Of a stretch of DNA of 39,046 bases, positions 1-39,046 are shown in pieces. Position numbers and translations under genes: made by a program. The DNA comes from a virus (Duplodnaviria > Caudoviricetes). The stretch is taken from positions 1-39,046 of IMG/VR virus record IMGVR_UViG_3300042297_000157; one strand, 5' to 3'. The notes beneath the pieces are model-generated. The model ran no database searches. It had not been told where the DNA came from and was given only the letters and a program-made list of their open reading frames with translations. The first letter of the stretch is position 1. Every line of letters begins with the position of its first letter.

Positions 1-1
1 A

Positions 2-73
2 GTAAACAAAATGGTTTCACGGGCATACGGAGCGAGGTTAGCCCAGCGCCGTAACCCAGACGAAGACAATTAA
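2..73 (+). CDS. C-terminal end of an upstream gene (partial; portal or head morphogenesis protein by position)
   Basis: Open frame from the window edge, VNKMVSRAYGARLAQRRNPDEDN*, with TAA at 71-73 just before the scaffold gene. Function inferred from synteny only. Confidence 0.45.
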   Translation, partial: VNKMVSRAYGARLAQRRNPDEDN

Positions 74-121
74 GTTTAAAAAAACAGTTATTATTCGCCA
101 AACAACACATAAGGAATAGAC

Positions 122-919
122 ATGGCAAGAAATACCAATCCCGAAGGGGATATTATCAGCGTACCTGCGGACGCACCAATGGTGGAACAGTTCGTAGAGT
201 CGGCAATGAAGACTTCTAAGGTTTTTACCGAAGATGAAGTTGAAAGCATCCGCAAGCAAGAAAAGGACAAGATGTATAAGCGTCTTGAAGAAGCGGATAC
301 CCGTGTAAAGAGCATGGAAGAGCAGATGGGCGTAATCTCCGCTGAACGTGAAGCCGCTAAAAAAGAGGCTGAAGCACGTGCGGCTAAAGAAGCCGATATC
401 TTGCGCCAGCGAGAAGTTGACGAACTAAGCGCCAAGGAATTACTCCTTAAGCGTGAAGAAGAGTTCAACGTAAAACTTCAGGAAATTGACGGTGAGTACA
501 AGCGTCGTTTTGAGGAGATTGAAGGACAGCGCCAAGCCCAAGAGGCAATCATTGAAAAAGAGCGCCGTCTTCAGGAAATCAATTCTTACCGTAACCGCCG
601 ACTTCAGGAAACTCAGGAAGAAATCATCCCTGAATTGATTGATCTCGTATCGGGTAATACGGAAGATGAGATTGAAACATCTATTAGTGTACTTCGTGAC
701 CGAAGTAATGCTATTATGGAATCAATCCAACAAGCGACTGCGCAACAGCAAGGTCGTTTGAGGGGGGCACCAGTAACGGCGCCTCCTGTAGGGCCAATGG
801 AAACTCAGACGGAATACCAAACGTTGAATGCGGATGACATCCGTAACATGACAATGGACCAGTATGCAAAAATGCGAGATCGGCTACTTAATGCCCGCCC
901 CAATAGGGGTCGGTTCTAA
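122..919 (+). CDS. Capsid scaffolding protein
   Basis: 265 aa, E/K/R-rich coiled coil, C-terminal helix 'DIRNMTMDQYAKMR', immediately upstream of the major capsid gene. SD AAGGA upstream. Confidence 0.8.
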   Translation: MARNTNPEGDIISVPADAPMVEQFVESAMKTSKVFTEDEVESIRKQEKDKMYKRLEEADTRVKSMEEQMGVISAEREAAKKEAEARAAKEADILRQREVDELSAKELLLKREEEFNVKLQEIDGEYKRRFEEIEGQRQAQEAIIEKERRLQEINSYRNRRLQETQEEIIPELIDLVSGNTEDEIETSISVLRDRSNAIMESIQQATAQQQGRLRGAPVTAPPVGPMETQTEYQTLNADDIRNMTMDQYAKMRDRLLNARPNRGRF

Positions 920-935
920 AACCTAATATCAACAC

Positions 936-954
936 TTAATCCTAGGAGGATTAG
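936..954 (+). promoter_or_regulatory. RBS of the major capsid gene embedded in a hairpin
   Basis: TAATCCT(937-943)-AGG-AGGATTA(947-953) is a perfect 7-bp inverted repeat overlapping the SD AGGAGG. Confidence 0.5.
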
Positions 955-957
955 AAC

Positions 958-2034
958 ATGGCTTTTCCAGCCCCAACAGGTGGAGCAGTAACCAGTTCCG
1001 CAAGCATTAGTCCAAACGGCTACGGCTCGGCAACCGCCCTCTCCCCAGCAATTCAGCAAATCTGGTCCAAGGAAATCTTGTTCCAGGCAATGCCAGTCCT
1101 GCGTTTTGAACAGTTCGCAGTGAAGAAGACAGAACTTGGTGTAATGCCAGGACTCACCGTCAACTTCATGCGTTACAACAACCTTTCGGTTGGCGCAAGT
1201 GGTTCAGAACTCACCGAAGGTACCCGCATGGAACCAACGGCGTTGACTGCATCGCAGATTCAAATCACCGTTAAAGAACAAGGTAAGTCGGTTGCAGTAA
1301 CCGAACTTCTCTTGAACGCATCGTTTGATGACGTTATGGCTTCGTCCAGCCGCTTGCTCGGTCGTCACATGGCACAGTCCATGGACGTTCAGGCACGCAA
1401 CACGCTGTACTCGGCAGGCGTTCCATTCGGCGGCGGTTCAGCAGTTGCCCCATCGGTAGTCTTCGGTCGCACGACCAACGGCTCAACCCGTGGCTCAATC
1501 GCTCCTTACGAGTACTCAAGCGCTGGTTCAGCATCGGCTCCTGGTTACCTCTCGCCTGCAACTATCAAGGACGCAGTTGAAATCCTTGCTGGTCAGAACA
1601 TCCCACGCCTTGGCGACACATACGTGTGCTTCGTTCACCCATCACAGAGCCGCTCGCTCCGTGACTGGCCTGAATTCATTGAAGTCACGAAGTATGCCGC
1701 TCCAGGAAACTTCATGCTCGGTGAAATCGGTCGTATCTACGACGTAGTGTTCATTGAAACCACTCAAGTACTTCAGGGTGGCACTGGAATCGTTGACATC
1801 ACCCCAGGTGGTTCAATCAACGACCCAAGCGCAACCTCGTACAGCGCAATGATGATCGGTGACAACGCATTTGGTCAGGCAATCGCCTTGCCAGTTGAAC
1901 TCCGTGACGGTGGCGTAATTGACTTCGGTCGTGAGCATGGTCTCGCTTGGTACGCAATCTGGGGCTTCGGCGTAATCACGCACGAATCCCGAGTGTTGAT
2001 CAACACCAAGGGTGGCGCTATCGCTTCTGCCTAA
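958..2034 (+). CDS. Major capsid protein (N4-gp56-like, HK97 fold)
   Basis: 358 aa with motifs 'LTEG', 'YVCFVHP', 'GEIGRIYDVVFIET', 'DFGREHGLAWYAIWGFG'. Strong SD, biased codon usage and a downstream terminator. Confidence 0.92.
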   Translation: MAFPAPTGGAVTSSASISPNGYGSATALSPAIQQIWSKEILFQAMPVLRFEQFAVKKTELGVMPGLTVNFMRYNNLSVGASGSELTEGTRMEPTALTASQIQITVKEQGKSVAVTELLLNASFDDVMASSSRLLGRHMAQSMDVQARNTLYSAGVPFGGGSAVAPSVVFGRTTNGSTRGSIAPYEYSSAGSASAPGYLSPATIKDAVEILAGQNIPRLGDTYVCFVHPSQSRSLRDWPEFIEVTKYAAPGNFMLGEIGRIYDVVFIETTQVLQGGTGIVDITPGGSINDPSATSYSAMMIGDNAFGQAIALPVELRDGGVIDFGREHGLAWYAIWGFGVITHESRVLINTKGGAIASA

Positions 2035-2056
2035 TTAGGCAAAATGAAGTAGAGTT

Positions 2057-2087
2057 AAGGGGCGGGGTAAAACCCGCCCCTTTATTC
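2057..2087 (+). terminator. Rho-independent terminator after the capsid gene
   Basis: AAGGGGCGGG(2057-2066)-GTAAAA-CCCGCCCCTT(2073-2082) perfect 10-bp stem followed by TATTC. Confidence 0.85.
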
Positions 2088-2116
2088 ATAGTTAACTTAA
2101 ACAAACAGGAGTAATC

Positions 2117-2356
2117 ATGGCAACCAAAAAAGCCAGTCAATTTGCTGAGGCTGTTGATACAGCGTCAGAAGAAGCCGTTGTAGAAGTACAACCGCTTGAA
2201 GTATCCAGTGACGAAGTCTCAGCCCGTGTTAAGGGTACGTGGACGATGTTCTGGGGACAGTTAGTGTTTAATTTTGAAGACGGTACCCGCTACACGATTC
2301 CTCGTGACCTCTACAATTATTTGAAGAAAAGCGGAAACATCTACGACACCTTGTGA
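2117..2356 (+). CDS. Small virion-associated hypothetical protein
   Basis: 79 aa, SD AGGAG, directly after the capsid gene. Confidence 0.75.
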   Translation: MATKKASQFAEAVDTASEEAVVEVQPLEVSSDEVSARVKGTWTMFWGQLVFNFEDGTRYTIPRDLYNYLKKSGNIYDTL

Positions 2357-2364
2357 GGTAAGCA

Positions 2365-3543
2365 ATGCCAGGCTTTACAGTTCCCAATGCAACTGATTAT
2401 GCAACTGGAGTAATCGCCTCATTAGATCAATCAGAACCAGACTCGCTTGACTTTTCAAGTATTGCGGATCATCGTTCTGGTGTAGTCAGTGGTGGAGATG
2501 TCTCTTCAGTTGCTAGTGCCGCTGGTAACGCAACGCCTGCTTATCTGAATGTTGTGCTTGGTGCGACCGAAGTTCGGATCGCTGGAACCTATGGTTCTAT
2601 TACAGGTAGCACGGTTATTATTCCTGCCGCACCAACAAGCACAGATGCACGCTTTGACCTTATTGTCGCTTTTAACAACTCAGGTACTTTTCAGTACGCT
2701 GTTGTTCAAGGGACGGCTAGTGCAACGAACCCAGTATTCCCAACCATTGCAAGCACCCAAATTCCTTTGTATGCAATCTACGTAAAGAATACGTTCAACA
2801 CTCTCTACACCACTGCGTTAGTTGTAGATAAGCGTGCGTATGACTCCTCAAATACTGCTCGCCTTGCTTCTGGAACGCCAGCAAACGGAACTGGTTCTAT
2901 TGGTGACAGTTTTGTCACTAGCACTACAAACTCCAACAGTGGTCAATCACAGGTCTATGTTAAGACTGGTGCATCCGCATGGACCAACCTTGCTACATAC
3001 GTAGCGATGGCTTCGGCTAACACAGTGAGCACTCTTGTGCAACGTGACGGAAGCGGTAACTTTACCGCAGGAACCATTACAGCAACAGCGTTTGTTGGTT
3101 CTGGAGCATCACTTACCAACCTTCCTGGAGCAAACATTGGTGCTGGGTCTGTGGGGACCACACAACTAACAAATGGCTCTGTCACAGTAGACAAGTTAGC
3201 AACAGGTGCACCTCGTGCAGGTTTTAACTCCACACGATCAACTGCCACCATTACTTCTAACAACTACACCATTACCACTGCTGACCTTGGTAAGTTACTT
3301 GAGTTCAACCCAACAGCGGCAAACATGACTGTCACAGTTCCAGGAACGGGCTTTACTGATGGTGACCGTATTGACCTCTTGGCTATTAACTCAACTGCTA
3401 ACACCATTACTATTCAAGGTGCTGGTGGAGTAACTGTAAACGCTGAAAGTGGTCGCAAGACTCTTAAGGGTCAATGGGCAGGAGCAACGCTCATTAACCG
3501 TGGAACAAACTCGTGGGTGCTTATCGGCAACCTGATCGCATAA
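2365..3543 (+). CDS. Fibre-like structural protein (head, neck or tail fibre)
   Basis: 392 aa, G/T/S/A-rich, with fibre-type motifs 'TLVQRDGSGNFTAGTITA', 'FVGSGASLTNL', 'GSVTVDKLA' and a C-terminal beta domain ending 'TNSWVLIGNLIA'. Confidence 0.7.
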   Translation: MPGFTVPNATDYATGVIASLDQSEPDSLDFSSIADHRSGVVSGGDVSSVASAAGNATPAYLNVVLGATEVRIAGTYGSITGSTVIIPAAPTSTDARFDLIVAFNNSGTFQYAVVQGTASATNPVFPTIASTQIPLYAIYVKNTFNTLYTTALVVDKRAYDSSNTARLASGTPANGTGSIGDSFVTSTTNSNSGQSQVYVKTGASAWTNLATYVAMASANTVSTLVQRDGSGNFTAGTITATAFVGSGASLTNLPGANIGAGSVGTTQLTNGSVTVDKLATGAPRAGFNSTRSTATITSNNYTITTADLGKLLEFNPTAANMTVTVPGTGFTDGDRIDLLAINSTANTITIQGAGGVTVNAESGRKTLKGQWAGATLINRGTNSWVLIGNLIA

Positions 3544-3547
3544 GGCC

Positions 3548-4642
3548 ATGATTCCTGGAATCGTTGAGTCTTCACGGTGGGTGTCACCGTTTTCGGATAC
3601 GTTCAATCGTGCCAACACAACCACAATGGCTACAGCAGAAGTTGAATGGGTTGAAACCATCCCTGACTGGCAGATTATTTCTAACAAAGCGTATACCGCT
3701 ACAGCCACATCTTCGTACCCACTCCTTAGTTTTGATGCCACTAAAGCAAACGTAACTATTAAAGCAACTGGGGATTTGAATGGTGCTGGTTTTGGTGTGG
3801 CATTCTGGGTTACCAATGCCACTAACTGGTGGGCTGTTGTAACCGATGTTACCCAAGGTAGTACTTCAGGAACTACTTACACATGCCCTAATGGTGGCAC
3901 TCTTTCGGGAACTACCTGTTTAAAGACTTGTTACCAAACCTGCTATCAAACTTGTTACGGTTCTTGTTGTAGTACTGGTACATGCGTGAATAATGGAAAC
4001 CTGTCTGATCAAGGCTGTGGTTTAGGTGGTTACGACTACGGATGTTATGACTCTGGCGGATGTAGTTGTGACGCTTATGGAGGCGTAGGAGACACTGCAA
4101 CCTGTACCTGTTATTACGGAGGGTCTGTTCCCTTATCTCAAAACTTCTCGGCTAGAGCCTGTATTGATGGCGGAGGGTACGTTTTTAATGGGCAGTGTTA
4201 TAACGCTGTTGCTTCTGGTCAAATACCAGGGTATTACTACGCAGGGACAGTAACTTCATATGTTTCTTGTAACCCATACGCCTGTAACCCATACGATTGC
4301 AACCCTTACGCATGTAACTACGATGCCACTGGGACTACTTCAACAATTACTACGTACACACATACTATGAAGTTGATCAGAAACAATGCGGGAACCATTT
4401 CAACGGTGGCTACCGTTGCTCTTGGTGCAGATAACACCACCCCTGTTTATGTTGCTTCTATACAAGTAAACACAAATGGATCAACCATCTCAGCAACGGC
4501 TCTACGAAATGGAACAAGTGTAAACCTTACAAACAGCCCAGCATCACCAGTTACATCCACTAAACATGGAATCATCCTTGCCCCAGTTACTACGACTGCT
4601 CTTTTGAGCAGAAACGTAGACCAATTTGATTATCTAGCGTGA
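3548..4642 (+). CDS. Putative fibre tip or receptor-binding protein: beta-rich (lectin-like) domain with a 20-Cys insert
   Basis: 364 aa. Beta-rich N- and C-terminal parts flank a Cys/Gly/Tyr-rich central region. Follows the fibre gene. Confidence 0.6.
   Translation: MIPGIVESSRWVSPFSDTFNRANTTTMATAEVEWVETIPDWQIISNKAYTATATSSYPLLSFDATKANVTIKATGDLNGAGFGVAFWVTNATNWWAVVTDVTQGSTSGTTYTCPNGGTLSGTTCLKTCYQTCYQTCYGSCCSTGTCVNNGNLSDQGCGLGGYDYGCYDSGGCSCDAYGGVGDTATCTCYYGGSVPLSQNFSARACIDGGGYVFNGQCYNAVASGQIPGYYYAGTVTSYVSCNPYACNPYDCNPYACNYDATGTTSTITTYTHTMKLIRNNAGTISTVATVALGADNTTPVYVASIQVNTNGSTISATALRNGTSVNLTNSPASPVTSTKHGIILAPVTTTALLSRNVDQFDYLA
3926..3961 (+). repeat. Three degenerate 12-bp repeats (TCYQ-TCYQ-TCYG)
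   Basis: acttgttaccaa / acctgctatcaa / acttgttacggt. Confidence 0.7.
4268..4318 (+). repeat. 15-bp tandem repeats (CNPYx, 3.4 copies)
   Basis: tgtaacccatacgcc / tgtaacccatacgat / tgcaacccttacgca / tgtaac. Confidence 0.8.
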
Positions 4643-4649
4643 GGTTTAA

Positions 4650-4805
4650 ATGACTCTTGAACGACCTATTCCTAAGCCAACTGGATCAGTTGCAGATATA
4701 ACAAGGGTTCTTGGAACGATGACACACCGCCACCGAGAGCAACAACCAGAAGTAAACCAGCCAACACGTGACACTGTTCCTGGGGCTGGCTCAGGAGATC
4801 AGTAA
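4650..4805 (+). CDS. Small hypothetical protein (51 aa, not in the ORF track)
   Basis: SD GAGGT, then MTLERPIPKPTGSVADITRVLGTMTHRHREQQPEVNQPTRDTVPGAGSGDQ*. Fills the gap between neighbouring genes. Confidence 0.7.
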   Translation: MTLERPIPKPTGSVADITRVLGTMTHRHREQQPEVNQPTRDTVPGAGSGDQ

Positions 4806-4812
4806 TTTGAAG

Positions 4813-4818
4813 TAAACT
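4813..4818 (+). promoter_or_regulatory. Putative -10 element for a leaderless transcript
   Basis: TAAACT exactly 6 nt before ATG 4825, with no SD at normal spacing. Confidence 0.45.
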
Positions 4819-4824
4819 GTAAGC

Positions 4825-5637
4825 ATGTCAATCTACTCCCAGCAGATCCTTGATGAAGTCACAGAAGTAGCACGGACATACCTCCGAGACTTTCCTAAGT
4901 TCTTTCAGGTCTCCTTTGACACTGTCGGCAGAACCTACGAGTTAGGCAACCCTAACATTGACGCTGACACCCTTTGGGTTGCTACAAACGTAGGGGCCTC
5001 AGTTACTGCACTGACTTCCACACAGTACTCATTGGACAGCCGCAATGGTATCTTGCGCTTTGCTACCACTCCTGCGTCTGGCGCCAAGATCATGGTTGAG
5101 GGTTATTACTATGAATGGGTTTCCCCTAAAGACCTAGAGTTCTACGCCAAACAGGCAATCAATCAGCACACGTTTAGTCTTGATATACCTCTAGAAAACA
5201 TGGCTAAATTAATTATTGAGACCATTGGTATTGGTGCAATCGTAGAAGCACTCGGTGCCTTGATGTCTGAGTTTAGCCGTGACATTGACGTAATGACCTC
5301 AGAATCCATCCATATTCCTGCCAGCCAGCGCTTCCGCATGGTCCAAAGCCTCTTGCAGTACTGGAGCAACCAGTACGAGACACAGGCTCGTTCTCTCAAT
5401 ATTGGTGTTGACAGAATTGAAGTATTTAATCTACGCCGTGTATCCCGCACGACTAACCGCTATGTACCTATGTTCAGGGCTAAAGAACTTGGCGACTACA
5501 GCCCAACTGAACGTATCTTCCCGAACCCTGACAAAGAAGTCATTCAATTGGAAGAAGCCCCAATTGACAACTTGCGTGAGGACGTATATGTTGACATGGC
5601 ACCTCAAGAGGGCTATGTCAACAATTCGTTCTTCTAA
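4825..5637 (+). CDS. Head-to-tail adaptor / neck protein
   Basis: 270 aa between the head and tail genes. Helical C-terminal region 'HIPASQRFRMVQSL'. Called mainly on synteny. Confidence 0.6.
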   Translation: MSIYSQQILDEVTEVARTYLRDFPKFFQVSFDTVGRTYELGNPNIDADTLWVATNVGASVTALTSTQYSLDSRNGILRFATTPASGAKIMVEGYYYEWVSPKDLEFYAKQAINQHTFSLDIPLENMAKLIIETIGIGAIVEALGALMSEFSRDIDVMTSESIHIPASQRFRMVQSLLQYWSNQYETQARSLNIGVDRIEVFNLRRVSRTTNRYVPMFRAKELGDYSPTERIFPNPDKEVIQLEEAPIDNLREDVYVDMAPQEGYVNNSFF

Positions 5638-6173
5638 TGGATATTAGACGTGAGTTATCCCAGATACGCCGTCACTACCGTGAATACACGAGGAACTACG
5701 GCGAATCAATAGTTTGGTTTGAGTACCTACCAACTACCACTCCAGCCAGCGCTGGTTCTGTCTACGATGACGTATACGACGAAGGCATTGTAGGGTCTGG
5801 TGGTCGCAAGTACAAGAGCGGTGTAATCATACCTACCCTCATGATTACCGAAACTGAAGACCAAAAGCGAGCCATCCCCGAAGGTCGTCAGCCTGTAGAA
5901 CTTACCAACTTTGTGGCGTCTATTGAAGACTTCAGAAGTGCTGGTGTTACTGACCCGTTTGAGTACCAAAAGCACCTGAACGATATGTTCTTGTATGACG
6001 GTCGTTACTTTTCCATTGCCACATATCGTGTCCGTGGGCGCCTTCGTGACGATGTCATGGTAGTTGTTGAAGGTATTGAAGTTTATGTAAGCCAAGAAAT
6101 GCCGTTTGACCCAGGTCCAGCGGCAATGGGTGTCCAAAACTTACCATGGCCTACAGCGTTGCCCAGTATTTGA
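5637..6173 (+). CDS. Head closure (stopper) protein
   Basis: 178 aa, TAATG-coupled to the previous gene, beta-rich 'NDMFLYDGRYFSI'. Synteny. Confidence 0.55.
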   Translation: MDIRRELSQIRRHYREYTRNYGESIVWFEYLPTTTPASAGSVYDDVYDEGIVGSGGRKYKSGVIIPTLMITETEDQKRAIPEGRQPVELTNFVASIEDFRSAGVTDPFEYQKHLNDMFLYDGRYFSIATYRVRGRLRDDVMVVVEGIEVYVSQEMPFDPGPAAMGVQNLPWPTALPSI

Positions 6174-6205
6174 TAAACTTAAATCAATCTTAGCGAGCGC
6201 TAAGA
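6174..6205 (+). promoter_or_regulatory. Putative -10 (TAAACT) followed by a 5' hairpin
   Basis: TAAACT at 6174-6179, then TCTTAGC-GAGC-GCTAAGA inverted repeat at 6188-6205 in the intergenic gap. Confidence 0.4.
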
Positions 6206-6235
6206 GGTCCAACGCCTAGAACTTAAGGATGTGCC

Positions 6236-6634
6236 ATGACTGGCTACGTATCGTCTTTGCCCTCAAGTTCTAGCCCCCTTGTATCTGGAACCCCTTCTCC
6301 CTTGTCCTATATGGCTTTGGCTTCTGAAAGCCTTCCTCAAATACTGACTGATGCTATTAATAAAGCAATCAATGAGGAGACTGAGGAAATTAAAAAGAGC
6401 CTTGAGTCCGATGGCTACCCAGAGTTGGCAAATAACTTTAGTATCCAATACAACGAAGAGAACCAATCTTTTATGTTCTTAGTAGGTGGTGACGCCTCAC
6501 AACAGGTCAAGACCCTTGAGTATGGGGACTTGCAGAATGCGCCTAAAGGTATCTTTAGAAAAATGGTTAAACGTCGCTCTTCATCTTTTGAGATCAGGGT
6601 CAATAACCACATCAAAAAAGGGCTTGGGCTATGA
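6236..6634 (+). CDS. Neck / tail completion protein (HK97 gp10-like)
   Basis: 132 aa with an 'LEYG...AP' motif, located between the stopper and tail terminator. Confidence 0.5.
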   Translation: MTGYVSSLPSSSSPLVSGTPSPLSYMALASESLPQILTDAINKAINEETEEIKKSLESDGYPELANNFSIQYNEENQSFMFLVGGDASQQVKTLEYGDLQNAPKGIFRKMVKRRSSSFEIRVNNHIKKGLGL

Positions 6635-7266
6635 AGACTGGCTTCCTATTTGCTGAAGATGAGGCAATCAAACTACAGGTATCAGGTCTTACGGTTACTG
6701 ACGACCGTGACGCCGAGCGCCCAGTACAAGTGTTCTTCCGATACCCAGAAGGTGAAACTGAGCGCCATTACCCATTTATTACAATTGAACTAATTGATGT
6801 GGTGCACGCCAAGAACCGCCAACATTCAGAGTCATACCTAGACACCAATTCCCCTGGACAGCCTAATAATCTTGACTACTGGCCTAGCACTTCTTCTGCC
6901 AGTTCTCCAAACATTAACGGCTTTGACTCATACAGGACTACAGAGTTTCTACCTGTAGACCTTTTATACCAAGTTTCTACGTTTACAAGAAGCGCCATAC
7001 ACGACCGACAACTAGTGAACCAGATGCTCACCCAAGTATTCCCATTTCGTTATGGGTCTTTGGTGGTCTCCGCAGACAATAAGTCCCGAAGGTTAGACCT
7101 TCTGGACTGGTCAACGGCTGACCTTCTTGACCCTGAGGCGGGGTATAGGAAGCGTATCTTTAGAAAGATCTACACAATTCAGATGACGTCGGAACTTCCA
7201 ACGTCTGCACTAATCGGCCTCAAGAAAGTAACGACTGTTTCAACTACAATTGAACAGACTAATTAA
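6631..7266 (+). CDS. Tail terminator / sheath stabilizer
   Basis: 211 aa with 'YPFITI' and 'PVDLLYQVS', directly upstream of the sheath gene. Confidence 0.65.
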   Translation: MKTGFLFAEDEAIKLQVSGLTVTDDRDAERPVQVFFRYPEGETERHYPFITIELIDVVHAKNRQHSESYLDTNSPGQPNNLDYWPSTSSASSPNINGFDSYRTTEFLPVDLLYQVSTFTRSAIHDRQLVNQMLTQVFPFRYGSLVVSADNKSRRLDLLDWSTADLLDPEAGYRKRIFRKIYTIQMTSELPTSALIGLKKVTTVSTTIEQTN

Positions 7267-7308
7267 TTTGAAAATCCCTGTAAGTAACCCCTGATTTAGG
7301 AGTAAACA

Positions 7309-8886
7309 ATGGCATATGACATTCCTGGAGTCTACGTTCGTGAGACTCCCTTTACTAGCAACGTTAGCGTACGTAACGCTACAACAGCCGCCGCATTCGT
7401 AGGCACAACAGAACGTGGACCTTCCACGCCTTTGTTGGTTTCTTCATGGAGCGACTACAAGTCTGCTTTCGGTGAAATCAACAGCACCTACGATCTAGGT
7501 TATGCGGTCTACCATTACTTTGCTAATGGTGGTCGTGATGCCTACGTATCACGTGTAATTGACACCACCGCAGTAGCCGCCGCTGTTACCTTTCAAGGAA
7601 CAGTAACTGGCGCTTCAGCCGCAAGCACTATCTTTACGGTAGGTGCAAACACTGTCGGTGCTTGGGGTAACAACCTCTCAGTAACCTTGTCATTTGATCA
7701 GAACACTTTGACGGACCCATCGGGTACACCAAAGATTAACTCAGCATCATTGTTTTCAATGGCTGTTAACTTGGTGCAAGGTAGTGCCACGGTTGAAGTA
7801 GAGCGTTGGCAAGACCTTTCATTTGATCCAACCTCAAGTCGTTATGTAAAGAGCGTTCTTGATCTTTATTCTTCTTATGTAAAGATTGTAGGAACTCCTG
7901 CAACAATTTCATCCAGCACCACAATTACTGTTTCAGGAATTACTGCTGGAGTTTATTCAAAGACCTTGACATTGGTTACTGGTTCAGATGCAACTGCACC
8001 AAACACAGTAAGCGCCGATATTGAATGGGCAACTGCTGTAACCAACTTGGACAACGTACCTGGTCCGCTATTGGTTAACCTTGTTGGTCAGACAGGTAGC
8101 GTTCGTATCAACCAAGCATTGGCATACGCCGCTACCCGTGGTGACGCCTTCGTAATCATTGACTGCCCAATTGATGCAGTAACCAAGAGCACAGAACAAA
8201 CTGCAATTCTTGGCTACAGCACCACTAATGGTGGTTGGGGTGCAACCTACTTCCCAGCATTGAAGATGTATGACCCAGCAAAGAGCGGCCCAACCGCTAT
8301 CCGTGACACCTACCCAGGTGGAGCAGTTGCTGGAGCGTACGTACGTTCGGAGAACCTCCGTGGGGTTGCTAAAGCACCTGCTGGATACTTCTTGGATCTT
8401 CAAAACGTGTTTGGCTTGGTAGCAACTCTTACAGATGCAGATCAAGGTGAATTGTACAACGTTAACAACGTTAACTGTATCCGCACCATTGCTGGTGGTG
8501 GAACCATCATCAACGGAGCACGCACCTTGTCAAAGACTCGTCCAGACAAGTATGTGACTGTCCGTCGCACCTTGAACTTCTTGCGTGTAACACTCAAGAA
8601 CCAATCAGCATTTGCTGTGTTTGAGCCAAACGACGAACGACTCTGGGGTCGCATCAAGGTTGCTCTTTCAAGCACCTTGACTGACTTCTGGGCTAAGGGC
8701 AACCTCAAGGGTGCAAACCCAGCGAATGCCTTCTACATCGTCTGCGATGCATCAAACAACACCCAACAATCCATTGAAGATGGCAATGTAAACATTGAAA
8801 TTGGTGTTGCATTGCAGTATCCAGCAGAATTCGTCGTAATCAACCTCACACAGTGGGCTGGCGGTTCCTCCGCTACAACCCTTTAA
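7309..8886 (+). CDS. Contractile tail sheath protein
   Basis: 525 aa with 'PGVYVRE', 'FVGTTERGP', 'YFANGG', 'GVAKAPAG', 'YVTVRR', 'VFEPND' and 'PAEFVVI'. Confidence 0.96.
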   Translation: MAYDIPGVYVRETPFTSNVSVRNATTAAAFVGTTERGPSTPLLVSSWSDYKSAFGEINSTYDLGYAVYHYFANGGRDAYVSRVIDTTAVAAAVTFQGTVTGASAASTIFTVGANTVGAWGNNLSVTLSFDQNTLTDPSGTPKINSASLFSMAVNLVQGSATVEVERWQDLSFDPTSSRYVKSVLDLYSSYVKIVGTPATISSSTTITVSGITAGVYSKTLTLVTGSDATAPNTVSADIEWATAVTNLDNVPGPLLVNLVGQTGSVRINQALAYAATRGDAFVIIDCPIDAVTKSTEQTAILGYSTTNGGWGATYFPALKMYDPAKSGPTAIRDTYPGGAVAGAYVRSENLRGVAKAPAGYFLDLQNVFGLVATLTDADQGELYNVNNVNCIRTIAGGGTIINGARTLSKTRPDKYVTVRRTLNFLRVTLKNQSAFAVFEPNDERLWGRIKVALSSTLTDFWAKGNLKGANPANAFYIVCDASNNTQQSIEDGNVNIEIGVALQYPAEFVVINLTQWAGGSSATTL

Positions 8887-8905
8887 TCCAAGGAGCAAAT
8901 AGAAC

Positions 8906-9556
8906 ATGGCAATTGCAGCAACAACTATGCGGACAGACCCGCTAAGAAACTTTAAGTTTCGTGTAAGCATCCATCCAAAAAACCAAAACGCCAGTAACCT
9001 CGCTAACCAGTTAAGTGCTATTGGTGATCTTGGTTTTGCTCAAGTGAGTGGTATCTCCGTTACTAACGAAGTTATCTCTTACCGTGAAGGCGGAATGAAC
9101 ACCCACCCACACAAGATGGTTGCTCAGTCAGACTTTGCTCCTGTGTCATTTGCACGAGGAGCATTTGCTGGTCAGGACCAACTATGGGCATGGCAGAAGT
9201 TTATGCACGCATGGCTAGGCGGTGGCGTCGCAGGCGCAACTGGTTTGGCAATGGGTGACGGAGACTACCGTTGTGACATCGTGGTTCGTGTTTATGACCA
9301 CCCACACACCGCTTCAGAACTTAATGGTGGCGGAAGCCTGAACTACCAATACGATGGTGGCGTCCAGAACAAGAGCATTACCCCAGGTAACGTGAAGTTT
9401 GCATTTAAACTTTTCAACGCATGGCCTGGCGCTTACGCTTTGACCGACCTCAACGCTGGTGACAACGGTATCTTGATTCAGTCAATGACCGTACACCACG
9501 AGGGCTTCTTTATTGCTTGGAGTGACGCAGACATCGCCAATATTGAAACGATGTAG
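8906..9556 (+). CDS. Tail tube protein (T4 gp19-like)
   Basis: 216 aa with 'DPLRNFKFRV', 'GFAQVSG', 'YREGG' and 'NAWP', following the sheath gene. Confidence 0.92.
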   Translation: MAIAATTMRTDPLRNFKFRVSIHPKNQNASNLANQLSAIGDLGFAQVSGISVTNEVISYREGGMNTHPHKMVAQSDFAPVSFARGAFAGQDQLWAWQKFMHAWLGGGVAGATGLAMGDGDYRCDIVVRVYDHPHTASELNGGGSLNYQYDGGVQNKSITPGNVKFAFKLFNAWPGAYALTDLNAGDNGILIQSMTVHHEGFFIAWSDADIANIETM

Positions 9557-9588
9557 TATAAGTTAATTCCACAACATAGGAGCATTAA

Positions 9589-10371
9589 ATGGATCTAAAG
9601 CAACAAGCGGACGCCCTTAATACTGCCCTTGACGGAGACGTCCCTGAAATCAAACCAGCACCCGATACGGTTGTTGAGTTGATTAAGGGCGTCTACAACA
9701 AGGACATGGATTCTTGGGACACCACTGCAATCGTTCGTGAACTAAATGGTTTTGATGAAGAGGCTCTCGCTTCTTTAGATAATAAGAACCTTGTATACGC
9801 AGAGTACATGTCAACCTTGCTCAAGCGTGCCGTTATTAGTATTGGGTCTGTAGATATTGCAAGCACCCCGTCAATAATTGACGAGTTGATTATTGGTGAC
9901 CGTGACCTCTTGTTCTTGGGCATTGTTATTGCTACATACGGAAGCAACCGTGAGTACCAAGTGATTTGTAACGGATGCTCGGCGTCCAATGATGTCACCG
10001 TTCCTGTTGACAAGTTTGATAAAAGGAACATGGATGTAGATGTCTACAAACCAATTACGGCTACCTTAAAGAATGGTGAGACGGTGAATTTCCGTCTACC
10101 TACTGGCGCTGATAGCCAGTACGTTTCTAAAAAAGCCAAGTCCATAGCGGAACAGAACACCATCATGTTGGCTCGTTGTGTGTCCTCAGACGATGTTAAA
10201 AATGCAGAACACTGGGCTAAAAGCCTCGGTATTCAAGACCGCTCTAATCTTATAAACGCCCTGATGCAGAACCAGCCAGGGCCTGAGATAGGGGAGGTGA
10301 ATGCCCAATGCGCTACGTGCAACGAACCAATCGTTTTCGTGCTTGATTGGGCATCCCTTTTATTCGGTTAA
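9589..10371 (+). CDS. Tail assembly chaperone / T4 gp26-like hub assembly protein
   Basis: 260 aa with 'GDRDLL', 'FRLPTGAD' and two CxxC pairs (CNGC, CATC). Lies between the tube and tape measure genes. Confidence 0.75.
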   Translation: MDLKQQADALNTALDGDVPEIKPAPDTVVELIKGVYNKDMDSWDTTAIVRELNGFDEEALASLDNKNLVYAEYMSTLLKRAVISIGSVDIASTPSIIDELIIGDRDLLFLGIVIATYGSNREYQVICNGCSASNDVTVPVDKFDKRNMDVDVYKPITATLKNGETVNFRLPTGADSQYVSKKAKSIAEQNTIMLARCVSSDDVKNAEHWAKSLGIQDRSNLINALMQNQPGPEIGEVNAQCATCNEPIVFVLDWASLLFG

Positions 10372-10510
10372 ACTAGTTCATATATACTGGGAATACGATT
10401 TGATTGCCACCGTCTACAAGGGCTTTACGCTCGCTGATATACAAAACATGACTGTACGCCAAAGAGAGTACTGGTCGTCTATGGGTAAATGGCGTAAGTC
10501 TGGAGACTAG
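10358..10510 (+). CDS. Second chaperone segment, probably a frameshift extension of the upstream gene (+1 frame)
   Basis: Open +1 frame encoding ...LVHIYWEYDLIATVYKGFTLADIQNMTVRQREYW..., typical of the short segment before tape measure genes. No well-placed start of its own. Confidence 0.55.
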   Translation, partial: FYSVKLVHIYWEYDLIATVYKGFTLADIQNMTVRQREYWSSMGKWRKSGD

Positions 10511-10512
10511 CG

Positions 10513-13290
10513 ATGGCACCACTACCACCACCTGATGGTGAAAAGAGTTTGAATGGACCCTTTGGTGGATCCACCACGTCTGGTGGAGAACTCGCTCAAT
10601 TTCGTGCCAAGTTCAATGTTGACCTTAGCCAGATGTCAAAACTCATTACAGGCTTTCAAAGTCTTAAAGACAAGATAAAAGCAGTTGAGACTGCTGCTAC
10701 ATCGGCTACCAGCAAGGTTAACAGCCTCTCTAACGCTCTCCAAGGCGTAACAGGTGGTTCTGCGGGGTTAAACGTTTCTGCACCGTCTAACGGCACTACA
10801 AGCACTGGTACCGCCGTCTCACAGGCTATTGCTAGTAGTAAAGCCTCTGTAGTACCTAAGACTGGTTCTAGCCCTGTTGCTCAGGCTGGAATGATGGGTG
10901 GGAGTGGTAGTGGTTTCTTTTCCAACATGCGTGGTGCCGCCTTTCCAAGTGGTACAGGTGGCGGAGCAGGCATGGCGCAAGTTGCGCAATATGGTATGCA
11001 AGCCATTGGTGCAGGTATTAACGCAATTGATAACCGTACTAACCAGATGTATGGTCGTGCCTTACGGACTGACCAATTGGCTGTTCTTTATCAACAAACC
11101 GAAGGAATAAGTCAACAAGGTTATTATGATCAATATAGGAAACCTCTTCAAGGATTCCGACTTGGTGCTGATGGTACAAACCAATTATTAAGTCTGCAAG
11201 CACAGACAGGTATCAATGCCCAGAAACAAGCAGGAAGTATTCAAGGACTTAGCGCTGCTTTAGGTTACTCCTACAGCACTCAAGACTTTGCTTCAATGCT
11301 TACAACATTGGCTAACCCAATGGTCAACAACAGAATGACCATGACATTAGGAACTGGTTTGTATGGTCCTGGTGGTAAACAACGCTCCATGACTGAGGTG
11401 TTCCAAGGAGTTGTTCGTGGGTCTGGCTTAACAAATGAACGTTACCTTGCTGGTGCAATGCAACAAGGTTCTTCCGCCCGTGCACGTCTGACTCAGTTGG
11501 GTCTTCCTGAGGATATGCAAAATGCAGTCCTTCAATACGCTAAAGATAATGTCACTTTTCAAAAGAAAACTGGTGGCAATCAAGGGATGTATAACCCCGA
11601 ACTTAAATCCCAGCGTGAAATCATGGGCATTGAAAAGAACTTTGCCACACAGCAACAAGAGACAACTCGTAAACAAGAAGTAAAAGACGAGAAGTTCTAC
11701 AACCGTCAAAAAGACAACCTTGCGTCAATGGAAACCAACACGCAAAAGATGATTGAGTTGACCACCCGTATTCAAGAATTGACTTCTGCAATTACTGGTG
11801 CTCGCATCTCTAGTCGTGGAAATCCAATAACCAGAATTGGTGGAAGTCTTTTAAAGAAAGGTTTAGGCGCTGGCATTATCGCCGCTTCTGGTATTGGTAC
11901 CGTATTAAGCGGTGGTACTGCAACCCCATTAACACTTGGAACTGCTGCTTTTGGTGCAAGTTTGTTACTTGGAGATGGTACTGAAACAGCAAGCGGTAAG
12001 AAAAGTGCATCGGCTACTAAAGGTAAAGTTACTTCAGGAAGTTCTTCTGGATTAAACGATAAGTTTAGACAACGTCTTGAACAGATGATTGAAGCCTCTG
12101 GTGGAAAAGTAGGGATTGGCGGAGGATTTCGTTCTAGTGCTCAACAACGTAGTTTGTTCTTGTCTCGGTATAGTCGCACATCTGACAAGACTGGGACATT
12201 TTGGGATGGCGCATACTGGAAGAAGAACTCAGGTGTTGCAGACGCCGCTCCTCCAGGAATGTCAATGCACGAAATTGGACTGGCGGCTGACCTTACTGGT
12301 GACCTTAACTGGGTGCAAGAAAACGCCGCTAAGTATGGTTTGAAGACTTTTGCCAACGTCAACAACGAACCATGGCACGTACAGCCAGCAGAACTCCCTA
12401 ACAGCCGTCGTCAATATGAAAAGGCTGGGGCACCTTGGGGAACTATTGCTGGTGCGGAACGTATGGATCCAAATGCAACTTTTGAGGGAGCGTCTAGCGA
12501 CGGTGGAGTATCCGATGCTTTGTACAACTCAACTGGTTCTGGGAATGTAAACGCATACTCACAAATGGGTATGAGTGCTCAGATGGAAGCATTCAAAGTT
12601 GGATCTAGGAAACTAGGTGGCGGCGGCGGTGGCGGTCGTATGGCTACAGGACGCCGTACTCGTAACGTTGGATCCGCCAGCACCTCAACACAACAATCTG
12701 GTTCTGTAACAACTGGCAAAGCCATGGACCCCCGTGCAATTGCACAAATGCTATTGAATCGTGGATTTAAAAAAGAAGACATTTGGAAGATGCTTGCTAT
12801 CTCCCATAGAGAATCACGTTGGATACCTTCAGTACGTAACGTAGGTCCTGTTGATGACTCATATGGCTTGTTCCAAATAAATATGAAAGGCAACTTAGGG
12901 GAAGCCCGACGTAAGTATTTTGGTATTGCTGACGATAGTGAATTGTTTGATCCAAAAACTAACGTTAAAGCCGCCCGCATTACCTATGGCGGAGGAAACC
13001 TCTCACCTTGGAATGTTAAAGGTGACTGGAAGAACGGTATTGCCCCAGACAAAATGGCGCAGAGTAAACAAATTGCTCAGAGCATGAACTTACCAACCAC
13101 AGGTGACCCAACAACACCGTCACGTGGTGGAGGTAATACAACGGTTGTGCAAGGCGGGGGAGTTACTATCGCCCCAAATATCTACATCCAGTCAACGGGA
13201 AGTAACACTGCGGACGCAAAGCGTGCGGCTCAAGAAGTCGCTAACTTAATTACTCAAGATCTTAAACGAACCGCTATGAGGAACCTCTAA
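10513..13290 (+). CDS. Tape measure protein with M15 (VanY-like) peptidase and lytic transglycosylase domains
   Basis: 925 aa. M15 motifs 'GFRSSAQQ', 'APPGMSMHEIGLAAD', 'EPWH' (~12050-12390). SLT motifs 'AISHRES', 'SYGLFQIN', 'LFDPKTNVKAA' (~12720-13070). Confidence 0.88.
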   Translation: MAPLPPPDGEKSLNGPFGGSTTSGGELAQFRAKFNVDLSQMSKLITGFQSLKDKIKAVETAATSATSKVNSLSNALQGVTGGSAGLNVSAPSNGTTSTGTAVSQAIASSKASVVPKTGSSPVAQAGMMGGSGSGFFSNMRGAAFPSGTGGGAGMAQVAQYGMQAIGAGINAIDNRTNQMYGRALRTDQLAVLYQQTEGISQQGYYDQYRKPLQGFRLGADGTNQLLSLQAQTGINAQKQAGSIQGLSAALGYSYSTQDFASMLTTLANPMVNNRMTMTLGTGLYGPGGKQRSMTEVFQGVVRGSGLTNERYLAGAMQQGSSARARLTQLGLPEDMQNAVLQYAKDNVTFQKKTGGNQGMYNPELKSQREIMGIEKNFATQQQETTRKQEVKDEKFYNRQKDNLASMETNTQKMIELTTRIQELTSAITGARISSRGNPITRIGGSLLKKGLGAGIIAASGIGTVLSGGTATPLTLGTAAFGASLLLGDGTETASGKKSASATKGKVTSGSSSGLNDKFRQRLEQMIEASGGKVGIGGGFRSSAQQRSLFLSRYSRTSDKTGTFWDGAYWKKNSGVADAAPPGMSMHEIGLAADLTGDLNWVQENAAKYGLKTFANVNNEPWHVQPAELPNSRRQYEKAGAPWGTIAGAERMDPNATFEGASSDGGVSDALYNSTGSGNVNAYSQMGMSAQMEAFKVGSRKLGGGGGGGRMATGRRTRNVGSASTSTQQSGSVTTGKAMDPRAIAQMLLNRGFKKEDIWKMLAISHRESRWIPSVRNVGPVDDSYGLFQINMKGNLGEARRKYFGIADDSELFDPKTNVKAARITYGGGNLSPWNVKGDWKNGIAPDKMAQSKQIAQSMNLPTTGDPTTPSRGGGNTTVVQGGGVTIAPNIYIQSTGSNTADAKRAAQEVANLITQDLKRTAMRNL

Positions 13291-14936
13291 TGGCAAACCC
13301 CCCTAATCGTTATGCTGGAAACCAGTTTTACAACATAGAAGCGGCTGACCCAAACGTAACAAACAGCACTAAAAGCAACCCCGACTTTATCTGGCCTGGG
13401 CCTTCTCAAAAGAATGCTGTATTAGGAAGTCCTGGAAGTACGTACCCTGTAGAGCGTGGTTATATGCGTTTGCTAACAAACGAATATACAACGGTAAATG
13501 GAAGCCTGTCACCAAGTCGTCGCCTGAACTTTCAGTTTAACCCAGATACTTTAACACGTAGTGTTTCTGCACGAAATGATATCCAGTATTGGATGAACCA
13601 AGACCCTTTTCAATTAACACAACCAACACCAGGTGATGCCAACTTTGGTTTTGATTTAATGTTTAACCGTGAAGCAGAGATTGCGTCATCTTCATATAGA
13701 ACACAATCAGGTATTACAAAAGTTAGGTCAGACGCTGACTTACTTAAAGATAGAAGTAATGGGTTGGGTGCACGCCCAGACATTGGTTTAAACCTAGATG
13801 CATACGACCCATCATGGGTAACTGACATTGGAGTACTTGCTGACCTTATGGTCTTTGACCAACTTATTGGTCAAGGTATTAACAGCGACATTATTGATCA
13901 AATTGCAAAACAGGCTGTTACAAGTGCAAAAGCGTACAACAACAGTGAAGGCGTAACTAGTGACGCTACCGACAAGTCTTTGGAAACAGATGAAGCGATC
14001 TACAAAACCTATTTAGAAGCGAACTTAGGAAACTCTGCTTTTCTAATTGCACAACCTATTCGTGTTGTGTTTTCTTCTTTGTTTATGGTTGAAGGGTTTG
14101 TAACAAACACAAGCGTTTTGTTTAATAAGTTTAACCATGCAATGGTTCCTACACAGTGCACGATTAGCGTCAATATGACGGCTATGTACATTGGGTTTGC
14201 TCAACCTAAAACATACCTAACAAAACTATACGAAGACTTTGATAAGCAGGCGAAGGCTGACGCCGATGCGGTTGCTGGAGAACAGGGACAACTTGTATCA
14301 GTAGGTAACTTACTCGTAGAAAAGAATGGGTATAGGTCCTCTACCAATATAACAAAAGTATTATCATCTTTTAACGTAAAAGACTTATTAATTAGTGGGG
14401 GAAACCTTACAGCACTTTCTATGCGCCCTACTCCTACATTAAAAGAATGGGCAAAGGCTGGAACAGGTAAGTTAACTGCTAAAGCAACTATTCAAGTTGT
14501 GTATAGAGGCCAAACAGGAGGCGGTTCTGCTGGAGGGTATGCAGTTGGGTCAACTGTGTACAACGGTACTTCACAACCGATCACTATTGCTAACTCAAGC
14601 ATATCTACTAAACCTTGGGTTGATCTTGCCTTCCAATTTACTACTCAAAAATCAACAATAGCACTAGACCAAAGTGCTTCGGCTTTATTTAACGTTACTT
14701 TTCAAATCCGTTATTACCTTGAAGGTCCTGGCGGTAAGTCTATCCAAACCAGCGAATTTGCATCAGGGGGTGTAGTAGTAGATGCATCAACCCTTGTTTA
14801 TCCTGGAGGTGAGATTAAGATATGTGGAAGAACTGCTAATAACAATAAAATAACTACTAAAAATGGAGTAACTGATACAGTGTCCCGTAAATACGGAGCG
14901 GCAGTTACTAGCAATAAAAATACAGGAATAAAATAA
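13290..14936 (+). CDS. Tail tube initiator / baseplate-proximal tube protein with C-terminal extension
   Basis: 548 aa with 'LNFQFNPDTL' and 'MVEGFVTN...MVPTQCTISV', typical of post-tape-measure tube-fold proteins. Confidence 0.6.
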   Translation: MANPPNRYAGNQFYNIEAADPNVTNSTKSNPDFIWPGPSQKNAVLGSPGSTYPVERGYMRLLTNEYTTVNGSLSPSRRLNFQFNPDTLTRSVSARNDIQYWMNQDPFQLTQPTPGDANFGFDLMFNREAEIASSSYRTQSGITKVRSDADLLKDRSNGLGARPDIGLNLDAYDPSWVTDIGVLADLMVFDQLIGQGINSDIIDQIAKQAVTSAKAYNNSEGVTSDATDKSLETDEAIYKTYLEANLGNSAFLIAQPIRVVFSSLFMVEGFVTNTSVLFNKFNHAMVPTQCTISVNMTAMYIGFAQPKTYLTKLYEDFDKQAKADADAVAGEQGQLVSVGNLLVEKNGYRSSTNITKVLSSFNVKDLLISGGNLTALSMRPTPTLKEWAKAGTGKLTAKATIQVVYRGQTGGGSAGGYAVGSTVYNGTSQPITIANSSISTKPWVDLAFQFTTQKSTIALDQSASALFNVTFQIRYYLEGPGGKSIQTSEFASGGVVVDASTLVYPGGEIKICGRTANNNKITTKNGVTDTVSRKYGAAVTSNKNTGIK

Positions 14937-14938
14937 CC

Positions 14939-15190
14939 ATGACACTTAACTCTTCTTCCCGATACACAACATCTAAAGATGAAACAACATCAACAATGTT
15001 GGCTGTTCTTAAAGATGTTGCTTCTGAACGGTACACAACTTACGTAAGTCGTTACGGTGACACTTTTGATTTAATTGCTACCCGTATCTACAATGATCCA
15101 ACTCAATATTGGAGAATTGCAAACCTTAATCCGCAAGTTAAATTCCCTAATGAAATCCCTGTAGGAACTCAACTTAGAATTCCGTCATGA
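14939..15190 (+). CDS. LysM / tail-X-like baseplate protein
   Basis: 83 aa, 'GDTFDLIATRIYNDPTQYWRIANLNP...IPVGTQLRIP'. Confidence 0.88.
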   Translation: MTLNSSSRYTTSKDETTSTMLAVLKDVASERYTTYVSRYGDTFDLIATRIYNDPTQYWRIANLNPQVKFPNEIPVGTQLRIPS

Positions 15191-16356
15191 TCTTTAAAAG
15201 TTCTTTTCCGAACTCCCCCAACGTCACTATTTTGATTAGTGGTGTAGCCGTGGACTATACGTCTATTCAATCAGTGACTTTAGAGATCACTGAAAACCAG
15301 CATGACATGGCTACCATTATATTTACTGGGCTTATTCCAAAGGCTATTACTGATTACACGGGTGCCCCTGTTTACATTTCTATATCCTTGAGTCCTACCC
15401 AAATCAGTTCTTTTAATGGATACATAACATATATAGAACCTGAGATGCATAGTCGTAAAGGCTTAATCAATAACAGCCCAGTCCAGACTGCCACGGCAGT
15501 TTGTTTTGGCGCTAGTTATGACATGTCTCAAACTACAAATAAAGTTTGGTCAAACATAACATTGCCTCATCTGGTTGAGACACTTGCTACTAAATACAAC
15601 TATTCGTATTCGGTTCCTTCTGATTTCTTTACATGGAAGAGCCTTCTACAAAATGCTAAATCAGATTGGGCTTTTTTGAAGGAAGCATGTAACTCCATTG
15701 GTTATTACATGACTACCAGTGGCACACACATACATGTGTACGACCCTTATAAAATCATTTCCCGTCAAATGCCATATGTAGAACTGATGACAGTGCGTGG
15801 TACTGGTGGAGATCTTGAGTACACCTCAGGAAAGATCATGGAATTTAAAGGAACCTTTGGTGACCGTACTCCAGAAGGATCATCTAGTAATTACACATAT
15901 GTGGGAATGGACTCACGTGGAGTTATCCACTCAGCATCTACGGATGACACAGTCTCTACCAAACTGGGAGAAGTGGTACCAGCACGCTATGTAGAGACAG
16001 TCGCAACAAACGTTCAATCTTTAGAGGCTCTCAATAGGTTTGTTACGGCGGCTATGAAAACAGATTACCCATATAACGCCACTGCTGTAATAACAGGAAC
16101 CCCAGACCCTGTCCCAGGTTCAGTTATTAAACTAAATAACTATGACTCAATGTTTGATGGTTACTGGCTTACCAGAAGTGTTAAACACACCGTAAGTCGT
16201 TCTAATTACATAACAGAATTAACGATTGCCACAGACTCTACCAATGGTAAGTACCCAGAGGTGCTTCCATCTACAGCCTTTAAAGCCCCACCGATGCCCG
16301 TCCTTTTAAATAACAAATGGATTTCTAAAAAAGCATTTGGAGAAGTATATGTTTGA
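15187..16356 (+). CDS. Baseplate hub protein (T4 gp27 / P2 gpD-like)
   Basis: 389 aa with 'QNAKSDWAFLKE' and 'FDGYWLTRSVKH'. Confidence 0.82.
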   Translation: MIFKSSFPNSPNVTILISGVAVDYTSIQSVTLEITENQHDMATIIFTGLIPKAITDYTGAPVYISISLSPTQISSFNGYITYIEPEMHSRKGLINNSPVQTATAVCFGASYDMSQTTNKVWSNITLPHLVETLATKYNYSYSVPSDFFTWKSLLQNAKSDWAFLKEACNSIGYYMTTSGTHIHVYDPYKIISRQMPYVELMTVRGTGGDLEYTSGKIMEFKGTFGDRTPEGSSSNYTYVGMDSRGVIHSASTDDTVSTKLGEVVPARYVETVATNVQSLEALNRFVTAAMKTDYPYNATAVITGTPDPVPGSVIKLNNYDSMFDGYWLTRSVKHTVSRSNYITELTIATDSTNGKYPEVLPSTAFKAPPMPVLLNNKWISKKAFGEVYV

Positions 16357-17005
16357 TACCTCTGTATACCGAGCCATTGTTGCCTATAGCAATTCTTCAA
16401 CTGGGGAAATTACCGTCCGTGCTCCTGCCCTAACAGGGCTTAGTAGTGTCCTCCCTATTTCCTTTGTGGGCAGAACAGCGTACAATGGAGTCTGGCCCGT
16501 ACCCGCAATTGGATCACAAATCGTAGTCACCGCTGACGATGCTCACCTTACGAACGTTTTTTGGGTTCAGGTAAACCCTGATGCCCCAACGTCTTTGGCG
16601 GGAGTTAACGCAAGTATCACTGACCTGCAAACAGCAGTAAGTGGACTGCAGACAGCAACAGGAGACAACGAGTCATTTACCAATGCAGTACGGACAATGG
16701 TCGCCGCTAATACGTCGGCTACTGACCGCAACACAACAAGTATCACCACACTAAACTCAAATGTCTCAACAATTAATTCAAGTATCAACACACTAAACTC
16801 AAATGTCTCAACAATTAATTCAAGTATCACCACACTAAACTCAAATGTCTCAACAATTAATTCAACTATAAGCACGGTCTCTACCGATGTCTATAGGACA
16901 ACTAATATGTTGCAGACGATACGGGCGGTCAGTTCTACGTTGGAAGCCCGTACTTCTGAGTTAGAAGATTATGTAGACGCTTTTTACTTAGGAATTTACA
17001 GGTAG
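16349..17005 (+). CDS. Baseplate spike-like protein (gpV/gp5 OB-fold) with coiled-coil C-terminus
   Basis: 'YRAIV...GEITVRAP...VPAIGSQIVV' OB-fold signature. Start placed at ATG 16349 after SD GGAG, rather than TTG 16337. Confidence 0.65.
   Translation: MFDTSVYRAIVAYSNSSTGEITVRAPALTGLSSVLPISFVGRTAYNGVWPVPAIGSQIVVTADDAHLTNVFWVQVNPDAPTSLAGVNASITDLQTAVSGLQTATGDNESFTNAVRTMVAANTSATDRNTTSITTLNSNVSTINSSINTLNSNVSTINSSITTLNSNVSTINSTISTVSTDVYRTTNMLQTIRAVSSTLEARTSELEDYVDAFYLGIYR
16737..16865 (+). repeat. Three tandem 42-bp repeats (14 aa, two heptads)
   Basis: caagtatca(c/a)cacactaaactcaaatgtctcaacaattaatt at 16737, 16779 and 16821, with one mismatch in copy 2. Confidence 0.95.
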
Positions 17006-17011
17006 GACTTT

Positions 17012-17428
17012 ATGGCATCTATTTCGTTACCTTTTTATATTGACTCTTCAGGGCGAGTGGCTAAAGCGACGTCCCCTGAAAAGATTGTAGAACAACAAAT
17101 CATTGATGTACTCACCACCTCTAGGTTTGAAAGAGTTATGCGCCCACTCTATGGTGCTGGTGCCAATCAACTTTTGTTTGAGCCAGTAGACGATCTTGTA
17201 TATAGCGAATTCAGAACTGACGCATTAACGGAATTAAATAAACAATTAACATATGCTTCTGTTACCAACCTTCGTGTTGGTCCTGCCCGCTACCCATACA
17301 TTGATGAAGACCCAGCAGTTGTATTGGAAATTACAGTCCAGTACAAAATGTCTATGTCTAACATCAAGAACTTTTCATTTCAAATAGCAATACCCCAAGA
17401 CCTCACTGAGGAGTCCCTAATATTATGA
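17012..17428 (+). CDS. Baseplate wedge subunit (gp25/gpW-like)
   Basis: 138 aa, 'ISLPF...LTTSRFERVMRPLYG...LLFEP'. Confidence 0.9.
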   Translation: MASISLPFYIDSSGRVAKATSPEKIVEQQIIDVLTTSRFERVMRPLYGAGANQLLFEPVDDLVYSEFRTDALTELNKQLTYASVTNLRVGPARYPYIDEDPAVVLEITVQYKMSMSNIKNFSFQIAIPQDLTEESLIL

Positions 17429-18996
17429 GTACCTTTGATTACACGAGCCGTGACTACGCTTCAATCCAATCGGATCTTTTAGCACGGGCAACTACACAAT
17501 TACCTGAGTGGACGTCTCGTGAGGCATCTGATTTTGGCATGATGATGGTGGACCTATGGGCGTACATGGGAGACGTGCTTCATTACTATGTTGACCGTGC
17601 CGCCGCAGAAGCATTCTTGGGAACTGCAACACAGCGTGAAAGCGTTTTGGCTATTGCAAACCTTTTGGATTATGTACCTTCTGGTCGTCAAGCCGCTCAA
17701 GCAACTATTCAAATAGATGCATCATTGACAACTGCCACTGATAGTGCCCCAATCTATATACCTCAGTACACCCGCTTTGTGGCTACCCCGTTACTTGATA
17801 CTGCTACCCCAGTTATCTTTACATCAGATACACCAATTGCTTTTGTTGGAACAGCATCGGGGGCAAGCGTGAACCTTGTGTCCGATGGTGTTACATACAC
17901 CACATACCCAAAAACAACTGTTGTTTCATTGGCACTTACTGAGGGTGAGATGTTCACAGAAACATACACCTCAACAGGTTTGGCTAACCAGCGAATCACA
18001 CTTCGCCAAACTGGTGTCGTTACCGAAAGCATGGATGTAGAAGTTGGTGAAGGTTTTAACGGCTCTAACATTCAATACACATACACTCCACGAATCCTTG
18101 ACGGTGGAACTAACTCCTATATCTATGCAGTAGATATAGATGCTGACAACGGAAGCACTGTTGTTTTAGGAAACGGAGTTAACGGACGAATTCCAACCAC
18201 TAATGCCACCATAGCCATTAGTTACCGACGTAGTCGTGGTTCAGCAGGAAACGTTTTAGTGGGCGCCATTAATGCACTTGAAAGCACCACTGTTGTCAAT
18301 AAACCACCACTAGATGGTATCCAGATAACCCCTAACACTATTAGGGCCGCTGGAGGTGTGGACATTGAATCAATTAGTTCATTGAAGACAAATATTCCTC
18401 TATCGTTTAGAACTCAAGACCGTGCTGTATCTCTACAGGACTACGAAGATATCTTGTTACGTATTCCAGGAATTACAAAAGCAACAGCATATGTTGACGG
18501 AAGTAACGTGGTTCAAATACGAGCAGTCACTCCTCAATCAAATTATGGGTCTACGAACACATTAGTGCTAGACGCAACTACCATTTCTACAATACAAAGT
18601 TATTTGTCTACTCGTGAAATCACTTATGTGACATCAAACGTAGGGGCATCAGTAACTGTCACACCAGTAAACATTGTTGGGACAATACGAGTACAAGATG
18701 GTTTTGTACAGCAAACAGTTTCTGCAAACGTCCTTACCTCTATTCAAGACCTCTTCTCATTTGAGAATATGGACTTTGCAGGAAAGGTTTCTTTGGGAGA
18801 TCTTTACCGAGCAATACTTGACGTTAACGGAGTTGACTACGCAGTAATCACACGATTTACAACGACTGTCAACAACGTGATTGACAGCAGTGGTGGGTTC
18901 ACTGGAGTACAAGCATCGTCTACATCTTTATTAGCACTTGCTACATCGTCTACCTACACAATGGTGGCTAGTGGCGGAATTGTGGCTGGAGCCTAA
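17425..18996 (+). CDS. Baseplate J-like wedge protein (T4 gp6-like)
   Basis: 523 aa with 'DYTSRDY', 'LGNGVNGRIP', 'GSAGNV', 'GGVDIES' and 'RAVSLQDY'. Confidence 0.92.
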   Translation: MSTFDYTSRDYASIQSDLLARATTQLPEWTSREASDFGMMMVDLWAYMGDVLHYYVDRAAAEAFLGTATQRESVLAIANLLDYVPSGRQAAQATIQIDASLTTATDSAPIYIPQYTRFVATPLLDTATPVIFTSDTPIAFVGTASGASVNLVSDGVTYTTYPKTTVVSLALTEGEMFTETYTSTGLANQRITLRQTGVVTESMDVEVGEGFNGSNIQYTYTPRILDGGTNSYIYAVDIDADNGSTVVLGNGVNGRIPTTNATIAISYRRSRGSAGNVLVGAINALESTTVVNKPPLDGIQITPNTIRAAGGVDIESISSLKTNIPLSFRTQDRAVSLQDYEDILLRIPGITKATAYVDGSNVVQIRAVTPQSNYGSTNTLVLDATTISTIQSYLSTREITYVTSNVGASVTVTPVNIVGTIRVQDGFVQQTVSANVLTSIQDLFSFENMDFAGKVSLGDLYRAILDVNGVDYAVITRFTTTVNNVIDSSGGFTGVQASSTSLLALATSSTYTMVASGGIVAGA

Positions 18997-18998
18997 CA

Positions 18999-21900
18999 AT
19001 GGCAAGAGAATCGTTCAGACTCAGGCGGTATACAGGTGCTGGTGACGTAACTGGTGTCGGTTCATTTATTCGTGGTACTGATGCCCTACAGATAACTGCT
19101 GGTGCAAGCGTAACTGACGTTGACGCCGCTATCCGATCTACTGGAATAGTCACAACACTTCCATCAAGTGTAACTACTACCGCCGTTGATGAAAATGAAT
19201 ATGTATTTGAAGCACAAGCAATTGAGTACAACGCTGTTGTTTTAAACTGGTCTTTAACTGATGGCTTTACAGTTGAGAGCAGTGTTGTTGCAGGCGCTAC
19301 TGGACTTATTAACGTGGCGCTTGTCTATTCAGATTCGGGATTCCCTCAAACAGTTGTTGACGGTCAGTTGTTGTTCAGTGGTGTAGTTGACACATACTTA
19401 CACCAAGAGACAATAACAATTACCACTGACGCTGGCCCACTAGCAATACAAAAGCCAGTAAGTGGTAAATGGGCTTATTACACTTTGTTTGCTTACTACT
19501 ACGTTAAAGACAGCAATTCATATTTCTATGAACGACTTGCTTCAATTGAAATACTTGTACCAAAAGATTACGGATCCAAAGATGCTATGTGGAAACGTGT
19601 ACCTAAGTATTATCGTGACGCTGATAGAGGCAACACTCAATTAGAGCGTTTTATTGATACTTTTGGATTTGAACTAGACCGTAGTCGTACTCTTATTGAT
19701 TCCATCATGACCCAGCATGACCCTCTACTTGCAGAAGCAGAAGGTATTGAACAACTTGCAAGCATGCTTGGATTGGAACTTAATGTCAATGACATTGGTG
19801 TGTCCCGTACCCGTGCGTTGCTCCATGACATTGGATACCTACGCCGTACTAAAGGAACCCTTGACTCAGTTCGTGACTACATCACCGCAGTTAGCGGTTC
19901 TGACGTAACGATAACTACAGGCGCTTCTGCTCCGTTCTATACCTTCAATGTTCACGCACAACGTGCCAACCTTGTGGCTGACCCACGGTTCCTTACTAAT
20001 TCAGGTGTGTCATGGAACGTGGCGCAACAACCTGCGGTTACACGCACCAACCTTGTGACTAACCCATCATTTGAAATTGATACAGCAACTTGGGGTGCGT
20101 TTCGTTCTACTATCAGCCGTGTTGCTGGAACATTCGGCACAGGATCATGGGTTGGGCAGTTTGTTGCAACATCAACATTGACTGGTGGCGCAAACAGAAC
20201 TTTCATACCGATACCAAATCAGTCTTACACTGTTACTGGAACGGTGCTCAGGACAGTTGGCTCTAGGACTTATGCGATTGTGATTGACTGGTACAACAGT
20301 GCAGGATATGTGAGTTCATCAAGCGGAACTTCGCAAACTTGTGCGACTGCAACAATATTATCTGCAACTGGTGTTGCGCCAGCAGGTGCAGTGAGCGCAA
20401 CTATCACTTTCAACGCAAGTGCTGGTGCTATCGGTGACACGGCACAACTTGATTCAGTTATGATTGAACAATCTGCATCTGTTCTCCCATACTTTGATGG
20501 AACATATGTTAATGATTACCAAGGATACGGAATCATAAGTAAGGGGTGGTCTGGAACGGTTAACGCCTCTACTTCTACGGCTTCTTGGTTTACTGGCAAT
20601 ACCCGTACAAACCTAATCACTAATCCAAACTTTGAAGTAGATACCACAGGTTGGGCTGGTCTTGGTAGTGCCACATTATCTAGAAGTACAGCAAGTGCTT
20701 TTATTGGAACTGCTTCAATGTTAATTACAGATCCAAGTACTGGGTCTGCTGGCGCATCAACAACGTTTACTCCCGTTAGTGGAACTTCATATACGTTTAG
20801 TTTTTATGTAAAGAACATTGCTGGTGCTACCCGTAATATGTATGCACAAATAGGTTGGGGTGGTGGTACTTTTTCAACCAGTAACATTATTTCAGTTCCT
20901 ATAGGTATGAACAACTGGCTTCGTATATCCGTAACTGGGACAGCGCCTAATGGTTCAACAGCGAATCTTTATATAGTTACTTCTGATAGTGCTAACACAG
21001 AAACAGCAGAAACAGCATTAGTAGATGGAATTCTGTTAGAAACAGGTTCTGTACTACTTCCATACTTTGATGGAGCGTTTACTGCAAAACGTCAGAACTT
21101 ATTACCAAACCCTAGTTTTGAAACAAATACGACAGGTTGGAATGCTAACGGATCAACTAACACTAGAGTTGCTGGAACGTGGGGTTCAGGTTCTTGGGCA
21201 TACCAAATAGTCGCTACTGGCACAGGGTTATCTGGTACCTTTTCTGATTTTGCCTCATTCCCAGTTACTGAAGGACAAGCATACACAGCGAGTGGTTATG
21301 TTAAGTCAATTTCTGGAACGTTACGTCAAGTACAAATAGGAATTAACTGGTATAACGCAGCAGGAACTGGTATAAGTACTAGTACTACTAACAGCACCCT
21401 TACGACCAGTTCACAACGTATAAGTGTTACGGGAACTGCACCAGTTGGAGCCGTGCATGCTTTAGTAAGTGTTTATGGTTTAGGTACTGGTACTGTCGGA
21501 GATACTTGGCAATTGGATGCTGTTCTAGTTGAAGCAGGTTCAGCACTTCGTTCATACTTTGATGGAACATCTACCAACCAAGATTACAATGGATTTACTC
21601 TAAATACCCAAGCATGGAATGGAACCGCTAACGCCAGCACTTCTACAACATCTTGGTACACCACCAATCTTCTTCCAACCATTAGTACGGCACCAGCAGA
21701 AGGTATTCAAATTACGGCTGGTGCTTCGGGCAACAAGATTGCGGTTGTTTCTAACGTAGCCGTACCTGTGTCAGCAAACAATGCATATTATATTTCTGCT
21801 GACTTCTCTGCCCTCCCACAAGTTGTTTATGGTGGGTCATGGGGAACCAGTTCAACTTGGACAGACTGGACAGACGCCACAGCCGCTGACTCTATCTCTG

Positions 21901-22274
21901 TAGGTGTTGATGGTAGGTACACCTACCAAATGAACGCAACCACTTCGGGAACCAAGTACCCCGCATTCCTATTGAGCCTCAGCGCAGGACAATCAATTAC
22001 TTTGTCTAAATGGATGGTTGAGCCTAACGGTGCTGGGCAGTTCTTTGATGGTGACACCGTATTCAGCGGATTCCTTTATCAAGGCTTTACTTCTGACCAC
22101 ACATGGTCTGGGACTAAGTACGCCTCGTACTCGCTGTACACAACGAACCGAAAGAAGACTCAAGACGCTTTGTCACGTTTGATGCCAAAGATCTTACCTG
22201 TTACGCTAATGGGTACCTCAGGCGGAAACGCTAAGTACCTTATGCAGTTTGATTGGATTCCAGGAAAGACATGA
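18999..22274 (+). CDS. Baseplate wedge / tail protein (P2 gpI-like domain) with repeated carbohydrate-binding-like modules
   Basis: 1091 aa. 'LERFIDTFG...RRTKGT' wedge region, then repeats beginning NLxxNPxFE and ending YFDG. Confidence 0.75.
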   Translation: MARESFRLRRYTGAGDVTGVGSFIRGTDALQITAGASVTDVDAAIRSTGIVTTLPSSVTTTAVDENEYVFEAQAIEYNAVVLNWSLTDGFTVESSVVAGATGLINVALVYSDSGFPQTVVDGQLLFSGVVDTYLHQETITITTDAGPLAIQKPVSGKWAYYTLFAYYYVKDSNSYFYERLASIEILVPKDYGSKDAMWKRVPKYYRDADRGNTQLERFIDTFGFELDRSRTLIDSIMTQHDPLLAEAEGIEQLASMLGLELNVNDIGVSRTRALLHDIGYLRRTKGTLDSVRDYITAVSGSDVTITTGASAPFYTFNVHAQRANLVADPRFLTNSGVSWNVAQQPAVTRTNLVTNPSFEIDTATWGAFRSTISRVAGTFGTGSWVGQFVATSTLTGGANRTFIPIPNQSYTVTGTVLRTVGSRTYAIVIDWYNSAGYVSSSSGTSQTCATATILSATGVAPAGAVSATITFNASAGAIGDTAQLDSVMIEQSASVLPYFDGTYVNDYQGYGIISKGWSGTVNASTSTASWFTGNTRTNLITNPNFEVDTTGWAGLGSATLSRSTASAFIGTASMLITDPSTGSAGASTTFTPVSGTSYTFSFYVKNIAGATRNMYAQIGWGGGTFSTSNIISVPIGMNNWLRISVTGTAPNGSTANLYIVTSDSANTETAETALVDGILLETGSVLLPYFDGAFTAKRQNLLPNPSFETNTTGWNANGSTNTRVAGTWGSGSWAYQIVATGTGLSGTFSDFASFPVTEGQAYTASGYVKSISGTLRQVQIGINWYNAAGTGISTSTTNSTLTTSSQRISVTGTAPVGAVHALVSVYGLGTGTVGDTWQLDAVLVEAGSALRSYFDGTSTNQDYNGFTLNTQAWNGTANASTSTTSWYTTNLLPTISTAPAEGIQITAGASGNKIAVVSNVAVPVSANNAYYISADFSALPQVVYGGSWGTSSTWTDWTDATAADSISVGVDGRYTYQMNATTSGTKYPAFLLSLSAGQSITLSKWMVEPNGAGQFFDGDTVFSGFLYQGFTSDHTWSGTKYASYSLYTTNRKKTQDALSRLMPKILPVTLMGTSGGNAKYLMQFDWIPGKT

Positions 22275-22528
22275 TGACATATCTCGTGGCAGGTTTAGCC
22301 GTTTACAAATTGGTTCAACTACTCAACATATTAACGCCACGGGAAGCAATGCCTTGGGTGAAGATCCTTGCAGGAATTGTCTTTGGCTATGGTGCATCTT
22401 TTATTTTAAATGTTCAGGACATATGGACATCGGGTCTTGTAGTCGCTACACTGGCAGGCGCCTGCCACGGTGTACTCCGAATGATTACGCTTGTGGGAGA
22501 CATGGCACAACGCAAATCACTAAAATAG
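22271..22528 (+). CDS. Small membrane protein, putative holin
   Basis: About 85 aa, three hydrophobic segments and a basic C-terminus, at the end of the tail operon. ATGA overlap with the upstream gene. Confidence 0.5.
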   Translation: MMTYLVAGLAVYKLVQLLNILTPREAMPWVKILAGIVFGYGASFILNVQDIWTSGLVVATLAGACHGVLRMITLVGDMAQRKSLK

Positions 22529-22537
22529 GAGAAAACG

Positions 22538-23347
22538 ATGCTAAAAAAGTACGGTGTATTAGGAACAGGTAGAACCAGCAAGAACATCATTGAAGATGCC
22601 CTTAATGAACTAGGTGTAGACAACGATTTTATTGTTACCTGTGGTGCCAAACCATCTGATTCAGAGTCACGAGTAATCAACTGGCTGATTGACATGGAAG
22701 TTAATTTCATGCTTACTCACAATGGAAAGGCTCCTGCGGAGTTTATTGAGAAGGCTTCAGTTGAGCGACTAGATGCAAACCCAGCAAGAGACATGATTCA
22801 TTATCTGTCAAAGACTAAGGGAACTCTTTTGCTTCTTTGGGATGACGCATTGATACCTGAGATGGAAGAGATTTGTTTTGATGCCGCTGATGCTGGCGTC
22901 CCAATCCTTGACTTGACTAATGGCCTTGTACCAATTGTTGTGGACATCACGCACGAAGAAAAGACTGCCCCAATACCAACTGAAGAAGTTGAGATTGAAC
23001 CATTCAGCCGTGCTGAAATGTTGTCAATGTCTATTGGTGTTTTGCGCAAGAACGCAAAGGCTCAAGGTATCCATGTTGGTACCACTATGACAAAAGAACA
23101 AATCGTTGATGCAATACTCAATGACGTTCCGATGCCAGAACCAGTCATTGAAGAAGAGGAAGAGATTCTTCCACCAATTGACCTAGGTACATTCCACGTT
23201 GTAAGCAGTGCTCAAAACGACCGAGCAATTACTAGTTCTTATAACACATGCATGCTTACGGCAACATTCCCTAGCGGAGTGATTATGAGCCGTCCTGCAA
23301 ATGTGGAAGAAGTCAAACAGTTGTTTGGCTTTGGGTCAACTATTTAA
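22538..23347 (+). CDS. Hypothetical protein with a Rossmann/SLOG-like N-terminus and a Rho-N-like helical motif
   Basis: 269 aa, SD AGGAG. 'YGVLGTGR' at the N-terminus and 'MSIGVLRKNAKAQGI...MTKEQIVDAIL'. Confidence 0.5.
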   Translation: MLKKYGVLGTGRTSKNIIEDALNELGVDNDFIVTCGAKPSDSESRVINWLIDMEVNFMLTHNGKAPAEFIEKASVERLDANPARDMIHYLSKTKGTLLLLWDDALIPEMEEICFDAADAGVPILDLTNGLVPIVVDITHEEKTAPIPTEEVEIEPFSRAEMLSMSIGVLRKNAKAQGIHVGTTMTKEQIVDAILNDVPMPEPVIEEEEEILPPIDLGTFHVVSSAQNDRAITSSYNTCMLTATFPSGVIMSRPANVEEVKQLFGFGSTI

Positions 23348-23355
23348 TTGATGCC

Positions 23356-23628
23356 TTAACAATCCCATTTTCGTAATGCTAAAGCCTTACGAGTAGGTTC
23401 ACCGTTTGGCTTCTTCATTGGACCTTCCATGCCACTCATACGAGCGCAAAAAGACTTACGGCGAGCCGCAGACTTTGGAGATTTACTAGCCTGTTCTTTA
23501 GACACAGGTGGCTTGAGGTCTGAACCAGGGTTTGCCTTCTCATAAGACTTACGACCTTTTTCGTTAAGTCCACCCTTTTCGTTCTTACCTTCTTTGCGTT
23601 GCCATGCTTCTGATTTCTTAGTTGCCAT
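23356..23628 (-). CDS. Small basic conserved phage protein (DUF6321-like)
   Basis: 90 aa with 'GGLNEKGR', 'RRKSFCARM' and 'ALRKWDC', recognised from memory as a widespread phage family. Confidence 0.75.
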   Translation of the reverse strand: MATKKSEAWQRKEGKNEKGGLNEKGRKSYEKANPGSDLKPPVSKEQASKSPKSAARRKSFCARMSGMEGPMKKPNGEPTRKALALRKWDC

Positions 23629-23792
23629 TACTTTTTACCTTTTTTACTGACAGCCATGTTGTCAACAAGGTTTGGGTACGGACGACCAGCGGCTTTTGCA
23701 CGAGCCTTTGCTTCTGACTTTTGGTCAGAGGTCAACTTGCTGGATTTCTTTTTAGGATTGGGTTTATCCCATACTTCTTTTTTAGATGCCAT
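23628..23792 (-). CDS. Small basic protein (54 aa, not in the ORF track)
   Basis: MASKKEVWDKPNPKKKSSKLTSDQKSEAKARAKAAGRPYPNLVDNMAVSKKGKK*. Its stop overlaps the next ATG (TAATG). Confidence 0.8.
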   Translation of the reverse strand: MASKKEVWDKPNPKKKSSKLTSDQKSEAKARAKAAGRPYPNLVDNMAVSKKGKK

Positions 23793-23798
23793 CAAACA

Positions 23799-23804
23799 AG
23801 TTTA
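23799..23804 (-). promoter_or_regulatory. Putative -10 element for a leaderless transcript
   Basis: Minus-strand TAAACT exactly 6 nt before ATG 23792, with no SD. Confidence 0.45.
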
Positions 23805-23807
23805 GCG

Positions 23808-23903
23808 GTTGAAGGGAGGGCCGTTAACAAGGGCAAGGGAAGAAAGGAGGGAAATACCCTTGCTCTGTAGTTCCTGAGGAGGTCGCCCTCCCCTCAACAC
23901 TAT
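23808..23903 (-). ncRNA. Candidate structured small RNA or leader with anti-SD (C/U-rich) single-stranded motifs
   Basis: 14-bp closing stem (23808-23821 with 23885-23898), inner 10-bp stem (23830-23839 with 23857-23866), loop containing CCCUCCUUUCU. Begins just after a -35/-10 match. Confidence 0.6.
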
Positions 23904-23908
23904 TGCAC

Positions 23909-23937
23909 ACTTTAGCACCCGATCAGGGAAGTGCCAA
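23909..23937 (-). promoter_or_regulatory. Sigma70-type promoter (leftward)
   Basis: Minus strand TTGGCA(23937-23932)-N17-TAAAGT(23914-23909). Confidence 0.6.
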
Positions 23938-23960
23938 AGTGACTAGCGAGAGTGTAGCAT
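23931..23960 (+). promoter_or_regulatory. Possible rightward promoter of the replication operon
   Basis: GTGCCA(23931-23936)-N18-TAGCAT(23955-23960), upstream of SD GAGGAG and ATG 23992. The -35 match is weak. Confidence 0.35.
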
Positions 23961-23991
23961 GGCGACCCTAGATAACAACCTGAGGAGCAAT

Positions 23992-24477
23992 ATGGCACGA
24001 AACAACAAGTTGAGTGGACCTTTTTTACCAGTCCCAAGGTGGGTCCTTCCGTACATCTCTACGGACTACATCTCACACGCAGTACTGAACCACATGCTCC
24101 AGTACCTGCACCCAGAAACGCAGGAACTGACAACCTCCTACCAGCACATTGCTGACCAGTTGGGCTGTGACCGCCGAACCGTAATTCGCTCTATGAAGCG
24201 CCTAGAAGAGATCGGTCTGATTGTCAAACAGCACCGTGTGACCCGCAGTAACAAGAACTTGACGAATCGCTATTACGTCAATTTTAACAACCCAGTAGTG
24301 TCACACGAGTCACCCCTAGTAGTGTCCATGGAGACACTAGGTAGTGTCACGGGAGACACCACTAGTAGTGTCACGGGTGACACCCAATCAAGAGTATATA
24401 ACAAGAGTAAAAATAACAAGAAAGGGAAAATTTCAATACAAGTAGATCAGAGGCTTGAAGATGAAGAAACTTTCTGA
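23992..24477 (+). CDS. Replication initiator, winged-HTH (lambda O-like organisation)
   Basis: 'SYQHIADQLGCDRRTVIRSMKRLEEIGLI...NRYYV' followed by an iteron-encoded linker. SD GAGGAG supports ATG 23992. Confidence 0.8.
   Translation: MARNNKLSGPFLPVPRWVLPYISTDYISHAVLNHMLQYLHPETQELTTSYQHIADQLGCDRRTVIRSMKRLEEIGLIVKQHRVTRSNKNLTNRYYVNFNNPVVSHESPLVVSMETLGSVTGDTTSSVTGDTQSRVYNKSKNNKKGKISIQVDQRLEDEETF
24295..24440. repeat. Putative replication origin: four iterons plus an A-rich tract
   Basis: GTAGTGTC-N6-G(A/T)CAC at 24295, 24319, 24341 and 24365, each a GTGTC/GACAC dyad (copy 1 has one mismatch), followed by an A-rich stretch at 24385-24440. Confidence 0.8.
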
Positions 24478-24862
24478 CGACTGGGGCGTCGGCTTAGGTG
24501 AAGACCCTGACAAAAAAGAACCCGCCCCAAAACAGACCCGCCAAGACTCCCGTGGGAACTTGGTGTACTTCTTCCGAGCCAGCCTCCCGACCGAGACCAT
24601 GGACAGGATCACCTCCCCAGTGAATGGTCCTGCCCTGATGAAGGGTTTCAAGAAACTTACCGACAAGGGCTTTACAACCGATCAGATTCGTGCCATGATC
24701 ATGGCGTTCGTAAAAGAAATAACACGGAGACCGTTACCAGTGGAGGTGGCACCGTGGAGAGCCTTTCTAGCGAACTTAGATAAATACGCAAAGGAGAATT
24801 ATGTCAAAGAAGACGATCAGCCGACCTCAATCTCAATTGACCCAAGACTTACCGAAGAATAG
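24461..24862 (+). CDS. Hypothetical replication-associated protein
   Basis: About 133 aa, overlaps the initiator stop, upstream of the loader gene. Confidence 0.7.
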   Translation: MKKLSDDWGVGLGEDPDKKEPAPKQTRQDSRGNLVYFFRASLPTETMDRITSPVNGPALMKGFKKLTDKGFTTDQIRAMIMAFVKEITRRPLPVEVAPWRAFLANLDKYAKENYVKEDDQPTSISIDPRLTEE

Positions 24863-24977
24863 ATCGTTTATACACTGCATTTGTTGCGATCTTTATTTTT
24901 TAGACCCAGTTACGTTTTTAGACCATAGGTGTGCGGTATCATCGTTACCCCCTCACAAAATGGAAAAGCATGACTGA
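24801..24977 (+). CDS. Small zinc-finger-like protein (58 aa, not in the ORF track)
   Basis: SD AAGGAG, then MSKKTISRPQSQLTQDLPKNRSFIHCICCDLYFLDPVTFLDHRCAVSSLPPHKMEKHD*. Its stop overlaps the loader ATG. Confidence 0.6.
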   Translation: MSKKTISRPQSQLTQDLPKNRSFIHCICCDLYFLDPVTFLDHRCAVSSLPPHKMEKHD

Positions 24978-25602
24978 CTGGAAGAGTTCAAAATACTGGC
25001 GCAACCGCCCCGTTGAAGAACGGGTTCGTAATCTGCGTGTACCACCTCGCTACAAGAACAGCACGTTTGCAAACTATGACGAGAACGAAGGTTCGCCTGC
25101 ATTCAAAGATGCTGTCATCAAGTGGACAAACAATATTGAGAAGCGCATGGAAGACGGTATGGGTTTGTATATCCATGGCAAGACAGGTCTTGGTAAAACA
25201 CACATGGCTGTAGCCGCTTTGCGTGAAGTTGTTTCAAAGAACGAACTCAGTGGTTTGTTTATCTCTTACGACATCTTTGTTGAAATGGTTCACGACTCTC
25301 GCAACAACGATGGTGAACTTCCTGAAATGTACGGCGATCCAAACTTGCTCAAGTACATGCGCCGTGTTTACGACATTGTTGTTGTTGACAACTTGAATGC
25401 AGATCGCTTGACCGAGTACATGTCAAAGACAGTCTCAAGCATGATTGAATCTCGTTATGACATGCAACTGCCAACAATCTTTACAACAGAAATTAACCCC
25501 GACAAGTTGCCAACTCTGTACAGTCCACGAGTGCATTCCATTATCAAACAATCATGTTTCATTATGGGAGTAACTGGTTCTGATTACAGGTTGGAGCACT
25601 AA
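24970..25602 (+). CDS. dnaC: DnaC/IstB-like AAA+ helicase loader
   Basis: 'VPPRYKNSTF', Walker A GKTGLGKT, Walker B 'VVVDNL', 'LPTIFTT'. Confidence 0.88.
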   Translation: MTDWKSSKYWRNRPVEERVRNLRVPPRYKNSTFANYDENEGSPAFKDAVIKWTNNIEKRMEDGMGLYIHGKTGLGKTHMAVAALREVVSKNELSGLFISYDIFVEMVHDSRNNDGELPEMYGDPNLLKYMRRVYDIVVVDNLNADRLTEYMSKTVSSMIESRYDMQLPTIFTTEINPDKLPTLYSPRVHSIIKQSCFIMGVTGSDYRLEH

Positions 25603-26042
25603 TGTTCGGTAATGACATTCAATCATACGAGGACGTTGGATACGGAGTTGTCTTTGAAGAACTACTTGCTTCACCTCCTGGGGGTATCAAAGGTATTGGT
25701 AGTTCGTTGTATAAAGCACGAAACAACTGGGACCGTGTTCTTAACTTGTGGGAATCAAATGACCTTCCGTTGAAGTCTCTTTACGACACAACTCATCGTT
25801 TAGGTATCGGCGCAGAGGTTTACACTTTCTTGTCAATAGATGCAGTTGAAGCAGTAGACAACTGGCTACAACGTAAAGGAATGTCCCTTCCAGTTCTCTA
25901 CTATAAAAATGTGGGAGAACTTGAATACGACTTGCGATTCAAGAGATCTGTCCGTACAATCTTCGTTCCACACCAAGAACAAGCATTTGCGCTCGGACTT
26001 CGTGCGACAGTTTCATCTCCTACAAGCGCTTGGGTTTTCTAA
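25602..26042 (+). CDS. Hypothetical protein
   Basis: 146 aa, TAATG-coupled on both sides. Confidence 0.75.
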   Translation: MFGNDIQSYEDVGYGVVFEELLASPPGGIKGIGSSLYKARNNWDRVLNLWESNDLPLKSLYDTTHRLGIGAEVYTFLSIDAVEAVDNWLQRKGMSLPVLYYKNVGELEYDLRFKRSVRTIFVPHQEQAFALGLRATVSSPTSAWVF

Positions 26043-27298
26043 TGGCATCAACTGAACATCTCTTAATCAGCAAGGTTATTCAGACTGCTGACCTCAGCGA
26101 AATCATTGACGGTGGACTTCGTCCCGATCACTTCAGTGGCGAGTGGTCTGACATCTGGCTATGGGTTCTTGATTACTGGCGTGAGTACAGCGTGGTGCCA
26201 AGTGCCCGTGTCTTCAAACAACAGTACGCAGACCTTCGTTTGCTCAATGCAGAGAACGAACCATTCCAAGCGCTCATTGACGAGATCTATGTTGCATACA
26301 AGCACCAGCACTTGGTCAGCGCAATTACATCGGCTCTACCATCGCTTAACAACAACGAGACCGAAGAAGCATTTAACAAACTCTCCGAAGGCTTACAAAA
26401 AGCATCAGTAGAAGTTGCACGCCTCCGAGACATTGACCTCATGGAATCATGGGAAGGACGGTTAGCAAAGTATGAAGAGATGCGCAACACTCCGAACGGT
26501 CTTCGTGGAATTCCGACAGGCTTTCTTGGTCTTGATCGGATCACTGCTGGTCTTCGGCCTCAGCAGTTGGTTACATTCGTTGGTGAAGCGAAAAAGGGTA
26601 AATCATTAATGACCTTGATCATGGCTGATGCGGCTCACAGCCACGGCATCACGCCAATGTATGTTTCATTTGAAATGAGTATTGAAGAGCAAGCGGCTCG
26701 TTATGACGCCATTATTTCAGGAGTGCCACATACACGCATTATTCGTGGTGACTTAACTGCCCAAGACATGGAACGCATTTCAAAAGCATTGAAACTTCGC
26801 AAGAACATGCACCCGTTCATCATGACTGAAGACACCCACTCGTTAACAACAGTGAGTGCTCTTGCTGGGAAGGTGCAACAACACCGCCCACGCTTGTTAA
26901 TTGTTGATGGTGTGTATCTCATGGACGATGAGCAGGGAGAGCCAAAGGGTTCGCCACAAGCATTGACAAATATCACACGCTCGCTCAAGAGGTTGGCACA
27001 GCGTTTTGATATCCCTATCATCGGGACAACACAAGTATTGTCGTGGAAACTTGGGAACAAGAAGTCACGGCAGATTACGGCGGAAGCAATTGGTTACACA
27101 TCGTCATTCGCACAGGACTCAGACCTTGTGCTCGGTGTGGAATCAGATCCTGACGTAGATAACCAAGCAATCATCAGAGTTATCTTGTCTCGGTCATCAC
27201 CTAAGGGTGAAGTAAGAATTAAATGGGATTGGGAAAATATGAACTTTACGGAGGTGGATGAAAATGACAACGGCGACACAGACAACTGGTACTACTGA
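26042..27298 (+). CDS. dnaB: Replicative DNA helicase (DnaB family)
   Basis: 'GIPTGFLGLD', Walker A GEAKKGKS, 'SFEMS', 'LIVDGVYL', 'SLKRLA', 'QDSD'. Confidence 0.93.
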   Translation: MASTEHLLISKVIQTADLSEIIDGGLRPDHFSGEWSDIWLWVLDYWREYSVVPSARVFKQQYADLRLLNAENEPFQALIDEIYVAYKHQHLVSAITSALPSLNNNETEEAFNKLSEGLQKASVEVARLRDIDLMESWEGRLAKYEEMRNTPNGLRGIPTGFLGLDRITAGLRPQQLVTFVGEAKKGKSLMTLIMADAAHSHGITPMYVSFEMSIEEQAARYDAIISGVPHTRIIRGDLTAQDMERISKALKLRKNMHPFIMTEDTHSLTTVSALAGKVQQHRPRLLIVDGVYLMDDEQGEPKGSPQALTNITRSLKRLAQRFDIPIIGTTQVLSWKLGNKKSRQITAEAIGYTSSFAQDSDLVLGVESDPDVDNQAIIRVILSRSSPKGEVRIKWDWENMNFTEVDENDNGDTDNWYY

Positions 27299-28184
27299 TC
27301 TTTCTAATGTTCTTCTAGAACTCGGCGTAGATGTACGGCGAACAAGTGGTCGTGAGATTTCAGGGTGCTGTCCAGTACACGAGAAGCGCACGGGTCGTGC
27401 AGATGGTTCTCCATCATGGTCCATGAACTCAGAGAGCGGTCTATGGATCTGTCACTCATGTGGCGCCCGTGGAACACTTGCTGGACTTGTCTCAGAGTTG
27501 ACAGGAAACCCCGACAGTGTCTCGGCTGTTAATCAGTTACTCATTGAGACAGGTATCAACCGACTTACTGCTCCAGAGCGTGTTGAGTACCAACCAGAAG
27601 TTGATTGGGTTTCGTACAGTCGCTTTGAACAAGTGCCACACAAAGAGTTGGTAAAACGACACCTTGATGCAGACGTTGCGTTAGTGCACGGCATCAAATG
27701 GAACATGATGAAAAAAGCATGGGTAATTCCTATCGTGTCCCCGTTAGGTGAACTAATGGGATGGCAAGAGAAAGGTCCTGAGTACTTCAACAACAATCCA
27801 GTTGGTGTAAAGAAGAGCAAGACACTTTTTGGTATTGAACGCTTTCAGTCAAGGACTGCTGTGCTCGTTGAATCACCACTAGATGTGGTGAGGTTTGCAT
27901 CATCATTCGGGGGTATGCAAGCACTCGCCACATTTGGTGCTCATGTAAGCCACGAGCAAATGACATTGCTCTCTGAGTCAGCAGAGCGTGTGATCATTGC
28001 AATGGACAATGACAAAGCAGGTATTGAGTCGGCTAAGACTTTGTTAAAAGCGTTGCCACGTTTTCGTGACGGTATCTTCTTCCTGGACTACAGCAAGACT
28101 GACGCCAAAGACATTGGTGACATGACAGACGAAGAAGTGGACTACGCAATTAAGCAAGCGTCTGTTATTCCTTGGTGGATGTAA
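27258..28184 (+). CDS. dnaG: DNA primase (CHC2 zinc finger plus TOPRIM)
   Basis: 'CPVH...CHSCG', 'LVESPLD', 'MDNDKAG', 'KDIGD'. Confidence 0.9.
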   Translation: MKMTTATQTTGTTDLSNVLLELGVDVRRTSGREISGCCPVHEKRTGRADGSPSWSMNSESGLWICHSCGARGTLAGLVSELTGNPDSVSAVNQLLIETGINRLTAPERVEYQPEVDWVSYSRFEQVPHKELVKRHLDADVALVHGIKWNMMKKAWVIPIVSPLGELMGWQEKGPEYFNNNPVGVKKSKTLFGIERFQSRTAVLVESPLDVVRFASSFGGMQALATFGAHVSHEQMTLLSESAERVIIAMDNDKAGIESAKTLLKALPRFRDGIFFLDYSKTDAKDIGDMTDEEVDYAIKQASVIPWWM

Positions 28185-28393
28185 TGAAACACATCATTCA
28201 CGTCCACCAGCAAAACATTAAAAAAGGTATTAACGCCATTATTGATAGAACCTACAAAGGGTCTACACATCACCGTTCGTTAGACATTCAATGCCCAAAC
28301 TGTGGAACCACATCAGCCACAGTTGTCCAATCCGACACACCTGATCGTTGTGGTGCTCGTGTTTGGATAGAAGCACAAGAGGTTTCTACATGA
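28184..28393 (+). CDS. Small conserved phage hypothetical protein
   Basis: 69 aa, 'IIHVHQQ...CPNC...CGARVWIE', coupled to both neighbours. Confidence 0.7.
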   Translation: MKHIIHVHQQNIKKGINAIIDRTYKGSTHHRSLDIQCPNCGTTSATVVQSDTPDRCGARVWIEAQEVST

Positions 28394-29937
28394 CCTTTAA
28401 TGGCACCCTTTATCCGTTTCAACAGGAAGCCATGGAGCGCATGGTTGATCGTGGACAGATGATGCTTGCTATGGTCATGGGCGCTGGTAAGACCCCAACA
28501 ACACTTGCCGCCATTGAACGCCTGTTTGATGATGGAGAGATTGATCGTGTAGCGGTAGTGGTTCCCTCATCACTTAAGTTTCAATGGCTTCGTGAAATCA
28601 AAAAGTTCACTAACTCAAAAGCAATTGTGATTGATGGTACTAAGACTGCCCGTGCACCACTATGGCGTAACGCTATGCGTTGTCGTTATGTCATTGTCAA
28701 CCCTGAGATGTTGGTAAAAGATGAGAAAGAGTTTCTTGCACTTAAGTTTGACGCCATGGTTATAGATGAAGCAACCATTATTAAGTCCCCTAGAGCAAAG
28801 CGTTCTAAGTTACTTAAGCGCCTTGGTGCTAAGTGCCATTACCGCTTTGCGCTAACAGGTCAACCTATTGAGAACAAACCAGAAGAATTGTTCTCTATTA
28901 TGGAGTTCGTAGATAAGGGAGTGCTAGGTCGTTTTGACATCTTTGACCGCACATTCATTGTTCGTGACCACTACGGTAAACCAGTCCGTTACCGAAACCT
29001 TAAGCAACTACAAGACAGTCTCACTGAGTCAATGGTCCGTAAGACACGAGCAGACATCGCAGACCAATTGCCAAAAGTTATACATCAGGTAATACCTGTA
29101 TCTTTTGATAACGCTGGCGCAGTTGCCTATGAGTCAATTGCTAAAGATCTTCTTAAAGAAATAGCAAACGCCATTGCAACACATGGACGTGGTTTTGACT
29201 TGTGGTCCCACTACAACGGCGGGGACGGTGGCGGAGAAGCACAAGGACAGATCATGTCTCGTCTAACTATCCTGCGCATGCTGTGTGACAACCCAGCCCT
29301 TGTGTACGACTCTGCTCGTAAGTTCCGAGAGACACAAGGCAAAGACGGAAGCCAGTATGCGGACAAGATACTTAAGGCTGGTTGGCTATCAGAGACTGCC
29401 AAATCGCCAAAGATGGCATCGGTCATTGAGTATGTAACGGACATTCTGTCGGGTGACCCTGACAGTAAAGTTGTTCTTTTTTCATTCTTTAAACAGAATT
29501 TACGACTGTTGCAAGAGGCTTTCAAACCTCAGACTAATAGTGTTCTTTTTATGGGTGGTATGTCTGCTGAAGAACGAGACGCCGCCAAACAACAGTTTGC
29601 TACAGACCCACATACCCGTATATTCCTGTCCTCAGACGCTGGTGGATACGGCGTGGACTTGCCAAATGCCAACTATCTGATCTCCTATGACCTGCCATGG
29701 AGCGCTGGGAAACTGGATCAGCGAGAGGCTCGCATTATCAGGTTGTCTTCGTTACACCCCCACGTTACAGTTGCATCCTTCGTTATGAAAGGTTCAATTG
29801 AGGAACGCCAGTATGAAATGCTTCAACAGAAGCGTGGCATCAATGAGGCTTTTATTGACGGAAATTACGACAGTCAGGGTAAGTTTGAATTAACAATCGG
29901 TACCCTGTCTGACTTCATATCAACATCACAACTGTAA
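28390..29937 (+). CDS. SNF2-family helicase
   Basis: 'MGAGKT', 'IDEAT', 'LTGQPIEN', 'GGYGVDL', 'QREARIIR'. Confidence 0.93.
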   Translation: MTFNGTLYPFQQEAMERMVDRGQMMLAMVMGAGKTPTTLAAIERLFDDGEIDRVAVVVPSSLKFQWLREIKKFTNSKAIVIDGTKTARAPLWRNAMRCRYVIVNPEMLVKDEKEFLALKFDAMVIDEATIIKSPRAKRSKLLKRLGAKCHYRFALTGQPIENKPEELFSIMEFVDKGVLGRFDIFDRTFIVRDHYGKPVRYRNLKQLQDSLTESMVRKTRADIADQLPKVIHQVIPVSFDNAGAVAYESIAKDLLKEIANAIATHGRGFDLWSHYNGGDGGGEAQGQIMSRLTILRMLCDNPALVYDSARKFRETQGKDGSQYADKILKAGWLSETAKSPKMASVIEYVTDILSGDPDSKVVLFSFFKQNLRLLQEAFKPQTNSVLFMGGMSAEERDAAKQQFATDPHTRIFLSSDAGGYGVDLPNANYLISYDLPWSAGKLDQREARIIRLSSLHPHVTVASFVMKGSIEERQYEMLQQKRGINEAFIDGNYDSQGKFELTIGTLSDFISTSQL

Positions 29938-29946
29938 GGAAAAACG

Positions 29947-30381
29947 ATGGCATCAGTAAAACGAGAAAAACCAGCAGAAGAATCAATCATCAAAGACTTT
30001 GATGAAGTCCACTTAGAGCGCCTTGCCGAAGAGTTCAAGAAGTCCAAAGAGACTGTTGACATTCTTGAGAAGCGCTTAGGCGACATGAAGAAACAACTTG
30101 CCGAGGCTGTAACTGTGTTTGGTTACACAGACGACAAGGGACACCAGTGGTTGAAGGTTGGCTCATTTGAATTAAAGCGTGAGCGCCGTATCTCTCGTTC
30201 ATTGGACACCATGGCTGTAGAACAGTGGGCACGCTCTAACGGTCATTGGGACACCATTAAGAAAGTTGTTGAAGTTGTGGACGAGGACAACCTCGTTAAG
30301 TTTGCATGGGAACACAAAGACCATGAAGAAACCATTACTTCGTTCTATGTTGAAAAAGAAACGTGGGCATTTAAAGCGTGA
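29947..30381 (+). CDS. Hypothetical protein (N-terminal coiled coil)
   Basis: 144 aa, SD AAGGA. Confidence 0.75.
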   Translation: MASVKREKPAEESIIKDFDEVHLERLAEEFKKSKETVDILEKRLGDMKKQLAEAVTVFGYTDDKGHQWLKVGSFELKRERRISRSLDTMAVEQWARSNGHWDTIKKVVEVVDEDNLVKFAWEHKDHEETITSFYVEKETWAFKA

Positions 30382-30812
30382 GCGACAAAGCACTTGAAAT
30401 GTTTGGCGACCTGCCTGACTTTCCAGGTTCCCGTGCGCCTAAGAATCGCCCATCAACTAAGAAACAAGATTCATATTTAAGTGATCGCTTTAACGGCGCT
30501 CGCTACAAGGTCTATCGGATCAATGGAGAAGACATGCAAATGTTTACCATTGGTCAGTTAGCAATTGCTGTAAACCGAAAGCCCGTAACAATTCGTATGT
30601 GGGAAGCACGAGGGTGGGTACCTAAAGCCACCTACCGTACTCCCGCTCCGAAGACTGCACAGATTCCTAACAAATCTGTAAAAGGACGGAGGCTTTACAG
30701 CAGGACACAGGTAGAGTTTCTACTTGAAGCAATACAAACCTTCAAACTAGATACTGCGCAAGCAGACTGGTCGGGGTTTGCAAATCACACATCAAAAAAC
30801 TATCCAAAGTAA
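30378..30812 (+). CDS. MerR-like HTH DNA-binding protein
   Basis: 'FTIGQLAIAVNRKPVTIRMWEARGWVP...GRRLYS'. Confidence 0.8.
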   Translation: MSDKALEMFGDLPDFPGSRAPKNRPSTKKQDSYLSDRFNGARYKVYRINGEDMQMFTIGQLAIAVNRKPVTIRMWEARGWVPKATYRTPAPKTAQIPNKSVKGRRLYSRTQVEFLLEAIQTFKLDTAQADWSGFANHTSKNYPK

Positions 30813-30830
30813 CTCACAGAAAGAAAAACG

Positions 30831-31553
30831 ATGCCATTTAATGAATTTGAAGATGACGAGCAGGAATTCCAACCTGTCGTTCGTAAGAAGCCAGCCATCT
30901 CAAAAGATGACGATGAAATCACAGCCAAGCCACGACCAGCCCGTGTTGCAGACGAAGACGATGCTCCAAAGGCACGCCGTGTTGTCCGCAGTGGTTGGAG
31001 CGGTGTTGACTCCGTAAAGACAGGCGACAGCAACTACGCCGTCCGTCTTAAGTTGACCGAAGACACTCAGATCATTCGCTTCATTGGTGATGCTCCATAC
31101 GCTTCGTATGGTCAGCACTGGCTTGAGCGTTCTGGTCAGAAGTCATTCGTATGCATTGGCGAAGACTGCCCACTCTGCAAAGCAGGTAGCCGTCCGTCCA
31201 AGCGTCACAACTTCAACGTTGCACTTCTCACCGAAGGTGAAGAGCCAGCGCTCCGTTCATTGGAAATTGGTCCACGAGTAATTGACCAGTTGAAGAACTT
31301 CCACAACAGCGACCGTACAGGTCCTCTTGATAAGCACTACTGGGCTATCTCACGCACAGGTAAGGGCGCAACATCGTCCACCTTGCTTCAGATGGTCAAA
31401 GCGGCTGACCTTGAAGAGTGGGGTCTTGCAGCGATTACCAGCGATCAACTCACTGAACTTGAGGAGAACGCATACACAGAAGAAATCATTCAGGTTCCTT
31501 CTAAGCGTGACTTGATGCAAATTGCATCAGAAGAACTCGGCTTTGACAAATAA
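30831..31553 (+). CDS. Single-stranded DNA-binding protein (T4 gp32-like)
   Basis: 240 aa, 'IIRF...QHW...CIGEDCPLC', located just upstream of the polymerase. Confidence 0.75.
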   Translation: MPFNEFEDDEQEFQPVVRKKPAISKDDDEITAKPRPARVADEDDAPKARRVVRSGWSGVDSVKTGDSNYAVRLKLTEDTQIIRFIGDAPYASYGQHWLERSGQKSFVCIGEDCPLCKAGSRPSKRHNFNVALLTEGEEPALRSLEIGPRVIDQLKNFHNSDRTGPLDKHYWAISRTGKGATSSTLLQMVKAADLEEWGLAAITSDQLTELEENAYTEEIIQVPSKRDLMQIASEELGFDK

Positions 31554-31556
31554 GCC

Positions 31557-33638
31557 GTGATCACACTTAAAGACAATGACATGGGGCGCCCAGCGCCCCA
31601 TGTTGTGTCTACCATCGCAGAACTACATGAGATCATCGCAGTTATCCAAAACGTTGGGGCTTTTGCGTTTGACATTGAGTCCCGTGGAATCCTTGATCGC
31701 CATCCCGACCTTCTTGAACACATTGAGAAGGAATGGAAAGCGCATGTCGCAAAACTCAAGAACCCATCTCCCGACATCACTCGTAAAGCACGGGAGAAAA
31801 TAGAAGACGATTACCGCAAGATGCTTGCGCTTGATCCTTTGCGTAACGAAGTCTTTTGGCTAGGTATTGCTACTAAAGGTCATTCATGGGCAATCCCTAT
31901 GGGGCACAGCCGAGGCTCCATCTTGGTTCCCGAAGAGATTGGTGACGGTACTACTGTCCCTCCTGAGGGTTACCGAAAAGTTCTCAAGAGTGGTCAAGAG
32001 TCCACCGCTAAGGCTCGTTACCACATCCCAGCGCAATACTTACCTGTACCTGAGCAACTGTCTCGCTCTGTCGTACTTGAGGAACTGCGTCCATTGTTTT
32101 TTAGTGATTTGATTAAAGTTGGGCACAACGTCAAGTTTGACGCTCGCTCATTAAGCAAGTACTACAACGAAGTCCCATCCAATCCGTTTAGGGACACCAT
32201 GCTTCTACAGCACGCCATTAATGAGAACCTGATGTCTTACTCACTTGAGAGTTTGATTCAACACAACTATGACAAGCACAACGCCTACTCCCGTGAAGGT
32301 AAGTTGGGCAAGATCATTGACTTAGTTCCATTTGATTCTGCGGCTCGCTATGTGCACCTTGATGCCCGTTGGACATGGATGCTCTACGAGCGCCTGTCTA
32401 GTTATCTGAAACACCATGATGACCTAACACGAGTGGTTGAACAAGACTCCGCAGTGTTACGTGTCCTCATGCAGATGGAGAACGAAGGCATCCCAGTAGA
32501 CCACCGTCAGTTGAAGATCCTGGGTACAGAACTAGACGGGAAGATGCGAGACACTCTGTTGGAGTTGGCTAAGTACGCACCAGTTGGTTTCAACCCTGAC
32601 TCCACAAAGCATAAGCAAGCATTCTTGTTCAACAAGAAGCGTGAAGGTGGATTGGGACTAAAACCATTTAAAGAAACTAAAGGTGGCGCACCATCAGTAG
32701 ACGAAGAGTCATTGAGGCGATTAGAGTCCAAGCACCCAGCGCTTACTTTGCTCCTGCAGTGGTCCGAAACTCAGAAACTTAAATCAACTTATGTTGATGG
32801 GTTACTACCTAAGTTGTCTAAAGGTCGTTTGCACCCGTCATACAACCTGCACCGAACTGCTACAGGTCGCTTGTCTGCATCTAATCCGAACCTACAGAAC
32901 ATCCCACGTGAGTCCAGTATCCGTAGCCTTTTCATTGCTCCAAAGGGTTACACCCTGATGGTGGCTGACTACGACCAAATTGAACTACGAGTGATGGCGA
33001 TGTTCTCCAAAGATCCTGAGTTGATCCACATCTTTAACAATGACATTGACATTCACGCAGGTGCTGCCGCCTTGCTCTTTGGTAAAGATGTATCAGAGGT
33101 GACCAGTGACGAGCGTCAGATTGGTAAAGGCGTGAACTTCCTTACTGCCTACGGCGGTGGTTATATGAAACTGGCTCGCACCACAGGGATCCCTGAAGAG
33201 CGTGCCAAGTACATGATCAACCGCTACTACGAGCAGTTCGCAGGACTGACCCAGTGGAAGCGACATATCGTGTCCCAAGCCCGTGCCAAAGGCTATGTAA
33301 CTACCCTGACTGGTCGCAGGCGCCGTTTGCCCGATATCAAGTCCCCAGACGATGAGAAGCGCTCCAGAGCAGAGAGACAGGCGATTAACGCCGTAGTTCA
33401 GGGCAGTGCGGCTGACATCTGCAAGATTGCCATGATTGACATTGAAAAAGCCCTACAAGGAACTGATACTAGGATGCTGGTGCAGGTTCATGACGAAATC
33501 GTGACCGCAGTACCAGAGAATTCCTGGGAGGAAATCATGCCACGTTTTATTCAAGCCATGGGTGACGGTGTCATCCTGCGTGGCGTCCCTCTCAAGGTGT
33601 CCTGCAATGTTGCACATAACTGGGCAGACGCTAAGTAA
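31557..33638 (+). CDS. polA: DNA polymerase, family A (3'-5' exonuclease plus polymerase; start GTG 31557 or ATG 31581)
   Basis: Exo motifs 'FDIE', 'HNVKFD', 'YVHLDA'. Pol motifs 'TGRLSASNPNLQNIP', 'DYDQIELR', 'RQIGKGVNFLTAYG', 'QVHDE'. Confidence 0.96.
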   Translation: MITLKDNDMGRPAPHVVSTIAELHEIIAVIQNVGAFAFDIESRGILDRHPDLLEHIEKEWKAHVAKLKNPSPDITRKAREKIEDDYRKMLALDPLRNEVFWLGIATKGHSWAIPMGHSRGSILVPEEIGDGTTVPPEGYRKVLKSGQESTAKARYHIPAQYLPVPEQLSRSVVLEELRPLFFSDLIKVGHNVKFDARSLSKYYNEVPSNPFRDTMLLQHAINENLMSYSLESLIQHNYDKHNAYSREGKLGKIIDLVPFDSAARYVHLDARWTWMLYERLSSYLKHHDDLTRVVEQDSAVLRVLMQMENEGIPVDHRQLKILGTELDGKMRDTLLELAKYAPVGFNPDSTKHKQAFLFNKKREGGLGLKPFKETKGGAPSVDEESLRRLESKHPALTLLLQWSETQKLKSTYVDGLLPKLSKGRLHPSYNLHRTATGRLSASNPNLQNIPRESSIRSLFIAPKGYTLMVADYDQIELRVMAMFSKDPELIHIFNNDIDIHAGAAALLFGKDVSEVTSDERQIGKGVNFLTAYGGGYMKLARTTGIPEERAKYMINRYYEQFAGLTQWKRHIVSQARAKGYVTTLTGRRRRLPDIKSPDDEKRSRAERQAINAVVQGSAADICKIAMIDIEKALQGTDTRMLVQVHDEIVTAVPENSWEEIMPRFIQAMGDGVILRGVPLKVSCNVAHNWADAK
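31571..31610 (+). terminator. Long hairpin (terminator or attenuator) after the SSB gene, overlapping the polA start region
   Basis: ACATGGGGCGC(31579-31589)-CCA-GCGCCCCATGT(31593-31603) perfect 11 bp, extendable with G-U pairs to 31571/31610. Confidence 0.6.
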
Positions 33639-33991
33639 TGCAAGATATAGAGCAACGTAACTTCTATCTCATGTTGTCGGTCCCTGATGGACAGGATTAC
33701 GCCAGCACTATGGGCTTCTCCAGACCATCAGAAGATGTAAGAGAAGTGGAGTACGCAGATGTCCTGTCTCGTTGGGGCGTCTTTATTGCTACTGACATAT
33801 ACAACGAGATCATAGAAGGCGGTAATTGGTTTGCTGATTTACTAGAGAAATCGGATAAACTAGTATCCCCTAAAGATGAGATTGTTGCCATATTGACAGT
33901 ATTCGGTATGGCGATGGTTAACAAACTGGCGGACTCAGAGAGAATTTTAATAATGTTAGACAACTTGATGGAGGAAGAAGACGATGAGTGA
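33638..33991 (+). CDS. Hypothetical protein
   Basis: 117 aa, TAATG-coupled to polA. Confidence 0.75.
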   Translation: MQDIEQRNFYLMLSVPDGQDYASTMGFSRPSEDVREVEYADVLSRWGVFIATDIYNEIIEGGNWFADLLEKSDKLVSPKDEIVAILTVFGMAMVNKLADSERILIMLDNLMEEEDDE

Positions 33992-34373
33992 TTGGTGGAG
34001 TAAAAAGATTGCAGGAGAGAAGCCAACAGCGCCTCGTACTTACGCAACTCCTCCGACTTCTCCTGTTCTAAATTTCCCTGTTGCGCAACCACAACAACAA
34101 GTTCAACAAGGTAACCAAGAAGTATTGGACCCTAATCGTGCACCCACAGACCAGTTAAACATGAGTGACGCTATTCGCTTATGGAAAGGTGGAGAAGCGG
34201 CACGTAAAGAAGGAAACTCAACTTGTCCTGAATGCGGAAGTATTTATGTATTTAGCCGTGTAGGACGAGGATCAAACAGTATGATCAATGGAGCACAGCC
34301 AGCCCCACGTTGTTATTCGTGTGGTTGGAACGGAAGGTTTTCACAAGGCGACGGATCAAGTTGGGGAGTATAA
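33984..34373 (+). CDS. Zn-ribbon hypothetical protein
   Basis: 129 aa with CPECGS and CYSCG, immediately upstream of recA. Confidence 0.75.
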   Translation: MSDWWSKKIAGEKPTAPRTYATPPTSPVLNFPVAQPQQQVQQGNQEVLDPNRAPTDQLNMSDAIRLWKGGEAARKEGNSTCPECGSIYVFSRVGRGSNSMINGAQPAPRCYSCGWNGRFSQGDGSSWGV

Positions 34374-35390
34374 ATGACTGACTACGAATCACTCAATTCA
34401 ATCATCAATGCGATGAACAAGAAGTACGGAGACGGCACGCTCGTTAAAGGCAGTTCAGTTCGTGAGTTGATGCCCCGCATCACCACGGGCATTCTTGCCT
34501 ATGACCTCATGCTTGGTGGCGGTTGGCCCGCTAACCAGTGGAGCGAAATCATTGGTGAAGAGTCATCGGGTAAGACTGCACTTGCGTACAAGACAATTGC
34601 GGCTAACCAAGCACTTGACCCAGACTTTACAGCGCTATGGATTGCGGCTGAAGAGTACGTACCTGATTATGCCAAGAGCATTGGCGTAGACCTTGACCGT
34701 TTGTGGGTCGTTGAGTCCAACATCATGGAACAGGTTTATGACCTTGTCATCAAGGCACTAGACAACCGTGCCGTTGACATGATCGTGATTGACTCACTCC
34801 CTGCCCTCGTACCTAGTGACGAATCAGAAAAGATGATGGAAGAGTTCACCGTAGGTCTTGGTGCTCGCCTCACAGGTAAATTCTTCCGCAAGTCATCCAA
34901 GTCACAGAAGCGCTCACTGATTCATGACGAGCGCCAGTGCACAGGCATCATGATCAACCAGTGGCGTGAAAAGATCGGTGTGATGTGGGGAGACAACCGC
35001 ACTACCCCAGGTGGTAAGGCTAAGAACTTCCACTACTTCTGCCGTGTTGAAGTAAAGCGTGACGAATGGATTAAAGCCAAGGACGAGACTGTTGGTCAAA
35101 CCATCAAGGCTCGTACCATGAAGAACAAGACGTACCGACCACAGCAAGTTGCTGTAGTTGACTACTACTTTGCAGACACCACTGGCTTCACTCGTGGTGA
35201 GTACGACACTGTAAAAGATGTTGTCAACATTGCAATTGCATATGAGTTGGTTACTCGTGCAGGTGCTTACTACTCCTATGGAGATCAGAAGTGGCAGGGC
35301 AAGGACGGAGTGCTCCAAGCAGTTCGTGAAGACATTGACCTGCGTGACAAGATCACTAAAGAAGTGTTTGCAAAGTTTGGTCTTGAATGA
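34374..35390 (+). CDS. recA: RecA/UvsX recombinase
   Basis: 'EIIGEESSGKT', 'IVIDS', 'INQWREKIG', 'TTPGGKA', 'AGAYYSY'. Confidence 0.96.
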   Translation: MTDYESLNSIINAMNKKYGDGTLVKGSSVRELMPRITTGILAYDLMLGGGWPANQWSEIIGEESSGKTALAYKTIAANQALDPDFTALWIAAEEYVPDYAKSIGVDLDRLWVVESNIMEQVYDLVIKALDNRAVDMIVIDSLPALVPSDESEKMMEEFTVGLGARLTGKFFRKSSKSQKRSLIHDERQCTGIMINQWREKIGVMWGDNRTTPGGKAKNFHYFCRVEVKRDEWIKAKDETVGQTIKARTMKNKTYRPQQVAVVDYYFADTTGFTRGEYDTVKDVVNIAIAYELVTRAGAYYSYGDQKWQGKDGVLQAVREDIDLRDKITKEVFAKFGLE

Positions 35391-35722
35391 TCCTTGGTGG
35401 TGATGACCGCAGAGCCATTAATAAGACATCCAAGAAACAGGAACAGCGAAGTGCTAAGTCCTACAAAGGAAGTCGGAACGCTGGCTCAGGCTCAGGATGG
35501 TTGCGTAAGAATGACGTACGCACTGCCGATATCTTGATTGAAAACAAGTTCACCACCAATACCAAACAAATAACTATTAAACACAAAGACCTGTCAGAGT
35601 TAGTTGAACGTGCCATATTGGAAGATCGTCTTCCTGTACTGCAATTTGACCTTAACAACCGTAGGTATGTAGTGTTAACTGAAGACGACTTTCTAGAGAT
35701 GAGCGGAATAAACGATGACTGA
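35387..35722 (+). CDS. PD-(D/E)XK nuclease, Holliday junction resolvase-like
   Basis: 'QE...GSGSG...KNDV...IENKFT'. Confidence 0.7.
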   Translation: MILGGDDRRAINKTSKKQEQRSAKSYKGSRNAGSGSGWLRKNDVRTADILIENKFTTNTKQITIKHKDLSELVERAILEDRLPVLQFDLNNRRYVVLTEDDFLEMSGINDD

Positions 35723-36743
35723 AACACCATGGCACTTACAGGAATATAAGAAGGCTCTTACCAGCAAAGGTAAGGTCATTCCTATTGTGCAGGCGCAGTT
35801 AATCAAAGAGCGCTTGTCATCCACACGAGATACCGCACACCTTCACCCAAGCGAGATCGCTAAGAAGGACTGGTGCCCTCGTTCGTCTTGGTACACCATC
35901 AAGGGCTACGAGAAAGAAGACGAGAAGTTTGCGTTTCAACGCTTGAACGTCTTTGCAGAAGGTCACGCTATCCATGCCAAGTGGCAAGGGTGGCTTCGTG
36001 ATGCAGGCGTTCTCCACGGTACGTGGCAGTGTAAGAACGATATTTGTAGTCACAAATGGGTAGATTTGAGTCCACAAAAGTGCCCGTCATGCGGAACCCC
36101 TGGTCCTATCTATCGTGAAGTACCTGTAACCAACGAACAGTTTCATATCCTTGGACATGCTGACGGTATTGTCAATAATGGTAAGGACAAGCCATTCCTT
36201 ATTGAGATCAAGAGTGTTGGCGCTGGCACAATTCGTTTTGAGAGTTACGACATATTTAAAGAGTCTGAAGGTAAACCTGACGAGATGTGGAAGCGCATCC
36301 GCCAGCCATTCCAGTCTCACGTCCGTCAAGCCATGCTGTATATGTACTGCACAGGCATTGACACCATGGTCTTTATCTATGAGTGGAAAGCCACCCAAGA
36401 AGTAAAAGAGTTCGTGGTTCAGTTCCAACAAGAATTAGTTGATCCTATTCTGAGCGCTTGCGAAACGGTAGTTCGGGCGCTAGATTCATCAGTCCCACCC
36501 ATGCGCCCAGCGTGGGTAACGGATTCAGAACATAAGACATGTAAGCAATGCCCATTCAAAAACACATGCTGGAAGGAAAACGATGCGAACAATACTGCGA
36601 CCAGAACCGATGACAATGACAAACTCTTCACAGGACAACTCCTCAGTGAGGGAGAGATTCAATCAGAAGTTCACGATGCCCCCAAGACCAGCGGGAGAGA
36701 TGCCACAGGTACCCCAGTATCTGGACGAGTTATCAGACGCTGA
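35715..36743 (+). CDS. Cas4/AddB-like PD-(D/E)XK exonuclease with Fe-S staple
   Basis: 'HPSE...WCPR', 'GHAIH', 'GHADG', 'IEIKS', 'QAMLYM' and C-terminal CxxCx5C. Confidence 0.85.
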   Translation: MTETPWHLQEYKKALTSKGKVIPIVQAQLIKERLSSTRDTAHLHPSEIAKKDWCPRSSWYTIKGYEKEDEKFAFQRLNVFAEGHAIHAKWQGWLRDAGVLHGTWQCKNDICSHKWVDLSPQKCPSCGTPGPIYREVPVTNEQFHILGHADGIVNNGKDKPFLIEIKSVGAGTIRFESYDIFKESEGKPDEMWKRIRQPFQSHVRQAMLYMYCTGIDTMVFIYEWKATQEVKEFVVQFQQELVDPILSACETVVRALDSSVPPMRPAWVTDSEHKTCKQCPFKNTCWKENDANNTATRTDDNDKLFTGQLLSEGEIQSEVHDAPKTSGRDATGTPVSGRVIRR

Positions 36744-37107
36744 ACTGATGTCTCTCTACGGAGAGTTCATGGCATGGGTGTCTTATGCCAAAGCAGAATT
36801 AGTTGAAGCAGAGATCAGCGAAGAACGACAAGCAAACAACTGTCGTATCGTTGAGGCTAAGTGCTTGATCGGTCAATGGAGCGACACCGCTAAAGGTGAC
36901 ACCGTTACATTGGCTAAAGCCCGCCGAGATGTTGACCCTGCTGTTATTGAACAACAGGAAGAGCACTTGAATACTCGTGCGTACCGCAAGATGGTGGACT
37001 CAGTGTTTGAGCGCTGTGAACGTGGTGCACAAGTGTTGTCACGAGAACTAAGCCGCCGTATCAGTATTGCTCCGCAGGAGCGTAGACAAGCACGATACAA
37101 CCCATGA
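36583..37107 (+). CDS. Helical hypothetical protein, possibly a UvsY-like recombination mediator (start uncertain)
   Basis: 174 aa coiled coil ending 'LSRELSRR', in the recA/nuclease cluster. Confidence 0.55.
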   Translation: MRTILRPEPMTMTNSSQDNSSVRERFNQKFTMPPRPAGEMPQVPQYLDELSDAELMSLYGEFMAWVSYAKAELVEAEISEERQANNCRIVEAKCLIGQWSDTAKGDTVTLAKARRDVDPAVIEQQEEHLNTRAYRKMVDSVFERCERGAQVLSRELSRRISIAPQERRQARYNP

Positions 37108-37895
37108 CCATTGTTCTGTTTAAAGATGTGCCCATTGGTCCAATACCAATCACACCAATCACACCAAACATTTCTGAGGATGCTTGTCCTATTGCTCGTG
37201 ACACCTTGTTTCATTACGCAAAGAACCTTGGCGTACCAGTAGGTTACAAACAAGAACAAAACGGCAGACTGATTCAAAACGTTGTGCCCAACCCAAAGAC
37301 TGAGTACGCACAAATATCATCGTCATCTAAAGCGGACTTAGCGCTACATACTGAGACAGCCTTTCACCCCTATAAGCCTGACTACATCATGCTGTTGTGC
37401 TTGCGTGGTGATCCTAAAGCCTTTACAACGTATGCGCAGTTACAGGACATACTGCCTGAGTTAGATGACATATGCATTGCTTTGTTATCTCAACCTTTAT
37501 TTGAAACAACTGTTGACGACAGTTTTAGAACCAAGGGTGAACCTGACACGGTTGTAACAACAACTGTCTTGGGCATTAAAGATGGACGACCAACCATGTG
37601 TTACGACAAGTCTGTAATGCGTGGCACCACGGTGGCGTCCCAAGATGCTCTAGAAGAGTTTGGTCGTGCTGTAGAGAAGCACACTAAAGAGATAGCGCTG
37701 GGCAGAGGTGATTTATTGATCATTGATAACTCCAACACCATCCATGGTCGTAAGCCATTCCAAGCCAGTTATGACGGGACCGATCGTTGGGTTCAGCGTT
37801 TACTTGTCCGCAGTTACACCAGCCCAATATCTCCAGATTTGGAAATGTGCCCAACAACTGGCTACCCTGTTATTACTAAATACACAAAGGAGTGA
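37104..37895 (+). CDS. Fe(II)/2-oxoglutarate oxygenase, clavaminate synthase / AsnO-like (TauD superfamily)
   Basis: 'EQNGRLIQNVVP', HxE in 'LHTETAFHP', 'LLCLR', 'IIDN...HGR', 'DGTDRWVQR'. Confidence 0.88.
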   Translation: MTIVLFKDVPIGPIPITPITPNISEDACPIARDTLFHYAKNLGVPVGYKQEQNGRLIQNVVPNPKTEYAQISSSSKADLALHTETAFHPYKPDYIMLLCLRGDPKAFTTYAQLQDILPELDDICIALLSQPLFETTVDDSFRTKGEPDTVVTTTVLGIKDGRPTMCYDKSVMRGTTVASQDALEEFGRAVEKHTKEIALGRGDLLIIDNSNTIHGRKPFQASYDGTDRWVQRLLVRSYTSPISPDLEMCPTTGYPVITKYTKE

Positions 37896-37897
37896 AC

Positions 37898-38098
37898 ATG
37901 TTTATTTCAAAAGAAGGAATTAATGTTCCAGTTCGTCCAACAAAACAAATACTTCCACAAGAGCACTACCTTATTAAAGATTTAGTTGATCTTGTTAAAG
38001 AGTTTATGTGTAACCAACCAGTAGATAAGCATCATGCCTTTAGGTTGTTTCATGAAGCCGAAACCCTTCGTACCAAATGGCTACAGAACAATGGGTAA
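37898..38098 (+). CDS. Hypothetical protein
   Basis: About 66 aa, SD AAGGAG. Confidence 0.6.
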   Translation: MFISKEGINVPVRPTKQILPQEHYLIKDLVDLVKEFMCNQPVDKHHAFRLFHEAETLRTKWLQNNG

Positions 38099-38456
38099 CA
38101 AACACAAAGCCAAAGGTACAGCCTTTGAGACGTTGGTCAAGGAGTACTTGATCAGTGCAGGGTTTAAGAACGCCCGCAGAACAGCCCTTGCTGGAGCCAT
38201 GGACACAGGTGACATCAATGGCATTGTGCGCCGTGTAACCGAACGTGAGGTTGCGATCCAGTGCAAGAACGATAAGTCGTTTAACATCAGTGGCTGGCTC
38301 AATGATACTGTAGGGCAGGCGGATCGTTTAGGTGACGGAGTTCCTGCGCTAGTTGTGAAGAGGAAAGGTAAAGGGGAAAAAGCATTGGGTGAGTCATATG
38401 CTGTGATGAGGCTAGATGACCTGATAGAACTCTTGAAAGAGGCAGAGTACTTCTAA
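38091..38456 (+). CDS. Holliday junction resolvase (Hjc-like PD-(D/E)XK)
   Basis: 'KAKGTAFE', 'DTGDI', 'IQCKN'. Confidence 0.8.
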   Translation: MGNKHKAKGTAFETLVKEYLISAGFKNARRTALAGAMDTGDINGIVRRVTEREVAIQCKNDKSFNISGWLNDTVGQADRLGDGVPALVVKRKGKGEKALGESYAVMRLDDLIELLKEAEYF

Positions 38457-38485
38457 ACTTTGGGAACAATTTAATTCATTGTTCT
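38454..38485 (+). promoter_or_regulatory. Putative -10 (TAAACT) plus hairpin upstream of spoVS
   Basis: TAAACT at 38454-38459, GAACAAT(38464-38470)/ATTGTTC(38478-38484) inverted repeat, then SD AGGAG. Confidence 0.4.
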
Positions 38486-38500
38486 ACTAGGAGTACAATC

Positions 38501-38791
38501 ATGTCACAAGAACTTAATTCCCCAATTGAAGACGTCCTTAAAGTATCGGGTTCCAGTAACCCACAGAGCGTTGGATCCATTCTTGCCCGTGCAGTGAACG
38601 CAGGTCAAGCGCCAAAGATGCGAGCGATCGGTGCAAGTGCTGTAAATCAAGCCGCAAAAGCCGCCGCCATTGCTAGAGGCTTTGTTGCCCCACGTGGTGT
38701 TGATCTTACTTACATTATTGGCTTTGATGATATTATTGGTGATAACGGAGAATCCATTTCGGCTATCTCCTTCAAACCAATTGTGAGGTAG
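38501..38791 (+). CDS. spoVS: Stage V sporulation protein S family
   Basis: 'VLKVSGSSNPQSVG', 'RAIGASAVNQAAKAAAIARGFVAPRGVDL' and 'ISAISF' match the SpoVS signature. Confidence 0.9.
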   Translation: MSQELNSPIEDVLKVSGSSNPQSVGSILARAVNAGQAPKMRAIGASAVNQAAKAAAIARGFVAPRGVDLTYIIGFDDIIGDNGESISAISFKPIVR

Positions 38792-38793
38792 TC

Positions 38794-39015
38794 GTGGACG
38801 AAATTAGCCCAAAATTGCGAGGCACACTGCCAGCCGCCGCCCGTGCCAAGATGGTGCACCATCGTGCGTACAACGCAGGTCGTGGAGACAACCCACACGG
38901 CGCAACCACCCCAGTAGCAACTGAGCCAGATGATGAAGAGCAGTGGCTTTCTCGTTACGAAAAACATCCTGACTATGATCCAAACAAATCCTTCTTTACG
39001 AAAGTTGAAGACTAA
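38794..39015 (+). CDS. Hypothetical protein
   Basis: 73 aa, GTG start with SD GAGGT. Confidence 0.6.
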   Translation: MDEISPKLRGTLPAAARAKMVHHRAYNAGRGDNPHGATTPVATEPDDEEQWLSRYEKHPDYDPNKSFFTKVED

Positions 39016-39017
39016 TT

Positions 39018-39046
39018 ATGGGCATCTTTAACAAGATTCGTGGTGG
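39018..39046 (+). CDS. Possible start of the next gene (partial)
   Basis: ATG 2 nt after the previous stop, MGIFNKIRG..., open to the window edge. Confidence 0.4.

Follow-up and report, generated by a model that had tools for sequence, protein, structure and literature searches.

A candidate small RNA of a probable actinophage, predicted to expose two anti-Shine-Dalgarno segments, one of them complementary to a phage-specific ribosome-site tag

The gap between a replication-initiator-like gene and two small divergent genes of a tailed phage raises the question of whether it encodes an RNA and, if so, which ribosome sites such an RNA would address. We analysed the whole stretch of 39,046 nucleotides that contains it (the window). 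This virus record is 41% complete; its structural genes, of myovirus type, extend to ~22.3 kb, and replication genes begin at 24 kb. The element is flanked on one side by two small basic genes on the minus strand (a 54-aa ORF and a DUF6321 gene) and on the other by an HTH initiator-like gene on the plus strand (Table 1). An initial annotation, whose quoted sequence we found at 23808..23937, had proposed here a small RNA displaying anti-Shine-Dalgarno motifs, in what it took for the largest non-coding gap; this holds among annotated genes if the initiator starts at 23992 (199 nt), but not with a start at 23959 (166 nt, shorter than 4643-4824). GAGGAG lies 4 nt before the ATG at 23992, and the upstream ATG (23959) is in frame in just eight of the 16 relatives (out of 18) whose loci were parsed correctly. 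Given the two WhiB genes in all five relatives searched and the Streptomyces phages as best cultured capsid matches (59%), the host is likely an actinobacterium.

Other features of the window include a tape-measure-like protein with VanY-type peptidase and SLT lysozyme domains (10513-13290), a TauD-family dioxygenase gene (37104-37895) and a SpoVS-family gene (38501-38791). Four TAGTGTC repeats, nested as direct and inverted copies, lie inside the initiator gene (24296-24383), with one further copy in the window; the array looks like an iteron-type replication origin.

Table 1. Coordinates of the candidate RNA, its predicted promoters and neighbouring genes in the window.
Feature	Position	Strand	Observation
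Candidate small RNA, longest form ~140 nt (5′ hairpin, then nested two-stem fold)	23805..23945	-	z -4.09, 0/200 shuffles; 17 homologs
Nested two-stem fold	23808..23898	-	closing stem 23885-23898/23808-23821
Closing stem	23885-23898/23808-23821	-	13 pairs, 100% of cells paired, 6 changed on both sides
Inner stem and 17-nt loop	23830..23866	-	11 pairs, 100% paired, 4 changed on both sides
Junction GACCUCCUCAGG, weak 3-bp hairpin with CCUC loop	23873..23884	-	exact complement of tag CCUGAGGAGGUC
5′ hairpin P0, containing the -35/-10 of the initial annotation	23908..23941	-	folds in 17/17
-10 TAAAGT (promoter B, predicted start ~23901-23903)	23909..23914	-	TAnnGT 5-7 nt before invariant AG
Extended -10 TGCTACACT (promoter A, predicted start ~23944)	23951..23959	-	TGnTACACT in 17/17
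Overlapping -10 TAGCAT, predicted for the initiator operon	23955..23960	+	AGTGTA[AG]CA[AT] in all 16 parsed relatives
Downstream -10 TAAACT (predicted leaderless promoter C), 6 nt before the ATG of the 54-aa ORF	23799..23804	-	TAnnnT in 17/17
Initiator ribosome site CCTGAGGAG, 9-nt complement of the junction	23979..23987	+	invariant in 18/18 carriers
54-aa basic ORF	23628..23792	-	PHROG 34011
DUF6321 gene	23356..23628	-	Pfam PF19846, E 4.8e-29
HTH replication-initiator-like gene, probable start 23992	23992..24477	+	PHROG 270/391 replication initiation; alignment

The nested fold proposed by the initial annotation was confirmed, with both stems as described and more stable than shuffles. The closing stem (23808-23821/23885-23898) has 14-nt arms with 93% complementarity at the DNA level and one minus-strand G-U, and the inner stem (23830-23839/23857-23866) has 10-nt arms, 90% complementary, with 17 nt between them. 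Folding gave z -3.60 for the minus strand (0/200 shuffles equally stable) and z -2.71 for the plus strand (2/200).

Protein-anchored searches and a motif scan yielded 17 distinct homologous sequences, 14 of them found without the motif pattern; the 118 pattern matches in metagenomes, mostly due to chance, were kept only with ACAGAG in the spacer, which left 18 distinct loci among 325. Wherever the neighbouring gene is at least 66% identical, in 19 loci altogether, the element was present (16 seen directly, three by contig identity). The DUF6321 gene was a poor anchor, with the RNA in 2/80 loci, both identical to the window. A model built from the 17 homologs found one strong copy each in the window and in three related genomes (G001, G002 and G003). 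In the comparison of relatives that the initial annotation proposed as a check, the stems covary and the cores of loop and junction do not vary: both stems are paired in 408/408 cells, 10 of 24 pairs carry compensatory changes on both sides, and ACCUCCUCAGG in the junction and CCUCCUUUC in the loop are invariant in 17/17. No shuffle of 500 matched the score of the full 29-pair structure and slid controls paired at 46-56%, the 17 sequences being related, so that the shuffle counts for covariation are not probabilities. A further copy (L086:2804-2952), otherwise near-identical to L085, is shorter by 29 nt, so that the closing stem has no 3′ strand and the downstream -10 is gone; this is either a true deletion or an assembly error.

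The initial annotation had held that folding alone does not fix the strand. In the window both strands beat shuffles, the minus strand more so; across relatives 18 G-U cells at 7 pair positions on the minus strand would turn A-C on the plus strand, leaving 390/408 cells paired there, and the minus fold is the more stable in 14/17 sequences. These G-U cells favour the minus strand for the structured RNA, despite one invariant A-C mismatch, left outside the structure, that would be G-U on the plus strand. The element thus combines a conserved, covarying structure on one strand with an exposed, conserved seed complementary to ribosome sites, as a trans-acting RNA directed against ribosome-binding sites would, and this conserved folded sequence of the phage is probably a small RNA gene. 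Of five sequencing runs, all with a word share of at most 0.18, four were compared with the window: three RNA runs gave no cover over 23813-23913, and the fourth is probably DNA. Their contigs are of relatives and have no bearing either way on transcription or habitat.

The minus-strand promoter from which the initial annotation started the RNA, TTGGCA-N17-TAAAGT, is present and is the only promoter-like match in 23300-24500, where 1.0 is expected by chance. Its -10 is conserved as TAnnGT (16/17 relatives by script, the 17th by eye), but its -35 TTGGCA is kept in only 4/17, and both boxes lie in a hairpin of 12-17 pairs with G-C/G-U/A-U exchanges across the 17 relatives. Upstream, the TACACT of promoter A is retained in more distant relatives too. 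TGnTACACT on the minus strand overlaps TAGCAT on the plus strand with predicted starts 23 bp apart, a distance among the spacings of bidirectional promoters listed in passages of 10.1101/2020.01.31.928960, and we infer that the RNA and the initiator operon share a bidirectional promoter. With both TGnTACACT and the nested -10 conserved, the predicted RNA may be ~140 nt or ~96 nt long, or may exist in both forms. The closing stem is not followed by a U-tract. Past the fold lies a third -10, with an ATG 6 nt beyond it in 14/17 relatives (alignment), which suggests that the RNA and the 54-aa ORF can be expressed separately.

The 54-aa ORF appears leaderless and the DUF6321 gene overlaps it, in keeping with an earlier view of the adjacent genes as leaderless or translationally coupled; the initiator, with its GAGGAG, does not fit. 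The related idea that the phage escapes its own RNA through leaderless genes is not supported either; AGGAG or GGAGG stands at 10/24 window gene starts.

What, then, would the RNA pair with? The conserved minus-strand fold supports the two exposed anti-Shine-Dalgarno segments that had been proposed, one in the loop and one in the junction, whereas the label of 16S 3′-tail mimic suits only the first. The loop core (23842-23850, minus strand) is open in the fold and matches the 16S tail, as verified at the 16S end in 6/6 actinobacterial loci; the identical tail occurs in many other phyla, and the A that precedes it in 16S also precedes the loop core in 5/17 sequences. The junction, which costs 2.3 kcal/mol to open, deviates from the 16S tail at five bases, and all five fit a phage-specific ribosome-site tag of which it is the complement (we take the host-type site to be GAAAGGAGG). 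Since the junction complements this tag and not the plain 16S tail, it points to phage mRNAs as the main predicted targets. The 9-mer complement of the loop core occurs in the three related genomes only in the RNA gene, and therefore perfect targets of the loop, if there are any, are not phage mRNAs.

The tag CCUGAGGAGGUC is a hairpin at the ribosome site of small genes, 5-14 of which are tagged per related genome. On one strand, CCTGAGGAGG occurs 5 times in G001 and 9 times each in G002 and G003, within a 5-8 kb cluster of small genes ~30 kb from the RNA gene; on the opposite strand each of these genomes has a single copy, the RNA gene itself (~0.07 expected per strand). Among 30 further loci, some of them redundant, AGACCTGAGGAGGTCA is the commonest form. 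Of 59 tag-like sites, 54 have a stem of at least 4 bp around a GAGG loop, the fourth pair being A-U in 39 and G-C in 14. The tags are ACCT-N4-AGGT quasi-palindromes, and the junction is the mirror hairpin of the tag, weakened to 3 bp. The tagged cluster is preceded by a long non-coding region, which in both G001 (~60,550-60,580, plus strand) and G002 (~35,290) contains a conserved pyrimidine-rich stretch with CUCCUCCUCC.

When the non-self partners of the junction are ranked genome-wide, the top 10 include 8 tags in G001, 9 in G002 and 10 in G003, at -21 to -26 kcal/mol; the best partners of the 16S-like loop in these genomes reach -17 to -18 kcal/mol and lie mostly off gene starts. With opening costs included, the window RNA pairs with the 11 tags of one relative (contig L486) at -10.5 to -16.1 kcal/mol. 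Against the 24 gene starts of the window it reaches -5.1 kcal/mol or weaker at 21, the stronger partners being the initiator (-10.5 kcal/mol), baseplate J (-9.5) and the gene at 33984 (-9.3). The incomplete window is without the tagged cluster and L486 without overlap to it, so the window's own targets are predicted from relatives.

Carriers of both RNA and tags form one clade of three genomes. Neither tag nor RNA was found in the complete genome G019, in the 77%-complete G020 or in 94.6 of the 114.6 kb of the cultured relative LuckySocke. The complete genome G004 has 14 tags and no match to the RNA model, with a different two-hairpin element at the RNA site. Just before its terminase gene (62,230-62,330, minus strand), G004 carries a nested fold that leaves GACCUCCUC unpaired and has a CCCCCUUUC loop, with a long hairpin next to come; G001-G003 have no such fold at this position. 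A changed tag together with its own RNA on one contig was not found among the 13 early-region contigs, which are too short to include the RNA locus, or by two distant-RNA pattern scans, which gave no contig reaching the early region and three extra matches that are unrelated.

The conserved fold with its bias towards the minus strand, the clustered tags of relatives and their exact complementarity to the junction are all directly observed. From these we consider it fairly probable that a trans-acting RNA represses the tagged phage mRNAs together; these are presumably early, to judge by gene size and position. Transcription would start at the promoter shared with the replication operon on the opposite strand, or else from the inner -10, so that the RNA would appear as the replication genes switch on. 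The CCUC mini-loop of the junction would then meet the GAGG loop of a tag, in a predicted loop-loop contact, and zip to 11-12 bp covering GAGGAGGU, which would block translation of the tagged small gene cluster as a group. The junction could also damp the initiator's own ribosome site (9 bp), and the loop, as a copy of the 16S tail, could add weaker, broad pairing with host or phage Shine-Dalgarno sites.

That last contribution could instead be the main one, the 16S-like loop serving chiefly as a broad block of host mRNAs. This would account for the invariance of the loop core, for the preceding A in some sequences and for a loop complement confined to the RNA gene, and the distant relatives L446/L448 retain the loop UUUUUACCUCCUUUCUU on another scaffold. 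The five departures of the junction from the 16S tail, however, all suit the phage tag, and the window genes with AGGAG or GGAGG would be struck as well, so we judge a general anti-Shine-Dalgarno RNA unlikely as the main role, though it can coexist with tag repression.

A second alternative is a feedback antisense RNA that arises from the same promoter, pairs with the leader of the adjacent initiator and sets initiator level. CCTGAGGAG, kept at the initiator site of every carrier, is found in 0/23 more distant loci, and the initiator is the strongest partner of the junction among window gene starts. In relatives with ~47-55% identical initiators, TGnTACACT is likewise followed by hairpin pairs, but of other kinds and in several cases with C/U-rich loops; upstream of the initiator, L446/L448, L438/L439, L443, L436/L440 and L339 thus have different two- or three-hairpin RNAs, that of L446/L448 with 13 nt pairing with its own initiator site. 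In a post hoc test against shuffles, pairing of such a syntenic RNA with its own initiator leader exceeded chance in three distant lineages (3 and 2 of 300 shuffles for L446/L448, 0/300 for L436/L440, 2/300 for L339) but neither in L438/L439 (247 and 68 of 300) and L443 (25 of 300) nor in the window's clade, where the match is 9 nt (51, 26, 40 and 115 of 300). Moreover, the initiator site does not pair with the three junction bases 5′ of the match, although these never vary. As the principal function we find initiator feedback quite doubtful; it, too, can coexist with repression of the tagged genes.

The element could also act in cis, as a 5′ leader for the two small basic ORFs, or as DNA, with a phage protein binding palindromic or direct-repeat operators and the tags serving as further DNA sites, a possibility raised by the quasi-palindromic form of the tags. 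The lack of a terminator U-tract would fit such an element, as would the direct repeat that junction and initiator site form at the DNA level, 106 bp apart and flanking the promoter. Covariation that tolerates G-U indicates RNA, however; the small ORF has its own -10 in 17/17, the downstream gene differs in at least four carriers while the fold persists, and the CCUC spacer is invariant, though not obviously needed by an operator. We therefore regard this reading as highly unlikely. A plus-strand decoy, as also suggested initially, would present GAGGAGGU and AGAAAGGAGG to the ribosome, or perhaps to a protein that binds the tag. It seems barely credible: that strand folds too and would gain a G-U at the invariant mismatch, but it loses the 18 G-U cells to A-C, has the less stable fold in most relatives and is not the one that the conserved -10 boxes face.

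The Rfam search proposed in the initial annotation matched the candidate to no known family: over the window there was no match at gathering threshold, and 23600-24100 gave chance-level hits only (E 0.35 or worse). The region had no blastn match in 50,697 annotated phage records, a pattern scan of prokaryote genomes gave 0 matches, and we found no description of the candidate RNA in the literature searched. The supplement files searched of a catalogue of viral structured RNAs (PMC10690425) contained neither the motif nor three contig numbers; a prior listing in its other files, which likely hold the alignments, is possible. The structured phage RNA candidate is, on the strength of its conservation, real, is uncatalogued in Rfam and has a specific predicted target class.

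To our knowledge, early-gene shut-off in lytic phages is attributed mainly to protein factors such as T4 RegB. If repression of the tagged genes by the RNA holds, a single RNA reading a genome-wide tag would be a different, programmable way to shut early genes, and in actinobacteria, reported in passages of PMC6486639 to be without Hfq and ProQ, the tag-RNA pair could find use as an orthogonal translation switch. More tentatively, and with rather less confidence, we suggest that actinophages mark a gene class with a private hairpin tag and silence that class by one mirror sRNA fired from the replication-operon promoter, an RNA-only early-to-middle switch that might also explain the start-associated sequences (SAS) of cluster K mycobacteriophages.

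In the parts of PMC3203893 that deal with SAS, their function is unexplained, their partner, RNA or protein, is left undecided, and one reverse copy is reported in four K1 phages. The system described here resembles SAS, in which many non-structural genes are preceded by a private ribosome-site tag of hairpin-like form, with one copy reversed (PMC3203893). It differs in sequence, the cluster K element being the 13-bp GGGATAGGAGCCC in the same passages and the tag here RCCTGAGGAGGY; the window RNA and its phage are unrelated, with no model match in the Anaya stretch, and its antisense segment sits in a junction, with a second, 16S-like loop. The reverse SAS of Anaya is in the gap between genes 96 and 97, where it is shown as a hairpin loop (region z -4.84). 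A 17-bp hairpin precedes it in this gap (L414:29780-29960; record 59,779-59,959). Adephagia shows the same arrangement, with the reverse SAS in a hairpin loop that is again intergenic and preceded by a 17-bp hairpin (L643, near 3600-3730). The stretch matches 145 mycobacteriophage records, and in some of these a hypothetical protein is annotated across it; the match to Pixie covers only the first half, and the reverse site was not found in the last 11 kb scanned of that phage. By analogy, Anaya and Adephagia appear to show the same tag/antisense logic, and the model of a tag silenced by its mirror RNA offers a concrete test of the SAS role in phages growing on Mycobacterium smegmatis.

Among characterized RNAs, the closest in manner is the 6C (B11) sRNA of Actinobacteria (RF01066), whose unpaired C-rich segments pair with G-rich ribosome sites of many mRNAs and which reportedly needs no RNA chaperone, according to passages of PMC6486639. 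The likely host phylum is the same. Unlike 6C, the window RNA has no C6 loops, and in place of two side-by-side hairpins with C-rich loops it has one CU-rich loop and one junction in a nested fold; it is phage-encoded, with predicted phage targets. The 6C covariance model gave no match to it, in a search whose Corynebacterium control matched below the cut-off. The c4 antisense RNA of phages P1 and P7 is likewise a phage-encoded structured RNA with loops that pair near a phage ribosome site and block translation, as outlined in sections of PMC12197685 and PMC8198154. As those sections present it, c4 acts on one operon (icd-ant) in the immunity region, whereas the window RNA segment matches 5-14 dispersed gene starts ~30 kb away. 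C4 (RF01695) had no match in full Rfam scans, and a separate model search, in which its controls also gave no match, was empty. The T4 RegB endoribonuclease, from what passages of PMC3014915 state, shuts off early phage mRNAs via GGAG ribosome sites; it is a protein nuclease inhibited by RNA structure, whereas here an RNA would recognise hairpin tags by pairing. The candidate RNA would thus act like 6C and c4 while belonging to neither family, and would do the job of RegB by pairing.
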